This document shows, in pieces, positions 1 through 64,000 of a DNA stretch of 64,000 nt. The stretch's first letter is position 1; every line of letters begins with the position of its first letter. A program made the position numbers and the translations under genes. The stretch comes from an uncultured bacterium (GTDB taxonomy: Bacteria; Chlamydiota; Chlamydiia; Chlamydiales; SM23-39), in contig OY970323.1 in the NCBI GenBank assembly GCA_963716985.1, positions 1,632,001 to 1,696,000 of the forward strand. Direction: 5' to 3'. Under the pieces are notes generated by a model. The model did no database searches, was not told the DNA's origin, and worked only from the letters and a program-made list of their open reading frames with translations.

Positions 1-339
1 TTTCTGTGAAATTGCCGTTTATGTCGAGGTGGTAACAATCACTGAGAATGACCCTTTTGGCGGTTTCTCTTGATGGGAGCATTGAAGGAAAAGGTTTCAA
101 GAAATGCAATCAGATGAATGTTGGGGAGATGAACGAAAGGGGACCACAACAAGAAATTTATCAAGCTTTATGGATGTCCCAGCAAATTTTGAAAGTCAAA
201 AAAACAGTGGCCTGATGTTTCAAGCAGTAGTGTCGAAATCGATAAACCTCGGTCAGCTCCTCATAGAACAGTTGGCTGAACTTGGGTTAAGAAAGTCTTT
301 TCTTTCGTGCGCCTATCCTCTATAATTAGAGAGGCTTTT

Positions 340-1191
340 ATGAAACTTGTCCATATTTCTGATATCCACTTTTCAAAAATTTCATTCGCTATTGGCAATC
401 TTTTTTCAAAAAGAATTCTTGGCACATGCAATCTTCTTTTGAAGAGAAAAAGAGCTTTTCAACAGGAATATCTCTTCAGCCTTTTATCCTTTTTTGATTC
501 CGAAAAAATCGATGCCCTCATCATCACCGGCGATCTTACCTCTACTTCTCTCGATGAAGAGTTTCTTTTGGCAAGGACCTTTTTACAAGAAATTCAAAAA
601 AGAAACATGCGCCTATTTCTTCTGCCCGGCAACCATGACGTGTATACAAAAGAATCTTTTGAAAAAAAAAGTTTTTACCGGTTTTTCGCCCCCTTTTGCG
701 ATCTTTCCGCTCTTTGCAAAGAGGGCATATCTTCGACCGCATTAGATGAGAAATGGCAGATTCTCTGTCTCGATTGCGCGATTGCCACCTCCCTTTTTTC
801 ATCAAGAGGCCATTTTTCTTCTATACTCGAAGAAAAACTAGACGCCATTTTGCAACCCCTTCGCGATCGTTTCATCCTTATAGCGCAGCATTTTCCCTTT
901 TCCGACAAAATCAGTCGAAGAAAGATTTTAGAAAGAAATGATCCTCTTAAAAAAATTCTTCGCAAATACCCACAAGTAAAAATTTATCTCCATGGCCATA
1001 CGCACATCTCCTCTTGCGAAGATTTGCGCTATCAGCATCTCCCGATCTCTATCGGAGCCGGCTCCGTCACAAAGAAGAAGGGAGCCTATTTCAATCTGCT
1101 GGAAACAACTCCCTCCGGCTGTACCCTTTCCACCTTTCGATGCGTCGGCGAGGGCTGGAAAATGCAAAAAAAGAACCAGCTCTTTTTTTGA
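340..1191 (+). CDS. Calcineurin-like metallophosphoesterase
   Basis: Motifs HISDIH, ITGDLT, PGNHD, LHGHTH; ATG at 340 after GAGG. Confidence 0.9.
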   Translation: MKLVHISDIHFSKISFAIGNLFSKRILGTCNLLLKRKRAFQQEYLFSLLSFFDSEKIDALIITGDLTSTSLDEEFLLARTFLQEIQKRNMRLFLLPGNHDVYTKESFEKKSFYRFFAPFCDLSALCKEGISSTALDEKWQILCLDCAIATSLFSSRGHFSSILEEKLDAILQPLRDRFILIAQHFPFSDKISRRKILERNDPLKKILRKYPQVKIYLHGHTHISSCEDLRYQHLPISIGAGSVTKKKGAYFNLLETTPSGCTLSTFRCVGEGWKMQKKNQLFF

Positions 1192-1308
1192 AAAAACCCA
1201 TTTTTTCACCAATCGATTTTTGGAAAATGAAGATCTTTCGTCTGAAAATTTTTTTCCTCTTTTGTCAAGAGACTCCTTTCAAACAATGACAGACCTGTCT
1301 TTAAAAAG

Positions 1309-1337
1309 TTGAGTTTATATGCAAAAAATAATAGAAT
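1309..1337 (+). promoter_or_regulatory. Sigma70/sigma66-like promoter of the first membrane-protein paralog
   Basis: TTGAGT-17 bp-TAGAAT; the block TGCAAAAAAT(A/G)ATA(G/A)AAT recurs upstream of the paralogs at 3288 and 8536. Confidence 0.55.
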
Positions 1338-1366
1338 GTTTTGCAAAAAACACAAGGTTTTGACCT

Positions 1367-2689
1367 ATGGACGCGTTGAATACAGTTAGAAATTTTTTTG
1401 CCGCTCACGCCGAGCAGCAGCCGCTGCACGATACATATTCCCTTACCACTCTTCCCCTCACAGCCAAGGTTTTATCTCCAAAGTGCCTGACAAATCCATT
1501 TTTCTTATGGGCCTATCGGATCATCTCCTCTCCTTTCATTCTGGTCACTTTTCTTTTTGACGGCACTGTGGGAAATCTCTATCGCCTCATCCTAGGCAAC
1601 CACTTGATCACCTTCCACGATGATAAGGTCGTTCAGGAGGATCAACTAAGAAAAAATAACCAAATCCTTATAGTCGCAGGAGCCGTTGCAGCTGCTGCCA
1701 TGATCATGACAGCTTGTTATTACCTATCACAATTTCCCAATAAAGATATTCCCGATCCAAATATTGAACATTCTATATTCACAAGTTATCCATTTTTCAT
1801 CAATGGGATCGTTTTCTTAGGGTCCGCATGCAAAGCGATTGAGAAAAAATCCCCTTCTTATTTTATCATAGGAATGTCCATTCTTGCTCTGGTGAACAAA
1901 ACGTTCTATTCGCCGATCGGTTTTATGGGGACATGCACCGCAAATGTATGCTCAGCATCATCTAACCTTCCCCTTTTTCTCAGGCCAATCAGTCTCTTGA
2001 CCCATTTTTTTGAAATGCACACTTCCTATTTTGGAATTCTTGCCCCACTCTCCATTTCTTTTCCGGCGATCTTCGGAAAAATAGGAGAGTGGGCTGGGTA
2101 CTACAAACCAGAAGTAGACAAAGTCAAAGCAGATAAAGCAGCCGAAGCAGCCAAAGAAGCCAAAGCAGCCCCTCCCGCACCAACCCCTTTATGGCGTCGA
2201 GTTGTTTCGTGGATTCCAGGTGGCGAGACATACGTGCTTTCGCCTATTGATAGCATAACTGCTCCTGATAGCATGATTGGTCGTGTCAAAACTGCAGTTT
2301 CAGAATCCTGGAAAATTGTTTCCTTGGTTTTTGGAAGATTTCACAAGCTACTTGTTCCTTTATGGGTGGGTAAAATAATTACGTGGATTCCTATTCCATC
2401 ATGCATTTTCAGATTTTCGGAACAGATCCTCGTCCTTGCTCCATTCAATAGAACGGCAGACCATTTCACTAAGTCCGTCGAAAAAACCTATGATGATCTC
2501 AGGATTCGTGTTGCAACCTATGCCCTGAGCGCGATTTATGCAATTGCAAATGCAACCCTTATGTACAATACGATCACCTCTTGCCATACAGGGCTAGAAG
2601 TAATCCTCAGCTTTGCAACCGCCTGGGGAGTCAGCTTTGGAGTCGATTTGGCCATCAAGAAATGCAAAAATGCGATCCCTGCTTTTTAG
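1367..2689 (+). CDS. Lineage-specific multi-pass membrane protein, paralog 1 (candidate Inc-like/secreted effector)
   Basis: 440 aa with several hydrophobic segments; shares YxLTxLPLxAxVLSPKCLxNxFFLW and PFNxxADxxTxSVE...LSAxYAxAN blocks with the ORFs at 3288 and 8536. Confidence 0.75.
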   Translation: MDALNTVRNFFAAHAEQQPLHDTYSLTTLPLTAKVLSPKCLTNPFFLWAYRIISSPFILVTFLFDGTVGNLYRLILGNHLITFHDDKVVQEDQLRKNNQILIVAGAVAAAAMIMTACYYLSQFPNKDIPDPNIEHSIFTSYPFFINGIVFLGSACKAIEKKSPSYFIIGMSILALVNKTFYSPIGFMGTCTANVCSASSNLPLFLRPISLLTHFFEMHTSYFGILAPLSISFPAIFGKIGEWAGYYKPEVDKVKADKAAEAAKEAKAAPPAPTPLWRRVVSWIPGGETYVLSPIDSITAPDSMIGRVKTAVSESWKIVSLVFGRFHKLLVPLWVGKIITWIPIPSCIFRFSEQILVLAPFNRTADHFTKSVEKTYDDLRIRVATYALSAIYAIANATLMYNTITSCHTGLEVILSFATAWGVSFGVDLAIKKCKNAIPAF

Positions 2690-2729
2690 GAAAGATTGAG
2701 TGGCTATCGGTTCTCCATAAAACGATAAG

Positions 2730-3162
2730 AGGGCGTTTCTTCGACCGCTGATAAGAAATGGCAGATTTTCGTCTCGATTGTGCGATCGAAGAAGCTCTCT
2801 TTTTCGTATCGGGGAGCCATTTTTCTTCTACACTCGAAGGAAAAGCCAATCTCCTAACTTCTTTGCGATCGTTTTTCCTCATGGCGCAGCATTTTTTCGA
2901 AAAGATTTGTAAAAGAAAGATTTTAGAAAGAAATGATCCTCTTAAAAAAAAATTCATCAATATCCGCAAGTAAAATTTATCTTCATGGCTACACAGTCCG
3001 CTATTCTTTCGAAGATTTGCGCTATCGATCTCTATTTAGGCCGGAGCTGACATAAAGATGAAAAGAGGTCGGCTATTTCAATCTGCTAGAAACAACTCTT
3101 CCCAGTTGCGCCATTTCTCCCTTTCAACTCCTTGTCAGAGGAAGAAAATCAGTTCTTTTTTG
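2730..3162 (+). pseudogene. Degenerate duplicate of the 3' half of the metallophosphoesterase gene
   Basis: Colinear with ~720-1191 (e.g. GAAAGATTTTAGAAAGAAATGATCCTCTTAAAAAAA identical; translates RKILERNDPLKK) but with indels and stops. Confidence 0.85.
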
Positions 3163-3287
3163 ATTATTATAATATTTTTTTGTTATTTTTTCAACGATCT
3201 ATCGCGCAAATATTAATTAATTTTTTAAAGATGAAGTTTATGTGCAAAAAATGATAGAATACTTCGAAAAAACATGAGGTTTTGCCT

Positions 3288-5114
3288 ATGGGCGCTATAG
3301 ACAAGCTGAATCAAGCTGTGCATTTTCTTACAGATTCCACAGCACAGCAGCCACTCCAGACCAATTATACTCTTACCAGCCTTCCCCTAGCGGCCAGAGT
3401 TTTATCTCCAAAATGCCTGAAAAACTCATTTTTTTTATGGTCCTATCGGATCATCTCCCTTCCTTTCCTACTGCTCGCCTTGGCCGCCGACAGCACTTTA
3501 GGAAATCTCTACCGCCTTACTTTGGGCAACTATTTGATCAACACACTCAACCAAAAAACCATCCGGGAAAACCAACAAAAAAGCATTCGTCGAATGTACA
3601 TAGCCGCAGGAGCCGTCGCTCTTTTTACCCTTGTTACCCTTGCAGCTTCTTTTTGCTTAAAGAGCGCTCCGATTGATCATAATGATTTCGTTCCCCCCAA
3701 TCCACCTGTTCTCCCCAATCCACCTGATGGAGGGAAATATTCTATCCCCCCATATTTAATAAAAGGGGCGATAAACGGAGTCGCTTTCTTATCGGTCGCT
3801 TACTTTGCTGCTTGGAAGAGCCAATCTCCTTCTTCTTTTTTCATAACTGCAATGTCCGTTCTTGCTCTAGTGAACAAATCCTTCTTTTCACCATTCGGTT
3901 TTTTGGGGACATGCACCGAAAAAGCATGCTCAGAAGCATCTTTTCTTCCCTCTTTTCTTAGGCCGGTCAGTCTCTTGACCCATTTTTTTGAAATGAACAT
4001 GCCCTTTTATGGAATTCTTGTCCCTACACTCATTTCAGTCCCCATGATAATCGGAAAAATGGGAGGATGGTTCGGAAGTCACATCACACCAGCCGCTCCA
4101 TCCACGACCGCTACACCAGCAAGAGAACCTCAAGTTCCAGGCCAAGCAACTACTGCAGCTCCGCCCTCACCTGTCAAAACAGCATTGTTTTCAGCCTTAC
4201 AGGGCTGTCGCTGGTTTGTCTCAAGGATTCCAGGTAGCAGTTCATTGGCCTCAGGTGCCAGTTCCTTGACTTCAGGTGGGCGTTCCTTGATCTCGCAGGG
4301 CGGTTTGTTGGTCTCAAATGGTTGCAGGTTTGTCTCAAGGATTCCAGGTCGCAGTTCATTGGCCTCAGGTGTCAGTTCCTTTATTTCGGGTAGTCGTTTC
4401 TTGATCCCATTTGGCAGTTCGTTGATCTCGGGTGTCTATTCTTTGATTGCAGGGGGGATTTCAGGTGCTAGGTTCTTGGCTTCTGAAAGCGCTCGCGCTC
4501 TACCTTTTTTTTGGGCGAATAAATTGATTTCAATGATACCTTTTTTCCACATTCCCGGAGAGCTTCTTCTCCTTATTCCATTCAATAGAATCGCAGACAA
4601 CCTCACTAATTCCGTCGAAGAAACAAAACCCCTAACTCGTTATACCACTTACACTCTGAGCGCGATTTATGCACTTGCAAATACCACACTCATCATGTCC
4701 AATGTTATCATGTGCCGCACAGGACTTGAAGTGATCGCTGGCGGCGCAGTCGGTTATTACCTTAAAAAGAACATCGACGAAGTTTGGGAAAAGTTCTTTC
4801 CTTCAGAAAAACCCCAAAAAAAAGAAAGAACCCCATTGACAATGCCGCAGCCGGTGCTTTTACAACAATTACTGCAACCCCACCCAGCAGCCGGAACACC
4901 TAGTGCAGCAGGCGGAACACCACCTGATGCAGCAGCAAGCGGAACACCACCACCACCCGCCGCAGCAAGCGCAACAGCAACTAGCACAACTAGCACAACT
5001 AGCACAACAGCACCCGCCGCAGCAAGCGCAACAACAACTAGCGCAACTGCAGCCGGAACACCTGGTGCAGCAAGCGGAACAGTAAGTTCTCAAAAACCCC
5101 TGGTAAAGACCTGA
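3288..5114 (+). CDS. Membrane protein paralog 2 with heptad repeats and an Ala/Thr/Pro tail; last codons replaced by IS66 insertion
   Basis: Homologous to the ORFs at 1367 and 8536; the native end CCA CCG CAG CAG CCC TAA lies at 8223-8240 beyond the IS. Confidence 0.8.
   Translation: MGAIDKLNQAVHFLTDSTAQQPLQTNYTLTSLPLAARVLSPKCLKNSFFLWSYRIISLPFLLLALAADSTLGNLYRLTLGNYLINTLNQKTIRENQQKSIRRMYIAAGAVALFTLVTLAASFCLKSAPIDHNDFVPPNPPVLPNPPDGGKYSIPPYLIKGAINGVAFLSVAYFAAWKSQSPSSFFITAMSVLALVNKSFFSPFGFLGTCTEKACSEASFLPSFLRPVSLLTHFFEMNMPFYGILVPTLISVPMIIGKMGGWFGSHITPAAPSTTATPAREPQVPGQATTAAPPSPVKTALFSALQGCRWFVSRIPGSSSLASGASSLTSGGRSLISQGGLLVSNGCRFVSRIPGRSSLASGVSSFISGSRFLIPFGSSLISGVYSLIAGGISGARFLASESARALPFFWANKLISMIPFFHIPGELLLLIPFNRIADNLTNSVEETKPLTRYTTYTLSAIYALANTTLIMSNVIMCRTGLEVIAGGAVGYYLKKNIDEVWEKFFPSEKPQKKERTPLTMPQPVLLQQLLQPHPAAGTPSAAGGTPPDAAASGTPPPPAAASATATSTTSTTSTTAPAAASATTTSATAAGTPGAASGTVSSQKPLVKT
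4213..4470 (+). repeat. Intragenic 21-bp (7-aa) repeats plus a 114-bp-period duplication
   Basis: GGTTTGTCTCAAGGATTCCAGG at 4213 and 4327; SSLASGA/SSLTSGG/RSLISQG/SSLASGV/SSFISGS/SSLISGV. Confidence 0.8.
4880..5081 (+). repeat. Low-complexity coding repeats (AAxGTP, TTS units)
   Basis: Repeated GCAGC(A/C)..CGGAACACC and ACTAGCACA x3. Confidence 0.75.
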
Positions 5115-6495
5115 TCCTTATACACAAGTCAACATCCACAACCTAAAAGCGCTCCCATTAACATGTCTTGCAATCGTTTATAACCCTTCCAAATTGTTTG
5201 CCACCCAGGCTCCCCATCTGATTTGCGCCCTATAAAACCCCCCATACGAGCCAGAGAACGCCAGAAATCTTTCACCGTTTTCAATTTCACCATCAGATGC
5301 CTTTCTATGAGCGTAATCCAAGGCTTGGGCACTTTTTCCTCGACCGGTGTTTCCGGAGACAACCGACATCGTTCTCTCATCGATAAAAGTTGCGTCGCTA
5401 TCACCCCAATCATTCCAAATAGTGCAAGAATTCGGCTCGCCTGTTTAAGCTGATTATCTTCGATTCGAAAGCCCGTTTTGACCGCCTTATGATAATCCTC
5501 TATAAGCCAGCGTCGGCGGTAGATTCTGACGATTCTTAGGGAGTCTTCTTGATTGTTGACAGGAAGATTCGTAACCAATAGCCATTCTAACCTGGGCCTA
5601 TCGGGACACCACACTCGAATATACGTCACTTCTTCACCTGCTGAACCCCCATTTCCTGGAGGAAACAATTTCGCTTTGACCCAAGTTATTTCCAGTGTCA
5701 CTTCACCACCAAATTCTTCGCCTTTTGCTTTCACATACAGCGTGGATGTACACTTGGCTGTTTGTTGACGAATCCATGAAAAAAGACGTGTCTTCTCGCC
5801 ATCAATCTCGACTTTGCGATCATGTCGCGCCCGCACTACACATTTCCACCCCAGCCTATTTGCATTATTCAAAAAATCATAAATATCATTGGCGCGATCG
5901 CCAACGCTCACCCAGTTCTCCTGGGGACGTCCCATTTTCTCTAACGTCCTCAGCCACACCTCAGATTCTTTCGAATCACTCGCCGATTTTTCTTCGGGAC
6001 GCACCCAAGCCTCCTGGTAACCAAGTCCCAAAATTTCGGTTTCTTCAGATTCATGATATTTGGCGACCAGGCATGAGTGAAACATGAGTCCATTTCCGTT
6101 ACTGTCCGCGGTTGGTCCAAGTCCATGTGTCCATGGATGGGAATTGAACAAAAGCTCTGAACCATCTTGAATAAATAGAACAAGCTGTTCCGACCAGCGC
6201 GCCTTTTCTAAGACTTGATCGTAATGGGGTTGTTGAAGCGCCTGATGTGTAATTTTAGGATTATTAAAAAAGCGGTAAGTTCCCTGGAGATCTGCCCATT
6301 TATCAAAGCGTCCTGCCAGGGACTCTTCAGGATGTTCTGCGCAACCTATAGCAACGTCAACGGCCCTCTTTTGCAGGCGGGCATCTCCTACATCGATAGT
6401 AGAAAATTGTTCATAAATCCATTGTTCTTTCATGATACCGCTCCTTTTAAAAAAGGAACAGTATACTAAATTTTAGACTTGTGTGTAAGGATCAG
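5111..6495 (-). mobile_element. IS4-family (IS50/Tn5-like) insertion sequence
   Basis: 20-bp IRs CTGATCCTTA(T/C)ACACAAGTC (19/20); 9-bp TSD GGTAAAGAC at 5102-5110 and 6496-6504. Confidence 0.95.
5129..6433 (-). CDS. IS4/Tn5-like DDE transposase
   Basis: GDARLQKR, YRFFNN, IQDGSEL, VGDRANDIY, YRRRWLIEDYHKAVKTG, LARMGGFIGRKSDGEPGWQTIWKG. Confidence 0.95.
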   Translation of the reverse strand: MKEQWIYEQFSTIDVGDARLQKRAVDVAIGCAEHPEESLAGRFDKWADLQGTYRFFNNPKITHQALQQPHYDQVLEKARWSEQLVLFIQDGSELLFNSHPWTHGLGPTADSNGNGLMFHSCLVAKYHESEETEILGLGYQEAWVRPEEKSASDSKESEVWLRTLEKMGRPQENWVSVGDRANDIYDFLNNANRLGWKCVVRARHDRKVEIDGEKTRLFSWIRQQTAKCTSTLYVKAKGEEFGGEVTLEITWVKAKLFPPGNGGSAGEEVTYIRVWCPDRPRLEWLLVTNLPVNNQEDSLRIVRIYRRRWLIEDYHKAVKTGFRIEDNQLKQASRILALFGMIGVIATQLLSMRERCRLSPETPVEEKVPKPWITLIERHLMVKLKTVKDFWRSLARMGGFIGRKSDGEPGWQTIWKGYKRLQDMLMGALLGCGC

Positions 6496-6554
6496 GGTAA
6501 AGACCTCAACTCAACTTTAAATCATAACGCCCTGTGCAAAATTAAATTTTTATT

Positions 6555-6583
6555 TTGTCTTTAAGGCTATTTCCGTATATGAT
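6555..6583 (+). promoter_or_regulatory. Putative promoter of the IS66 transposase (near-leaderless transcript)
   Basis: TTGTCT-17 bp-TATGAT, ending 7 nt before ATG 6591. Confidence 0.45.
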
Positions 6584-6590
6584 TTCAGGA

Positions 6591-8186
6591 ATGAAACTGC
6601 AAATTCCTGAAATTCCCGAGAATCTTGTTCTAGATCCAACCATCAACAAGTTGGTCGAATTGCTTCAGGTTTGCCTTAGGATCATTCAGGAATTGACGGA
6701 AGAAAACGCTCATCTCAAAGATGAAATTGCAAAACTTAAAGGTCAAAAACCACGGCCAAAATTATCCCCTTCAAGAACAGCTGATGATGCAAAAAATAAG
6801 CCGCCTCCCAAAAACTCTGATATTCATCGTTCTTCTTCTCGCAGACAAAGAAAAAAAGAGCAAAAGACAGTTTTGCCCAACAATATTCCTGCCGGATCGA
6901 TTTTTAAGGGCTATGATACCTACAACGTTCAAGATCTCCGCATAGAGTCTCTTGAAATACAATTTCGCCTTGCGGTCTATTTGAGTCCTGACGGGTCACG
7001 TATTCGTGGAGAACTTCCCCCGGAATATCAACAAGGTCATTTTGGGGCGGAACTGATTGCTTATTGCCTTTCGCAATATCATCAATGCCATGTGACAGAG
7101 CCTCTTTTGTTAGAACAGCTTTATGAAATGGGAATCGACATTTCCCCGGCGCAACTCAGCAATATTCTGATTCAGAACAAAGAAAGCTTTCACCAAGAAA
7201 AAGAAGAGATTCTCAAAGCCGGCCTGGTTTTCAGTAAATTTCTTAATGCAGATGATACGGGTGCAAGACACGATGGGAAGAACGGATACTGCACAGCCAT
7301 CGGCAGTCCTTTGTTTACCTACTTTGAAAGCACAGGTTCTAAAAGTCGAATCAATTTTTTAAAAATCTTGCAGGGCAAGGAAGAATTGTATGCTCTAACG
7401 GAAGAGGCCATAAATTATGCTTTCGAGCATGGGATTGGAGAAAAATCTCTCGCAGCTCTGGAGAAGCATAAAGGTAAACAATTTCAAGAAAGCGCTTTTT
7501 GGGAAAATTTTCTTAAAAAACAAAAAATCGAATCTGAAAAAGATCGTAGAATTGCTACTGAAGCGGCTCTTTTAGGCGGGGCTTTGGAAAAAGGAGTCAA
7601 CCCATTTCTGATTACGATAAGTGATGCTGCAAGACAGTTTGCAATTTTTCTAAATGGGCTTTGTTGGGTCCATGAAGAACGTCATTATCGAAAACTGATT
7701 CCTCTATCAGATGTTGAAAAAATAGAGCTTGAAATGGTTCGTTCAGATATTTGGGATTTTTATGAAGCGCTGAAAGAATACAAGAAAAAACCGACTCTTG
7801 TCCTGCAGAAAACTCTTGAAGATCGATTCGATCAGATTTTCGGCAAAGCATACAAAAGTGCAGCCATAAATTCACTTCTTGCGAATACCCGGTCAAGAAA
7901 AGACGGGCTCTTGCTCGTCCTTAAGTATCCATTTATTCCTCTTCATAACAATGACTGCGAAAGAGATATCCGTGAATATGCAAAGCGGAGAAAGATCTCT
8001 GGAGGCACACGAAGCGAAGCTGGCCGCAAAGCCAGAGACACTTTTGCAAGTCTCAAGAAAACCTGCATGAAATTAGGCATCAGTTTTTGTGACTATTTGA
8101 AAGACAGGCTTGTAAATGCAAAAAAAATTCCCCGGATGAAAGATCTTATTGAACAAAAATCACAGGCATCGCCGGCAAGTTTTTAG
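6591..8186 (+). CDS. IS66-family transposase
   Basis: N-terminal coiled coil, NADDTGARH, ISDAARQF, LCWVHEERH, PLHNNDCERDIR, KISGGTRSEAG. Confidence 0.92.
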   Translation: MKLQIPEIPENLVLDPTINKLVELLQVCLRIIQELTEENAHLKDEIAKLKGQKPRPKLSPSRTADDAKNKPPPKNSDIHRSSSRRQRKKEQKTVLPNNIPAGSIFKGYDTYNVQDLRIESLEIQFRLAVYLSPDGSRIRGELPPEYQQGHFGAELIAYCLSQYHQCHVTEPLLLEQLYEMGIDISPAQLSNILIQNKESFHQEKEEILKAGLVFSKFLNADDTGARHDGKNGYCTAIGSPLFTYFESTGSKSRINFLKILQGKEELYALTEEAINYAFEHGIGEKSLAALEKHKGKQFQESAFWENFLKKQKIESEKDRRIATEAALLGGALEKGVNPFLITISDAARQFAIFLNGLCWVHEERHYRKLIPLSDVEKIELEMVRSDIWDFYEALKEYKKKPTLVLQKTLEDRFDQIFGKAYKSAAINSLLANTRSRKDGLLLVLKYPFIPLHNNDCERDIREYAKRRKISGGTRSEAGRKARDTFASLKKTCMKLGISFCDYLKDRLVNAKKIPRMKDLIEQKSQASPASF

Positions 8187-8288
8187 TTTTTCCCAGACGT
8201 TTTTGAGAACTTACGCGGAACACCACCGCAGCAGCCCTAATTCTTGAAATTTTGATTATCAAAATGTCAGGATTAAGTTTTGACACAG

Positions 8289-8436
8289 GCGCAGCACCTT
8301 TCTTTTTCCGGAAAGACCCGGTCAAAGAAAAATTTCGAAAAAATGGTCATGTAAAAAATTTTCATAAATATATTCAAAAAAAACTTATCTTCAGGCCCAT
8401 ACGTACCAATTCTCTTTCGAAAATTTACCATTCGAT
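8289..8436 (+). pseudogene. Second, more eroded remnant of the phosphoesterase 3' region
   Basis: GCGCAGCACCTTTCTTTTTCCG resembles GCGCAGCATTTTCCCTTTTCCG (883); TTATCTTCAGGCCCATACG resembles TTATCTCCATGGCCATACG. Confidence 0.55.
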
Positions 8437-8535
8437 TTATACAAAGATCTCCCGCACAAATGCCATTAATTTTTTAAAAGATGAAATTATCTGCAAAAAA
8501 TGATAAAATACTTCTAAAAAATATGGGGTTTTGTC

Positions 8536-9765
8536 ATGAGCGCTATAGCCAAGCTGAATCAAGCTGTACATTTTCTTACAGATTTCACAGCACCGCAACT
8601 GCAACCTAATTATACCCTTACCAGCCTTCCTCTAACGGCCAGGGTTTTGTCTCCAAAATGCCTGAAAAATCCATTTTTCTTATGGGCCCATCGGATCGTC
8701 TCCCTTCCTTTCCTACTGGTTACCTTTCTCCTCGACAGCACCTTAGGAAATCTCTATCGCCTTACCTTTAGTAACCACCAGATCAACATACTCAACCAAA
8801 AACTCGTTCAGGAAAACCAACAAAAAAACATTCATCGAATTTATAAAGTCGCAGGAGCTATCGCCCTGTTCATGATCGCTTATTATTGCTTGAAGAACAC
8901 GGCAACCCCTCCCGGTGACGATGGGGTAGTACATTCTATATTCACAAGTCATCCAAATTTAATAAACGGAGCTGTTTTCTTGGGGTCCGCCGGTTTGGCG
9001 ATTACGAATAGATCTCCTTCTTATTTTGTAGGGGGAATGACCTTCCTCGCTCTATGGAACAAACACTTAACCTCTCCGTTTAGTTTTTATCTTCCGATCC
9101 CGACCTCAATCCCAAACTCGATCCCGAACTTGCTTAATCTTTGGGAAGATAAAAAAGCCATATGTAGGACTGCATCTGTACTCCACCCTCTTCTAAGACC
9201 GCTGAATCATCTGACCCATTCTTTTGAGATGAAATCTTCTTTGGGAATTCTTTTCCCCCTCGCTATTTCTTTTCCGATGATATTCAAAAAAATAGGTGAG
9301 TGGGCCGGCTTCTGGAAACCAACTACACCGGCAGATCCTGCTGCCCAAGACGCCAAACCTACCTCGCAGAAACAGTCTGACTCATTGATCCCAAGTGTTT
9401 CCTCCTTTGTTCGTTGTAGCATTCAATCTCTCCTTCCTCTATTGATGAATAAAACAATTGCTTCGACTCTTACTCTTTGGGACCTCCTCAAAGTTTCAGG
9501 ACACACGCTCGTCCTTATTCCATTCAATCAAATCGCAGACAACCTCACTCAGTCCGTCGAAAAAAAGGAAACCAGCATTCGCGTTGCTACTTATGCTCTG
9601 AGCGCATTTTATGCAATTGCAAATGCAGCCCTTATGTACAACACTGTCACTTCCTGCCACACAGGATTTGAAATAATACTCAGCCTTGGCTGTGCCCTAT
9701 CCACTCAATGGGCCATCTCCAAAGGTTTGGAAATGATCCCCTTTTTAAACGAGAAAAAAGCGTAA
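8536..9765 (+). CDS. Membrane protein paralog 3
   Basis: 409 aa; N-terminus nearly the same as paralog 2, C-terminal block like paralog 1. Confidence 0.78.
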   Translation: MSAIAKLNQAVHFLTDFTAPQLQPNYTLTSLPLTARVLSPKCLKNPFFLWAHRIVSLPFLLVTFLLDSTLGNLYRLTFSNHQINILNQKLVQENQQKNIHRIYKVAGAIALFMIAYYCLKNTATPPGDDGVVHSIFTSHPNLINGAVFLGSAGLAITNRSPSYFVGGMTFLALWNKHLTSPFSFYLPIPTSIPNSIPNLLNLWEDKKAICRTASVLHPLLRPLNHLTHSFEMKSSLGILFPLAISFPMIFKKIGEWAGFWKPTTPADPAAQDAKPTSQKQSDSLIPSVSSFVRCSIQSLLPLLMNKTIASTLTLWDLLKVSGHTLVLIPFNQIADNLTQSVEKKETSIRVATYALSAFYAIANAALMYNTVTSCHTGFEIILSLGCALSTQWAISKGLEMIPFLNEKKA

Positions 9766-9971
9766 AACCCGTATCCGTGTTTTCGCTAAAAAGGAGCCGG
9801 GTGTTTTTCTCAGATGTGCGATTTAACGATCGCGCAACCACAAGACAAAAAGCCTCCTTGCATTTGTACTCGTCTGTTAATAGCCAGATGATCGAATGAA
9901 GAGTTGCCAGCAAAATCTTGCTGCTAAAAAAAAGAACTCATAAACTGCATAAAAAATCCAAGGCAAGAACC

Positions 9972-10406
9972 ATGGCGTTTGAAAATCGGTGCTGGTATCA
10001 GAAGGGGCTGCGTTTTTCCTGCGCGCGCTGCGGCAAATGCTGCGGCGGCTCTCCGGGCTATGTCTTCCTAAAGAAAGAAGAAGCTGAAACAATCGCGCGA
10101 TTTTTAAAGATTTCTCTTGGGAAATTTTATCAAGATTATGCGCGCATCTTATCCGACGGAAGACTCTCTTTGAAGGAAACTCTTGTGTCTTATAACTGCA
10201 TTTTCTTAAAAGATCAAAAGTGTCAAATCTACCCCGTTCGGCCGATCCAATGCCAAACATTTCCTTGGTGGCCCTCTCTTCTTTCCGCAAAGAAAAATTG
10301 GGATGAGGAGAAGGCTGAATGCCCCGGCATTAATGCTGACGGCGGCAAGCTCTATTCCTTCGAGGAGATCCAAAAAGAGCTCGAGCGCAATCTTGCAAGC
10401 CGTTGA
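9972..10406 (+). CDS. YkgJ-family cysteine cluster (CxxCxxCC) protein
   Basis: FSCARCGKCC, CIFL, CQIYPVRPIQCQTFPWW, CPGI. Confidence 0.9.
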   Translation: MAFENRCWYQKGLRFSCARCGKCCGGSPGYVFLKKEEAETIARFLKISLGKFYQDYARILSDGRLSLKETLVSYNCIFLKDQKCQIYPVRPIQCQTFPWWPSLLSAKKNWDEEKAECPGINADGGKLYSFEEIQKELERNLASR

Positions 10407-10444
10407 TTTTCTTTGCCTCTTTGCCTAATATCAAAAAAAAGGAA

Positions 10445-12202
10445 ATGGATATGGACTCATTTGAAAAGACGGCTGCAAAAAATATTCAAGAATGGCTCGA
10501 AGGTCCCTATGATGCAGAAACAAAGGCGGAAATCAGACGCCTCATGAAGGAAAACCCCGAGGAGCTGGAGTCCTGCTTTTATCGACGGCTTTCCTTCGGG
10601 ACGGGAGGGATTCGCGCCCTGATGGGCGTCGGAACCAACCGTTTGAATCGCACCACGATCCGGTTTGCCGCTCAAGGAGTTGCAAACCACCTAAAAAAGC
10701 TCTATCCGAAAGAAAAAAATTTGAAAGTGATCATCGGCTATGACAACCGCAACCTCTCTTCTTCGTTCGCAGAAGAAAGCGCTAGCGTTTTTGCAGGCAA
10801 TGGGATCAAAACCTTCCTATTTGAACAATTAAGACCAACTCCCTTGGTCTCCTTTGGATGCCGCTTTCTTGCCTGCCACGGTGCAATCATGATCACCGCG
10901 TCTCACAATCCTCCGGAATATAATGGTTTTAAAGTCTATGGAAGAGATGGCGGACAGGTGCTGCCTCCCCATGACAAGGAGATCATTGACGAGGTGGAGG
11001 CGGTAAATGGGCCCAGCGACGTCAAGACCGCTCCCATCGACGATCCTCTGATCGAAAAAGTTCTGAAAAAAATCGATTCGGCCTACCTCTCCCATCTTTC
11101 CACTTTGAACCATCTTGAAAAACAGAACAAAAACGAGGGGAAAAATCTGCAGATCATTTATACCAATCTTCACGGAACGGGGTTGACTCTTCTTCCCCAG
11201 GCGCTGTCCGGTTGGGGATTCACCAATATTTCCTATGTCGAAAACCAAAAAAGTTTCGACGGAAATTTTCCGCACGCTCCCAAACCAAATCCCGAGGAAA
11301 AAGAAACTTTAAAAGAGGGCATCCAGCTTCTCTTACAAAAAAAGGCAGACCTCCTCCTTGCCACCGATCCCGATGCAGACCGCATTGCCGTCGTAATCCT
11401 CCATCAGGGAAGTCCGGTCATTATTTCCGGCAATGAGCTCGCCTGTCTTCTTCTGTACCACATCGCCGCATCTCTCAAAGAAAAACAACAACTGCCCCCG
11501 AATGCCGCCGTTGTCAAATCCATCGTCACAAGCGAGCTTTTTAAAGCCATTGCCTCTGATTTTCAATTGATTTGTTTTGATGTATTGACCGGTTTTAAAT
11601 ACATCTCGGAGCTCATCGAACAATGGGAGCAAACGAAAGAATATTCTTTTCTTTTTGGAGCGGAAGAGTCCTATGGCTATCTTGCCAATACCTTTGTTCG
11701 AGATAAGGATGCCATCAGCACGGGATGCCTCATTGCCGAAATGGCGCTAAAAGCAAAATTAGAAAACAAAACACTCCTTGATCTTCTCTACCGGCTCTAC
11801 AAAAAATATGGGGTCTATCAAGAAGGGGTTTTTTCTTTAACCTTTCCCGAAGGCAAGGCGGGAATGAGACAAATGGAAGAGGTGATGGCGCGCCTGAGAC
11901 GACATCCCCCCGCTCTTTTCGGCAACTTGGAGCTCCTTTTGCTGGAAGATTATCAAGAGCGCACGGCTTTGGACCTGGTCTCCAAAAAAAACATCTCTCT
12001 CACCCTCCCCAAATCCGACGTTTTGCGTTTCTGGCTCGATGATAATAGTAAAATTGTCATCCGCCCTTCGGGAACAGAGCCCAAAATCAAGATCTATGCG
12101 GGTGTTGTGGAAAAGAATTTTTCTGACGCCAAAGATCAAATTCCAATCTGCAAAGAGCGGCTGAATGCTCTTTTACATGTCGTGAAAAACACTCTTTTTT
12201 AG
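10445..12202 (+). CDS. pgm: Phosphoglucomutase/phosphomannomutase
   Basis: FGTGGIR, ITASHNP, TDPDADR, GAEESYG, IRPSGTEPKIK. Confidence 0.95.
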   Translation: MDMDSFEKTAAKNIQEWLEGPYDAETKAEIRRLMKENPEELESCFYRRLSFGTGGIRALMGVGTNRLNRTTIRFAAQGVANHLKKLYPKEKNLKVIIGYDNRNLSSSFAEESASVFAGNGIKTFLFEQLRPTPLVSFGCRFLACHGAIMITASHNPPEYNGFKVYGRDGGQVLPPHDKEIIDEVEAVNGPSDVKTAPIDDPLIEKVLKKIDSAYLSHLSTLNHLEKQNKNEGKNLQIIYTNLHGTGLTLLPQALSGWGFTNISYVENQKSFDGNFPHAPKPNPEEKETLKEGIQLLLQKKADLLLATDPDADRIAVVILHQGSPVIISGNELACLLLYHIAASLKEKQQLPPNAAVVKSIVTSELFKAIASDFQLICFDVLTGFKYISELIEQWEQTKEYSFLFGAEESYGYLANTFVRDKDAISTGCLIAEMALKAKLENKTLLDLLYRLYKKYGVYQEGVFSLTFPEGKAGMRQMEEVMARLRRHPPALFGNLELLLLEDYQERTALDLVSKKNISLTLPKSDVLRFWLDDNSKIVIRPSGTEPKIKIYAGVVEKNFSDAKDQIPICKERLNALLHVVKNTLF

Positions 12203-14367
12203 CTTTTTTCTTTTTCCGGATATTTGATGCGGATATGGCGCGTGACAATGATCGTCTTAATGAGCGTTTCCTTAATCGTCTTCAACTCTTGAAAGGTCAA
12301 AGGACACTCGTCGAACTGTCCGTCTTTTGCCTTGTCTTCCACCAACCGGCCGACAAGAGAAGAAAGGGCCTCTTCCGAAAGCTCTTCTAAAGATCTGGAA
12401 GCAGCCTCAACCGCATCAGCAATCATAATGATGGCAGTCTCCTTGCTTTGAGGTTTTGGTCCGGGATAGCGAAAGGCTCTTTCATCGACATCTTCTTTAT
12501 TGCCCCCTTTTAATTCCAGCTCTTTGCAATAGAAATAGTAGACAAGAGTGGTGCCATGATGCTCTCGAATAACATCAATAAAAGAGTGGGGAAGCCGATA
12601 TTTTCGAGCAAGCATTTCTCCGTCGATCACATGGGAAATGATGATTTGCGCCGATTCTTGAGGAGTAAGCAGTTGATGGACATTCACTCCTCTCTGCTGA
12701 TTTTCCGTGAAGAAGTGGGCATTGTTGAGTTTTCCGATATCGTGGTAGAGAGTGGCCACTTTGCAAAAAAGCCCGTTGGCCCCAATCGCTTGCGCGGCCG
12801 TTTCGGCCAAATTTCCAAGAACAAGGCAATGCTGGTAGGTTCCCGGCATCTCGAGCGTTAACTGTCTTAGAAGTTCGTGATTGGGGTTCATATACTCCAT
12901 CAAAGTAATATCGGTGAGCACGTTGAAGAGGGATTCGAGAAGAGTTAAGAACCCGATCACGAGTATTGCCATCACAACCGTAAATAAAGCCGTTGTTCCA
13001 AGGTCAAGCATCAGAACTTTGATCCACAACTTATTGGCCAGAAAAGCAAAACCCAGGATGACCGGAACAACTCCGAGATAGCATTTGCCGCAAAGGACAA
13101 ACACCTCTTTTCTCGTTCGAAAAGATCTGCCTCCGGTCACCACCAGAAGAGCGGCAATGATATTGGAGACAAGAAAATAAAAGGGTTCTACGGCCAAAGA
13201 AATGGTCAAGATGACAACGAGAATTGCCGAAGAGAAAAGAGCAATTCTCGATCCCAGCAAGATCGTAATCAAAAGCGTCGCAAAAGGGACGATCAGAGGA
13301 TAGCGAACGGTCTCGACGAGGTTATTGGTATTTTGCAAAAAAAGATATTCTGTAATCTTTGCAAAAGAAAGGGTCAAAATAAAAATGCAAACCAGCAGGG
13401 AAAGCTTTTGGATCGACTTCCAGGCCGCCTCTTCTTCTCTTTTCAGGTAAAATCCGCTGAAAACAACAAAAACAAACGCCAAGAGCCCATTGCCCAAAAC
13501 CATCCGTGAATTCCACAGATTGCGCCCCTCGCGAATCGCGTTTTTCATCGCATGCAACATAGCGAGGTGGCGCGGCGTTACCTTTTCTCCCTGTCCTATG
13601 ATCCGAGTACCCGCTTTGATCTTCGTAAATTTTTGGGGAACATTCTTTTGCACGAGATCCTTGACATGGGCGATCGCGCTGCGGTCGGGGACGAGCGTCC
13701 ATTGTTTCTGTTCAAAAAAGGAGACGACGAAGTCGATCGTCTCTTCATCTACGTCATTGAGCTGTAAAAAAAGCACTTTGGACAAGGAAATCTCTTTCAA
13801 ATGGTTCCAGTATTCTTGAGGCAAGAGAACGGGATCCTGGTCGGGAAGAGGCGTGAAAACCAGGTATTGATTGACGGGGAGATTGAGTTCTTTCATTTTT
13901 TGGATGGTCCTGGGATTCGCAAACCGGGCCGTAAGAAGCAGCTCTTCCAATGAATCTGCCGTCTTGTCTATCTGCTGGTAGCTGCTATTCGGAAGAATTT
14001 CTTTCCAATGAGGATCTCGAAGAAGATAATTTTCAAAATCCATCCTTGTCTGCCGCAGTTGGCTTTCCATGATTTTATAAATCTCGGAAATTCCGAGCAG
14101 CGCTTCCTGCTTCATGATAATCGTAGATTCATCATCGGGAAACTCAAAATCCACTTGAGAAACGATGAAGCGATTCGCCGTCGAATGCAGGTCTAGCATT
14201 TCAATTTTTTGTTCCCGGAACTGGAAAAAAAGGGTCAGACAAAGCCAACAGATCAGAGCAATGAGCAAGCGCAGCCCTAAATCGTTTTGGACGAACAAAC
14301 CCTTCCAATTATTTTTCGATCGATGTGGCTCTTCCATAATGAGATAGGTCGCCTTTTCCCTCTTCAT
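12199..14367 (-). CDS. 7TM-HD membrane phosphohydrolase (PgpH-like, putative c-di-AMP phosphodiesterase)
   Basis: Extracellular domain, 7 TM segments, then PGTYQH, LYHDIGK, FTENQ, EHHGT, FRYPGPKP, ADAVEAASRS. Confidence 0.88.
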   Translation of the reverse strand: MKREKATYLIMEEPHRSKNNWKGLFVQNDLGLRLLIALICWLCLTLFFQFREQKIEMLDLHSTANRFIVSQVDFEFPDDESTIIMKQEALLGISEIYKIMESQLRQTRMDFENYLLRDPHWKEILPNSSYQQIDKTADSLEELLLTARFANPRTIQKMKELNLPVNQYLVFTPLPDQDPVLLPQEYWNHLKEISLSKVLFLQLNDVDEETIDFVVSFFEQKQWTLVPDRSAIAHVKDLVQKNVPQKFTKIKAGTRIIGQGEKVTPRHLAMLHAMKNAIREGRNLWNSRMVLGNGLLAFVFVVFSGFYLKREEEAAWKSIQKLSLLVCIFILTLSFAKITEYLFLQNTNNLVETVRYPLIVPFATLLITILLGSRIALFSSAILVVILTISLAVEPFYFLVSNIIAALLVVTGGRSFRTRKEVFVLCGKCYLGVVPVILGFAFLANKLWIKVLMLDLGTTALFTVVMAILVIGFLTLLESLFNVLTDITLMEYMNPNHELLRQLTLEMPGTYQHCLVLGNLAETAAQAIGANGLFCKVATLYHDIGKLNNAHFFTENQQRGVNVHQLLTPQESAQIIISHVIDGEMLARKYRLPHSFIDVIREHHGTTLVYYFYCKELELKGGNKEDVDERAFRYPGPKPQSKETAIIMIADAVEAASRSLEELSEEALSSLVGRLVEDKAKDGQFDECPLTFQELKTIKETLIKTIIVTRHIRIKYPEKEKS

Positions 14368-14576
14368 TACACGGTATCAAATTTTTTCTAAAAGTAAAAC
14401 AAGATTCCATTAAGAATCCCATTTTCAAAACAAGCAGACACACGGAATTTCTTTTTTCAAGGAAGTTTTCGTCAATTCTTAAGAGAGAAAAAGAGTCCGG
14501 ATGCTATCATAACCTTTTCTGGACACTAAAAGACCTTTTTTCTAAAAATAGTGAGACGATCAATGGGGGAAAAGAA

Positions 14577-16133
14577 GTGAGAGAATCCTATCAAACCTTT
14601 ACCAGAAAGTACCGCCCTCAAAAATTTCAAGAGGTCGTGGGACAAGAGGCCATCGTCACCACGCTGAAAAACGCGATCCGTTTGAAAAGAAGCGCCCACG
14701 CCTATCTCTTTTCGGGATCTCGAGGCGTTGGCAAAACCACGCTGGCCCGTCTTTTTGCAAAAGCACTCAACTGCCAAAATCTTGATGGACAAATAGAGCC
14801 CTGCAACGAATGCGTCTCCTGCAAAGAGATCGCATCCTCCAGATCCATGGACGTGATTGAGATCGACGGAGCTTCCAATCGCGGCATCGACGACATGCGC
14901 CAAATCAACGAAACCATCACCTATGCGCCCGCCCGCGGATACAAGATCTATATCATCGACGAAGTGCACATGCTCACCAAAGAAGCGTTCAATGCGCTTT
15001 TAAAGACCCTAGAAGAGCCGCCTCCTGCCGTTAAGTTCTTCTTTGCGACAACGGAAGCCCACAAGGTCCTGCCCACCATCATCAGCAGATGCCAGCGGTT
15101 TGATCTGACCCAAATCTCGCACGAGAGCATCGTCACAAAGCTCCAAGCCATCGCCAAGGAATCTTCCCGCGAGGTGGAAGAGGAAGCCATGCACCTAATC
15201 GCACGATTTTCTGAAGGATCCCTTCGCGATGCGGAATCCTTCCTCGATCAAATCTTTTGTTTTGAAGAGGGGCCCATTGCAACCAAAATCATTCATCAAA
15301 CATTGGGAGCAACTCCCTATGAATATTTCTTTCGGCTCGATCTTGCCATTCAAGAAAGAAGGCTCTCTTTTGCTTTTGAATGTATCGATTCTCTTGTCAA
15401 GACAGGAAAAGATTTTTTCTACTTTACCGAAGAGCTGATCGAACACTTTCGGCGGCTCTTGCTCATCAAGATGGGCCAAATCTCTCTTCTCCCCCTGTCC
15501 GATGCTCTCAAAAAAGAGTACCAGAAAAAAGAATCGCTCTATACGCAAGATGAGCTGCTTTCCATCTTGGACCATCTGATGAATGCCCTGCAAACTCTGC
15601 AAAGAAGCGTCTTTAAACGAGCGTCTCTAGAATTCCTTCTTCTCGACGTCATTCGCAGCAAAGAGCGCATCTCTCTTCCCTCTCTTGTCCGCCGTCTGAT
15701 CGATTTAGAAAAGGGGATCGCCAGAGAAACAAAGAGCCCTTATCCGGCGGAGGACAAAACAGCGAAAAACCCCGAGCCGTTATGGGAACACTCTCCCCCT
15801 TTGCAAGAATCTTCGATTGAGAAAACGTCACAAGAAATCAAAAGTGCGCTGCCCGCAACAAATCCCCTACCGGAAACAATCGCTCCTTCCCTGACGCCAC
15901 CAACGCCTGCAAAAGCGCCCGTCTTAGAAAAAATTCCCTTTTCTCTCGAACAAAAAGCCCAAAGCTCTTTGGAAGAAACAACACACTCCTTGCCCGCAGA
16001 CCTAAACAGTTCAAGCAAACTCGAGGAAAAAAAATCCCTTTCCAGCGCCCAAAAAAGCCGCTATGACACCCTCATGCGATTTGCCAGCGTAGAGTTGGAA
16101 GGGTCGCTCGAAATCGATCCCCAAAGGAGGTAG
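14577..16133 (+). CDS. dnaX: DNA polymerase III gamma/tau
   Basis: RKYRP, GSRGVGKTT, EIDGASNRGID, IDEVHML, NALLKTLEEPP, SRCQRF. Confidence 0.97.
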   Translation: MRESYQTFTRKYRPQKFQEVVGQEAIVTTLKNAIRLKRSAHAYLFSGSRGVGKTTLARLFAKALNCQNLDGQIEPCNECVSCKEIASSRSMDVIEIDGASNRGIDDMRQINETITYAPARGYKIYIIDEVHMLTKEAFNALLKTLEEPPPAVKFFFATTEAHKVLPTIISRCQRFDLTQISHESIVTKLQAIAKESSREVEEEAMHLIARFSEGSLRDAESFLDQIFCFEEGPIATKIIHQTLGATPYEYFFRLDLAIQERRLSFAFECIDSLVKTGKDFFYFTEELIEHFRRLLLIKMGQISLLPLSDALKKEYQKKESLYTQDELLSILDHLMNALQTLQRSVFKRASLEFLLLDVIRSKERISLPSLVRRLIDLEKGIARETKSPYPAEDKTAKNPEPLWEHSPPLQESSIEKTSQEIKSALPATNPLPETIAPSLTPPTPAKAPVLEKIPFSLEQKAQSSLEETTHSLPADLNSSSKLEEKKSLSSAQKSRYDTLMRFASVELEGSLEIDPQRR

Positions 16134-16136
16134 GCC

Positions 16137-16430
16137 ATGGGAAGCGGTTTTTCCAAAATGAAAAAACAAGCGAAAATGATGCAGGACCAATTCGACCAGT
16201 TCCAAGAAGAGCTGAAAAAAATGGAAGAGGTGGGCATGGCCGGCGGCGGTCTTGTCAAGATCACGCTCAACGGTGCCAAGGAGATGAAAAAAGTAGAAAT
16301 CCAAAAAGAGTGCGTCGATCCTAGCGATATCGAAGGGCTGCAAGATTTGATCGTAGCCGCCTACAAAGATGCGTTTACAAAAGTCGAAGCAAAAGCAAGC
16401 CCCGCCTCCCCTTTCGGCGGCCTTTCATAA
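16137..16430 (+). CDS. ybaB: YbaB/EbfC nucleoid-associated protein
   Basis: AGGGLVKITLNG, LQDLIVAAY; follows dnaX. Confidence 0.93.
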   Translation: MGSGFSKMKKQAKMMQDQFDQFQEELKKMEEVGMAGGGLVKITLNGAKEMKKVEIQKECVDPSDIEGLQDLIVAAYKDAFTKVEAKASPASPFGGLS

Positions 16431-18089
16431 AGAATCGAGAGCTTCCTTTGTTCTTTTTTGAATATACTCACTCTTCAAAGACATGACCCTTTCTTTGAAT
16501 GCAGACAGGTGAAAAGTAGAAAGGGAAAAGCGCTCAATGCCAAGACCTAAAAAAATGGGAAGATAGTCGGCCGATGCGGCCAATTCTCCGCAGAGAATCA
16601 CGGGTTTTTTGGCCAGTTCTGCTTGCTTGATGACCATCTGCAGAAGCCGCAAAAGACTCAGCGGAATATTTTTGGACAAACCCATCGCCTGTCTGCGATC
16701 GAACCCAAAAAGATATTGCACGAGATCGTTTGTTCCAATCGACAAAAAATCCACCTCTTTTACGATGCGATCCGCCATCAGGGCTGCTGCCGGCACTTCA
16801 ATCATCGATCCGATGTGCAGTTTCGTATTTTGTATAAGGATTCTTTTTTTCAATTCTCTTATGCGCGCTTTGACCTCAAGAATTTCTGCCACATCGGAGA
16901 CAAATGGAAGTAAAAGATGCACCACGCCCGCTTGCGATGCCTCCAAAATTGCGAGAAGCTGATCCTCCAAAATCTTGGGATGCTTCAAAAGAAAACGGAT
17001 GCCCCGATCCGCCTCCAATGATCGCTTGCCAAAGGGAGTCTTTTCTATTTGAGAAAAGAGATCGCTCTTATCAGCTCCCACATCAAAGAGGCGGATGATG
17101 AATGGCTTTGGGGCTAATTTTTTGGCCAGCTCGGTGTAGATTTGGACCTGTCTTGCAAGGCCGGGCACGCCTTTTTCGGCAAGGAAGAGAAACTCGGTCC
17201 GAAAAATACCTACCCCTGCAATCTGATCGTTTGCAACCTTATCGAGATCGCGGATCGTTTCAATATTGACATAGCATTCGACCTTTTGATTCTCCGGCAT
17301 TTTGCGAAAAACCTCTTTTCTCAATTTTTCTTTTTCTAAAATTTTGATCTTTTCTTCCATGAGCTTCAACGTTTTCTTAGAGGGATTGCATACCACCTCT
17401 CCGTTGGTTGCATCGACGAGAATTTCTTCAATCTTCAGATTTTGCACGCGCGCAAAATCAATTTCCGAAACGTAAGGGATGCTGCGCGATCGTGCAATAA
17501 TTGCTGCATGAGAATCGTAGCCGCCGCGCGCAGTCACAAAAGCAAGAACATCCTCCCCTCCTGCGCCCATGGCATCGGAAGGAAAAATTTCCTCCGCGCA
17601 GATGACAACTTTTTTCAGATCATTGTTCTTTTCGGGAAGAGTTTTCAGATTTTTCATTATTCTCTGGGCCACATCCACAACATCTTGAACCCTTTGTTGG
17701 AAAAATAGATCTTCCATTTGATGGAATCGATTTTGATACTCTTCAATCACATTTTCAAATGCAGCCTCCGTCCTCTGCTGGCAGACGCGAATCCTCTCCT
17801 CCACCATTTCTACGATGGCGGGATCAAAGAGCAGCTCTAAATGGGTTTGCAAGATCTTTTGCACAGGAGAGGAGCTTTTCTCTTCGCAAGGCCTGCATAG
17901 GCTTGTCAAATCTTGGCGGCTGCGAGAAAGGGCAAAACGGTAACGAAGGATTTCCCGATCGACCTCTTTTTTTTGCAAAACGCTTTTCCGATTCATCGAT
18001 CTGCTCTTCGAAAGAAAAAAAATCTTGCCCCATGCAATGCCTGCGCTGAGCGAAACGCCCTTTAAGCGGATCTCCTTATTCGCTTCCAT
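16425..18089 (-). CDS. ptsI: PEP-protein phosphotransferase (PTS enzyme I)
   Basis: SHAAIIARS, GVGIFRTEFLF, MIEVPAAA, SIGTNDLVQY, CGELA. Confidence 0.93.
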   Translation of the reverse strand: MEANKEIRLKGVSLSAGIAWGKIFFLSKSRSMNRKSVLQKKEVDREILRYRFALSRSRQDLTSLCRPCEEKSSSPVQKILQTHLELLFDPAIVEMVEERIRVCQQRTEAAFENVIEEYQNRFHQMEDLFFQQRVQDVVDVAQRIMKNLKTLPEKNNDLKKVVICAEEIFPSDAMGAGGEDVLAFVTARGGYDSHAAIIARSRSIPYVSEIDFARVQNLKIEEILVDATNGEVVCNPSKKTLKLMEEKIKILEKEKLRKEVFRKMPENQKVECYVNIETIRDLDKVANDQIAGVGIFRTEFLFLAEKGVPGLARQVQIYTELAKKLAPKPFIIRLFDVGADKSDLFSQIEKTPFGKRSLEADRGIRFLLKHPKILEDQLLAILEASQAGVVHLLLPFVSDVAEILEVKARIRELKKRILIQNTKLHIGSMIEVPAAALMADRIVKEVDFLSIGTNDLVQYLFGFDRRQAMGLSKNIPLSLLRLLQMVIKQAELAKKPVILCGELAASADYLPIFLGLGIERFSLSTFHLSAFKERVMSLKSEYIQKRTKEALDSL

Positions 18090-18357
18090 ATTCCTCCTCA
18101 AAACCATTCTCGAAAGCCCCGGCCAAAAGCTCCATGATCTCTAGCGCATCCTCTCCATCGACTGCAACTTCGATTGCAGCGCCTTTCTTCGCCACCATCA
18201 TCAAGAGATTCACGATAGATCTGGCATTCACCGTCTCATTTTTATAGGTAAAAAAAACTAAAGAGCAGCAATCGCGCAAAAGCCTGGTAATGAAAGCCGC
18301 AGGGCGCATGTGCAGCCCCAACTCATTTTTGATCGTTAAAATTCGTACAATTTTCAC
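18076..18357 (-). CDS. ptsH: HPr phosphocarrier
   Basis: NELGLHMRPAA (His15), NARSI (Ser46). Confidence 0.93.
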   Translation of the reverse strand: MKIVRILTIKNELGLHMRPAAFITRLLRDCCSLVFFTYKNETVNARSIVNLLMMVAKKGAAIEVAVDGEDALEIMELLAGAFENGFEEEYGSE

Positions 18358-19306
18358 GAAATCCCTGCTCTCGGTTTTTTCTTTGGATCATTTCTTGGAG
18401 TTTTTCATGAAATTTTCTGGCCGTATATTCTCCCCTTTCTTTCAAACGATTGTTGAGCGCCAGTGTTTCAAGAAGAAGAACCGCATCCCTTCCCGCCTTG
18501 AGGCAAAGGGTATGAAAAGGAACGCGCACTCCTAAAAGTTCCAAAAATTTTTCCTCAAGACCGATTCGATCTTCCACGAAACTCTCTCTTGCCTCTTCCA
18601 ATCGGACGATCAGATCAACGGTTTTGTTTTTGCACACGGACCCGGCGCCAAAAAGATGCGCCGCATGGATCAAACCAATGCCCCGAATCTCCATGTGGCA
18701 TCCCCCCGCCTCGCTGCCCGATGCAAGCAAATATTTCCAATTCTTCCTTTGAATACAAACCACATCATCTGCGACAAGCCTATGCCCTCTCTGCAAAAGA
18801 CCTAATGCAGATGTGCTCTTGCCGACGCCGGCCTCTCCCTGAATCAAAAGACCTTTGCCAAAAACCTCGACCATGGTCCCGTGAACCATCGTTTCGGGTG
18901 CAAAAACATCCTCGAGAAGATGGAAAAGACGGGAGATAAGCTCTTCGGTGGGACAAGGGGAGAGGAAAAGAGGGAGTTTCTTTCGATTGCAAAGATCGAT
19001 CCATTCTTTGCCGGGGGGATATTTTTTGTGGAAAATCACTGCCGGAATATGGGGGGTCAGCATCCTCTCCAAACGCTTCTCTAATAGAGAAGAAGAGAGC
19101 TTTTTCATATAGCAAACCTCCGGGCGGCCCAAAACCAGAAGACAGGCAGAATCATCCATCTGAAACGAGCCGGCAAGACAAAGTCCGGGCCTTATTACCC
19201 CAAACTTTTGGATCATTCGGTCCAGTCCCCTTTCTCCTGCAATCAACTCAAGGTTGAGTTGTACGCAACAACCTTGATAAAAATCTCGAACAATCTTCCA
19301 CTGCAT
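18323..19306 (-). CDS. hprK: HPr kinase/phosphorylase
   Basis: HGTMVEVFGKG, GEAGVGKS, GHRLVADD, MEIRGIG. Confidence 0.93.
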   Translation of the reverse strand: MQWKIVRDFYQGCCVQLNLELIAGERGLDRMIQKFGVIRPGLCLAGSFQMDDSACLLVLGRPEVCYMKKLSSSLLEKRLERMLTPHIPAVIFHKKYPPGKEWIDLCNRKKLPLFLSPCPTEELISRLFHLLEDVFAPETMVHGTMVEVFGKGLLIQGEAGVGKSTSALGLLQRGHRLVADDVVCIQRKNWKYLLASGSEAGGCHMEIRGIGLIHAAHLFGAGSVCKNKTVDLIVRLEEARESFVEDRIGLEEKFLELLGVRVPFHTLCLKAGRDAVLLLETLALNNRLKERGEYTARKFHEKLQEMIQRKNREQGFRENCTNFNDQK

Positions 19307-19409
19307 CTTTCCTCGAAGCAAAAGGAAACATCCCCGGGGTGATGATAATCAAAAAAAAATCTTTTTAAAAGAGAAAAAACAGGGACTTTGTCTACACTTA
19401 ACACCTTTT

Positions 19410-20894
19410 ATGCAGCAGCTCTTTTGGAATTTTTGGAAAAATTATCCGGCGCTCTATTTTGCACTAAGCCTTTTGATCGGCGCCTCTTTTGCTCTCACCC
19501 ACTCTTGCGCACCCCTAATCGCCCTCTGTTCTTTTATTTTCTTTCGAAGAGAATGGCTCATTGCCCTGGTCCTCATGCTTTTTGGATATCTTTATACATC
19601 GAGCCATATCCCCTCTCCTCTTCCTCAAAACCTCTCTCTTCAGGGAAGCGGCCTTTTTCAAATACACTCCATCACTCCTTGCTCTTCCTTCCAAAAGCGG
19701 CTTCTTTATCAAGGAGAGTTTATTTCTTTTACGACCGACAAAAAAGAAACACTTGCGCACCTGCCCGCCTTTTTTTTTCAGAGCCATCCAACGGAAGAGG
19801 CCCGGATCAAGGCAGATCACGTGATTCATTTCTCAGGGGAACTCAAGGCCATTCGGCCCGCCTGCTTTTTTTTCAAGATCGACAAAAAAAAGGGATGGGA
19901 GATCAAAGAAAAAACCTATTCTCTTGTTGAGATTCGCTATAAAGTAAAAAAAGAGATCTCGCGTTTTCTCGAAGAAAAGATTCCCCACACCCCCTCTTAT
20001 TCCTTTCTCAATGGGCTGATCGTAGGCACTCTCGACGATCGCTTGTTGAAATTTTCCTTCGCAAGGCTCGGGTTGCAGCATGTGATGGCAATTTCCGGAT
20101 CTCATTTTGCTCTTTTAATCTATCTTCTCTCCTTTTTTCTCCATCGCTTTTTTACAAAAAGAAAGACACTTGTTGCCCTTCTTTTCTTTGTGAATCTCTA
20201 CTTTCTTTTCATCGGGCCCTCTCCCTCCATTCAAAGGGCCTATCTCATGAGCCAAGTCTTTTTGATCGCTCAGATCCTCTCCAAAAGAAATCAATCCTTA
20301 AATTCTCTTGGAGTCAGTCTTTTCTTCGCTCTCCTCATCGATCCTTTAATCGTGCAGGATATCGGCTTTCAGCTCAGCTTTCTTTGCACCGGCGCACTGA
20401 TTTTAGGCACGCCTCTTTTCAGCGATCTTTTCTCAAAAATTTTCAAAAAAAGAGAAGAAGCCCCTTCATTTCTTCATCAAGTGGGCTATAAAACATCCGC
20501 TCTTTTGAGAGAAGCGCTCGCCCTTTCCTGTGCCATCAATCTCTGGATCTTTCCGCTTCTGCTCTTTGATTTTTCCAAATTCCCCCTCTTAAGCCTTCTC
20601 TATAATCTCTTTTTTCCTTTTCTGAGCTTCATTCCCATGCTGCTTCTCATTGCCTCTCTTCTCGTCCATGCTCTGCTCCCCTTTGCAGCTCCCCTCTGTT
20701 ATGCAATCACCACCTTTGCAACAAAAGCCATCGTAGACATCGTCCTCTATCCTCCGACCTCGCTCGAAATGACAATCTACTTCCAACACCTTCCTCTTGA
20801 AATCTTGCCCCTCTACTGGTCGCTGCTTCTTCTTGGATTTATCTATTGGAGAGAAAAAGCAAAGCTCAAAAAAGAGTTTTTGGTTTTCATCTAA
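19410..20894 (+). CDS. comEC: ComEC/Rec2 competence membrane protein
   Basis: GLQHVMAISGSH, SPSIQRA, DIGFQLSF. Confidence 0.9.
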   Translation: MQQLFWNFWKNYPALYFALSLLIGASFALTHSCAPLIALCSFIFFRREWLIALVLMLFGYLYTSSHIPSPLPQNLSLQGSGLFQIHSITPCSSFQKRLLYQGEFISFTTDKKETLAHLPAFFFQSHPTEEARIKADHVIHFSGELKAIRPACFFFKIDKKKGWEIKEKTYSLVEIRYKVKKEISRFLEEKIPHTPSYSFLNGLIVGTLDDRLLKFSFARLGLQHVMAISGSHFALLIYLLSFFLHRFFTKRKTLVALLFFVNLYFLFIGPSPSIQRAYLMSQVFLIAQILSKRNQSLNSLGVSLFFALLIDPLIVQDIGFQLSFLCTGALILGTPLFSDLFSKIFKKREEAPSFLHQVGYKTSALLREALALSCAINLWIFPLLLFDFSKFPLLSLLYNLFFPFLSFIPMLLLIASLLVHALLPFAAPLCYAITTFATKAIVDIVLYPPTSLEMTIYFQHLPLEILPLYWSLLLLGFIYWREKAKLKKEFLVFI

Positions 20895-20939
20895 CAATCA
20901 CAAAACCGCTCGTTTAAATCACATTTCTCTAGAATAGCT

Positions 20940-21128
20940 TGCGGCAGAATGGGTAGTACCTAAGATAGTGTTGCAAAGAAAGAAAGGAAAGCCGTCGCAA
21001 ATGCAATCTTGTGGATATTCACTACTGGTGTGATGTTCCCAAAGGTAAGCAATGGCATCTTGTTCAGCATGCCATAGATGGTTGGCCGCTTGGAAAATTT
21101 GCTCCTCGGGTTGCAGGAGATTGCATAG
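20940..21128 (+). pseudogene. IS5-family transposase N-terminal remnant
   Basis: Frame-hopping fragments NAILWIFTTG / WCDVPKGKQW / SACHRWLAAW / LLLGLQEIA match the IS5 N-terminal pattern ILWILxTGxxWxDxP...HRWxxxW. Confidence 0.6.
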
Positions 21129-21269
21129 AGATTGGCAATTTTACGCGAACAAAAAAATTAATCAAAAACTTTTTTTATTTTTGCAACCTATGAATTTTTA
21201 GGTCTGATTATGTGCGGAAAAAATTTTAGAACTTTTTAATAGTGAAAAGAAAAAAAAGGAAAAACAAGT

Positions 21270-22559
21270 TTAAGTTGGCATCGAACCTGGATCATAAGAA
21301 AATTTTTGTTCACGCGTGTCTTTTGGTGTCCATCTAACAAATCTCTCATCTGTGATTTGATTATCAGGTGCTAACACGACTCTCCGATCACAAAAATCGT
21401 TAAATAACAACCTCCAAGTTTGCGGCTCTTGACAGGTCCCTGCACTTGCATAAAATTGCGCATCATATTCCTCGTGTCGTGCTGGGGGGCAAAGACTTGT
21501 TTTGATATGGTAATAAGCGACAGGGCAAAAAAAGTAGAGACGGTAGTGCCAAAATTCTTGGGAGGTAAGAATTTGCACAACAGATCGGGATCGTGTTTCT
21601 GGTTTTTGATATTTTGCCTGAATGGCACGAGCGTCTTCTAAAGTAAGGCAGCTGATCGCATAGCTTATTCGCATTAAATTATTTGCCGCTGCAGTGAATG
21701 CAGGGCTAAACTGGCCGCATTGTGCCACAATCGAGTCGAGTGTTTTCAAAAAGGACGTTCTCAAAATGCTTAAGGAGTAAATTTGAGGGTTTGTTTCAAG
21801 AATAGTTCCTCTTCCATCAGACGGACGACGAACCCAGCATTCAGAATGCTTTAAGAGCTCTCCTATCGCATATTCGATTGCAGCTTTTCCTGCGGGAAAA
21901 CTCTCGTACTTGCCCATAAGCTCGAGGTGTGCTGTCGCAAGAACCTGTCTCAATAGGGTCATCTCACGGCGTTCACGGAATTTTTCTCGGCATTTATCAA
22001 ATCCAGGCCTTAAGGCAAGAAGTGCTGCAACCCCGACTATGGGTATGGTTATTTTTTCCCAGCTTTTAGGAGGTATGGGATCAACGGCTGTTCGTGAAGT
22101 AAGATTAGCGTCTGATGACGGAGGAACAACGCTTGGATTAGGTGTTGTTCCTGCGGGGAAGAAATGTCTATATCCAACAAATCCAACAACAGCGATCGAC
22201 GCGAGAAGAGCTGCGTCAATTGCAAGTGCTTTGTAAGAAGTGAGTTTCCAGAATCCTCGAGCGGCTTCGTCTTGCCTTTTGAGCGCATCATTTGAAATTT
22301 GAATGAACCTGTTTCGGATAGGCGCCAATGTAAGAATGTTGAACAAAAGCGCAAGAACGTTGCAGGGAATCGCCGTGAAAAGGTCGATCGCAAAAGCAGC
22401 AACTTTTGCCCCTGTGTTCATCCCGTTCGTTTTTGCAAGGAAGTTCGTTCCGATGTGCAAACCTAAGTTTATGCCCGCTTCCTCTCTTAAGGTAATCGCT
22501 TGTCGATGAAAAGGATTGAACCATGAATTATCGAGAATGCTTTTAAAAGCGATGGGCAT
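21270..22559 (-). CDS. Hypothetical protein with N-terminal hydrophobic segments (candidate effector)
   Basis: 429-aa ORF, AT-rich flanks, three hydrophobic stretches then a soluble domain. Confidence 0.7.
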   Translation of the reverse strand: MPIAFKSILDNSWFNPFHRQAITLREEAGINLGLHIGTNFLAKTNGMNTGAKVAAFAIDLFTAIPCNVLALLFNILTLAPIRNRFIQISNDALKRQDEAARGFWKLTSYKALAIDAALLASIAVVGFVGYRHFFPAGTTPNPSVVPPSSDANLTSRTAVDPIPPKSWEKITIPIVGVAALLALRPGFDKCREKFRERREMTLLRQVLATAHLELMGKYESFPAGKAAIEYAIGELLKHSECWVRRPSDGRGTILETNPQIYSLSILRTSFLKTLDSIVAQCGQFSPAFTAAANNLMRISYAISCLTLEDARAIQAKYQKPETRSRSVVQILTSQEFWHYRLYFFCPVAYYHIKTSLCPPARHEEYDAQFYASAGTCQEPQTWRLLFNDFCDRRVVLAPDNQITDERFVRWTPKDTREQKFSYDPGSMPT

Positions 22560-23159
22560 TAAAAGTCCTTTTTTGTTTTTGTTACATAAATTATAATACA
22601 TTAATGAGATGCAGTCAATGAAAGTGATTATTTTTATTTGAACAGTTGTTCTGCCAAGCTCGCTGAGGCGTTGTGAAAAATTTGATTTGATGCACGCTCT
22701 TTAGTTGCGGAAGGTGTGTAGCATTTCTCATCAAAAAAAAAGTCTGTCAAAAAAAATTTTGTGCGCTCCAAATTGGGAAAAAATCCAGCAATATAAGTGA
22801 AAAATTTCCGACCTGTCGGTAAAATGTTTATTTTAACCACCTCTTGTTCCCCGACATGTCATCTTTCTCGTACGTGGTAAGAATTTATTTTGGGAAAGAG
22901 GCGTGAAAAAACATTCCTTAAGTTATAGGGAGCTGATCTACTGCCAATACCAAAACTTTTTTCTTAGTTTTGCAACTCCTTTTAGAGTATAATTATCAAT
23001 CGAGCGATTTTCGTTATGGGAGCAAAATTCAGTTAGGACTGTATTTAAAACGCTTCTAACTGCTTGGTGAAATTTCCAATGGGATTTTGCGCCCATAGGA
23101 TTTTCGTTTGTCTTTGAAAGAGGAATTTGAAGTACAATTGTTTCTCCAGGATGTGTGGA

Positions 23160-25523
23160 ATGGGCGTTTTTCTGAAAAAACAAAACCCAAGTGATTTGCG
23201 CCCCTCCTATTCATTTTCATCGTCCAAAAGATCCCTCATCATATACGCCTGTCTCTTGGCGTCATTTTTTTTAACAGGCATTGCGAATGCCCAAACGGCT
23301 TTCATGCCAAATTTTAGCGATGGGAATGTCTATTCTGTCAAACTTAGCACCCCTTCTTCACCCACTCTATTTAGTCTTTCTGGGACACCCACCCCCATCG
23401 AAGACATAGCAGTGTCAGGACAAACAGCCTATTTGGCAGGATGTGATGGAAATGTCTATTCTCTCGATCTAACTGCCCGCTCCTACCCTTCGTTGTTTAG
23501 CCTTTCTCCGATTCCCGGCCCCATCTATGCTATTACAACTTCTGGACAAACAGCCTATCTGGGAGGTTCTGATGGCAATGTCTATCGTCTCAACATCAGC
23601 GCACCTTCCAGCCCAACCAAAATCAGTACTACCAGTATACTTGCATACATCTTTGGAATAGGAGTATCGGGTCAAAAACTTTATCTTTCGGGAAATGACG
23701 GGAATGTCTACTCGCTGGATCTATCTACTCCTACGAGCCCGATCACTAAAATTACAACTGTTGCCGGACCCTCTGCAATCGATGGTATTGCAGTCTCTGG
23801 GCATATAGGATATTTGGGTGGATATAGCGATGGGAATGTCTATTCGATCGATTTCAACAATCCAGTCACTCCAATAAAAATAAGCCTTTCCCCGGTACCT
23901 TCTCTCCAGGTCAATCAAATCGCAATCAACGGTCAAACGGTTTACATAGTAGATAAAAATGGAATCATCTATTCTCTCGATCTCAACAATCTTCCGGGAA
24001 CATTGATTCCGATCAGCCTTCCTTCTTCGACCCTGCTCTCTTTCACCGGCATCCAGATTTATGTTTTTATCAACACCCAGATCTTGAGCGGAAATAACGC
24101 TATTTTAGCTCATTACCTCAACAACAATGCACCCCAATCGACACTCGATCTTTTCAACGCACCCTATGGCCTTTCATATCTCGCTTTTTCATTAGAGATG
24201 ACAGCTCCAACCCGCAACGCAATGGGAACCTTTTCAGCACAGAGGACTCAATTATTCTTTGAACAGTCTGTGAATGATCACTTGTGCCAAAATCGTCTTC
24301 CCTGCAATGCGTCTGGCAACATCGAATTCAATTGCCTTCGATCTGAACTTGAAAAATCTTCCCAAACAAATATTTCTCCTTGCAGACCCAAGGTTACCTA
24401 TACTTCCTGGTTGGGTCTCTTCGGTGATTTTGCTCATAATCCTGCAAAAGATCACTGGAGTTTGGACTAATTTCTGGGACCAGGAGGCGCAGAAATCAGT
24501 CTAAATTAAACGTCATCTCCTATGATTAACCTGCAGAACAAGAGCAACAAAGGATGTTGCAGTCGAATTATCTGGGGGTTTGAGATTTTTGGACAATTTT
24601 CTCAAACCCCCGAATAAATCAAGCAATATGGTTTTCCGACAGAAATCGCTATAGAGCACAAATCAAGATTTGAACTGATTTTGTACCAGATTCAGACGCG
24701 AAATTAGTCCAAACTCCAGGATCAAGCACCTGCTTTTGCAACTCGTTCAGGTGGAGCTGTTGCCGGGTTGGATTGCCATGGCATTTCTTATCCACACCCA
24801 TTGGGAGTTGGAGTTGGCTACGCTCATAACTACATTCACGAAAAGAAAGGTTTTGGCCACATCAACGTCGACCAAGGAGCAATAGTTCTTTATGGAACTT
24901 TGAGCAGGAAAAAGTGGTATTGCGATGTGGCATCATGGGGTGGATATTATCATCTTCACAATATCCGCAAGATCCATTTTCCCGGATTTTCAGGGAGACC
25001 AAAATCAAAAACGAATGGATGGCAGTTGGCCCCACATCTCGAGCTTGGATATGGATATTTTAAGCCGAACTCCCTCAAACGCAGCAGTTGGGCGGGATTC
25101 GAACCCTTTACCATGCTCGATTGGATCAGCACATGGGAACATGGTTTGAAAGAAAGAGGAACCGGCGTTCTGGATTTTGGTCAAAAAGGAAGGTGGTGTT
25201 CACTCTTACGCAGCGAAAGTGGCATTCGTTTCAACGAGATGTTTTATTGGTGCTGGGGGAGGTTGATTGTTCGAGAAAAGGTAAGTTACGCCTATCAAAA
25301 AACCTTCAGCACGGGAAAAATCACCGCTTATCTGATCGGTTCCCCGGGATCCTTTACCGTTTCCATGTTCACGCATGCGCAACAGCTATGTGTGACAGAA
25401 ATGGAGCTATTTTTCTCCCCCGGATCCCAAAAATATCCGCAAGTCAGTATAGCCTATCAGGGAGAGTTTGGTTCCAATTATCATCTGAATCAGATCATGG
25501 CAACTGTTGGGATGGACTTTTGA
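23160..25523 (+). pseudogene. Autotransporter with LVIVD-like beta-propeller passenger, split by a MITE
   Basis: Signal peptide (..LTGIANA|Q), six ~42-aa repeats, C-terminal barrel ending GMDF; removing 24455-24724 restores a ~697-aa frame (PAKDQAPAFATRSGGAVAGLD); start codon uncertain. Confidence 0.88.
24455..24719. mobile_element. 265-bp non-autonomous MITE
   Basis: Perfect 20-bp IR CTGGAGTTTGGACTAATTTC; 5-bp TSD GATCA (24450-24454, 24720-24724); no ORF; internal 12-bp hairpin 24574-24611. Confidence 0.93.
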
Positions 25524-25745
25524 TCTTTTAGAATTCTTTTCTAATCCCGACCTTACCACTTCAGAGCGTAAAGCATGGATTTGGCGAGTGCGCTGACGGA
25601 TGTGTTTTTTCAAAAAATTTTAACCTGTAAAGGTATTGCTTCCTTTTTCGCGGCTCCCTCCTTCCAGTGGGAGTTGCTGGTGCTTTTTTCTCATTCTTGC
25701 ATTATATCGGCGGATTTTGGCATGATATCGAATCACTTATCTTAT

Positions 25746-25823
25746 GGCGATCGTAGCTCAGGTGGTTAGAGCGTTGGATTGTGGTTCCAGATGTCGCGGG
25801 TTCGAGTCCCGTCGATCGCCCCA
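25746..25823 (+). tRNA. tRNA-His (GTG)
   Basis: 8-bp acceptor GGCGATCG/CGATCGCC including G-1, anticodon loop TTGTGGT, GGTTCGAGTCCC, encoded CCA. Confidence 0.97.
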
Positions 25824-25840
25824 CTTTTAAAGGGATTTTT

Positions 25841-26623
25841 GTGTCTCTTCTCGAGTCGATTCTTCTTGGCATCATTCAAGGGTTAACGGAGTTTTTTCCC
25901 GTGAGCTCCTCTGCCCATTTAAAACTGGCCAAGATTCTGCTCCATATCGAACATTCGCAGCCTCTTTTGGTCTTCGATCTTTTCTGCCACTTGGGAACCA
26001 TGCTCTCTTGCATCATCTTTTTACGAAAACAGCTCTTTCAATTGTTTTTCAAAGAGCCAAAAGAGTTGTTCTTTTACCTATGCGCAATTGTGCCACTTGT
26101 CCCCTTTTACTTTTTTTTCTCCGGTGTTTTTACCTATTTTTCCCAAGACCGTTTTTTGGGATATTGCTGGATCACCACCGGAATGGTCCTCTTGGGAGCC
26201 TCTTATTATAAGGGCACGAAACCCTCTCCCCTTTCTTTTTCGGAAAAGACAAAGGATTCCCTATGGATCGGCCTCGGTCAATGCCTGGCCCTGATTCCCG
26301 GTCTTTCCAGAAGCGCTCTGACCATCTCTTTTGCATCTTTCAGGGGCTGGGATCTTCCAAAGGCTGTCCTATTTTCCTTTCTGCTTTCCATTCCGACCAT
26401 TGCGGGAGGAAGTTTTTTAGAAACGCTCCATCTTCTGAAATCTAGCGACCTCGCTTTTTTGAGCCCTCTTCATTATTTTTTGGGTTTTTTTGTCTCTTTT
26501 CTTGTGGGGCTCTTCTCGATCCGCTTTATTTTTTCTCTGAAAGAGAGAAAAAAAGTCAGGCCCTTTGGATGGTATTGCTTGACTGCAGGAATTTTATCGA
26601 TTATTTATTTTTATGTACGTTAG
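25841..26623 (+). CDS. uppP: Undecaprenyl-diphosphate phosphatase
   Basis: LGIIQGLTEFFPVSSSAHL, HLGT, IPGLSRS, FSFLLSIP. Confidence 0.94.
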   Translation: MSLLESILLGIIQGLTEFFPVSSSAHLKLAKILLHIEHSQPLLVFDLFCHLGTMLSCIIFLRKQLFQLFFKEPKELFFYLCAIVPLVPFYFFFSGVFTYFSQDRFLGYCWITTGMVLLGASYYKGTKPSPLSFSEKTKDSLWIGLGQCLALIPGLSRSALTISFASFRGWDLPKAVLFSFLLSIPTIAGGSFLETLHLLKSSDLAFLSPLHYFLGFFVSFLVGLFSIRFIFSLKERKKVRPFGWYCLTAGILSIIYFYVR

Positions 26624-26638
26624 TGAAAAAGCAATTTC

Positions 26639-28999
26639 ATGGCCCGCTTAAAAAAAAAGCAAAAGAAAACAACCGAGTTTAAAGGACTGCTCCTTCTTTC
26701 CTCTGCGCTTCTCTTAGGCTTTTCGCTCATCAGCTTTGTCCAGGGAAATCCTTCCCATAACTGGCTCGGCTACATCGGCTATTTTTTTGCTTGGATGGTC
26801 TATTATCTTTTTGGTTTTGGGGGTTTTGTTGCCGCCTTTTGGCTCGCTTGGGCCGGAATCAAACTGCTCTCCAACCAGACGCTCTCTTCCCTTTCTTCGA
26901 AAACGGGCTCTTTCACCATCCTTCTTCTGTCTTCTTGTCTTCTTCTCAACGTCTTTGCCGATAGCCATACATTGCAGGCGGCATCGCTCGGAGCTCGCAT
27001 CTATACGGAAACCATTTATGAAAATTATCCCTCCATCCACGTGCGCTACAATCTCGGCGGCGTCCCCTTTTATTATCTCTATAAAGACCTCCCTCTCTTC
27101 AATCTGCACGATATCGTGGGCCCTCTGGGCACCAATCTGATCTTTTCGCTGATGGCGCTCGTTTCGTTTCTGCTTTTGACGGAGATTCGTATTTTGGCCA
27201 ATTTGAAAGCTCTCTTTCATCTTTTTTTGAAAGCCAAAGATCTTCTGGCCGAAAAAATTCCTCTTCTCTGTCAACAAATCAAACTCTGCATCTTGGGCTT
27301 TTCCCAAGACAAGAAAGTAGTAACGCCTCCCCGCACACCTTCGGTTGCCCTCTTCGGGAAAAAAGAGAGAAATCTTCCCGAAGCTTCTCTGCCGGCAATT
27401 GAGCGCACATTGCCGAAACTTGCAAAGAAAGCAGAAGCCCTTCCTCAAGAAAAAGCGGCCGGGGCGAAGGAGATAAATCTACCCAAACTCACCCTTCCTA
27501 AAGCGGAAAAAATCTGCGAGGGAAATCCGTTGCCGAAAAAATCCAGCTCTTATAAAGCGCCGCCGTCGACTCTTCTTTCGAGTCCCTCGCTCGTAGATCA
27601 GCCCATGATCAAAAAGGAGCTGAAAAAACAGGCAGAAATCCTGGAAGAAACTCTGAAAAGCTTTGGCATTGATGCAAAGGTCGGAAACATCCACTCCGGA
27701 CCTACCATTATCTCTTTTGAAGTTCACCCCTCCATTGGGGTCAAAGTGCAAAAGATCAAAGCGCTCGAAAACGATATCGCTCTGAATTTGCAAGCCAAAT
27801 CGATCCGCATCTTAGCGCCGATCCCCGGAAAAGCTGCTGTCGGCGTTGAAATTCCCTCCCTTTACCCTCAAGAGGTCAGTTTCAAGGAGATGCTTCTTAA
27901 CTATCAGCAAGCAAAGAAAAGCTTTGCCATCCCTCTGCTTTTGGGAAAAACAGTCACCGGAGAACATGTGATGGCAGATCTCACCCGCATGCCCCATTGC
28001 CTGATCGCCGGAGCTACCGGATCCGGAAAATCGGTCTGCATCAATACCATCGTCATGTCCATACTCATGAACTCTTCGCCATCCGAGGTCAAGCTCATGA
28101 TGGTGGACCCTAAGAAAGTGGAGCTGACCCAATACACAAAACTTCCCCATATGATCGCTCCTGTCATTACGGAAGCTTATGGCGCTTATGCAGCACTGAA
28201 CTGGCTCGTTAATGAAATGCACAAACGCTATGAGATCTTTAAACAGGTGGGCGTTCGTAATATTGCCGGCTTCAATAGTCGAAAAATCAATGAAGCGGAA
28301 GAACAAGCTCTTTCCATCGAGGTTCCCAAAGAAATGCCTCTCATTGTGGCGATCATCGATGAATTTGCCGACCTGATGATGGTTTCAAGCAGCGATCTTG
28401 AAACCCCCATCGCACGCATTGCTCAAATGGCAAGGGCCGTCGGCATCCATCTCATCTTGGCCACGCAAAGACCATCGCGCGAAGTGATCACCGGCATCAT
28501 CAAAGCAAACTTTCCCTGCAGAATTGCCTTTAAAGTCGCAAGCCGCATCAACTCCCAGATCATCCTCGACGAAACCGGAGCGGAAAGTCTTTTGGGAAAT
28601 GGAGATCTGCTCTTTCTCCCGCCCGGAAGCTCCCACATGGTGCGCGCACAGGGCGCCTTCATCCGCGATGAAGATATCAATCGCACCATCAGCTATATCT
28701 GCGAGCAGAATCCGACCGAATATCTCCTGCCCTCTTTTGATCAAATGCCGCCGCCGGAATCTTCTGAAAAAGAAGAGAGTTTTGGCAAAGACAAGCTCTA
28801 TGATCAAGCGCTGCAAATCGTTCTTTCTACAAAAAACGCTTCGACCACTTTCCTGCAAAGAAAGCTCAAAATCGGCTATGCAAGAGCAGCCAGCCTGATT
28901 GACGAGTTGGAGCAGAATGGAATCGTCGGCCCTCAAGACGGAAGCAAGCCGAGAAGAATTCTAAGCTCCCTCTTCGACTCCGAACCGAATAACCTGTGA
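26639..28999 (+). CDS. ftsK: DNA translocase FtsK
   Basis: N-terminal TMs, PHCLIAGATGSGKS, IDEFADLMM, ATQRPS, gamma domain LQRKLKIGYARAA. Confidence 0.97.
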   Translation: MARLKKKQKKTTEFKGLLLLSSALLLGFSLISFVQGNPSHNWLGYIGYFFAWMVYYLFGFGGFVAAFWLAWAGIKLLSNQTLSSLSSKTGSFTILLLSSCLLLNVFADSHTLQAASLGARIYTETIYENYPSIHVRYNLGGVPFYYLYKDLPLFNLHDIVGPLGTNLIFSLMALVSFLLLTEIRILANLKALFHLFLKAKDLLAEKIPLLCQQIKLCILGFSQDKKVVTPPRTPSVALFGKKERNLPEASLPAIERTLPKLAKKAEALPQEKAAGAKEINLPKLTLPKAEKICEGNPLPKKSSSYKAPPSTLLSSPSLVDQPMIKKELKKQAEILEETLKSFGIDAKVGNIHSGPTIISFEVHPSIGVKVQKIKALENDIALNLQAKSIRILAPIPGKAAVGVEIPSLYPQEVSFKEMLLNYQQAKKSFAIPLLLGKTVTGEHVMADLTRMPHCLIAGATGSGKSVCINTIVMSILMNSSPSEVKLMMVDPKKVELTQYTKLPHMIAPVITEAYGAYAALNWLVNEMHKRYEIFKQVGVRNIAGFNSRKINEAEEQALSIEVPKEMPLIVAIIDEFADLMMVSSSDLETPIARIAQMARAVGIHLILATQRPSREVITGIIKANFPCRIAFKVASRINSQIILDETGAESLLGNGDLLFLPPGSSHMVRAQGAFIRDEDINRTISYICEQNPTEYLLPSFDQMPPPESSEKEESFGKDKLYDQALQIVLSTKNASTTFLQRKLKIGYARAASLIDELEQNGIVGPQDGSKPRRILSSLFDSEPNNL

Positions 29000-29752
29000 C
29001 ACTTTTTCCTGATAGGCAATGCAAATATCGACTCTGCACGATCGCTCGTGTAGATATTCTTCGACCCTCTTTTTTGCAACCACTTCCGAATTGCACTCTT
29101 GCGAAAGATGGGCCAAATAGACCCGTTTGAGGTTGGGATGCCAAACGGATGCGATGAGCTCTGCTGCAGATTCATTGGAAAGGTGGCCCTGCCGCCCGAG
29201 CACTCTCTGCTTATGAAGAAAGGAGCGATTGGATGCCATCACCATTGAAGGTTCGTGGTTGGCCTCTATATAAAGGTAATCAAGATTCGAGAGATATTTT
29301 TTCAAAAGGCTCGTCACGAAACCCACATCGCTGCAAATCCCAATCTTCTTTTTTTCAGCTTCGATCACAAATCCTACGGGATCGAGCGTATCATGCTGCA
29401 CGCTAAAGGGGAAAATATGCAAATCCCGGAAAGAAAAGGCCTCTCCTGTCGAAAAAATCTTGAAGGAGGGCATAAACTGCAGGTTCTGATAAATCCCCTT
29501 GGCCGTTTCCATGTTCGCAAAAACGCGGATGCCCATCTTGCCGGAGAGAATTTTAAGCCCTTCGATATGATCCGTATGTTCATGGGTCACGAGGACAGCA
29601 TCGATCTCTTCTAAAGCAACCCCGATCGCACCCAGTCGCTCGCGGACCTGCTTTCCGCTCAAACCCGCATCGATCAGGATTTTCGTCTCTTTCGTTCCCA
29701 AATAAAGCGCATTTCCCTTCGAACCTGATGCTAAAGGACAAAACCCGATCAT
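28961..29752 (-). CDS. MBL-fold metallo-hydrolase (YycJ/WalJ-like)
   Basis: LASGSKGN, THEHTDH, EANH, GHLSN, AHLSQECN. Confidence 0.9.
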   Translation of the reverse strand: MIGFCPLASGSKGNALYLGTKETKILIDAGLSGKQVRERLGAIGVALEEIDAVLVTHEHTDHIEGLKILSGKMGIRVFANMETAKGIYQNLQFMPSFKIFSTGEAFSFRDLHIFPFSVQHDTLDPVGFVIEAEKKKIGICSDVGFVTSLLKKYLSNLDYLYIEANHEPSMVMASNRSFLHKQRVLGRQGHLSNESAAELIASVWHPNLKRVYLAHLSQECNSEVVAKKRVEEYLHERSCRVDICIAYQEKVSQVIRFGVEEGA

Positions 29753-29829
29753 AAAACCCCTTAAATTTTTCAATACTAAAGGCAGTGAAACTAAAAACGC
29801 AATCTTTCCGTTTTTTTCTCGACCCTCGT

Positions 29830-30260
29830 TGGACAATCGGAGACGCCGGTAAAGAGATCGTAGAATATGCCCTTCAAAAAGAAAAACCCCTTATTCCGGA
29901 AGATTTGAACTTCCAAAAGAAAAAACAAACCCTGAGAGAATCCAATAACAAGTATGGCCGACTCCGCTCCTCTTTTTCCTATCGTCAAATCCTAAGCCAC
30001 ATAAAATCTAAAGCTTTTAGAGAGGGAATCGAAATCTACCATGTACATCCCGCTTATACAACAATCATAGGAGAGGTAAAGTTCACAAAAAGATAGGGGC
30101 TGTCGAAACATCATGCGGCAGTTTTCGTCATCGCAAGACAAAAAGATGGTTTTTCAGAAAAGCCTCCTCGATATCTAGAAATAGATACAGAAAACTCCAA
30201 GTCCGCTTTTTCCCAAACCGTGTGGAAAGACGGAAAAACACGTTTGGAGTTTTTATAGGG
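29830..30260 (+). pseudogene. Truncated TnpB-related (IS200/605/607 accessory RuvC) nuclease gene
   Basis: IGDAGKEIV..KPLIPEDLNF..SSFSYRQI..HPAYTTIIG..KR*GLSKHHAAVFVIAR..GFSE; internal TAG 30094-30096; 5' half missing. Confidence 0.75.
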
Positions 30261-30441
30261 CGCTAAGTAAGAAGAAAAAAGCAGCACATGCAATGCCTCT
30301 ACCGACGAAAAGATCCTCAAAAAAACTGAGAGATAGCAAGTCTTCGGTAGATTATGGTTGCAATACCATATGCGAAATGCCAACAAAACTGCTTGGTTGG
30401 CGCATCAATGCAAATTTTTAAAATACCCATACTTGCATAGA

Positions 30442-30951
30442 TTAGTAGCGGTCTATTTCTACGACCCATGATCCTGGAATCTGCGATCGAAAGATCTCCT
30501 CGAGCAGAGATCTTCTCTCTTCTGCCGGCAAAGCTCGTCCATACAACTCTGTATCCCAAAGATTTCTCACCGCTATCGGATTAATATTGAGAACTCCGCA
30601 TAACTCCAATAGCTGCGCTTCATTTGGAGCATCGGGACGTGAAACAAGAGAGATCAATTGAACGCTCGCTTCCTCATCGGTCAATTCGGGCGCAACTAGA
30701 AATCTGCCCGCCCGAGCAGCAGTTAGATCCACATCCTCGATCGTGATGGTATGACTTTCCATTCTTCTTACGCTCGCCCCAGCCAAGCTTCCCAAAACGA
30801 TGCAAGCAATCCTTACAATAGGAGCTGCACTGGGCAAGGATGCGCCCAAAAGCCCTCCGGCAATCGTATGGACAATTTGCGGATGTTCTTGATAACATCG
30901 ACGAACCACTTGCATTGCGCGACTTCCCAAAGCCTGAATTAAACCCGTCAT
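30442..30951 (-). CDS. Hypothetical protein with a bilobed hydrophobic hairpin (Inc-like)
   Basis: IAGGLLGASL-PSAAP-IVRIACIVLGSLAGA; AT-rich upstream region. Confidence 0.6.
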   Translation of the reverse strand: MTGLIQALGSRAMQVVRRCYQEHPQIVHTIAGGLLGASLPSAAPIVRIACIVLGSLAGASVRRMESHTITIEDVDLTAARAGRFLVAPELTDEEASVQLISLVSRPDAPNEAQLLELCGVLNINPIAVRNLWDTELYGRALPAEERRSLLEEIFRSQIPGSWVVEIDRY

Positions 30952-31320
30952 AACGACCCCCAATTATAAGTTTATTATCCATCAATTGTATAAAATAATA
31001 AATAATAAGTCAACTTTAAAATTTAGCATGTTTAAAATTTAGCAAAAAAATAAAGATTTAATTATATTGCGAAATTAAAAAAAATTATTTATAATTTTTT
31101 ACGCTTAAAAAGCCAATCTTCTTAAATTTCAACGACTTAGAGAATGCCTCGTAAAACAATCGTTCCTTTTTTTGAAAATCTATTTGATCTACCGCGAAGC
31201 ATTACAAAGCCTTCGCACAAAGAAAAAATTGGGGGATTGTGATATCGTTCTCTTCTCGAAAGCCTCCTCTTGACACATACTTCCCAGAGGGTTTTAATGG
31301 ATAAAAAAAAGGAGCTTAAA

Positions 31321-32232
31321 ATGACAATGATTAAGAGAATTTTTCTCTTTTTGTGTATCAATGTCCTCGTCGTAATGAGCTTGTCGATTCTCTTGAACTT
31401 GCTCGGAGTGCAGCCCTATCTGCAATATTATGGCCTTGATGTAAAACATTTAGCACTCTTCTGTCTTGTATGGGGCATGGGCGGAGCCTTTATTTCTCTC
31501 ATGCTCTCTCGCGTCATGGCAAAATGGCTGATGGGGGTCAAAATCATCGATCCTGAAACCAATAATGCGGAAGAAAAAGCTCTTCTTGAATGCGTACACA
31601 AACTCGCAGACATTGCAGGATTGAACTATCTGCCGCAGGTGGGCATCTACCACTCAAATGAGGTGAATGCCTTTGCAACAGGACCTTCTCAAAAGCGATC
31701 TCTTGTGGCAGTCTCTTCGGGCCTTTTGAATCGCATGGACAAAAGCGACGTTGAAGCTATTTTAGGACACGAGCTCTCCCACGTTGCCAATGGAGACATG
31801 GTGACCATGACCCTTTTGCAAGGAATCGTCAATGCTTTTGTCATGTTTTTAGCCCGCATCATCGCCTTTGCTCTTTCGGGATTGGGAAGGGATCGGCAAA
31901 GCTCCTCTTCCTCCTATGGAAGCTTTCGCATGTTTACCTTCATTTTTGAAATCGTTTTTATGATTTTAGGATCGATGGTGGTCGCTGCTTTTTCAAGATA
32001 TAGAGAATTTCGTGCCGATAAGGGAGGCGCTGTTGTAGCAGGGAAGGAAAAAATGATTTCCGCTCTCAAAACCCTTCGCATCATGCAGGAAATTAAAGAT
32101 TCCCGCCTGAAAGAAGCCCCCTCGCTCGCCGCTTTCAAAATTTCCACTCCTGCAAAACGCGGCTTTCTTACACTTTTTGCCACCCATCCTTCTTTGGAAG
32201 AGCGTATTGCAAGGTTAGAAAGTCTCGAATGA
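31321..32232 (+). CDS. htpX: Zinc metalloprotease HtpX
   Basis: NAFATG, HELSHVANGDMVT, SRYREFRAD, THPSLEERI. Confidence 0.96.
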   Translation: MTMIKRIFLFLCINVLVVMSLSILLNLLGVQPYLQYYGLDVKHLALFCLVWGMGGAFISLMLSRVMAKWLMGVKIIDPETNNAEEKALLECVHKLADIAGLNYLPQVGIYHSNEVNAFATGPSQKRSLVAVSSGLLNRMDKSDVEAILGHELSHVANGDMVTMTLLQGIVNAFVMFLARIIAFALSGLGRDRQSSSSSYGSFRMFTFIFEIVFMILGSMVVAAFSRYREFRADKGGAVVAGKEKMISALKTLRIMQEIKDSRLKEAPSLAAFKISTPAKRGFLTLFATHPSLEERIARLESLE

Positions 32233-33326
32233 AACGGAAAATTGTCGCTGTCGGCATGTCTGGTGGGGTGGATTCTTCTGTCTCTGCACTTCTCTTAAAG
32301 AAAGCAGGGTTTGAAGTGTTTGGCCTTTTTATGAAAAATTGGGAAGAAAAGGATGGGAGCTGCACGAGCGCGGCAGATTTTGAAGATGTGGCAAGGGTCT
32401 GCCATCTCTTAGACATCCCTTACTATACTCTGAACTTTTGCAAAGAGTATCGCGACCATGTTTTTTCTCCATTTTTAGAAGGATATCAAAAAGGTTTTAC
32501 TCCCAACCCCGATATCCTCTGCAACCGCGAAATCAAATTCAACCTCTTCCTCAAAAAGGCAAAAGAGCTGGGCGCCGATTTCTTGGCAACGGGACATTAT
32601 GCTCAAAAAGAAGAAAAAGAGGGGCTTTTTTCTCTTTTGAAAGGTGCAGATCTAGAGAAAGATCAAAGCTATTTCATCTACACATTAAATCAAGAAATTC
32701 TCAAACATGTGCTCTTTCCCGTAGGACACTTAAAAAAAAGCCAGGTGCGCCAAATAGCAAAAGAGAGTGCTCTTCCCAATGCATCCAAAAAGGATAGCGT
32801 GGGGATCTGTTTTATTGGAAAGCGGGATTTTCGCCCCTTTTTAGGGGGATTTATTGGTTTTACTCCCGGCTTTTTCGAAACGCTCGACGGAAAGGTCGTG
32901 GGAAAACACGAGGGAGCCGCCCTTTTTACCATCGGGCAGAGAAAGGGCCTCGCAATCGGCGGCAAGGGAGAGGCCTGGTACGTAGTGGGCAAAGACATGT
33001 CCAGAAATGTTGTTATCGTCGCTCAAGGGGAGAATCATGCGGCCCTTTTTGCCGATCGGCTGACCGCTCATCAGCTCTCATGGGTAGAAGGAAAAGCGCC
33101 CTCCCTTCCCTTTGCCTGCAGCTCCAAAATCCGCTATCGTCAAAAGGACCAAAGCTGCACTCTTGATTGCTTCGAAGAGGGAAGAGCATCCGTCTTTTTT
33201 TCCACCCCGCAAAGAGCCATCACCCGGATGCAGTCGATCGTCTTTTACGAGGGTCAAAAATGTTTAGGCGGTGGCGCGATTCAAGAAGCCGGGCCCTCTT
33301 TCCACGTGCAGAAAAAAGAACTCTAA
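32229..33326 (+). CDS. mnmA: tRNA 2-thiouridylase
   Basis: MSGGVDSS, TPNPDILCN, ATGHYA, KDQSYF, TIGQRKGL. Confidence 0.97.
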   Translation: MKRKIVAVGMSGGVDSSVSALLLKKAGFEVFGLFMKNWEEKDGSCTSAADFEDVARVCHLLDIPYYTLNFCKEYRDHVFSPFLEGYQKGFTPNPDILCNREIKFNLFLKKAKELGADFLATGHYAQKEEKEGLFSLLKGADLEKDQSYFIYTLNQEILKHVLFPVGHLKKSQVRQIAKESALPNASKKDSVGICFIGKRDFRPFLGGFIGFTPGFFETLDGKVVGKHEGAALFTIGQRKGLAIGGKGEAWYVVGKDMSRNVVIVAQGENHAALFADRLTAHQLSWVEGKAPSLPFACSSKIRYRQKDQSCTLDCFEEGRASVFFSTPQRAITRMQSIVFYEGQKCLGGGAIQEAGPSFHVQKKEL

Positions 33327-33343
33327 AATGAGGCAAAGTTTTA

Positions 33344-34693
33344 CTAACAATTTCGGTTTTTTGCAAGCGAGCGCAATAGGTCCTTGGCATTTTCCAAAGC
33401 CACCATCTTGTCTCCCTCCATTTCAAACACTTCATCGGGCTCGATGCTTTTGCATAAGTGCTGCAAACTCTCTCTTTGCAGAATGATGAAGTCTACCTCG
33501 GACAGCGAGGAGAGCAGTTGAACAAACTGCATATCAGGCAAGGGATCTTTGATATAGATCATGAGTTCATGCTGCTCGCGCGATGATAACTCTCGAATCT
33601 TTTGAAAAAGCAACGTCGTCATCCCAAAAGTGCTATCGACGCCAAGGAGGGTCACCTTCCTGTCCAGCAATACTTGCCTTAAAGCAAAGAGATGGTCTTC
33701 ATCGAAAATCTTATTCTCTCCATGCAGCTCCAACATCCTTCTTGCTACATCGCAAAGAGAAACAGAAACACACCCCACGTGTTCTACGGAAATACCGGCG
33801 GCAATATTTGCTAGATGAACCGCATCGGCCATCTCCAACTGGTTGGCGATCGAAAAAACAGCCATGGCAAGAACGGTATCTCCGGCTCCCGTGACATCCT
33901 TGACCTCTTTGGATTTGACGGGAAAATCAAAACGTTTTCTCTTTTGATCAAAACAAGAAATTCCCTTTTCAGAACGGGTGACCATAAGAAGCTCTGCTTT
34001 CGTGATCTCAAGAAGAATATCTGCAACACTTTCTAAGGATTCTGCAGAAGAGATCTTTGCTGCCTCGTAAGCCTCGGAAAGGTTCGGCTTGATAACGGTC
34101 GCGCCTTTATACTTGGAAAAGTCGGTCCCCTTGGGATCAACAATGACCGGAATGCTTCTTCTCTTTGCCTCCCCTATCACAGTTTCGATGAGAGAACAAG
34201 ATAAAAAACCCTTCCCGTAATCGGAGAGGGCCACCACATCGATTGTTTCCAATAACTGGGGAATTTTTGCAATCACCTTCTTTTCTAAAAGCCTCCCAAG
34301 CAACATGATCTTCTCTCGATCCAAGCGCAAAAGCTGCTGGCTCGCAGCAAGAAGACGATTTTTGATCGGAGTGACGTAATCTTCTTCGATAAAAAGATGG
34401 TGCACATCGGCCCCGGCTCTCTGTAAAAAAGAGAGCAATGCCCTTCCCGCTTCATCATTTCCCCTTCTTCCGACGGCAACAACGCTAGCTCCAAGTGCAA
34501 GCAGGTTCAGAGCAACGTTACCGGCGCCTCCGGGGCTCGATTCCTCCGCTTCCACCTTGAGAACTGCCACGGGAGCTTCGGGAGAAATTCTCGATACACT
34601 TCCTTTCGTATACTGATCCAGCATGAAATCCCCGAGAAGAAGGACTCGTATTTCTTTTAATTGATTAAAAATATTGGACAACTGTTTTACCAT
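33344..34693 (-). CDS. hldE: HldE/RfaE heptose-7-phosphate kinase with a degenerate C-terminal domain
   Basis: RISPEAPV, GGAGNVA, LSDYGKG, VDPKG, DVTGAGDT; C-terminal part lacks FDxxHxGH. Confidence 0.85.
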   Translation of the reverse strand: MVKQLSNIFNQLKEIRVLLLGDFMLDQYTKGSVSRISPEAPVAVLKVEAEESSPGGAGNVALNLLALGASVVAVGRRGNDEAGRALLSFLQRAGADVHHLFIEEDYVTPIKNRLLAASQQLLRLDREKIMLLGRLLEKKVIAKIPQLLETIDVVALSDYGKGFLSCSLIETVIGEAKRRSIPVIVDPKGTDFSKYKGATVIKPNLSEAYEAAKISSAESLESVADILLEITKAELLMVTRSEKGISCFDQKRKRFDFPVKSKEVKDVTGAGDTVLAMAVFSIANQLEMADAVHLANIAAGISVEHVGCVSVSLCDVARRMLELHGENKIFDEDHLFALRQVLLDRKVTLLGVDSTFGMTTLLFQKIRELSSREQHELMIYIKDPLPDMQFVQLLSSLSEVDFIILQRESLQHLCKSIEPDEVFEMEGDKMVALENAKDLLRSLAKNRNC

Positions 34694-35676
34694 CGTTCAC
34701 TTCTCATAAGATATTCTTGAACATATTCTTTGACCGATTCTTGGATCTCTCTTGTTTGCGCTTGCGGATGAAGAGCAAAATACTTCTGCATATCCGCGCA
34801 GGTATAATTCTGATATTGGGCGGAGATATTTTCCGGAATGTCAATGTACTCAATGTTGGCCTCTTGATTCATCGCGCCAAAAAGAGCTCGCACCAATGCA
34901 TTCCATGTAACCGCCTTTCCTCTGCCCACGTTGAATATTCCACAAAAGTCATTGTTCAAAAATCCCGCGGTCATTTGCACTGCATCTTTCACATAAATAA
35001 AATCCCGGCATTGTTCGCCATCTTTATAGGAGGAATGATTGGATTTGAACAGACGAACCCTGCCCTCTTTTTTGATTTGAAAAAACATATGGAAGATCAT
35101 CGAGGCCATGCGCTGTTTGTGATATTCGTTGGGGCCAAAAACATTAAAATACTTCAAACCGACGGCCTTCCCGAGCAATTTCTGAGAAGAAAGCCAAAGA
35201 TCGAACAGATGCTTGGAATACCCATACATGTTCAAAGGCCGCAAAGCTTCCAGTTGTGATTCATCATCGGAAAATCCCCTCTTCCCATCTCCATATGTGG
35301 CAGCGGAAGATGCGTAGATGAAGCGAATTTCGTTTTCCAAAGCATATTCTGCAAGCTTCACGGAGTAGCGATAATTATTTTCCAAAAGATAATCCGCATT
35401 GTGTTCCGTGGTATCGGAACAGGCGCCAAGATGAATGATGGCAGAAATTTCTTCTTCTCTTCCTTGCAAAAAACGAAAGAGATCTTCTTTTGAGATCAGG
35501 GCCTCAAACTTCTTGCCGACCAGGTTTTTCCATTTTTCGCCGTTTTTCAGATCATCGACAAGCAACAGGTGAAAATAGTTTTGCTCATTGAGGTATTTGA
35601 CAAGGCAAGAACCGATCAATCCGGCCGCCCCGGTGACGACAATCATCTTCTCCTCACCATTCACGTTTTGCCTCAT
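34687..35676 (-). CDS. hldD: ADP-L-glycero-D-manno-heptose 6-epimerase
   Basis: VTGAAGLIGS, HLGACSDTTE, YASSAATYG, PLNMYGYSK, YFNVFGPNEYHK; ATGA overlap with the ispE stop. Confidence 0.95.
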   Translation of the reverse strand: MRQNVNGEEKMIVVTGAAGLIGSCLVKYLNEQNYFHLLLVDDLKNGEKWKNLVGKKFEALISKEDLFRFLQGREEEISAIIHLGACSDTTEHNADYLLENNYRYSVKLAEYALENEIRFIYASSAATYGDGKRGFSDDESQLEALRPLNMYGYSKHLFDLWLSSQKLLGKAVGLKYFNVFGPNEYHKQRMASMIFHMFFQIKKEGRVRLFKSNHSSYKDGEQCRDFIYVKDAVQMTAGFLNNDFCGIFNVGRGKAVTWNALVRALFGAMNQEANIEYIDIPENISAQYQNYTCADMQKYFALHPQAQTREIQESVKEYVQEYLMRSERW

Positions 35677-36542
35677 GTGGAACAATACCATTTCTTCTCC
35701 TCTCTTTGACAACCCTTAACGGGATGAAAAACAAACCCGGCTAGCTTTTTCTCTCTTGGCTCTCCAAAACAGAAAAAACACGAGCCGCTTCCGGTCATCA
35801 CAACCCGCTCAAATCCCATTTCCAAAAGTTTTTGCTTGACGTCCCGAAGCCTAGGCTCAACAAAAAAAGCAGCAATCTCTAAATCATTGTAATAAGTAGG
35901 GGAATCTTTCCAAAAGGATTTTAAAAGATTTTCCGGACTTTCTTGCGAAAGAAGAGCCAAATTCACAGAACGATAGACCAGTTGCGTCATCATTCCGAAA
36001 GGAGGAACGGCAAGAGTTGCAGAAAGTGAAAAGGGAATCTTTACACTTTGAATCTTTTCCCCTCTTCCGGTGCAATAGGCAGATCCAGGGGAAAAGAAAA
36101 AGGAAACATCAGAACCAATCTCTGCCCCCAAAGAAGCAAGTTCTCCCTCAGTTAACGCATTGCCGCAAAGCTCATTCAACCCCCATAGAGTAGTGGCCGC
36201 ATTGCTGCTTCCCCCCCCTAAGCCCGCCTGAATCGGGATTCTTTTTTCCAGATGGATCTTCGCAAAAAAAGAAAGCTTGGTCTTTTGTCGAAAAAGAAAA
36301 AGAGCGCGTAAAACAGAGTTGGAAGAATAGTTCTCTAATGAATGCTCGTTGGAAGTAAAGGAATCTTTCTCAGAAAGTTCTATAGAGACCTGATCAAAAA
36401 GATCAATCGCCTGATAAAGAGACGCCACCTCGTGATATCCGTCCGGCCTCTTTGCAAGAACCCGGAAGAAAAGGTTGAGTTTTGCAGGAGAGAAAAGCTT
36501 TAACGAAGCAGCGCTAAAGCTTTTCGCTAAAAGAAAGTTCAT
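35673..36542 (-). CDS. ispE: CDP-ME kinase
   Basis: SPAKLNL, KRIPIQAGLGGGSSNAA, GSDV, MTGSGS. Confidence 0.96.
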   Translation of the reverse strand: MNFLLAKSFSAASLKLFSPAKLNLFFRVLAKRPDGYHEVASLYQAIDLFDQVSIELSEKDSFTSNEHSLENYSSNSVLRALFLFRQKTKLSFFAKIHLEKRIPIQAGLGGGSSNAATTLWGLNELCGNALTEGELASLGAEIGSDVSFFFSPGSAYCTGRGEKIQSVKIPFSLSATLAVPPFGMMTQLVYRSVNLALLSQESPENLLKSFWKDSPTYYNDLEIAAFFVEPRLRDVKQKLLEMGFERVVMTGSGSCFFCFGEPREKKLAGFVFHPVKGCQREEKKWYCST

Positions 36543-37021
36543 GCGCCTAGATGAGATGGTTCGACTTTTTCCGCTTCAGCAGCCACTTTTAAATGAATGG
36601 TTACCGTGACCCCCTCTTTGAGCTTCAATAGAACGTCATGCATGCCAAGCTCTTTGATGGGCTTCTTTAGATGAATATTCTTTTTCTCAATAGGAAACTC
36701 TCCTTCCGGAAAAAGAGAAAGAATATCTTGCGCAGATACAGAACCATACATCTTGCCTTCGGGATCTACCTTGACATGGGCCGTCAATGTAATATCTGTC
36801 AAACGGCTGGCCAATTCTTCCGCTTCTTTTTTGTCTAGCACAGCTCTATGAGCTCTTTCTTCTTTGAGCTTTTCCTGCATGCGCAGAGTATGTTTTCCGG
36901 GATGTATTCCTTTTTTTTGAGGAAGAAGGAAATTTCGAGCATAGCCGGTACGTACGGAGACAATCTCTCCGCTTCTTCCTAAATCATCAACATCTGCTAT
37001 TAGTAAAACATTCGTTCTCAT
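36539..37021 (-). CDS. rplI: 50S ribosomal protein L9
   Basis: LGRSGEIVSVRTGYARNFLLP, GKMYGSV. Confidence 0.97.
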   Translation of the reverse strand: MRTNVLLIADVDDLGRSGEIVSVRTGYARNFLLPQKKGIHPGKHTLRMQEKLKEERAHRAVLDKKEAEELASRLTDITLTAHVKVDPEGKMYGSVSAQDILSLFPEGEFPIEKKNIHLKKPIKELGMHDVLLKLKEGVTVTIHLKVAAEAEKVEPSHLGA

Positions 37022-37028
37022 GGCAGCC

Positions 37029-37316
37029 TCAATCTTCGGTTACGAAGGGTAGAAGAGCCATATAGCGGGCTCTTTTAATTGCCTTCTTTAAAATTTGTTG
37101 ATGAAAAAAAGATACGCCCGTAATACGCCTTGGCAAAATCTTTCCTCTTTCCGTAATGAACTGCTTCAAAGTTTCTATGTCTTTATAGTCAATCGCTTTC
37201 ACGTTGGACGCCGTAAAGGGACACTCCTTTTTCTTCTTTACAAATCCCCCTTCCGGCCCGGAAGCGGATGATGGTTTTTTAAAATCAGATGAATATGATG
37301 GTCCTTTTCCAAACAT
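37029..37316 (-). CDS. rpsR: 30S ribosomal protein S18
   Basis: [26 protein letters not shown]. Confidence 0.97.
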
Positions 37317-37321
37317 TGCCG

Positions 37322-37669
37322 TTACCTCTCCATGGGTTTGAGTGGTTTGAATTCCAAAGTCTCTAAAATCTTTTCCGTTCGCATCGTCATAAATCGAAGA
37401 AGATCTTCATGAAGCTGATAATCCTTGATCAGTTCTTTATGCTTGAGTGAGGGAAGGGAAAAATAGAGGAGATAGTAAAAGCCTTCTCTCTTGCCTCTGA
37501 TTTCATAAGCGAGGCGTCTTCTTCCTTGATCATGAGTCTTATGGATCTCGCCCCCTCTTTCGACAATGCCGTTTGTGATCTTATCCAAAGCTCTCTTTCT
37601 AGCTTCTTCACTAAGGGTTGCATTAATAATGTACATTCCCTCGTAAAGATACTTTCTTTCTTTTTTCAT
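37322..37669 (-). CDS. rpsF: 30S ribosomal protein S6
   Basis: [30 protein letters not shown] abuts the mobile-element end. Confidence 0.96.
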
Positions 37670-37738
37670 CCTATTGACAGCGCGGAAACCCACTCCTTTA
37701 GGGGTGGGAGGAAGCACTGCTCCTTTGTTGTTAAGTTT

Positions 37739-37762
37739 AAAAACGGGGGGATTTCTCCCCCC
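37739..37762 (-). terminator. Terminator-like hairpin inside the element
   Basis: GGGGGGA-GAAA-TCCCCCC-G-TTTTT on the minus strand. Confidence 0.55.
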
Positions 37763-38017
37763 TAGCAGTTACCTGCAATCTCCGATTTCCCGGGTAAAGT
37801 TCCCCTCGCCAAAGTTATGGAGCGGTTTATATGTTAGCAGCACTGGTTTAACCCGTAAGCCTGTTTAACCACTAACCGCAGGATCCAGAACTGGGGTGGC
37901 ATTCCGGAGTGCCTATATATTCGCTCCTAACGTAGTCTCTAAATACGCAAGAGACTGAGGCTGGTCAACTTCAGGCCTGATTTCTCAAGCCTTTCCCTTC
38001 AGGGAAGGGTGGTTGAC
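37740..38017 (-). ncRNA. IscB omega-RNA (HEARO) scaffold
   Basis: Hallmark order GTCAAC..GTTGACCAGCCTCAG..CTACGTT..GGCACTCCGGAATGC..CCCAGTTCTGG..TTAAACAG..CAGTGC..AAACC..AACTTTGGCGAGGGGAAC..TTAC, with paired helices AGTCTCT/AGAGACT and GGAGCG/CGCTCC; 3' end approximate. Confidence 0.88.
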
Positions 38018-38036
38018 TCGTCATTCCTCTTTCTAA

Positions 38037-38627
38037 CTAAATTTTTTTACGAGACCTATTGGCTCGATTCATTGCTTGCACAACTCCCTCTCTCAGCCAT
38101 AATGCAATGATCTCTACAGCCTCTTCCAAAATCCATGGAAGCGCTCTTTCCTCATCTTGGCTAAAGGGAGCCAACACATATTCCTCCAAACTTCCCTCTT
38201 CTCGCGGTCCGATGCCTAAGCGAAGCCTCGCATATGCATCACATCCTAAATGCATTTCAACACTTTGCAGACCCTTGTGGCCCCCGCACCCGCTATGTTC
38301 TTTCAGTCGAAATTCCCCAAAAGAGATATCCACATCATCCACAACCACAAGTAGCCGGCTCATCTCGATCTTAAAATAATCCATTCCACATCGGACCGCC
38401 TCCCCGCTCAAGTTCATGTAGGTCTCGGGCACGAGCAGAAAAACATTTTTTTCTTCGATTTTTCCGTTGGCTTGCAATCCCTTCAACTTGGGGGATTTTT
38501 TAAAACTCCAACCCCATTTCTTTGCAAAAGCTCCTACTGCCAGAAACCCCATATTGTGGCGCGTCTTCTCATACTCTTTTCCAGGGTTGCCAAGTCCTAT
38601 AATCAAGTAGTTAGAAGAAATCACCAT
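38037..38627 (-). CDS. pth: Peptidyl-tRNA hydrolase
   Basis: GLGNPG..TRHNMGF, PETYMNLSG, GGHKGL, RLRLGIG. Confidence 0.96.
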   Translation of the reverse strand: MVISSNYLIIGLGNPGKEYEKTRHNMGFLAVGAFAKKWGWSFKKSPKLKGLQANGKIEEKNVFLLVPETYMNLSGEAVRCGMDYFKIEMSRLLVVVDDVDISFGEFRLKEHSGCGGHKGLQSVEMHLGCDAYARLRLGIGPREEGSLEEYVLAPFSQDEERALPWILEEAVEIIALWLREGVVQAMNRANRSRKKI

Positions 38628-38628
38628 C

Positions 38629-39192
38629 TCATGCACGCGGCTTTGTCACAAGAGCAACGACTTCTTGCATCTGTGCTAAGGACTTTACGCCTTTTGGAAG
38701 GACAATGTCTTTGACTCTTTTTGTATGTCCCAATTCTAAATGGGCCACATCGATCTGAAACGCTCCAGGAATGTCCTTTGGCAGACAGCTCACCCTAATC
38801 GATCGCATCGTCTGTCTCAAGAGTCCGCCCACCTTCACGCCAACGCAAGCCTCTTCCCCAACGCATTCGATAGGGACGGCAACTCTAACTTCCTTTTTTG
38901 GGGAAAGTTTTTCAAAATCCAGATGGATCACTTCATAACTCGTCACATCATATTGAATTTCTTTCACGATCGCCGAAAACGTTTCCTTTTCACTTTTCAA
39001 AGTAAACACGGTCGTCGACAAACGTCCCTTTTGCATCTCGTTCAAAATTTTATTAAAATCATGAGCGCTGAGCGAAATATTCTCATTTTCTTGGCCCTTA
39101 GCATAAATGATCGCTGGAATAGATCCTTGAATGCGAAGCTTTTTAATATCGCTTTTACCGGCTCTTTTTCGGTGAAATATTGCAAGTTCCAT
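38629..39192 (-). CDS. rplY: 50S ribosomal protein L25/CTC
   Basis: GSIPAIIY, HLDF, GVKVGG, CLPKDIP; between prs and pth. Confidence 0.94.
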   Translation of the reverse strand: MELAIFHRKRAGKSDIKKLRIQGSIPAIIYAKGQENENISLSAHDFNKILNEMQKGRLSTTVFTLKSEKETFSAIVKEIQYDVTSYEVIHLDFEKLSPKKEVRVAVPIECVGEEACVGVKVGGLLRQTMRSIRVSCLPKDIPGAFQIDVAHLELGHTKRVKDIVLPKGVKSLAQMQEVVALVTKPRA

Positions 39193-39280
39193 TTCTTCTC
39201 CTGCTCTGTTTACTTTACATCGAATGGATTATTTTAAACGTCAGCGCCCTTTTGCGAAAGCAAAAAAGATCTTTTTTTCT

Positions 39281-40222
39281 TCAAAGCTGCCCTCTTTGAT
39301 ACAGAGAGGAAAGAGATTTTGCCTGCACAATGCATTCAATGGCCCCCGCAAACATCGACCCAACCGATAGAATTTCCACATTTTTCGAATGATTTTTATA
39401 TGGGATCGTATTGGTGGTAATAAATTTTTCTATGTCTCGCGACATTTGAGGATTGTCAGAAAAAGGACCGTGAACCACAGCCGCCGCAATCCTTTGCGCC
39501 CCCCTTTTTCTGCATATTTCTGCTGATAATGAAAGAGTTGCACCCGTCGACCAGATATCATCTACAATCACGGCATCTTTGCCCTCCACGTCCCCGATCA
39601 AGGCATTCATCTCCACGCGTTTTTCGTCCAACCGTCTTTTGTCTATGATCGCCACATCCCAGCCAAGCCATTCGGCAACTCTCATAGAAAGTTTTTTACT
39701 CCCCACGTCGGGCGCAACAATCACCCCCTTCCGGAAAGACAATTTTTGAATCCCTTCAGCCAAAAAAGGCAAAGCATGCAGATGGTCGAGTGGAATATCA
39801 AAAAAACCTTGAATCTGATCGGAGTGCAAATCCATCGTCATCACCCTGGTACATCCCGCCCTTTGCAAGAGATCGGCCACCAGTTTTGCTGTAATCGGAA
39901 CACGCCCCTTGTCCTTGCGATCCTGTCTGCCATATCCATAGTAAGGGATCACTGCAACAATGGTTCTTGCCGATGCCCTTTTGAGGGCATCAATCATGAT
40001 GAGCAGCTCCATGAAATAATGGTTGGGCCGCAAAGCAATGGTCTGGATCACGAACACATCTTTATTGCGAACGCTTTCCAGAATCTGTATGCCCGTTTCT
40101 TTGTCGGGATAGGTTTTGATCTGCACTTTTCCAAGGGATTTCCCTAAGACAGCGGCGATTTCCTCAGCCAATGAGGAATGGGAAGAGAGAGAAAAAAGAA
40201 CCGTAGACTCGTTTTGAGTCAT
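39281..40222 (-). CDS. prs: Ribose-phosphate pyrophosphokinase
   Basis: [40 protein letters not shown]. Confidence 0.96.
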
Positions 40223-40240
40223 AAAAACCGCAAGGGAAAT

Positions 40241-40312
40241 TTGGGGTGGAAGGATTCGAACCTCCGCATGGCGGGACCAAAACCCGCTGCCTTACCGCTT
40301 GGCGACACCCCA
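40241..40312 (-). tRNA. tRNA-Gln (TTG)
   Basis: TGGGGTGTCGCCAAGCGGTAAGGCA GCGGG-TTTTGGT-CCCGC ...GGTTCGAATCC..CACCCCA; no encoded CCA. Confidence 0.96.
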
Positions 40313-40461
40313 ATTTTTATTAAACGGAAACGATAAAATTGTACCTATTCTAACAGGGCACGAGAATTATTTCAAGGATCTCCTCGCTAGTCAAGGCTTT
40401 AGGGATTGCGCAAAAAGGACCTTTCTGTTTTTACTACAAAAAGAAGGAAGAGGAGATTTTT

Positions 40462-41907
40462 ATGCGCATCGTCCATGTAGCGACCGAAATGGCCGCCATT
40501 GCAAAAGTGGGGGGCTTGGCCGATGTTTTGCATGGGCTTTCCACACAGCTCGTCCACGAGGGGCACGAGGTCACCGTGATCCTCCCCAAATATAAGGCAA
40601 TCCCCTACAAAGGCTTAAAAGCCCTCGAAGTTTTCAAAACATTTGAAAAGGGATCTCTTTATGAAAATTCGGTCTGGGAGGGACATTTAGGAAAAATCAA
40701 GCTTCTTTTCATCGAACCCCACCATCCCGCCGAGTATTTTGAGCGCGACGAGATCTATGGATACGAGGATGACCTTTTACGCTTCATCTATTTTAGCAAA
40801 TGCGCCGCCGACTATTTATCGCAAAAGAGCAAAGAGTTCGACCTCCTCCATTTGCATGACTGGCATCCTTCCCTAATCGCTCTTCTTGCACGCAACCACT
40901 TTCCTTCTTTAAAAACAGCGAAAATCATCCTCACCATACACAACATTGCCTATCAGGGAAAATGCCGGCCCATCGATCTGGATCATGTGGGGATTCAAGG
41001 GGGCAGCTATCTATCGTATGACAAACTCCAAGACCCAATTTCCCCTCATCTGCTCAACCTCCTCAAAGGCGCAATTGTTTATTCCGATCTCATCACAACC
41101 GTTTCTCCCACCTATGCCAAAGAAATTTTAGTTGAAGGACATGGGCTGGAAAAAACCCTTGCCTTCTACCAGAAAAAACTCCATGGCATTCTCAACGGCA
41201 TTGACACTTCCATCTGGAACCCCGAGGAGGATCGCTACCTTGCGGCTACCTATTCCTCTTCCGACTCTCTGAACAAAATCCTCAAAGCCAAAGAAAAAAA
41301 CAAGCGAGCGCTTCGTAAAGAGTTGCGCCTCAAAGAAGGCCCTATGCCCCTGGTTTCCAGCATTGGCAGGCTTGCTCCACAAAAAGGGCCCGAACTCATT
41401 CGAGATGCCCTTCTCCATACGCTCAAGCAGGGAGGGCAATTTGTCTTGCTCGGAGCTCCTACCAACCCCGAGATCCAAGAGGAGTTTTTCTCTCTCAGAG
41501 AAAAGCTCAAAGGCAACCCCAACGTCTCCTTCTGCTTTGATTTTAGCGAAAAGCTTTCCCACCTTCTCTATGGAGCTAGCGATTTTCTCGTCATTCCCTC
41601 CCGATTTGAGCCTTGCGGCCTTACCCAGATGATCGCCCATCGTTACGGCACCATCCCCATCGTTCGAAAAACGGGAGGTTTGGCCGATACGGTCTTTGAT
41701 GTACAGGAGGCGAAAATGCCCGAAGAAAGTAGAAATGGCTTTGTTTTTGAAGAATTTTCTCAAAATAAAATCCAACAAACCTTGGATCGCGCCCTTACGG
41801 CTCCCGATCGCTGGCAACATCTGGTGGGAAAGATCATGCTGCAAGATTATTCCTGGAAAACATCCTGCGGAAAATATCTAGAGCTTTACCGAAAGCTCAT
41901 GGGATAA
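40462..41907 (+). CDS. glgA: Glycogen synthase
   Basis: KVGGLADV, HLHDWH, GILNGID, PSRFEPCGLTQM, TGGLADTV. Confidence 0.97.
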   Translation: MRIVHVATEMAAIAKVGGLADVLHGLSTQLVHEGHEVTVILPKYKAIPYKGLKALEVFKTFEKGSLYENSVWEGHLGKIKLLFIEPHHPAEYFERDEIYGYEDDLLRFIYFSKCAADYLSQKSKEFDLLHLHDWHPSLIALLARNHFPSLKTAKIILTIHNIAYQGKCRPIDLDHVGIQGGSYLSYDKLQDPISPHLLNLLKGAIVYSDLITTVSPTYAKEILVEGHGLEKTLAFYQKKLHGILNGIDTSIWNPEEDRYLAATYSSSDSLNKILKAKEKNKRALRKELRLKEGPMPLVSSIGRLAPQKGPELIRDALLHTLKQGGQFVLLGAPTNPEIQEEFFSLREKLKGNPNVSFCFDFSEKLSHLLYGASDFLVIPSRFEPCGLTQMIAHRYGTIPIVRKTGGLADTVFDVQEAKMPEESRNGFVFEEFSQNKIQQTLDRALTAPDRWQHLVGKIMLQDYSWKTSCGKYLELYRKLMG

Positions 41908-42484
41908 ACACCTTTTTCAAATAGCTCCGATTTGCGTAAAGATAATCGAGCGCGGAAAAAACGCTATAGAAAGCAGCGACTGCCACGGCATAGAAGCTCC
42001 ATCTTCTCAAAGAGTCGAGAGAAAGGACATCCAGAGTAAACGCAACCATTGCAAAAACGATGAGAAAATTGACCCCTATCTGCAGGATCGTTTTGATCTT
42101 GCCGCTCTTCCTTGCGGCTAAGGCAAATCCCTTCAGAGCGCAGATGGTTCTGAGCGTGCTAATGATAAATTCCCGATAAATAAAAACAAATACAAGCAAA
42201 AGGGGAATCGAGACCCATCCTTGCGTAAACGTGAAGAAAATAATAATGTTAGTGATGCTATCGGCCATAGGATCGAGAACCTTGCCAAGGTCGCTCACCT
42301 CATTTCTTTTTCTTGCGATAAAACCATCCACAAGATCGCTCAGCGCACAGATCACCAAAATGATGAGCAGCACATAAGGCATCCAAAAACGGCTCACTCC
42401 CAGTTGTGCATATTCCAAATAAACCAAAGGAAAAAACGGGATGATGAGTATGCGCAAAAAAGTAAAATAATGAGCGATATACAT
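41897..42484 (-). CDS. pgsA: Phosphatidylglycerophosphate synthase
   Basis: DLVDGFIARK..SDLGKVLDPMAD, GKIKT. Confidence 0.92.
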   Translation of the reverse strand: MYIAHYFTFLRILIIPFFPLVYLEYAQLGVSRFWMPYVLLIILVICALSDLVDGFIARKRNEVSDLGKVLDPMADSITNIIIFFTFTQGWVSIPLLLVFVFIYREFIISTLRTICALKGFALAARKSGKIKTILQIGVNFLIVFAMVAFTLDVLSLDSLRRWSFYAVAVAAFYSVFSALDYLYANRSYLKKVFIP

Positions 42485-42877
42485 GAAACGACCTAAAAAT
42501 ACTCTTAAAGACAAGATTAATGGATCGAAAAAAATTTCACAAGGAGAAGCGTTTGGAAAAAAAACTTATTCTTCCGTTCGATCCATTTGCGAATAGAGAC
42601 GCTGCAAATAACTCTTCCGAGATTCTGTTTCATGAATGAATCGAACCCACTCTGCATTCGCAAGGATCCGCTGCCCCAAGCCTGCAACAACCAGCCCTCC
42701 GCCCATCCTCTTTTCTGAGGGCTCTCTTTGCACCCGGTTGAAAGAACTGTTAGAAATAGGACGTGGCATAGATTTTCTCCCAAAAATTCCCATTATTCTA
42801 AGCGAAAAAACCCAAATGCAGCAAGGAAGAAATTCTTGCCCTCTTCGATGACAAACTTTTCCGCAAAGACACTTACC

Positions 42878-43260
42878 TCAATGTTTGCAACCATAGCATC
42901 GATCGCCCGCATCTCCCCAAGGCCCGGGACAATATATCCTTTCTCATTGAGAACAGGATCGATGGCAGCCGCAAAAATTTGAATGTCGGGATCGAGCTCT
43001 ACAATTTTCTCGATTCCCTCTTTTGCCGCAATTGCCGAGACTAAAATAATTTTTTTAGGAGCCTGTTTTTTGATGACCCGGATCGCATTCAAAAAAGAGC
43101 CCCCCGTTGCCAGCATGGTATCTGCAATCACAACAACCTTACCCTTCACGTCGGGCATAGCCATGTAACTTGTTGTGGCGCACAGGGTTTCTTCATTTCG
43201 GCACATGGCAAAAAAACCCACTTCGGCATCGGGAAAAACTTTCTGCATGCCAAAAAGAAG
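42878..43260 (-). pseudogene. upp: Uracil phosphoribosyltransferase remnant
   Basis: RNEETL, DTMLATGGS, LNEKGYIVPGLG, then a frameshift (DAGDRCYG in another frame); N-terminus absent. Confidence 0.8.
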
Positions 43261-43261
43261 G

Positions 43262-44044
43262 TCAAGCTCTTCGAAAAAAAGCCTGTTTGACCGATTTACA
43301 CCACCAGTCAATGAGATGAAAATGATTTTGAAAAAAGAGCCAAAGAAAGGCTTTTAACAGGCCAAAATGGTGATAAAGAATACGCATCGTTTCCCATTCT
43401 ACTCCTAAGAATTCTTTCGCATACATCCTTCGGAAGACATAATCCACGAGAATCCGGGGAAGGAAAAGCACTTTTCTCTTCTTATTTTTCAAAAGGCGGC
43501 ACAAGAGTTCAAAATCTTCCCGATACAGATAATGCTTGTTAAATCCATGAACTTCTTCCAAAATGCTGCGCAAAAAAAAGATGGATTGAAGACGTGTGGG
43601 CATCATGCCTTTTTTTAAAAAATCCAATAAAAGCGGACGGCAGACAACCTCGCCGGCCTTTTCTTCTTCCCGAGCCAGATATCCGCTTGCGATCAGTTGG
43701 GGAAAATCATTTTCCTCGATCTTCTTTTTGAGCTCTAAAAGAACATGTTTGGAAAGAAGCACATCCCCCGGTAAAAGAAACTGGACATATCTTCCTCTTG
43801 CAAAACCAAGCCCCTTGTTCATCAAGCGCGCATGCTCGCGCACATAAGAAGGGTGAATTTTTACGATTTGCTCCATTGATCCCTTCAGCATCTCAAGATC
43901 GTTTTCGGAAAGGCCGTGTTCGATGAGTATGATCTCAAAATCTTGGCATGTCTGCTCGCGCAGGCTATCGAGCGTTACGGAAACAAGATGGTAAGAATCG
44001 GGAATGATCAGAACGACGGAAAAAAAAGGGGCTTCAATTTTCAT
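43262..44044 (-). CDS. Glycosyltransferase family 2
   Basis: TLDSLREQTCQDFEIILI, MNKGLGFARGRYVQFL, EDFELL. Confidence 0.85.
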   Translation of the reverse strand: MKIEAPFFSVVLIIPDSYHLVSVTLDSLREQTCQDFEIILIEHGLSENDLEMLKGSMEQIVKIHPSYVREHARLMNKGLGFARGRYVQFLLPGDVLLSKHVLLELKKKIEENDFPQLIASGYLAREEEKAGEVVCRPLLLDFLKKGMMPTRLQSIFFLRSILEEVHGFNKHYLYREDFELLCRLLKNKKRKVLFLPRILVDYVFRRMYAKEFLGVEWETMRILYHHFGLLKAFLWLFFQNHFHLIDWWCKSVKQAFFRRA

Positions 44045-44233
44045 GCATTTCCTCTAAAAAAAAGAGGATAGATCTCTTTTCCTTTTCCGGTCAACCAGCT
44101 TTGAGAAGAAGAAATAAGGTTTGAGAAAAAACCCTCTCTTTTTTGATTTCTGCCCGAACACCGGAGGAAGAGGAAAAGCCTCATATAAGAAAAAAGCCAG
44201 TTGCGATAGACTAAGGCAAAAATCAAGGTCATT

Positions 44234-45628
44234 ATGGCTAAAATCGATTCCTTAAAGCCCATTGTAGCTCTTTGCAAAAGAAGGGGTTTTGTCTATCCCG
44301 GATCCGAAATCTACGGAGGCTTTGCCAACACTTATTCTTATGGCCCTTATGGAGCCGAGCTCAAGAAGAACATCAAAGACCTCTGGTGGCAAACTTTTAT
44401 TCATGAACGAGAAGACATGGTCGGCATTGACGGGCCCATTCTTTTGCACCCTCTTGCCTGGAAAGCTTCCGGCCATTTGGAAGGGTTTAACGATGCTCTG
44501 ATCGACTGCAAGGAGTGCAAAAGCAGATTTCGCGTGGATCATCTCATTGAAGATGCCCTCCACCAAGAAGTGGCAGGAATGTCCTTGGGAGACATGACGC
44601 TTTTGATTAGGGAAAAACAGATCCCCTGTCCCAAATGCGGATCAAAAAACTTTACCGACGCCAGGTATTTCAACCTCATGTTCCAAACCCCCATGAGCAA
44701 AACGGGGGGAGAAGAAGTTGCCTACCTCCGCCCTGAAACGGCGCAGGCCATCTTTTTAGATTACAAAAACGTGATCGATACCATGCGCGTGAAAATCCCC
44801 TTTGGGATCGGTCAAATCGGAAAAGCCTTCCGTAATGAAATCACCCCGGGAAATTTCATCTTCCGCGTGATCGAATTCGAACAAATGGAAATCGAATATT
44901 TCATCGAAGAAAAAGAGTGGAAAAAAACCTTCGAAGAGTGGCTTGCCGCTATGCACAATTGGTGCAAACTCATTGGACTCGACCCGCAAAAAGTCCATGA
45001 AAAAGAACATGGCAAGGAAGAGCTCTCCCACTATTCCAAGAGAACCGTGGATCTGGTCTATGATTTTCCCTTCGGAAGAAGCGAACTTTATGGCCTTGCC
45101 TATCGCACAGACTTTGATCTGAAGCGCCATAGCGAATTTTCCAAGGTCCCTCTTGAATATGTAAATCTCGAAACTAAACAGCGCTTCATTCCTCACGTTG
45201 TGGAACCTACCTTTGGCGTCGATCGCACCATTTTGGCGCTCCTCTGCAACGCCTATGAAGAAGAAACACTGGAAAATGGCGAGATGCGCTCCGTTCTGCA
45301 TTTTTCTCCTAGAATCGCTCCCGTAAAATGCGGTATTTTCCCGCTCATGAAAAAAGAGCCTCTCGTGGAAAAAGCAAGAGAGATTTATCGAACGCTCAAA
45401 AAACATTGGAATGTGGAGTATGATGAGGGTGGTGCGATTGGCAGAAGATATCGCCGCCAAGACGAGCTGGGCACTCCCTATTGTATCACCGTAGATTTTG
45501 TAACATTAGAAGATCAAACGGTGACCCTACGGGACCGAGACACCCTCAAACAAAAACGCGTTCCTATTCAGGAAATTGTCTCGTTTCTTAGAGAGCACTT
45601 GAATCTTGATTCACTCTCAAAGCTGTAA
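44234..45628 (+). CDS. glyQS: Glycine--tRNA ligase, homodimeric (alpha2, class IIa) type
   Basis: LCKRRGF..EIYGG, YLRPETAQ, GKAFRNEI, EFEQME, LSHYS, PHVVEP, IGRRYRRQDE. Confidence 0.96.
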   Translation: MAKIDSLKPIVALCKRRGFVYPGSEIYGGFANTYSYGPYGAELKKNIKDLWWQTFIHEREDMVGIDGPILLHPLAWKASGHLEGFNDALIDCKECKSRFRVDHLIEDALHQEVAGMSLGDMTLLIREKQIPCPKCGSKNFTDARYFNLMFQTPMSKTGGEEVAYLRPETAQAIFLDYKNVIDTMRVKIPFGIGQIGKAFRNEITPGNFIFRVIEFEQMEIEYFIEEKEWKKTFEEWLAAMHNWCKLIGLDPQKVHEKEHGKEELSHYSKRTVDLVYDFPFGRSELYGLAYRTDFDLKRHSEFSKVPLEYVNLETKQRFIPHVVEPTFGVDRTILALLCNAYEEETLENGEMRSVLHFSPRIAPVKCGIFPLMKKEPLVEKAREIYRTLKKHWNVEYDEGGAIGRRYRRQDELGTPYCITVDFVTLEDQTVTLRDRDTLKQKRVPIQEIVSFLREHLNLDSLSKL

Positions 45629-45631
45629 TAG

Positions 45632-45669
45632 GAGAAGACAGGGTGTCCATTCGGATGTCCTGTCTTCTC
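45632..45669 (+). terminator. Hairpin between the convergent GlyRS and ATPase genes
   Basis: GAGAAGACAGG...CCTGTCTTCTC 11-bp stem; no clear U-tract. Confidence 0.5.
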
Positions 45670-45778
45670 GCACCACTTTAATAGAAACTTTACGGAAAAC
45701 GGGAACCGGTGTGAGAATGATGAAAATGGCCCTTCCGGCGACGGCACCCATGACTCCAAAGTCACTCCTAAAGATCGC

Positions 45779-46906
45779 TTAAGTCACATATTCAAGGTAA
45801 TTGTCAGGCGTGATTACTTGAAAAGCTGCATTTGAATAATTCTCTGTCCAAACAGAGGGCGCTTTATTTTTTTTCTTCGGAGACCATTTGACTTCGAAAG
45901 CTGACAATTGATTCTCTATCTCTTCAATAAAATCAATTTCTTGTCCGTCATAGGTTCTCCAAAAATATCGATTTCCATAAAATCTTGTATAAGAATTTTT
46001 TTTTAGCCTTTCGATAAAGATGAAATTTTCCCATAACCGGCCTACATCATCTCTCATTTCTAGTTGGTTAAATTGAGCCAATACCGCGTTGCGAATTCCT
46101 AGGTCAAAAAAGTAATATTTGTGTTTACTTGTGATTTCCTTTCTCAGATTGCGGCTAAAACCACTTAACTTGCAAATAACGAAGGATTTTTCTAATAAAT
46201 CTAAATATTTGCCTACGGTTTTAACATCAATATGCAGCTGCGTAGCAAGTTCGTTATGAGAAACTAGCTGCCCAATTTGGAAAGCCAGCAATTTAATAAG
46301 ATTCAAGAGGACTTCGGATTTTTTGATTTTCTCAAGAGCCAGAACATCCTTAAGCAAATATGAATCGACAAGCTCGTTTAAAATGCTAATCTTTTCCTCT
46401 CGTTTTTTTTCCATCATCACTTTGGGGTATCCGCCGAAAAGCAAAAACTCTTCCAGGTTTTCCTTTAATTCATAGGGATTATAGATTTTTAATAGTTCCA
46501 GTTGAGCAAGTGGATAAAGAGTGAGCGTTGTCTTCCGCCCGGTTAATGGTTCTCCAACTGCTTGAGACAGATCAAATGAAGAAGATCCCGTTGCAATGAT
46601 CGATAAATTGGGTACCCGGTCGACAAGAATTTTTAGAGCCATTCCTATGTTGGGTATCTGCTGTGCCTCGTCAATTGCGATGAGATCGTATCCGGCCGCG
46701 TATGCCAGAATTTTTTCAAAATCTTGCGACCCTAGAAGATTTTGCGTACGGATGTTATCGCCGGAATCCAGCTTATATTTCAGATTTGTTTGACTCAAAA
46801 AGTGTTCCAAAAGAGTGGTTTTCCCGACTTGCCTAGGACCGTAAATGATGAGCACCTGGTTAGTTTTAATAAACTCTCCTAGGTTTTCATAGTATCTAGG
46901 CAGCAT
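45779..46906 (-). CDS. AAA+ ATPase (AAA_14/DUF4143 type) with a C-terminal PD-(D/E)xK-like motif
   Basis: GPRQVGKTT, IDEAQ, ATGSSS, LTGR, GGYP, DLGIRN, WRT..EIDFI..AFEVKW. Confidence 0.9.
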   Translation of the reverse strand: MLPRYYENLGEFIKTNQVLIIYGPRQVGKTTLLEHFLSQTNLKYKLDSGDNIRTQNLLGSQDFEKILAYAAGYDLIAIDEAQQIPNIGMALKILVDRVPNLSIIATGSSSFDLSQAVGEPLTGRKTTLTLYPLAQLELLKIYNPYELKENLEEFLLFGGYPKVMMEKKREEKISILNELVDSYLLKDVLALEKIKKSEVLLNLIKLLAFQIGQLVSHNELATQLHIDVKTVGKYLDLLEKSFVICKLSGFSRNLRKEITSKHKYYFFDLGIRNAVLAQFNQLEMRDDVGRLWENFIFIERLKKNSYTRFYGNRYFWRTYDGQEIDFIEEIENQLSAFEVKWSPKKKNKAPSVWTENYSNAAFQVITPDNYLEYVT

Positions 46907-46940
46907 AACAAACACCCCTGTAAATTTTATTCTCTCAAAA

Positions 46941-47030
46941 ATCCATAATTTAGTCAAAAAATTTGGATCTGCAATCCCAATTTTAGTCTAAAAATTGGGA
47001 ATGTTGATCCATAATTTCTGATCAAAATGA
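46941..47030. repeat. Three 33-bp-period imperfect palindromic repeats
   Basis: ATCCATAATTTAGTCAAAAAATTTGGAT (46941), ATCCCAATTTTAGTCTAAAAATTGGGAAT (46974), ATCCATAATTT.. (47007). Confidence 0.65.
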
Positions 47031-47075
47031 CACATCTCATTGGAAATCAACTTGTTGCGAAATTTCTGCATTTTT

Positions 47076-47255
47076 AAACTGAGACAACGCTTACAAGGAT
47101 GTCAGGAATCCAGCAAAGGCTGGTAAACATCCTCAGTCTGCAGGATGAAGCTCCGACCACTGTTTTAGGGTGACAGCGTATCGCAAAAAAAATGACCCAA
47201 ACATAGTTATGAGAGGATGTTTTCATTTTTGTATTCCGTAACTAGGAAAGTCGGG
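47076..47255 (+). mobile_element. Orphan IS1634 end fragment, inverted relative to the full copy
   Basis: Near-identical to the reverse complement of 47868-48045; ends TAACTAGGAAAGTCGGG followed by CTAG. Confidence 0.9.
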
Positions 47256-47867
47256 CTAGAACAGATAGCGCTGAAACTGTTGGATTTTTCTTTTAGAAAA
47301 TCAAATTCTTTTGAAAACATCTCAAGAAAAACTTATAAGAAAACTAAGAGAGTTGTTTTGGGGGGAAAATGACAAGGCTTTTTATTTTTCTTATTTCTTA
47401 TTTGAGCTGTTGTGCACTCAATGCTGCGTCCGTTACTTGGACTGGGACTTCCAACGTCTATCTGAATGATCCTGCTAACTGGCTTCCGGACATCCCAGAT
47501 GCAACGACCGATGCTTACTTCGATACCACTTCTCCCATCAGGCATGATCTATCAATGACGGGTACCGGTAACACCGTATTTGCTCGCTCGGTCAATATTT
47601 CTGGATATGACTACACCTTCGCAATGTCTTTAGGCAATAAGTTATTTGTAGGGGCTAGAGGTGTTACCATTGCTTCTCCACACCTTGGAACTTTTTATGT
47701 AACTGGAACCGGTAATTATACTTTTGCTAACTGTTCTCTATCCACTGCGCAATTTTCAAGCTCTGGTGGGAATGGATCGATCGTATTGACCGACGTTTCT
47801 GGTGCAAATGCTCAGGTATCTTTGTCCGGTGGCCTGGCGTTGGCTGTTAATGGAAATGTTTCCCTAG

Positions 47868-49844
47868 CCCGACTTTCCTAGTTACGAAATACAAAAATGA
47901 AAACATTCCCCCACAACTATGTTTGGGTCAATTTTTTTTGCGATACGCTGTCACCCTAAAACAGTTGAGCCTTATCTTGCAGCCTGAGGATGTTTACCAG
48001 CTTTTGCTGGATTCCTGACATCCTTGTAAGCGTTGTCTCTGTTTTATCTTTGGTTCCTTTGTGTTTGGCTAATTCGTAAGTATTTACAACCTCATTGATT
48101 CTTCCCAGCTCAGTCTCCAGCCGTTTGTATGATATATTGATTCCGGCTGCTGCAACTCTTCGCTGTAGCGTTTGCCGAAGAAGTAGCGCAATGGAACAGT
48201 ATAAGGCGTGCACCTTAATATGAGCGTCTATCCAGTGATAAAGCGGCCACCAGGTCCCGGTAGCGCGATCCTTGGTTTTCTTGAATATGCCTTCCACCAA
48301 GTATTGGCTGCGATAAGCTTTGATAATCCTATCTGTATCCCATTCGTGCCTTGTCGTTACGATAATAGTCTTACCAAGATAAGTATCCTCCAGCTTTGCG
48401 AGGGCCTCTCTATCAATATGATATTGCAAAAATGGCACTCCTGTCGTGTCATCTAACGTTACCTCAGTTACTATTACACGGGAAAGAAACTGTCTGTGCA
48501 GTTTGTCCTTGCACTGATTCTCGATACTGGTCTTGGTGGGCTTTTTTCCCTTCGTCACGAGGCCATTCCGCCGATCATTCAATTTCTTTTGCAACTCTTG
48601 CAGCCCATCTATAGCGTGCGTGATATCGTTTTGTAATGTTTTGCGCTGAGTATCAAATAATTCCGGATTGTAGGTGGTTATTGTGGTGAGAAGTATGCCG
48701 CTCACGCGCTTCTTCTTTCGTAGGGCTTTGTTTCCAAGAAGATCTTTGTCCTGACAGGGTCGCAATACTCCGCTACTGTTAGAGATAGCGGCTAACTCTG
48801 TGTGCTCGCCAAGCTTGACCGAACCTACAAAATGAAGCTTCGCCAATTTCAAGAGTTTAAAGTTGTCTTTCGAATTATTTCCCTTGTCAAAGATTATCGT
48901 TACTTCCGGCTTGCGTGACACTCCAAAGGTGATTTTCAGGAACTTGTCGAATCTACCAATAACATCCAGAAACTCCTTAGCGTCGTTCCGGTTACCCTCA
49001 TATACATCATAGTAAAGAGGTATTTGACCGTCGGCGGCGCAAAAGAGTGAATAGCTGACCTGGCGTAGATTGTCCTGGCCCTGCTTATTCTTGCCTCGCT
49101 TGGCAATAGAGCATCGTTCATTGAATGTGTCGATAAAAGTATAGTAGTTGGTGCCGTCATAAGAAATTGATGCCGGATCGATGTTTTCTCTGGTAATGAC
49201 ACCCTTAAGAATGGTCGTCCAGATCTGTAGGCATTCTTCGTGACCAAACCGTCGCATATGATCCCAGAATCTCTGAGAACAGAGGCTATCGGCAGAAGCT
49301 TGGGGAACATATCGCACAAGTGCAGTTTCACGGAACCACTGCCACATTGAATTTTTGCTGCTGGCCTGAATCGCTCTATTGAGTGCTGCAATGAGTATAT
49401 ACTGTCCAATCGTCAGTCCTTGTGATCGTTTCATGCAAATATTATCGATAATCGCAATGACCTCGGCCCGTCGAGCTTCAAGCCACAGAGCGGTTATAAT
49501 GCCCCACTGGAATACCTGTGCAAACAATGGCTTGCGTCCCGAGCCCTCCACCGCTCTTAGAATATCCTCTGCCTTCCCTAAATACTTTTGCCACACCCGA
49601 CGTGGCTTCCCATCAACTCTACGCCATTCGCAGGCGTAATAGTACTTATGACCATTTATTACCTTAGCTTCCACCTGAGCCATACGACTCCTATTCTTAT
49701 AGGATTTCTATTTTAGGGGGACACCATACTGGAAAGTCAAGGTAAAAAATTTAGGGTGACAATATTAGTCGCAAAAAAATGCCCTCAGATAATCCTGTAA
49801 GGGCAAATTAGGATGAATGAGTTTGTCTAACTAGGAAAGTCGGG
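47868..49844 (-). mobile_element. IS1634-family insertion sequence
   Basis: 17-bp IR CCCGACTTTCCTAGTTA; CTAG duplicated at 47864-47867 and 49845-49848; subterminal TTTAGGGTGACA motifs near both ends. Confidence 0.92.
47956..49683 (-). CDS. IS1634-family transposase
   Basis: R.DGKPR..QKYLG, YDGTNYY, RGKNKQ, YEGNRND, IFDKGN, YRSQYLVEGIFK, PLYHW..HIKVH. Confidence 0.92.
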   Translation of the reverse strand: MAQVEAKVINGHKYYYACEWRRVDGKPRRVWQKYLGKAEDILRAVEGSGRKPLFAQVFQWGIITALWLEARRAEVIAIIDNICMKRSQGLTIGQYILIAALNRAIQASSKNSMWQWFRETALVRYVPQASADSLCSQRFWDHMRRFGHEECLQIWTTILKGVITRENIDPASISYDGTNYYTFIDTFNERCSIAKRGKNKQGQDNLRQVSYSLFCAADGQIPLYYDVYEGNRNDAKEFLDVIGRFDKFLKITFGVSRKPEVTIIFDKGNNSKDNFKLLKLAKLHFVGSVKLGEHTELAAISNSSGVLRPCQDKDLLGNKALRKKKRVSGILLTTITTYNPELFDTQRKTLQNDITHAIDGLQELQKKLNDRRNGLVTKGKKPTKTSIENQCKDKLHRQFLSRVIVTEVTLDDTTGVPFLQYHIDREALAKLEDTYLGKTIIVTTRHEWDTDRIIKAYRSQYLVEGIFKKTKDRATGTWWPLYHWIDAHIKVHALYCSIALLLRQTLQRRVAAAGINISYKRLETELGRINEVVNTYELAKHKGTKDKTETTLTRMSGIQQKLVNILRLQDKAQLF

Positions 49845-50312
49845 CTAGGCTATCTAAACAGCAGTAGCAGCTCTGACTCCATAGTGTTAGCAAGTGGGGG
49901 AAGCATTCTCACCGTTGGAAACCTCAATAATAATGCAATCATTGTAGGGTCCATTAGTGAGACGACATCAGCTTCGGGTCAATTAACCAAAGTGGGTAGC
50001 GGGAGTTTATCTCTTACGAATACAACTAATTCTTATACTGGCGGGACCAATATCAACGGAGGAACCCTGCAAATCTCCGCTGCGGGCAACATGCCAAGTA
50101 TCGGAGCCATCACGTTTAATGGGGGAGATGTTCTGGATACAATGACAGGTGGTTTTCCGACCCCTTTATTGATTCCTAATGACATGCATTTAATCACCAA
50201 CGGAAAGATCAAGGTGGATACCAACACAACAACTTTGAGTGGGTCTATCTCCCTAGCCGGCTCACTTACAAAAACGGGAACCGGAACTTTGGTGCTTTCC
50301 GGTTCGAATAGT

Positions 50313-50750
50313 TATAGCGGGGGCACAAATATCAACGGGGGAACCCTGCAAGTCCCAGCTGCTAACGTTATTCCAAGCGGAACCATCACATTCACCGGCC
50401 CATCGACCCTGGCCCTAGATACAGGGTTGGGCGGCTTTGCCATTCCTAACGCTATCACTTTAACTGCAAATGGATCGGTCGATGTGAATACCGGCAACGC
50501 AGGAATTTTGAGTGGGCAAATCACCGGAGTTGGCTTTTCTCTTACAAAAACGGGAAATGGAACTTTGGCCCTTTCCAATAACACGAATAACTATAGCGGG
50601 GGCACAAATATCAACGGGGGAACCCTGCAAGTCTCAGCTGCTAACGTTATTCCAAATACCGGAACGATCACGTTCACCGGCCCATCGACCCTGGACACAC
50701 TGGCGGGCGGCTTTGCCATTCCTAACGCGATCACTTTAACCGCAAATGGC
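50313..50750 (+). repeat. 279-bp-period direct repeat in the autotransporter passenger
   Basis: TATAGCGGGGGCACAAATATCAACGGGGGAACCCTGCAAGTC at 50313 and 50592. Confidence 0.85.
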
Positions 50751-52477
50751 ACCGTCAACGTAAATAGCGACACAACAACTTTGAACGGGGCAATCGATGG
50801 AGCCGGCTCTCTTACAAAAACGGGAAATGGAACTTTGTCTCTTTTCGGCACAAATACCTATTTTGGCTCGACAACCATCTCGAACGGAAGGCTCAACGCG
50901 AACAGCACGATTCACTCTCCGGCAGCAGGTGTTGTTGTAAATTCCGGAGCAACTCTTGGAGGAACGGGTACCATCACGGCGAATACCGTAACCATAAATG
51001 GGACTCTGAACCCCGGCAACTCTATAGGAACTCTAAATGTTGTAGGTCCCGTTACTTTGAACTCCTCGTCCAACTACCTGGTAGAGTTCGATGCTGCCAA
51101 TTGCGATCTTTTAAACGTGGCAGGGTCTGTTACGATTCAGCCGGGAGCCTCTGTTACACTGCAAGATGATCAATTTATTGCCAATCCTACCGTTTACCCG
51201 ATTATTACAGCAACAAGCCCTATCTCGGGCACATTTACAACGCTCAATAACTCCTATCTTTTTCTAACGGCCCAGCTCTCTTATTCCGTTGCCGACCAGG
51301 TACTTTTAATATTAAACAGAAAAAGCTTTGCTTCTGGCCTTCCTAGCAATGCTCCATTCAATGCTCTCTCTGTAGGTCTTGCCCTAGATCAGGTAAATCC
51401 CTTTAGCGGCAGCGACCTTGGCAACATCGTAAGTGATTTGATGCTAGCAACAAGCCAAAATGAGTTGATCCACGATCTTTTACAGATGCAGCCCTCCCAG
51501 CTCAAAGCTCTTGGCGTTTCTGCCACCAATACAACAATGCAAATGCATGCGATGATTGCCAATCATGCAGATTCCTATTTCAAGACTCCCTGTTCGTTGA
51601 GCGATAGAAAAAAGTGGGAAGTTTGGATCGATGCATTGGGAAATTTTTCTCATCAATCGCAGTTAAGGGGAGAATATGGATTTCATGATAAGACGGGCAG
51701 CTTTTTAATCGGGATCGATGCTTGCCCGATAAAAAATCTCTGTATTGGCATAGCTACTGCCTATACCTTCACTCATCTGGAATGGAACCGAAATCCATCT
51801 AAGGCAGATATCCAAAACGGCTACGGCATTCTTTATGCCAGCTGGTATTGTAGCCATTTCTTTGTCACATCCTCGCTCACCGGATCTTATGAACATACCA
51901 ATGCAAATCGCAGCATTGTCCTCTACACAAGCGATCTCAGCCGCACGGCCAACAGCTCTTTTTCGGGAGTGCAAGGGAGCGGTTTTTTCGAAATCGGAGG
52001 CATTTTTCGGCAAAACAAGTTTCAATTCATGCCTTTCGCCTCTCTCCATTATTGCTACCTACATCAAGACCATTTTAATGAAAAAGGAGCCATGGGCCTG
52101 AACTTGCAAGTGAAGGAAGCGAATGCAGACCTTCTTCGCAGCGAGGCGGGATTAAAAGTTTCTTATTGCCGCCGGACCAAAGATCGCGAATGGATCCCCA
52201 AACTTGGCGTTTCGGTGATTGAGGACAGCCGTTTTAAAGGCAAATATGGCCATGCAGAGTTTGCAGAAAATCAGGGCGTCTTTTTTACCGTCAAAGGACT
52301 GCGTCCTCAACATATGCTTATTTCTCCCAAAGCAAGCGTTCAGTTAAAGAAGGGCGAACATCTTTCCTGGATTTTGTCCTATGACGGGTTATTTGGAGGA
52401 AAATTCCATGACAATCGCACCGATTTTTCCATGAACTATTCCTTCTAATGTTTCAGGAAAAAATGCGTTAAATAAAA

Positions 52478-54253
52478 TCAGCTTGTCTTGGAGATTTTCG
52501 GGCGATTTTTTTTGATCTCGTCGAACTCTTTGGCCAAAAGAAGAGCTTCTTCGTGAGAACATAGAGCGCTTTGAATCTTTTGGCGCACGGCTTCACGACG
52601 GCTCATCCATTCGCGGTCTGATATCTTCTGCAATGTATGGGTAAAAAACTCTTCTGCTTTCTCAGGATAGACTTTTTTGGACAAGCACTCGGAGAGAAAA
52701 AGCTGATCTTCCGCATTTTTCAGCTCAATGGTCAAGGAGAGAAGATCAAGCGAGCGCTTTTGTTGGAACGCTTCAATGTAAAGAGCAAAAAGTCGTTTGC
52801 AGCTAGGGGTGCGAAAATGCTCTTCCTTTAGGTATTGAATCGCAAGCTCTATGAGCTGTTTTTTTTCCTCTCCCAAAAAAAAGAGAAGGCGCAAAAGATC
52901 GGATTCAAGCACTCGGTCGGGATCAAACTCCCCCGTCGTCACGTGATCCATTTTCTTTAAAAAGAGGTGGGGCGCCGCCTCTTCGTTCTGAAGGAGCATC
53001 GCCTCGGGCATTTGGGTCAAATGCGCCAGTTTCTTTAGACTTTCATGCACCATCAGCGGCAGGTCCCATTCGCGGATCTTTTTGGCAAGAAATTGCACCA
53101 TCTCGGCTTTTGCAGCGGGAGAGCCCATGTTGGTGGTTTTTGCATATTTTCCTACAAGAAAGGTCAGATAGTCCAAGCTATTATCTAGGTAGCTTTGCCA
53201 CGCCTCCGGCCCCTCGTCTCGCAGGATGAGATCGGGATCTTTTTTCTCCGGCAGCGCAAGAACAAACACCTCGATTGCTTTTTTCTGAAAGAGATTGCCT
53301 ACCTTGGCAGCAGCCTCCTGTCCGGCACTATCGCCATCAAAGGCAAGATAGACGCGGCTCACACCTAAATGGATCAGCTCTTCTGCATGTTCTTGGGTGA
53401 AAGCAGTTCCCTGCGAGGCGATCGTATCGTTAAATCCTGCATGGATCAAACGCATGGCATCGATCTGTCCTTCGACAATAATCGCCTGCCGCTCCTTCGC
53501 AATCCTTCTGCGGGAATAGTTCAAGCCGAAAAGAATTTTCGATTTTTTAAAAAGCAGTGTTTCGGAAGTGTTGATGTATTTCGGACCAAAAGTCTCTTCT
53601 TGAAATTTTCGTGCGGTGAATCCCACTACAGCACCCATCGCGTCCCGAATGGGAATCAAGATGCGCTCTTGAAAAAAATCTCTTCCCGAAGGATGGACAA
53701 GGCCTGCTTCTTCTAAAAGCTCGCGCCTCACTTTTTGTAGGGCCATCGTTCGTTGAAAAAGAGAGGGATCTTTCGGTGCATATCCGATTTGGAAGGCCGT
53801 TAAAAATTCCAGATCGATTCCCCGCTCAAAGAGATAGGAAAGGGCCGGCCTTGCCTCTTCGCTATGAAGGAGAAGAAAATGAAAAAAAACAAGAGCTTTT
53901 TCATTGACCTCTTTGAGAGCGGTTTTTTTTTGCGCTTCCTCATCCTTTTGGCCCTGCACCATTTCCAGAGAAACCTGAAACCTCTCCGCTAAATATTCCA
54001 CCGATTCCAAAAAACTCATCTTTTGATGATTCATAAGAAAGTGGATCGCGTCGCCATGCGCGCCGCATCCATAGCAATGATAATGATCATCTCCTCTCTG
54101 GATCATGAAGGAGGGCGTCCTCTCCTCGTGAAAGGGACAGCAAGCTTTAAAAAAAGCTCCAGCCTTGGAAAATGGGACATAGGGAGAGAGCACCTCGACC
54201 AGATCGATCCGCTGTCGAAGACGCTCTAAGCTCTCTTTTGTAAAAATGGGCAT
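52478..54253 (-). CDS. dnaG: DNA primase
   Basis: CPFHEERTPSF, YHCYGC, PKYINT, VEGQID, FDGDSAG, KDPD. Confidence 0.97.
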   Translation of the reverse strand: MPIFTKESLERLRQRIDLVEVLSPYVPFSKAGAFFKACCPFHEERTPSFMIQRGDDHYHCYGCGAHGDAIHFLMNHQKMSFLESVEYLAERFQVSLEMVQGQKDEEAQKKTALKEVNEKALVFFHFLLLHSEEARPALSYLFERGIDLEFLTAFQIGYAPKDPSLFQRTMALQKVRRELLEEAGLVHPSGRDFFQERILIPIRDAMGAVVGFTARKFQEETFGPKYINTSETLLFKKSKILFGLNYSRRRIAKERQAIIVEGQIDAMRLIHAGFNDTIASQGTAFTQEHAEELIHLGVSRVYLAFDGDSAGQEAAAKVGNLFQKKAIEVFVLALPEKKDPDLILRDEGPEAWQSYLDNSLDYLTFLVGKYAKTTNMGSPAAKAEMVQFLAKKIREWDLPLMVHESLKKLAHLTQMPEAMLLQNEEAAPHLFLKKMDHVTTGEFDPDRVLESDLLRLLFFLGEEKKQLIELAIQYLKEEHFRTPSCKRLFALYIEAFQQKRSLDLLSLTIELKNAEDQLFLSECLSKKVYPEKAEEFFTHTLQKISDREWMSRREAVRQKIQSALCSHEEALLLAKEFDEIKKNRPKISKTS

Positions 54254-54259
54254 AAAAAC

Positions 54260-55036
54260 CTAAAAGCTCTTGTGAACATAGGACGCTCGCCTATAGGTTA
54301 TTCTTTGCCATCCATGATTTTTCATAAAGCTATAAACTCTCTTTTCAAACACATCGCCTCTCGGGAAATGCGCTGCATCTTCTCGTAATTCCCCATAGAT
54401 GGGTCGTTGAAAATCTTTTGCCAAAACTAAAAACATCTGATCGGAAAAACCGCTTTTCGACACAAAGAAGTCCCCATCTTTAGTACAGCTCTCTTTTTCC
54501 GCTTCTTCATATCGCTCATTCCAGGTCAAGTTGGCGACCTTATATTTTTTGACCTTCTCCATCTTTTCCAGAGCCGGCTCGATCCATAAAGCTTTTTGAT
54601 CCAAAGTAACGTCTCCCGTCATGTAGAGAAGATAATCGCTTTGGCAAAAGTAGATGGCGCTTAAAGGGGCGAGAGCATTGTAATAAATCCAGGAGGGGGT
54701 CACATCTTTGTAATGACCGGCATCGCTCCCCATCCGAAAGTCCGATTGTTGGAGTTGAAAAAAATCCAAAATCTTTTTTTCATTTGGCCGGGACAAGTAG
54801 ATATGAGTGAGAATTCCTCTCTGTTGCAACTTTCGTGCATGAGAAAGCACTCGTTCTTCATCGCTTACGTTGTTGATAATCAAGATCTTTTCTTGAAAAG
54901 AAAACCCATGATTTTCGATCATTTTTTTGGCCAAATACTCTTCATCCAACAGAATTTTTTCCCAGTCTGCTTCCCAGCAAGAGGTGGCAAAAGAGACGCT
55001 TTTTGAATTTTTTTCTTTTCGAAAAAAACTCCACAT
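54260..55036 (-). CDS. Hypothetical protein, possibly glycosyltransferase-like
   Basis: 258-aa ORF coupled to dnaG; ILIINNV, DYLLYMTGD, FSDQ. Confidence 0.65.
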   Translation of the reverse strand: MWSFFRKEKNSKSVSFATSCWEADWEKILLDEEYLAKKMIENHGFSFQEKILIINNVSDEERVLSHARKLQQRGILTHIYLSRPNEKKILDFFQLQQSDFRMGSDAGHYKDVTPSWIYYNALAPLSAIYFCQSDYLLYMTGDVTLDQKALWIEPALEKMEKVKKYKVANLTWNERYEEAEKESCTKDGDFFVSKSGFSDQMFLVLAKDFQRPIYGELREDAAHFPRGDVFEKRVYSFMKNHGWQRITYRRASYVHKSF

Positions 55037-55106
55037 AGAAAACTTCCTTTAGGAGTATTTTAACATGCGCTACTCTCAAAAGCAAAAAAAGGTTTTTTTT
55101 CAGGCC

Positions 55107-57704
55107 ATGGAAACCACCACAACTCCCTTGATGCAGCAGTGGCAGTCTTGCAAAACCCAGGCAAAAGATGCCCTTCTTCTCTTTCGTCTGGGCGACTTTT
55201 ACGAAGCTTTTTATGAAGATGCCAAACTGCTTTCCAAAGAGCTCAGCTTAACGCTCACGCACAGACAAGACTCTCCGATGTGCGGAGTGCCTTTCCATGC
55301 GGTCGACCATTATATCGACAAGCTCATCGCGAAAGGATTTAAAATCGCTATCGCCGAACAGATGGAAGATCCCAAGAAAGGAAAAGCCCTCGTCAGGCGT
55401 GATATCGTCCGCATCATCACTCCGGGAACGATTGTCGAATCGCGCCTTCTTTCGGAAAAAAACAATAATTTTTTCCTCTCATTAAGTCAGATCGGAAAAA
55501 CCTTTGGGCTTGCGATCATCGATCTGACAACGGCCGAGTTTCGCGTATTGGAAATAGAGGAAGAGAAAGATCTTTTGACCGAGCTTTTGCGCTGGAAGCC
55601 CTCCGAATTGATCGTCTCGAAAAAATTTGTGCAAAGCCACCCTTCGTTTTTTTCTGAGCTTTCCTACGCCTTTGCCTTTCTATTGAATACGAAAGAAGAG
55701 TTCCATTTCGATTTGAGGATGACTACAGAAACTCTTATTTCTCATTTTCAGCTGCAAACCTTGGATGGGCTTGGCCTCGGAGGCATGAACGCTGCCATCG
55801 AAGCTGCCGGCGCCCTTTTATCCCACCTTTCGGAAGAGCTCCACGTCAACCTCTCTCACATCCGCCATCTCCAGATAGAAGAAGTCTCTTCCTATATGTC
55901 GCTCGATTACTCCTGCATGAAAAATCTCGAGCTCTTCGACTCTCTCTCCTCCGACAAAAAAAACACCTTGATCCATTTTCTCGACCAGACAGCCACTCCA
56001 ATGGGAGGAAGAAAACTTCGCCAGTGGCTCCACTCTCCTCTTCTTTCCATAGAGGATATTAGAAAAAGAGAAGATGCCATCGAAGAACTTTTGCAAAAAG
56101 AAGATCTCCTCGGCTCGCTCCCCTCGCTTCTCGATCCGATCAAAGATTTGGAAAGACTCAACATGAAAATCTGCAGCCGCATGGAATCTCCAAGGGATAT
56201 GACCTCTCTTCGCACTTCTTTAGAAGCGCTGCCCGGATTAAAAAAGGCCCTCTCCTCGCTCTGCTCTTCGCTTGTTCGGCAAGGAGTGGAAAAGCTTTTC
56301 GATCTCACCCCTCTTACAGAAATGATGAAAAAAATGCTGGCAGACCTTCCTCCTCTTCGCCTGTCCGAAGGGGATGTGATCCGCGACGGCGCCGATGCCC
56401 GCTTGGACGAGCTGCGCCTCATTTGCCGCGACAGCCGCAGTTGGATCGCCTCTTATCAAAACCAACTCCGGGAAGAAACCTCTATCAAGAATTTGAAAGT
56501 AGGATTTACGAAGATTTTTGGCTATTTCATCGAAGTGAGCCGCGGACAAACGGATAAGATCCCCCCCTCCTTTCAAAGAAGGCAAACGCTCTCTACGGCA
56601 GAGCGCTACTGCACGGAAGAACTGAAATCCTTCGAACAAAAAATCCTCACGTCTGAGGAAAGAAGCCTTGCCCTCGAGTCCTCGATTTATCAGCAGATTC
56701 GAGAAAAGGTTGCTAAGCATTTCGAAGAAATCTCTCAAATAGCCAGCGCTATCTCTTTGATCGATGCTCTTTTTGCTTTGGCGCTCATCGCCAAAAAGCA
56801 TCATTATACGCGGCCCATTGTAGACGAAGGCCATCTTCTGCAAATCAAAAATGGCCGCCACCCCATCATCGAGTCTTGCCTTGCTTCTTCAAAGTTCATC
56901 CCCAACGACACCCTGATGGACGGCGAAGAGAATCAGCTCTTTTTAATCACAGGTCCTAACATGGCGGGAAAATCCACCTACATCCGCCAGGTCGCGCTCA
57001 TTGTCATTCTTGCCCAGATAGGATCTTTTGTCCCGGCTGCATTTGCCCATGTCGGGATTGTCGACAAACTTTTTTCCAGAATCGGCGCTACCGACGACAT
57101 CGCCAAGGGACAATCCACATTCATGGTAGAAATGACCGAAACCGCCAATATACTCAATAACGCCACATCAAGGTCTCTTGTCCTGCTTGACGAGGTAGGA
57201 AGAGGAACCAGCACCTACGATGGAATTTCCATTGCTTGGGCGGTTGCGGAATTTCTTTTAACCACACCGGGAAAAAAAGCAAAAACCCTTTTTGCAACCC
57301 ATTATTGGGAACTCACCCATCTGGAGGGAAACATTCCGGGTGCCGTCAACTATAACGTCGCAGTGGAGGAAACATCTTCGGGCATTGTCTTTCTTCGCAA
57401 GATTGTGCGCGGGGGGACGGACAAAAGCTATGGCCTCCACGTAGCGAAATTGGCAGGAATCCCTCCAACCGCCCTCAAACGAGCCGAAGCTATGCTCGCA
57501 ACTCTGGAAAAACAGTCCAGCCGTCCACAGAAATTCGATTGCAAAAAAACAAAAAACGAGGAACAGCTCTCCCTTTTTTCTCCCGACGCTTTTTTCTTGT
57601 CCGAACTCAAAGAAACAATCAAGCGGATCGACTTAGATCGCACATCCCCCATCCAAGCCCATCAGAAACTCTTGGAGCTCCAACAAAAAGTTTCCCAACT
57701 TTGA
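55107..57704 (+). CDS. mutS: Mismatch repair protein MutS
   Basis: TPLMQQW, FRLGDFYE, TGPNMAGKSTY, STFMVEM, DEVGRGTST, ATHY. Confidence 0.98.
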   Translation: METTTTPLMQQWQSCKTQAKDALLLFRLGDFYEAFYEDAKLLSKELSLTLTHRQDSPMCGVPFHAVDHYIDKLIAKGFKIAIAEQMEDPKKGKALVRRDIVRIITPGTIVESRLLSEKNNNFFLSLSQIGKTFGLAIIDLTTAEFRVLEIEEEKDLLTELLRWKPSELIVSKKFVQSHPSFFSELSYAFAFLLNTKEEFHFDLRMTTETLISHFQLQTLDGLGLGGMNAAIEAAGALLSHLSEELHVNLSHIRHLQIEEVSSYMSLDYSCMKNLELFDSLSSDKKNTLIHFLDQTATPMGGRKLRQWLHSPLLSIEDIRKREDAIEELLQKEDLLGSLPSLLDPIKDLERLNMKICSRMESPRDMTSLRTSLEALPGLKKALSSLCSSLVRQGVEKLFDLTPLTEMMKKMLADLPPLRLSEGDVIRDGADARLDELRLICRDSRSWIASYQNQLREETSIKNLKVGFTKIFGYFIEVSRGQTDKIPPSFQRRQTLSTAERYCTEELKSFEQKILTSEERSLALESSIYQQIREKVAKHFEEISQIASAISLIDALFALALIAKKHHYTRPIVDEGHLLQIKNGRHPIIESCLASSKFIPNDTLMDGEENQLFLITGPNMAGKSTYIRQVALIVILAQIGSFVPAAFAHVGIVDKLFSRIGATDDIAKGQSTFMVEMTETANILNNATSRSLVLLDEVGRGTSTYDGISIAWAVAEFLLTTPGKKAKTLFATHYWELTHLEGNIPGAVNYNVAVEETSSGIVFLRKIVRGGTDKSYGLHVAKLAGIPPTALKRAEAMLATLEKQSSRPQKFDCKKTKNEEQLSLFSPDAFFLSELKETIKRIDLDRTSPIQAHQKLLELQQKVSQL

Positions 57705-57737
57705 TCTCTATGCTATACAAAACTTGAAAGGCATGAT

Positions 57738-59531
57738 ATGAACCACCATTTTCCTCTCTCTTCTTATCCGAAAGAGACGGGCATCTATCTCATGAAGGAT
57801 GCGCGCGGGAATGTTCTCTATGTTGGCAAAGCGAAAAATATTCAGAGTCGGTTAAAGCAATATTTTTCCAACACCGATCTCAGGCCCCAGATTACCCCCC
57901 TCCTTGCCCAAGTAACCTCTATCGAAACACTCATCGTCCCAACGGAAAAAGAGGCCCTTCTCCTCGAAAACAACCTCATCAAAAAATACCAACCCAAATA
58001 TAACATCCTTCTTAAAGATGATAAAACCTATGTTTCTCTTCTATTGACAAAACACACCTATCCGCGCCTAACCATCATTCGTCTTCATAAAAACCAAAAA
58101 ACAAAGGGCGAGCTCTTTGGACCCTACACAAGTGCAAAAGCCGCAAGAGAAGTTTTCGACCTTGTTTTGCACCTCTTTCCATTGCGGCAATGCTCGGATC
58201 CGGAACTGATCAATCGAACCCGTCCCTGTATCCTCTATGAAATGAAAAAATGCCTCGCCCCCTGCACGAAAAAATGCACGGAAAAAGAATATGATGCGAA
58301 AGTTGCAGAGGTAGCCTCCTTTCTCAAAGGGCAGAACAAAAACCTTCTACGATCCCTAAAAAAAGAGATGAAAATCGCATCTGAAAAGCTTCAATTTGAA
58401 AAGGCGCACCTCCTTTTACAGAAAATACGCATGATCGAGCATATTTTGGCCTCTCAGCATGTACAAACACACACACGAGAAAGCATTGATGTTCTGGGAC
58501 TTTATCAAGAGGGAAGTTCCTTTCTCATTGCCAAACTCTTGTATCGCGAAGGAAAGCTCATTGCATCGGAGCATTTTAGCTTTTCTAACATCCTCTCTAA
58601 GTCCGATGAACTTTTAGAATCGTTTCTATTGCAGCATTACCAGAAAGACCTTCCTAAAAAAATTCTCCTGCCCCTTTCCATTTTCCACAAGAAAGAGATC
58701 GAAGAGATCTTCCTTGCACAAAATCAGATCATCCAGATCCTTACTCCTCAAAAAGGACCTAAGAAAGAACTCATCTCCATTGCCAATCAAAATGCGAAAA
58801 GCCTTTTTGAGGGAGAAAAGAACCTCCTTTGCCATTACGAAAAACTCCTTCTATCTTTACAAGAAGAGCTCTCTTTGACCCATTTCCCAAAAAAAATACT
58901 CTGTTTCGACGTTGCCCATATGCAGGGGAAAGAGGTTGTCGGCGGAATGGTCACATACATCGACGGAAAAAGAGAGAAAAAGCAGACCAAGATTTTTTCC
59001 ATTAAAATCGATGAAAAAGGAGATATCCCTTCCCTTCGCCACATCCTTTTACGCGCCCTTTCCAAAGAAAAAGAGCTGCCCGATCTATTGCTCCTCGACG
59101 GAGGCAGAGCCCAGCTCAATGCAGCCCTTGACGTGCTCAAAGAACTAAACATCATCTCCATCGATGCGATCGCGATTGCTAAAGAAGAGGGACGGCATGA
59201 CCAAGGATTAAGAGCAGAAAAAATCTACCTTGCGAATCAAAAAGATCCTCTTTTTCTACCCGTTCGATCGCCCCTGCTTTTCTTTTTGCAAAAAATTCGG
59301 GACGAAACTCACCGACTGGCCATCTCCTTCCATCGAAAAACGCGGCAAAAAAAATGGACCGCCACTCTTCTTGATGAAATCAAGGGAATCGGACCGATCA
59401 AAAAAAGACGGCTTCTTTCCCATTTCAAAAGCATCGAAAATCTGAAAAAAGCACCATTCGAAGAGCTGCAATCCATTCAAGGGCTGACAAAAAAAGACTT
59501 AAGAGTCTTAACAAATTTGTTCAAAAAATAA
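57738..59531 (+). CDS. uvrC: Excinuclease ABC subunit C
   Basis: GIY..LYVGKAK, PKYNILLKDDK, PDLLLLDGG, IRDETHRLA, HhH GIGP. Confidence 0.97.
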   Translation: MNHHFPLSSYPKETGIYLMKDARGNVLYVGKAKNIQSRLKQYFSNTDLRPQITPLLAQVTSIETLIVPTEKEALLLENNLIKKYQPKYNILLKDDKTYVSLLLTKHTYPRLTIIRLHKNQKTKGELFGPYTSAKAAREVFDLVLHLFPLRQCSDPELINRTRPCILYEMKKCLAPCTKKCTEKEYDAKVAEVASFLKGQNKNLLRSLKKEMKIASEKLQFEKAHLLLQKIRMIEHILASQHVQTHTRESIDVLGLYQEGSSFLIAKLLYREGKLIASEHFSFSNILSKSDELLESFLLQHYQKDLPKKILLPLSIFHKKEIEEIFLAQNQIIQILTPQKGPKKELISIANQNAKSLFEGEKNLLCHYEKLLLSLQEELSLTHFPKKILCFDVAHMQGKEVVGGMVTYIDGKREKKQTKIFSIKIDEKGDIPSLRHILLRALSKEKELPDLLLLDGGRAQLNAALDVLKELNIISIDAIAIAKEEGRHDQGLRAEKIYLANQKDPLFLPVRSPLLFFLQKIRDETHRLAISFHRKTRQKKWTATLLDEIKGIGPIKKRRLLSHFKSIENLKKAPFEELQSIQGLTKKDLRVLTNLFKK

Positions 59532-59576
59532 CGTCAGGGAATTTCTGAGTGGGATCAAAAGCAAACTTCTTAAGAC

Positions 59577-59615
59577 AAAAAAAAGGCTTAAAGTGCATTT
59601 TACTTTAAGCCTTTT
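59577..59615. terminator. Bidirectional intrinsic terminator
   Basis: AAAAGGCTTAAAGT...ACTTTAAGCCTTTT between the convergent uvrC and OMP genes. Confidence 0.85.
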
Positions 59616-59630
59616 GAATTTTTTCAACTG

Positions 59631-60803
59631 TTAGAAGCTCAAATCAGAACGGAACGTTATACCCTGGATCTCTATTGGAAATTGAACTTCTCGATTGATA
59701 TCAAAATGTGCCTGATTCCACCAATAATTTAATTCCCAACCAAGATTGAATCCCCAATACATGCTTTCTTTGTTGAAGCAGATGCCCCAATCCATTCCTA
59801 AGATCAATTGGACATTTGGAGCAAACGCATTCTCAGAACTGCGCATAACGCCAGTTTCTTGAAGAGGTCCCGCAACAGAAGTCGAAAAATAATGCTCGGC
59901 TATTTTCAATTTTCCATAAAGAAGCGATCCGGTAATGAGTCCTGTAAAACCAAAGTTATGAGGAAATGTCCACTTCCCATCTATTCCAATTCTTGGACCA
60001 AAGCCCCAAAAATCATTCGAAATGTGATAGGAATCATAACGATTGAGAACGGCAACCGTCTGGCCAAAATGAGTATTCATGGATTGATCCAAAGAGGCAA
60101 AACGCAATCCCAAAATGGGTTGCAAGGCAAGCGCCTTTGTAATGTAAAAATCTCTTGCCAGTTGAAGATCTCCTACATTATGGTTCAATCTCCATTTGGC
60201 AGAGAGTGTTCTAAAAACTCCCGCAGGTGCATTGAATATGTAGGCTGCATTTGGCTGAATGCCAAGATTGACAGTCGATAACCCGACAGTATATGTCGCA
60301 AAATCACGTGCAATAAGGCTTTTACAGCCATCCAATCGAATCCATGTATAAATTCCTTGAACATTCCAATGATCATATCCGGAATTATATCCGGCCCCTA
60401 CACGAATTCCGGGGCTCCAATCAAAATGCACTTCATCCGGTTTTAGATTCGTATATACTTGTGCACTTGGTGTTTGATAGGGAGACCTATATTCAAAGGC
60501 AACAGTCCATCCATGATTAAATGCCTTCCAGTAAAGAAGGCTAATATCCGTAAAGTATCCTACACTTCCTGCACATCCAAATGCAGGTGGATTATTTCCA
60601 CCAAGAACATCGGAAACTTTCTTTTCAGAAATCTGATCCAACTTTCGTTCCACACATTCTAATCTTCTCGAAATTTCACTGGCAGCCGGCCGGCCAAAAG
60701 CTTGAGACAAAGATGGAGCATCTCCTTCCTTTTGCTCTGCAAAACCAGAGCTCATCAAAAGAACCCCTCCAAGGGTCCAAATAAATTTAGAACTTATACC
60801 CAT
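59631..60803 (-). CDS. Outer-membrane beta-barrel protein (MOMP-like/Lpg1974-type), copy 1
   Basis: Signal peptide, LYWKA, FDWSPGIRVGAGY, FWGFGPRIG, GWELNYWWNQ, terminal F. Confidence 0.85.
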   Translation of the reverse strand: MGISSKFIWTLGGVLLMSSGFAEQKEGDAPSLSQAFGRPAASEISRRLECVERKLDQISEKKVSDVLGGNNPPAFGCAGSVGYFTDISLLYWKAFNHGWTVAFEYRSPYQTPSAQVYTNLKPDEVHFDWSPGIRVGAGYNSGYDHWNVQGIYTWIRLDGCKSLIARDFATYTVGLSTVNLGIQPNAAYIFNAPAGVFRTLSAKWRLNHNVGDLQLARDFYITKALALQPILGLRFASLDQSMNTHFGQTVAVLNRYDSYHISNDFWGFGPRIGIDGKWTFPHNFGFTGLITGSLLYGKLKIAEHYFSTSVAGPLQETGVMRSSENAFAPNVQLILGMDWGICFNKESMYWGFNLGWELNYWWNQAHFDINREVQFPIEIQGITFRSDLSF

Positions 60804-61139
60804 GCCAAAACTCCTCTACATGCTTTTTCCCTATTCTAATCAGATTTTCTTTAAAAAATATATTAATATCATTGAATTTGATAAAAATTTTATATCTTTC
60901 TCCATTCTGACTAGCGCTAGTCGTTAATTTTCAATGACTTGCAAATTGCCTTGCACACCTTGAAATCCGTGCATTTGTTTGTCTGATAGCTCTGGAGTAA
61001 TATTTTCCACGGAAGGAGTGATTTTGGCCTTCCCGGAAATAAAGGAGAAATTCTCCGGTTGAACAGCCACTCATCCGGCCGAGGCATTTGGTAGATTGGG
61101 ATGCATGCAAAGGCCCCCATCTCCTGCTCTCCCAAAAAC

Positions 61140-61172
61140 AAAAAAGGCCTAAGGAACCCCCTTAGGCCTTTT
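61140..61172 (-). terminator. Intrinsic terminator of OMP copy 2
   Basis: AAAAGGCCTAAGG...CCTTAGGCCTTTT. Confidence 0.8.
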
Positions 61173-61195
61173 GGAATTTTACAACTGTGCAACGG

Positions 61196-62377
61196 TTAAA
61201 AATGCAAATCGGATCGCAATGTGATCCCTTGCATTTCTATTGCAGCCTGAGATTGTCGGTTGAAATCAAAATGGAACTGATTCCACCAATAGTTAAACTC
61301 CCAACCAAGATTCAATCCCAAATACATTTTTTCCTTATTGAGATACATACCCCAATCCAATCCCAAAGCCAATTGGACGCTTGGAGCAAGCATATACTTA
61401 CTGCTTTTCTCAAAGCCAATTTCTTCAAAAGGAGCGAAGGTGGTAGGAAGTGTCCCATAAAGATGTTGATGAACCGTTGTTTGACCATATAATAGACATC
61501 CTGCGATGAGCCCCGTAAAACCTACGTTATGAGGAAGCGTCCATTTCCCATCCATTCCAATTCTAGGACCAAGGCCCCAAAAACGATTTGCAATGTGATA
61601 GGCAATATAACGACTTAAAGTGTTAACGAGATTTTCCCCAAAATGAGCATTTAAGGATTGATCCAAAGAAGCAAAACGCACTCCCAAGAGCGGCTGCCAT
61701 GCAAGCGCCTTTGTAATGTAAAAATCTCTTGCGAATTGAAGATCTCCAACATTATGGCTCAAGCTCCAATGAAGGGCTAAGGTTTTAAAAGTACCCAAAG
61801 CCCGATTAAGCGTAAAGGCTTGCTCTGGTAGAATACCGACAAAGATAGAACCAAAAGGACCGGCAACAATTCCATAATCTTTTGCGCCGAAGTCCCCATG
61901 GCCCTTTAATCGAATCCAAGTGTAGATTCCTTGGACATTCCATGCATCGTAGCCTGAATGATAACCAAAGCCTACGCGAACGCCGGGACGCCAATCAAAA
62001 TGCAATGCATCGTCAATAGCATTCGTATAAAAATTTCCACTTGGGGTGAATACCGGAAATCTAATTTCGGAGGCAACTTGTATGCCATTATCAGATGCTC
62101 TCCAATAAAGAAAACTCACATTTGTGAAAAACCCCGTATTTCCACGACAGGTAAAAACCGGAGGATTATTTCCGCCAAGGACGTCCGATACTTTTGTTTC
62201 GGAAATCTGATCTACCTTTCGTTCCACAACTTCTAGTCTTTTCGAAGACGAACTCGTGTTCATGCTTCCAAAAGGAGGATCTGGAAATGCAAATTCCTCA
62301 TCTTTTTGCGCTCCAAAAACTGAGCTCATCAAAAGAACCCCTCCAAGGGTCCATACAATTTTAGAACTAATGCCCAT
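61196..62377 (-). CDS. Outer-membrane beta-barrel protein, copy 2
   Basis: Paralog of copy 1 with the same motifs; ends DLHF. Confidence 0.85.
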   Translation of the reverse strand: MGISSKIVWTLGGVLLMSSVFGAQKDEEFAFPDPPFGSMNTSSSSKRLEVVERKVDQISETKVSDVLGGNNPPVFTCRGNTGFFTNVSFLYWRASDNGIQVASEIRFPVFTPSGNFYTNAIDDALHFDWRPGVRVGFGYHSGYDAWNVQGIYTWIRLKGHGDFGAKDYGIVAGPFGSIFVGILPEQAFTLNRALGTFKTLALHWSLSHNVGDLQFARDFYITKALAWQPLLGVRFASLDQSLNAHFGENLVNTLSRYIAYHIANRFWGLGPRIGMDGKWTLPHNVGFTGLIAGCLLYGQTTVHQHLYGTLPTTFAPFEEIGFEKSSKYMLAPSVQLALGLDWGMYLNKEKMYLGLNLGWEFNYWWNQFHFDFNRQSQAAIEMQGITLRSDLHF

Positions 62378-62436
62378 GTAAAACTCCTCTAAATGCTTCT
62401 ATGTTCAATTTATCCGATTTCCTTCTTCCAAAATTC

Positions 62437-63606
62437 TTAGAAATGCAGGTCTGTTCTCAACGTCAAACCTTGAATTTCAAAGTGTTGCGGCCATTGGTGT
62501 GGGTACTTTGGAATGGGTTGCCACCAATAATTAAACTCCCATCCTAAATTGAGACCCCAGTAGATACGCTCTTTATCAAAAGACATTCCCCAGTCCAAAC
62601 CTAAAGCTGCCTGTGCGTTTGGCACGATCGTACGGGAAGAATGATGTCGTTGCGCAGTCGCTTCAAAAGAAGCTCCCGTCCCGAGAGGCGGTTCAAACCA
62701 ATGGGCCTCTTTCTTCAACTTTCCATAAAGAAGCGCACCAGACACAAGCCCTGTCACACCCAAATTATAAGGAAGAGTCCACTTTCCATCCACGCCAATA
62801 CGGGGGCCAGCACCACTAAAACTCGTGCTCAAGGCAAACTTGTAGGCCCAAGGATTAAAATTACTTAGAAAATGCGCTCCATTTGCGATGAAATAGGCTG
62901 CTCCTTTTTGTTTCAAAAAAGCCATGCGGGCACCTAAGAGAGGTTGTAGAGCCAATGCTTTGGTAATGAAAAACCCCCTGCCAAACTGGATATCTCCCAC
63001 ATTATAGTTCATTCTCCAATGAGCAGCTGCGACTTGGAAATATCCGCTAGCCGCTAAATCAGAATTACTTTGTAAAAATGGTGTGTTAATAAAGAACCCA
63101 ATGCCTCCGGCAGGACTCCAATCATTTGAAATGCCGGACCGCGATCCGGTCAATCGGTTCCACGTATAGATTCCCTGTACGTTCCAGGCATCATATCCCG
63201 AAGTATATCCGAGAGCATAACGAACACCCGGCGACCCGTGAAATTTTACGGAACGCAACTTTGAAACCTGCTTTGGAGCTATCTGAAATACCTGATTGGT
63301 ATAATAAAACCCTTCAACAGCTGCCTTCCAATATAAAAAACTGAGTTGGGTAAATACACCCTTCTTTCCCCCGATGCATCCAAGAGCATAAGGATTTTTA
63401 ATGCCAAGACTTTTAGAAACTTTCGTTTCTGAAATCTCATCTGTCTTTTTTTCTGCAGCCTCTAATCGTTTCCCGACATCAGCCGATTGCGACTTGCCAA
63501 ATGATGGCGACGGAGAAACAAAAAAACTATCTTTGTTCCCTGCAAAAAGCGAACTCATTAAGCAAATGCTCCCAAGGGCCCATGCGATTCTAGAACTTAT
63601 GCTCAT
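62437..63606 (-). CDS. Outer-membrane beta-barrel protein, copy 3
   Basis: Paralog; FLYWKA, GPRIG, GWEFNYWW, ends DLHF. Confidence 0.85.
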   Translation of the reverse strand: MSISSRIAWALGSICLMSSLFAGNKDSFFVSPSPSFGKSQSADVGKRLEAAEKKTDEISETKVSKSLGIKNPYALGCIGGKKGVFTQLSFLYWKAAVEGFYYTNQVFQIAPKQVSKLRSVKFHGSPGVRYALGYTSGYDAWNVQGIYTWNRLTGSRSGISNDWSPAGGIGFFINTPFLQSNSDLAASGYFQVAAAHWRMNYNVGDIQFGRGFFITKALALQPLLGARMAFLKQKGAAYFIANGAHFLSNFNPWAYKFALSTSFSGAGPRIGVDGKWTLPYNLGVTGLVSGALLYGKLKKEAHWFEPPLGTGASFEATAQRHHSSRTIVPNAQAALGLDWGMSFDKERIYWGLNLGWEFNYWWQPIPKYPHQWPQHFEIQGLTLRTDLHF

Positions 63607-64000
63607 GCGAACTTCCTCCATTAATAACTGAATGTTTATCTTAATCAAAATTCATTTATACACAAATATTTATTTTTCCAAAAAAAATTACGTTTTGACG
63701 CGCATTTTTTGGCTCCTCCTTAAAAAGGAAACCATCCTCTTCTCCCATTCAGCCCGAAAATAGGACCGCACGCCGAGCCATCTTTTTTGAAAGACGACGA
63801 GAGTCTTTAGCTTTTAAAAAATGCAGCAGTCAAGAAAAAGGACCCCGCGAAAACCCGGAAAAAAATACAAAACCGGGTGAAGGGAGAGAAAAAAGCAGAA
63901 ACAGGAATGCTTGGCCCTCGAGCAAAAAGTCAGAGAGCGGAGGGAAGAATCGTGAGATAAAAGGTTCTCTGATAGTCAAATTGGCGGGACAGAAACTCTT

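Follow-up and report, generated by a model that had tools for sequence, protein, structure and literature searches.

The window, a stretch of 64,000 nt from a closed, Rhabdochlamydiaceae-like genome of 2,067,739 bp (G000), carries on its minus strand the genes pth, rpsF, rpsR, and rplI, with a 348-bp insert (38017..37670) placed between the old rpsF Shine-Dalgarno (SD) sequence AGAGGA and the rpsF ATG. The features of the locus, given in the direction of the genes and with the evidence for each, are as follows:

38037..38636, minus strand: pth (peptidyl-tRNA hydrolase); open reading frame, with orthologues adjoining rpsF in 29 relatives' loci
38018..38033, minus strand: putative guide flank GAAAGAGGAATGACGA, 16 nt, holding the displaced native SD AGAGGA (38030-38025); sequence and published IscB architecture
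37670..38017, minus strand: the whole non-autonomous ISC/IS605-type element, 348 bp, an omega-RNA-bearing PATE; blastn relatives and empty sites of sister copies
37794..38017, minus strand: omega-RNA scaffold (HEARO, RF02033); cmscan, 142.8 bits, model positions 1-211
37739..37762, minus strand: terminator-like GGGGGGA-GAAA-TCCCCCC, a G+C hairpin with a GNRA cap, then G and five T; terminator scan, fold, and alignment of copies
37720..37726, minus strand: outward-directed SD-like AAAGGAG in front of rpsF; single-stranded in the centroid fold, with GGAG in 27 of 30 aligned ends
37677..37720, minus strand: two-tier hairpin of the TAM-side end (LE in the TnpA convention); covariation in aligned ends
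37670..37676, minus strand: 7-nt tail CAATAGG, the element's last bases, from the outer stem to the host ATG; length of 7-9 nt in 26 of the 30 aligned ends
37665..37669, minus strand: ATGAA, the element target/TAM, comprising the rpsF start codon and the first two bases of codon 2
37322..37669, minus strand: rpsF (ribosomal protein S6, 115 aa); open reading frame, with S6 orthologues aligning from residue 1 in most of the 29 loci
37316-37029, minus strand: rpsR, downstream of rpsF
37021-36539, minus strand: rplI, downstream of rpsF

The sequence of the locus runs through both junctions of the insert. Specifically, the pth stop codon TAG (38039-38037) is followed by TTAGAAAGAGGAATGACGA (38036-38018) and then by the element, which begins with GTCAAC at 38017; the 3′ end of the element, GCGCTGTCAATAGG, lies at 37670, and the adjoining host DNA, from 37669 onward, is ATGAAAAAAGAA, which belongs to rpsF. 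The native SD is thereby 348 bp farther from the rpsF ATG. Two terminal hairpins are present, CCCTTCCC-TGAA-GGGAAAGG at 38009-37990 and CCCACCCC-TAAA-GGAGTGGG at 37708-37689, and the list of open reading frames contains no IscB or TnpA frame within the 348 bp. The element has subterminal imperfect hairpins at both ends and no terminal inverted repeats, as in PATEs, and a cognate IscB or IsrB gene is absent directly downstream of its scaffold.

Between its ends, the element is built from an omega-RNA scaffold, a terminator-like hairpin, and a structured TAM-side end. The scaffold starts at the first base of the element, 38017, so that its 5′ guide is drawn from flanking DNA, and the first helix of the scaffold, together with the hairpin at 38009-37990, doubles as the guide-side transposon end (RE in the TnpA convention). 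Approximately 30 conserved bases separate the end of the HEARO model from the terminator-like hairpin at 37739..37762, which, in the alignment of copies, occupies the position where iscB starts in full elements, and which is likely to be the 3′ end of the solo omega RNA. The A-rich stretch that follows this hairpin ends in AAAGGAG (37726-37720), and AAAGGAG runs into the two-tier hairpin, in which a 7-bp outer stem (37720-37714 with 37683-37677) encloses an imperfect inner hairpin (37708-37689).

The Rfam HEARO model (RF02033) matches the minus strand from 38017 to 37794 over all 211 model positions, with a score of 142.8 bits versus a gathering score of 83 and an E-value, for a search of the window, of 8.9e-30. 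The genome contains 11 HEARO matches, 9 of them above the cut-off, and the window copy is the top scorer. In blastn comparisons, the window scaffold is 86% identical over 257 nt and 85% identical over 262 nt to the scaffolds of two IscB-linked elements. The window RNA resembles HEARO RF02033 in giving a full-length match well above the gathering score, and differs from it in having no adjacent HNH/IscB open reading frame and in extending ~50 nt past the model into a hairpin and T-run. ATGA flanks were reportedly mentioned for HEARO by Weinberg in 2009; the word HEARO is absent from Weinberg 2010 (PMC2864571).

Comparison with relatives reveals the history of the insertion. In a same-genus genome (G001), the locus reads pth-TAG-AGAGGTGCAACAGG-ATGAAAAC, and the pth-rpsF gap is ~18 nt, versus 371 nt in the window. 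The corresponding gap is ~5-97 nt in 26 of the 29 relatives' loci; the remaining three have gaps of 206, 288, and 327 nt, and none of their genomes gives a HEARO match. Since the spacers before rpsF in G000 and G001 are unlike in sequence, the rpsF pair alone cannot set the ends of the element to the base. Three further guide-RNA-only copies, at G000 1491718, 35759, and 1003649, have orthologous sites that are empty in G001, and the flanks of these sites are near-identical in G001, which sets the element ends to the base. For example, gaatggttcaaaca directly joined to ATGAAAGATC in G001 corresponds to gaatggtttcaaca, the element, and ATGAAAGATC in G000. In all four insertions tested (rpsF and the three others), insertion is exact, without duplication, and at N/ATGAA (the slash marking the insertion point) at the native start codon, and in three of the four a recognisable native SD is stranded upstream of the element (AGAGGA, GGAGG, and AAGGTG).

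The first-pass annotation had described a protein-free omega-RNA insert with two terminal hairpins and neither iscB nor tnpA, lying exactly between the native SD and the rpsF ATG and leaving no duplicated bases. This description is correct to the base, the position and the lack of duplication are upheld by the sequence, by the G001 locus, and by the empty sites of the sister copies, the covariance model returns a full-length HEARO match, and the pth-rpsF spacer of a relative is indeed empty. Both the identity of the 348-bp insert, as a complete, protein-free IscB omega-RNA element, and its insertion history are almost certain.

The same genome contains complete members of the family. Two full IscB elements, ~1.63 kb each, with their IscB genes at G000 166419.. 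and 1818870.., comprise a HEARO followed by an intact 464-aa open frame, and both frames contain RRXRR and HNH (Pfam) and match NF040563, "RNA-guided endonuclease IscB", with 437.7 bits versus a cut-off of 175. An IscB search among named genomes finds the nearest relatives in Rhabdochlamydiaceae and Chlamydiia MAGs, which upholds the probable chlamydia of the first-pass annotation. Searches with the window element (blastn) further reveal approximately seven guide-RNA-only elements of 345-424 bp, nine end-only relics that retain just the last 60-130 nt beside an ATG, and two truncated HEARO copies without the TAM-side end. The hairpin and T-run replace the iscB start in six of the solo copies, and the seventh, c10, retains a piece of iscB. 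Full-length relatives of the window element are 83-84% identical to it (blastn), solo copies are 83-91% alike, and the TAM-side parts of the two IscB elements share 97% identity over 700 nt.

A search with PF01797 identified two intact and one broken IS200-type tnpA, with a group II intron directly upstream of each copy, and no TnpA with ISC-type ends in the genome. The resident IS200 tnpA has an end hairpin of its own, CCACTGG-TTTGA-CCAGTGG, which is unlike the ISC hairpins, so that present-day mobility of the ISC copies is unsupported. Both of the genes that the first-pass annotation had suggested searching for in the genome are thus represented, by two intact IscB genes and by tnpA genes of the IS200 type.

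That no TnpA with matching ends was found in the genome is one reason to consider that the window element might be an inert fossil, with its RNA unused by IscB and the element itself unmoved by any transposase, which persists as its precise removal is unlikely. The divergence of the solo copies and the decay of many copies to relics point in the same direction. However, the window copy is the best-scoring HEARO of the genome, with every model position matched, and the near-identity of the two IscB elements suggests fairly recent copying. We regard the fossil reading as unlikely, though by no means far-fetched, and, judging from the published behaviour of the family, we put the use of the omega RNA by an IscB supplied in trans at about an even chance.

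Most of the properties of the element have precedents in print. Kapitonov, Makarova and Koonin (2016, PMC4810608) describe IscB-encoding ISC transposons with subterminal hairpins and no target duplication, several families of which (ISC1-1_MA, ISC2-1_HM, and ISC2-1_MS) have the target N/ATGA. The window element resembles these three families in being non-autonomous, in having subterminal hairpins, in lacking a duplication, in lying just upstream of ATGA, and in starting with 5′-GT, and it differs from them in that they encode IscB or IsrB. The strings "start codon" and "ribosom" have no occurrences in that paper, and "ATGA" and "start codon" have none in Goltsman 2022 (PMC9755519) or in a 2026 OMEGA review (PMC13565253).

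For the IscB of Geobacillus stearothermophilus (GstIscB), Meers et al. (2023, 10.1101/2023.03.14.532601) report an omega scaffold that stems from the right end of the transposon while the guide lies beyond that end, a TAM of TTCAT, which is ATGAA on the omega-RNA strand, a bias of elements toward the orientation of the upstream gene, and protein-free PATEs that "often encode omega RNAs" and must be served in trans. Compared with these GstIscB elements and PATEs, the window copy has the same IS605-type ends, scaffold built on the guide-side end, guide from the outside flank, ATGAA TAM, and co-orientation with the upstream gene; its differences are the chlamydial host and the GNRA-capped terminator-like hairpin in place of iscB. 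The accessible part of the same paper mentions neither host start codons nor an outward-facing SD in the TAM-side end. The element type, the ATGA target, and omega-RNA-bearing PATEs acting in trans are thus already in print.

The family in G000 lands at start codons as a rule. In particular, of the 18 TAM-side ends found in this genome, 17 adjoin ATGAA, and in 16 of the 18 the abutting ATG opens an open reading frame of at least 79 aa; by reading, the two exceptions precede a tRNA gene and a 28-aa frame. In a crude gene map (1,687 open reading frames of at least 100 aa), ATGAA occurs 7,252 times, with 915 of these sites intergenic, and it is the candidate start of 268-426 genes. The chance of a non-disruptive ATGAA being a gene start is accordingly at most ~0.32, and the binomial P for the observed 16 of 18 is 9e-7. 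The first-pass annotation had placed the rpsF start codon inside the TAM and had suggested a search for other copies with ATGA flanks; the ATGAA next to 17 of the 18 ends bears out this placement, and agrees with the TTCAT of Meers 2023 and the N/ATGA of Kapitonov 2016.

The pattern extends beyond G000. A covariance model of the TAM-side end located 42 further ends in five relatives, and, among the 28 of these that were examined, ATGA comes next in 21 and an open reading frame is opened in 17. The genes behind these ends, by reading of their N-termini, include fmt, kdsA, mdh, and nusA. In one relative (G050), rplW and rplB of the S10 operon are separated by a guide-RNA-only element, and in another (G023) such an element directly follows rpsF, with rpsR, by reading of the sequence, as the next gene. 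Start-codon landing is confirmed as the rule for the ISC/IscB family in G000, and no statement of it was found in the literature searched, including the accessible parts of Meers 2023 and Kapitonov 2016.

An element that lands at a start codon separates the gene from its SD, and CAATAGG, the last bases before the rpsF ATG, provides no suitably spaced SD. The layout of the TAM-side end, on the other hand, is that of a split ribosome-binding site (RBS): AAAGGAG, a 7-bp outer stem around an inner hairpin, 7 nt, and AUG. We aligned 30 such ends, comprising 18 from G000 and 12 from seven other genera. GGAG is located immediately 5′ of the outer stem in 27 of the 30, and in 26 the stem foot and the ATG are 7-9 nt apart. 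The helices covary, with compensatory changes in 13 of 15 pairs and 87.5% of cells paired, and the observed pairing is approached by none of 500 shuffles and by none of six slid registers. In the centroid fold, AAAGGAG is single-stranded and the two-tier hairpin is closed.

The layout recurs at greater distance. Among 13 bacterial IscB loci outside the chlamydiae, 11, by reading, have AGGAGG or a near variant followed by an outer stem, an inner hairpin, and ATGA; they come from Desulfobacterota, Firmicutes, Planctomycetota, and Chloroflexota. The GGAG motif is missing, again by reading, in both of two Thermoplasmata loci. Beyond the end, an ATG or GTG opens an open reading frame of at least 60 aa in 11 of the 15 IscB loci listed. 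In full elements, the GGAG falls within the C-terminal coding region of IscB, and in some elements, including those of G000, the hairpin loop contains the stop codon of IscB; elsewhere IscB ends far upstream, indicating that the GGAG reflects more than a coding constraint.

The end-only relics retain the parts that a split RBS would need. In the nine relics, the SD core is kept at 34 of 36 bases (94%) and the outer stem at 58 of 63 pairs (92%), and the inner hairpin is paired at 51 of 72 positions (71%), versus 85% in complete elements. Retention of SD core and outer stem with decay of the inner hairpin, in these nine sequences, is suggestive of a split RBS. A single end-only relic is present in G001, and the gene behind it has no G000 orthologue, so that this comparison provides no relic conserved between the two species. 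The anti-SD of the host is canonical, and SD cores precede its genes at 30%, versus a background of 11%. Wobble counts in the outer helix, on the mRNA-sense strand, give 30 G.T versus 3 A.C, with 23 of the 30 at the single pair 26-73; the 7 G.T versus 2 A.C that remain without this pair are not decisive for the strand.

In phage T4 genes 38 and 25, the RBS is split, and a stable hairpin joins the SD and the distant start codon. The predicted arrangement at rpsF is similar, in that an intervening hairpin would bring a distant SD and the start codon together; it differs in that SD and hairpin come with a transposon end and, to judge from the sequence, would serve any host gene that lies beyond it. 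A full-text literature search (main texts) found no description of an RBS in the end of an IscB element.

Two other accounts of the AAAGGAG motif were weighed. In the first, GGAG and the outer stem are determinants of transposition, recognised as a TnpA substrate, and rpsF starts independently of an SD or by standby binding at an A-rich, weakly structured AUG. The conservation of GGAG across phyla alongside other end motifs (TTCCTC and GTTTCC) fits this account, as do the mismatches of the inner hairpin, which are mostly A.C, equivalent to G.T on the TnpA top strand (30 versus 10), and thus point to constraint at the DNA level; and with an SD core at just ~30% of crude gene starts, many genes of this host may initiate without one. 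However, the motif is a canonical SD, facing a host ATG that follows the stem at a constant 7-9 nt. Relics reduced to the end alone, which are immobile, retain it even as their inner hairpin decays, and neither of the two archaeal ends has it. Its position is internal to the hairpins, on a side where IS608 TnpA is not known to make contacts. Transposition determinants with SD-independent initiation are, on balance, an unlikely explanation, though the main rival of the split RBS.

In the second account, S6 is made as a 131-aa protein from a GTG at 37717 inside the element, with AAAGGAG as its conventional SD. This GTG shares the reading frame of rpsF and comes right after GGAG, and the window copy reads GCAGTGC where most copies read GCAGCGC. 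However, the distance of 2 nt from GGAG to GTG is too short for SD-directed initiation in bacteria, the GTG occurs in 2 of 30 ends, and S6 orthologues begin at the MKK... position; we consider initiation at 37717 highly improbable. Between these alternatives and a portable split RBS, we somewhat favour the latter, in which the SD carried by the element would drive translation of rpsF.

Transcription of rpsF must also be accounted for. The pth gene is co-oriented with the element and ends ~20 nt upstream of it, and the terminator-like hairpin with its five T stands between pth and rpsF-rpsR-rplI. A simple scan found no sigma-70-like promoter in 37500-38800, nor, on inspection by eye, does the conserved TTTTAAC-N-TTAAC stretch that links the T-run to the SD show a convincing -35/-10 pair. 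This leaves partial termination or an undetected promoter inside the element. A T-run and an AAC-rich stretch precede the SD in guide-RNA-only ends of several genera, with a hairpin before the T-run in the G000 copies and, by reading, in G050 as well; this design shared across genera makes guide-RNA-only elements look like a lineage of their own, as opposed to local deletions.

The published architecture of IscB, in which the guide is drawn from the flank, makes GAAAGAGGAATGACGA (38033-38018) the candidate guide, and we infer that the omega-RNA guide corresponds to these 16 nt of the old rpsF RBS region. Its sole exact match in the genome is its own locus, and no site in the genome has GAAAGAGGAATGACGA with up to two mismatches followed by ATGAA. 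The guide has no second genomic target, which leaves the element-free joint as its sole conceivable target, in line with the published model of homing.

These observations can be combined into a single account. The insert is almost certainly a non-autonomous element of the IS200/IS605 superfamily, from its ISC (IscB) branch, which has lost iscB and has kept both ends, the omega-RNA gene, and the terminator-like hairpin. It inserted without duplication at N/ATGAA, here the rpsF start codon, and displaced the native SD by 348 bp upstream. Read-through from pth would provide the guide at the 5′ end of the omega RNA; in the published mechanism, such read-in transcription would yield an omega RNA with the old RBS region as its 5′ 16 nt. 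One of the two intact IscB proteins made elsewhere in the genome would associate with this omega RNA and would recognise only the element-free joint of GAAAGAGGAATGACGA and ATGAA: upon excision by a Y1 transposase, the RNP would cut the joint, and recombination with the sister chromosome would restore the element. Transcription would have to cross the terminator-like hairpin, at least in part, and rpsF would be translated from the outward-facing AAAGGAG in the TAM-side end, with folding of the two-tier hairpin leaving ~7 nt and the width of one helix between the SD and the AUG. A non-autonomous ISC element at the rpsF start codon, carrying its own putative split RBS, is, with good confidence, the best overall explanation of the locus.

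The first-pass annotation had also raised a nuclease-dead IscB derivative and a domesticated module. In a reading of this kind, the omega RNA, with a dead or nicking IscB, would serve as a domesticated regulator of the rpsF operon or of another locus. The position in a core ribosomal-protein operon and a guide that coincides with the RBS region are what such a regulator would have. However, both IscB copies match the full equivalog with RRXRR and HNH, the guide has no second target, and its own site is occupied by the element and hence is not a target. In addition, the sister species does not carry the insert, and ~20 related copies and relics precede unrelated genes. The nuclease-dead or domesticated alternative is thus not supported, in view of an intact equivalog IscB, the lack of another guide target, and the membership of the insert among ~20 selfish copies and relics, and we judge it exceedingly improbable. 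The selfish, non-autonomous element described above is the reading that we retain.

As an object, the window element is an ordinary but very clean example of a published class, and its value is that of a test case. The essential gene rpsF has its own SD 348 bp away and a terminator-like hairpin in front, and the organism is alive; the same holds for rplB in a relative. If the GGAG and the hairpin sustain translation, this would explain how the family colonises start codons at low cost, and would also explain the persistent short end relics in front of genes, as exapted RBSs. The point that is possibly new is the role that the sequences suggest for the end of the family and for its relics as a portable RBS.

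A broader reading is that ATGA-targeting ISC elements are built for operon junctions, with a portable, hairpin-bridged RBS in the TAM-side end and a stop codon in the loop of the guide-side end; we find the case for this reading evenly balanced. If it is true, ISC elements, including guide-RNA-only ones, could occupy the starts of essential genes (rpsF here, and rplB, nusA, rpsR, fmt, and kdsA in relatives), host transcription would make the guides for elements parked at start codons, and, after decay, an end of ~60 nt would stay as the working RBS of the gene, as in nine such relics of this genome.

The guide-side end has a feature of its own at sites where a stop and a start codon overlapped in the target ATGA: the frame of the upstream gene now continues into this end and meets a TAA or TGA in the hairpin loop after six codons. 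Examples are a 406-aa open reading frame that ends in KSTTPP and a G000 gene that ends at 1491383, versus CAATGA in G001. Judging from these sequences, the loop stop of the guide-side end, together with the TAM-side end, would leave both neighbours of the element translatable.

Guide-RNA-only elements lie within ribosomal-protein operons of two relatives, G023 and G050:
G023 contig C13 (loci L069 and L107), 17543-17878, rpsF; 17895-18141, guide-RNA-only HEARO element; 18170-18249, element end
G050 contig C2, L051:1363-1740, guide-RNA-only element between rplW and rplB, S10 ribosomal-protein operon

The G023 HEARO element starts 16 nt past rpsF, in the same operon as the window copy and in another genus of the same family, and is independent of the window copy. 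By our reading of the sequence, the gene directly after it is probably rpsR. The element belongs to a divergent subfamily, and because its end reads ...CACAGAGAGG, then ATAAAAATTATG, the target motif may be other than ATGAA. The G050 element contains a hairpin, a T-run, and AGGAGG, and the native GGAA-type SD is now upstream of the insertion.

A C-to-T substitution within the window copy's outer stem produces a GTG (window 37717, minus strand) that shares the rpsF reading frame and yields a 131-aa frame. GTG is present at this outer-stem position in only 2 of the 30 aligned TAM-side ends (18 from G000, the genome holding the window, and 12 from seven other genera), and its use as a start appears doubtful because the SD spacing is only 2 nt. 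At the opposite, guide-side end, upstream genes read into the element at two G000 sites:
G000 contig C1, 166141-166159 and 1491365-1491383, upstream-gene read-in to guide-side end

Specifically, G000 upstream genes whose TGA stop had overlapped the ATGA target are now extended by six codons, stopping at a TAA in the guide-side hairpin loop, and their proteins end in ...STTPP; in the window copy the corresponding codon, in the identical frame, is TGA. Three IscB loci (among L125-L155; Desulfofundulus, Moorella, and Dictyobacter) are followed by GTGA in place of ATGA, a flank that may correspond to GT|GA, one of the target classes in Kapitonov 2016 (PMC4810608).

Three further G000 features comprise a back-to-back ISC pair and two other repeats:
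G000 contig C1, 1002778-1003649, end-only relic (minus strand) and complete guide-RNA-only element (plus strand), ~400 nt apart
G000 contig C1, 755458-757378, 1.92-kb sequence; five copies, also at 1328491, 729777, 1122659, and 1970..1972 kb
G000 contig C1, 758160-758262, ~103-nt repeat; also in >30 other places

The relic precedes a small signal-peptide ORF and the complete element a gene that reads like V-ATPase subunit E; each adjoins a start codon, and the two genes are divergent. The 1.92-kb copies are 99.8-100% identical, and each encodes a 452-aa ORF that reads as a putative group II intron reverse transcriptase/maturase; two copies are directly upstream of the two intact IS200 tnpA genes. 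The ~103-nt repeat, with >30 dispersed copies (94-100% identical, some as tandem pairs), bears no relation to ISC ends and has the appearance of a further miniature mobile element.

Follow-up and report, generated by a model that had tools for sequence, protein, structure and literature searches.

The rpsF locus

All genes considered here lie on the minus strand of the window, which is the whole stretch of 64,000 nucleotides that was analysed, and follow one another in the order prs, L25/ctc, pth (38636..38037), rpsF, rpsR, rplI and ispE, with a gap of 367 bp between pth and rpsF. The gene rpsF (37669..37322) codes for ribosomal protein S6 of 115 aa and is followed by rpsR (37316..37029) and rplI (37021..36539), both as given in the ORF list, and, after rplI, by ispE (36542..35673). 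Behind the pth stop codon (38039..38037) comes a left flank of 19 nt, TTAGAAAGAGGAATGACGA (38018..38036), which holds the native rpsF Shine-Dalgarno (SD) sequence GAGG at 38029..38026. The rest of the gap is taken up by an iscB-less mini-element of 348 bp (37670..38017, as delimited by copy alignment), which sits precisely between the native SD and the rpsF ATG. The SD has been displaced 348 nt farther upstream by the element, without which its spacing to the ATG would be 8 nt. The motif on the downstream side of the junction, ATGAAA (37664..37669), serves the element as target or TAM (N|ATGA; TTCAT in the complement) and at the same time consists of the native start codon of rpsF and the Lys codon after it.

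The empty site is found in the same-genus relative G001, which reads TAG-AGAGGTGCAACAGG-ATGAAAACA with no insert and keeps AGAGG 9 nt before the rpsF ATG. The ancestral rpsF thus had an SD, as does rpsF in the relatives. All 29 relatives examined have pth immediately 5' of rpsF in the same orientation; the two genes are separated by no more than 96 nt in 27 relatives and by 205 and 266 nt in the remaining two. As pth directly precedes rpsF in the relatives, rpsF transcripts must begin upstream and cross the element. S6 is encoded by one intact copy in the genome, and since this single copy is 83% identical to the S6 of G001, rpsF has to be regarded as a working gene. A first-pass annotation of the sequence had described an insert that removes the rpsF SD and sets a GC-rich hairpin with GTTTTT before the operon, together with two AAAGGAG motifs, one 2 nt before a GTG codon and one 23 nt before the ATG. 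All of these features were recovered in the present analysis.

A guide-RNA-only derivative of an IscB transposon

Alignment of the copies places the 5' boundary of the element at the G of GTCAAC and the 3' boundary at the base before ATGAAA, with the 3' end reading ...GTCAATAGG. Positions 37794..38017 (minus strand) are occupied by a complete HEARO RNA (RF02033), the omega RNA scaffold of IscB, which was matched over model positions 1-211 with 142.8 bits against a gathering score of 83 (E=4e-31). In an Rfam scan of 36500..39500 at E<=1, HEARO was the sole match, with neither a group I intron nor an r-protein leader. This bears out the earlier observation that no group I intron core is present, and the absence of such a core from the scanned region speaks against an IStron or group I intron. 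Positions 37670-37762 form the 3' module of the mini-element 38017-37670 on the minus strand, and it is hardly open to doubt that this mini-element descends from an IscB (ISC, IS200/IS605) transposon, with the guide RNA as its only gene. By the IscB paradigm, as laid out in the available text of Meers et al. (10.1101/2023.03.14.532601), the left flank TTAGAAAGAGGAATGACGA is predicted to be the guide of the omega RNA.

The pth-rpsF gap region gave 21 BLAST matches in its own genome of 2.07 Mb, in which 19 homologous element ends were found, the stretch in front of rpsF being one. An intact IscB of 442 aa, in which RRXRR and HNH domains were recognised, is encoded by two copies of about 1.63 kb; a further six, about 350 bp long and including the one at rpsF, are without iscB, and about ten are 5'-truncated remnants. 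The truncation endpoints of the remnants gather 8-15 nt upstream of the first AAAGGAG motif (SD1 below), as judged by eye, but since shorter remnants would escape detection by BLAST this is not counted as evidence. In the full-length copies the start of iscB occupies the position of the GC hairpin; the rpsF copy is not directly upstream of any iscB ORF, and the GC hairpin stands in the place of iscB. Conservation among the 19 homologous ends extends to both AAAGGAG motifs and both hairpins and marks these as features beyond chance.

The element has subterminal imperfect hairpins rather than inverted repeats, its 5' end being formed by the P1 stem of the omega RNA. HEARO has 11 matches in the genome, 9 of which are above the gathering cut-off. 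The omega RNA copies at G000:C1 21236-21459 and 1049235-1049421 (106.8 and 38 bits) are without a detectable 3' end module, and remnants that miss the 3' end number two, against about ten that keep just the 3' end beside a host gene. Y1 transposase (PF01797) is represented in the genome by two intact genes and a broken one: two identical tnpA genes (G000:C1 757416-757772 and 1970077-1970433) lie inside a 2.5-kb repeat, while 55054-55381 is the third locus, and the hairpins downstream of tnpA are unlike those of the IscB elements. At a further locus, L075 (G034:C49), the same end occurs in both orientations around one hairpin as a perfect palindrome, TTTCAT-linker-hairpin-linker-ATGAAA, with a foot that lacks an SD.

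Docking at start codons

ATGA directly abuts all 19 element ends of the genome, and the longer motif ATGAAA is found at 16 of them. An ORF of at least 79 codons opens at that ATG in 17 of the 19 cases, compared with 23.1% of the 7252 genomic ATGAA sites (binomial P=1.6e-9); the two exceptions are a frame of 28 codons and a copy located 4 nt upstream of tRNA-Glu. Pfam domains start at residues 2-4 in the family-2 glycosyltransferase, the short-chain dehydrogenase and the Cdd1 protein encoded downstream of such ends. At the level of domain matches, this shows that the ORFs abutting the ends are real genes and the ATG is their true start. Further docked genes are adenylate kinase (adk), RuvC, FliH/SctL, a secretin and an autotransporter. 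The first-pass annotation had supposed that an element targeting ATG-containing motifs may mitigate the damage by supplying initiation signals. This gains in silico support from the ATGA at every end, the ORFs opening there and a GGAG motif in 28 of 30 aligned ends (see below), but the in-frame start that was part of the idea is not family-wide.

Insertion is site-specific and without duplication next to N|ATGA, with one empty site found (G001). According to the available parts of the respective sources, an N|ATGA target has been reported for several ISC families (PMC4810608), the TAM of ISGst IscB elements is TTCAT (Meers et al., 10.1101/2023.03.14.532601), and the TAM of OgeuIscB is NWRRNA, which ATGAAA fits (PMC12660989). 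The transposon family and its target are therefore already published, and the element belongs to a known family. In the portion of PMC4810608 covered by a term count, 'start codon', 'initiation codon' and 'ribosome' have 0 occurrences each. No report on ISC/IscB ends supplying a ribosome-binding site (RBS) or affecting the downstream gene was found in the literature searched.

Some insertions differ in their surroundings. The copy next to tRNA-Glu (L002:1419-1500; G000:C1 about 1919143-1919224) is a mini-copy with a terminator-like hairpin, ends 4 nt before this gene, which is followed by tRNA-Lys, and has an ATGA target that is not a protein start. At L003:973-1854 (G000:C1 1002779-1003648), two divergent elements stand back to back with about 345 bp between their 5' ends, each abutting the ATG of its own gene (an ORF of 79 aa and a V-ATPase E/HrpE-like ORF). 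In five of the 11 omega-RNA-bearing copies (G000:C1 166141, 389379, 1491365, 1818584 and 21236), a co-oriented upstream frame reaches the first base of the element; these insertions probably split ATGA stop/start overlaps, with the upstream gene now ending within the element.

A Shine-Dalgarno motif at the foot of the terminal hairpin

Towards rpsF, the minus strand of the element carries the motif AAAGGAG at 37720..37726, termed SD1, which forms the 5' foot of the terminal hairpin and lies 2 nt before the GTG. The hairpin itself has 44 nt (37677..37720), with an outer stem at 37720-37714/37683-37677 and an inner stem at 37708-37704/37693-37689, and is presumed to be the recognition hairpin of TnpA. 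The linker CAATAGG (37670..37676) leads from the hairpin foot to the ATG and consists of the last bases of the element. SD1 is a perfect 7-nt complement of the 3' tail of the 16S rRNA (the 16S ends ...GGATCACCTCCTTT, the tail is ...GGAUCACCUCCUUU, and both rRNA 3' ends were found).

An alignment of 30 ends was built, to which the present genome contributed 19 and six further genomes of the order 11. Of these ends, which thus come from 7 genomes, 28 contain the GGAG of SD1 at 0-2 nt from the first Watson-Crick pair, and SD1 is kept in 15 of the 17 non-full copies, that is, minis and remnants without iscB; as the copies are mutually related, these counts overstate the independent support. In the terminal hairpin, 89.7% of the alignment cells are paired and 11 of the 14 pairs have changed on both sides; none of 500 shuffles came as high, and controls slid along the sequence gave 29-46%. 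SD1 persists despite the covariation of both stems. The distance between the last Watson-Crick pair and the start codon measures 8 nt in 15 ends, 9 in 10, 10 in four and 7 in one, and a G.U closing pair, which is possible in 26 of the 30, would shorten each distance by one nt.

In the rpsF copy, SD1 lies 50 nt from the ATG in linear terms, 8 nt with the hairpin looped out and 7 nt with the G.U closing pair. Native GGAG spacings in the genome range from 4 to 10 nt with a peak at 5-7. When the leader that follows the terminator is folded to its minimum free energy, it contains the hairpin (-19.1 kcal/mol when taken alone) and leaves SD1 as well as the ATG unpaired. Both AAAGGAG motifs had been described as poorly spaced in the first-pass annotation; for SD1 this objection goes if the conserved hairpin loops out to leave 7-8 nt. 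The AAAGGAG in the loop is unsupported as an SD.

That SD1 is kept for translation is argued by its conservation at the nucleotide level even though the IscB frames across it differ, reading KRSSASSHP* in the present genome (G000) and TKEEQRFLPP... in an IscB-sized ORF of G064. Its retention in minis and remnants without iscB argues in the same direction, as does the fact that bacterial ends of the ATGA type mostly have an SD at the hairpin foot, whereas five of six archaeal ones do not. These public ends were read by hand, since an automatic outer-stem finder applied to 80 public loci mis-set several stems. An SD at the foot was read in three chlamydial MAGs, a Chloroflexia MAG (GGAGG) and a Dehalococcoidales MAG (AAAGGAGGTG), and the outer stems of the two Chloroflexota ends with GGAGG or AAAGGAGGTG are unrelated. 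The Oscillochloris end has a marginal SD and one cyanobacterial end has none.

The folding model thus allows the tentative proposal, which is given somewhat less than an even chance, that S6 is made via the element-borne SD1 in a split RBS like those of T4 genes 38 and 25. Several findings count against it. A loop-out of 44 nt is far bigger than in the two T4 genes, the 8-nt spacing is on the upper side of the native peak, and the predicted probability that SD1 is unpaired is only 0.03-0.67 across the copies. Moreover, all of the transposon end is conserved, so that SD1 might have been preserved for recognition by the transposase rather than for translation; in some haloarchaeal ends, a motif resembling GGAG or GGGG stands a few nt 5' of the stem. 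A wobble strand test, from which two pairs were left out, counted 20 G.T against 13 A.C cells and did not favour the RNA strand.

The alternative that survives best is the use of the native ATG without any SD, in which the A-rich, weakly structured start AUGAAAAAAGAAAGAAAG would be enough and the GGAG would owe its conservation to transposition or be left over from IscB coding. SD usage in this genome is moderate, with a 5-mer SD at 22% of crude ORF starts against 5% of control windows and a 4-mer at 48% against 23%, and because the 5-mer is found at just 22% of these starts, SD-free initiation is common. The ATG of the rpsF copy is mostly unpaired (P=0.62), conservation spans the whole end and not SD1 alone, and the hand-read ends without an SD at the foot, one cyanobacterial and five of six archaeal, are also consistent with a start that needs none. 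Initiation of this kind is nevertheless unlikely, if still to be reckoned with, as an SD was present in the ancestral rpsF and is found in rpsF of the relatives, and as SD1, which matches the 16S tail perfectly over 7 nt and has a fixed position, survives both the covariation of the stems and the change of the IscB frame. With or without an SD, S6 very probably starts at its native ATG.

The terminator-like hairpin and probable read-through

Upstream of SD1 on the minus strand, the GC hairpin GGGGGGAGAAATCCCCCC (37762..37745, -15.9 kcal/mol) is followed by the T-run GTTTTT (37744..37739). It has 7 pairs, 6 of them G-C, and a GAAA loop, and was flagged by a terminator scan. A GC hairpin with a T-rich run stands at the same place in 8 copies of the genome, with compensatory changes in the stem (GGGGGGAG...CTCCCCCC versus GGGGTCGC...GACCCC), and it recurs in mini-type ends from three genomes of other families in the order, namely G093, G029b and, with a weaker likeness, G127. 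The short U tract comes after G or GC and has the variants GTTTTT, GCTTTT, GTTTGT and TATATTT. From its conservation and position, the hairpin with its T-run is probably the 3' terminator of the omega RNA of the guide-RNA-only derivative.

A consensus promoter scan with inspection by eye found no promoter-like site in the 70 nt after the hairpin (37739 to 37670); the only promoter-like sites found by the scan on the minus strand are at 39258-39231 and 37136-37109. Upstream of seven of the 11 omega-RNA-bearing copies, among them the minis before sctL/fliH and ybbR, a co-oriented open frame of 104 codons or more lies within 25 nt, and at least three mini-copies stand directly after co-oriented upstream frames. 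Since minis are found directly behind co-oriented upstream frames, termination cannot be complete. Expression of the rpsF operon by read-through of the hairpin is considered probable with good confidence, and on the strength of these sequence features it is plausible that the element is an attenuator of rpsF-rpsR-rplI.

It could be objected that a stem of 7 bp (6 G-C) with a GAAA loop and a U5 tract resembles a competent terminator. If it terminated efficiently, the operon would need an unrecognised downstream promoter, RNA processing or partial DNA excision, for which the two intact Y1 transposase genes of the genome might speak, or its expression would be crippled. This is improbable, given that the 70 nt after the hairpin hold no promoter-like site, that the same hairpin precedes sctL/fliH and ybbR right behind co-oriented upstream frames, that the tnpA copies are accompanied by different hairpins, and that S6 is intact and conserved.

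The in-frame GTG and the start of S6

The GTG at 37715..37717 (minus strand) is in frame with rpsF, and the end of the element is open in this frame, as noted in the first-pass annotation: the ORF 37322..37717 has 131 codons, made up of the 115-aa S6 and the 16-aa extension MLPPTPKGVGFRAVNR. The GTG results from a C-to-T change in the stem that is present in this copy only, the other copies having GCG, and the T keeps the stem paired as G.U. In 11 of the 19 copies there is no in-frame start upstream of the ATG, and 8 copies lose the open frame within 10 codons. The possibility that other copies keep an open frame into the TAM ATG, which the same annotation had raised, therefore did not hold for the family, and an in-frame alternative start was rejected as a family feature. 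The open frame at the end of the element may be a relic.

In the present genome (G000), iscB ends at a TAA that is located within the loop of the hairpin and precedes the ATG by 32-33 nt. In G064, an ORF of 451 codons and IscB size (not family-scanned) crosses the whole hairpin in the frame of the GTG extension (...RFLPPLKEGVSALSN) before ending at a TGA that shares bases with the host ATG. At this locus (L057, G064:C7) the IscB-size ORF, about 1490 nt upstream of the ATG, ends in TGATG at the host start, a layout that would couple translation of the host gene to iscB.

If S6 began at GTG 37717 and so gained 16 residues at its N-terminus, its SD would be the AAAGGAG just before that codon. The frame is open, GTG is a valid start codon and AAAGGAG stands just upstream, but at a spacing of 2 nt the native GGAG count is near background (10 versus 57 at the peak), and the GTG lies within the outer stem. 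It is also unique to the rpsF copy, with 11 of the 19 copies lacking any in-frame upstream start, and S6 begins at the homologous position in all 29 relatives, with MK... in the closest ones. Such a start is very improbable.

The AAAGGAG in the hairpin loop

The second AAAGGAG (37693..37699, minus strand) covers the loop and 3' arm of the hairpin, 23 nt before the ATG at 37669. It belongs to an 18-nt hairpin motif, TCCTCCCACCCCTAAAGG, that was found in 86 stretches of public genomes from archaea and bacteria, with a range comprising haloarchaea, Thermoplasmata, Micrarchaeota, cyanobacteria, Chloroflexota, Firmicutes and Chlamydiota. Because TCCTCCCACCCCTAAAGG is a transposon-end hairpin across bacteria and archaea, the AAAGGAG within it is not evidence of an RBS. 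A HEARO search of 12 public loci with TCCTCCCACCCCTAAAGG gave no match, which argues that these are not guide-RNA minis. Many occurrences of TCCTCCCACCCCTAAAGG (L084-L163) are immediately preceded by TTGAC(A/C), a sequence context that suggests one ancient transposase hairpin common to several IS200/IS605 end types.

It is least probable of all that the SD in use is this loop motif or the terminal AGG abutting the ATG: both motifs are present and a G stands at position -1 in 26 of the 30 ends, but GGAG at 23 or 0 nt from native starts is no more frequent than background, the loop motif is part of a hairpin shared with archaea and reads TTTAAAAA in G127 and ACAAGG in copy c389 of the present genome (G000), and the last bases of the linker differ between lineages (ATTG, TTGG, AAAG, TAAA).

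A model for expression of the rpsF operon

The preferred reading combines read-through with a split RBS. The rpsF operon would still be transcribed from upstream together with pth, and RNA polymerase would pass the omega RNA terminator, with its GC hairpin and G-interrupted U5 tract, which would then act as an attenuator. Initiation of S6 would take place at the native ATG, where ribosomes may be recruited by SD1 (37726-37720) once the folded 44-nt hairpin is looped out and the distance of 50 nt is reduced to 7-8 nt. The GTG extension and the AAAGGAG of the loop would be by-products with no role.

Comparison with known systems

Stem-loops at the left end of IS200 act both as a terminator against impinging transcription and in translation control. 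These hairpins of a member of the same family regulate the element's own tnpA, whereas it is the downstream host gene that would be concerned in the case of rpsF. PATEs, gene-less derivatives of IS200/IS605, resemble the mini-element in being short and protein-free, in having both transposon ends and in occurring in several copies; the mini-element differs by retaining a complete guide-RNA gene and a terminator-like hairpin of its own.

In sequence organisation the mini-element is close to ISC transposons with the target N|ATGA (such as ISC1-1_MA and ISC2-1_MS; Kapitonov, Makarova, Koonin 2016, PMC4810608) and to the ISGst IscB elements, which, according to the available text of the sources, likewise combine IscB with HEARO/omega RNA. 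They also share the absence of terminal inverted repeats, the subterminal hairpins, duplication-free insertion just 5' of ATGA (TTCAT), a 5' end that starts with GT(CA), a 3' end that ends in G, and a mostly non-autonomous state. In contrast to these elements, the rpsF copy has lost iscB and has a terminator-like hairpin instead. Start codons, RBSs and effects on downstream genes are not discussed in the available portions of the two ISC/ISGst papers (PMC4810608; 10.1101/2023.03.14.532601).

In T4 genes 38 and 25, as described in the available part of PMC3014915, a hairpin shortens the distance from SD to AUG from 22 to 5 and from 27 to 11 nt, respectively, and destabilising the hairpin lowers translation. 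The rpsF case is similar to these split RBSs (PMC3014915) in that a linearly distant SD would be brought back to a working distance by an intervening hairpin, here from 50 to 7-8 nt in silico. It differs in that the bridge, predicted only, is a two-stem hairpin of 44 nt which is also a transposon end and is portable between genes.

Implications for the element family

It is possible, and put forward more guardedly than the reading for S6, that IscB/ISC elements which target ATGA carry a portable split RBS, and that old insertions trimmed to about 70 nt (SD, hairpin and linker) remain as the permanent RBS of the host gene. If true, an SD at the foot of the transposase-recognition hairpin would be placed 7-9 nt from any docked start codon by loop-out in the mRNA, and one DNA hairpin would do two jobs, serving in the recognition of single-stranded DNA by the transposase and as an mRNA bridge for translation initiation. 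The element and its guide-RNA-only minis, with their leaky terminator, could then insert between SD and ATG even where a gene is essential, as in a ribosomal protein operon, and guide-RNA transcription would be drawn from host operons at the cost of attenuating them.

This would explain how an RNA-guided family whose target is a Met-Lys start codon can spread in operons without killing essential genes, and why its remnants turn into 5' leaders of host genes. Should the split RBS not hold, what remains is an ordinary representative of a known transposon family in an awkward position; if it holds, the rpsF copy offers a testable case of a mobile, self-contained RBS.
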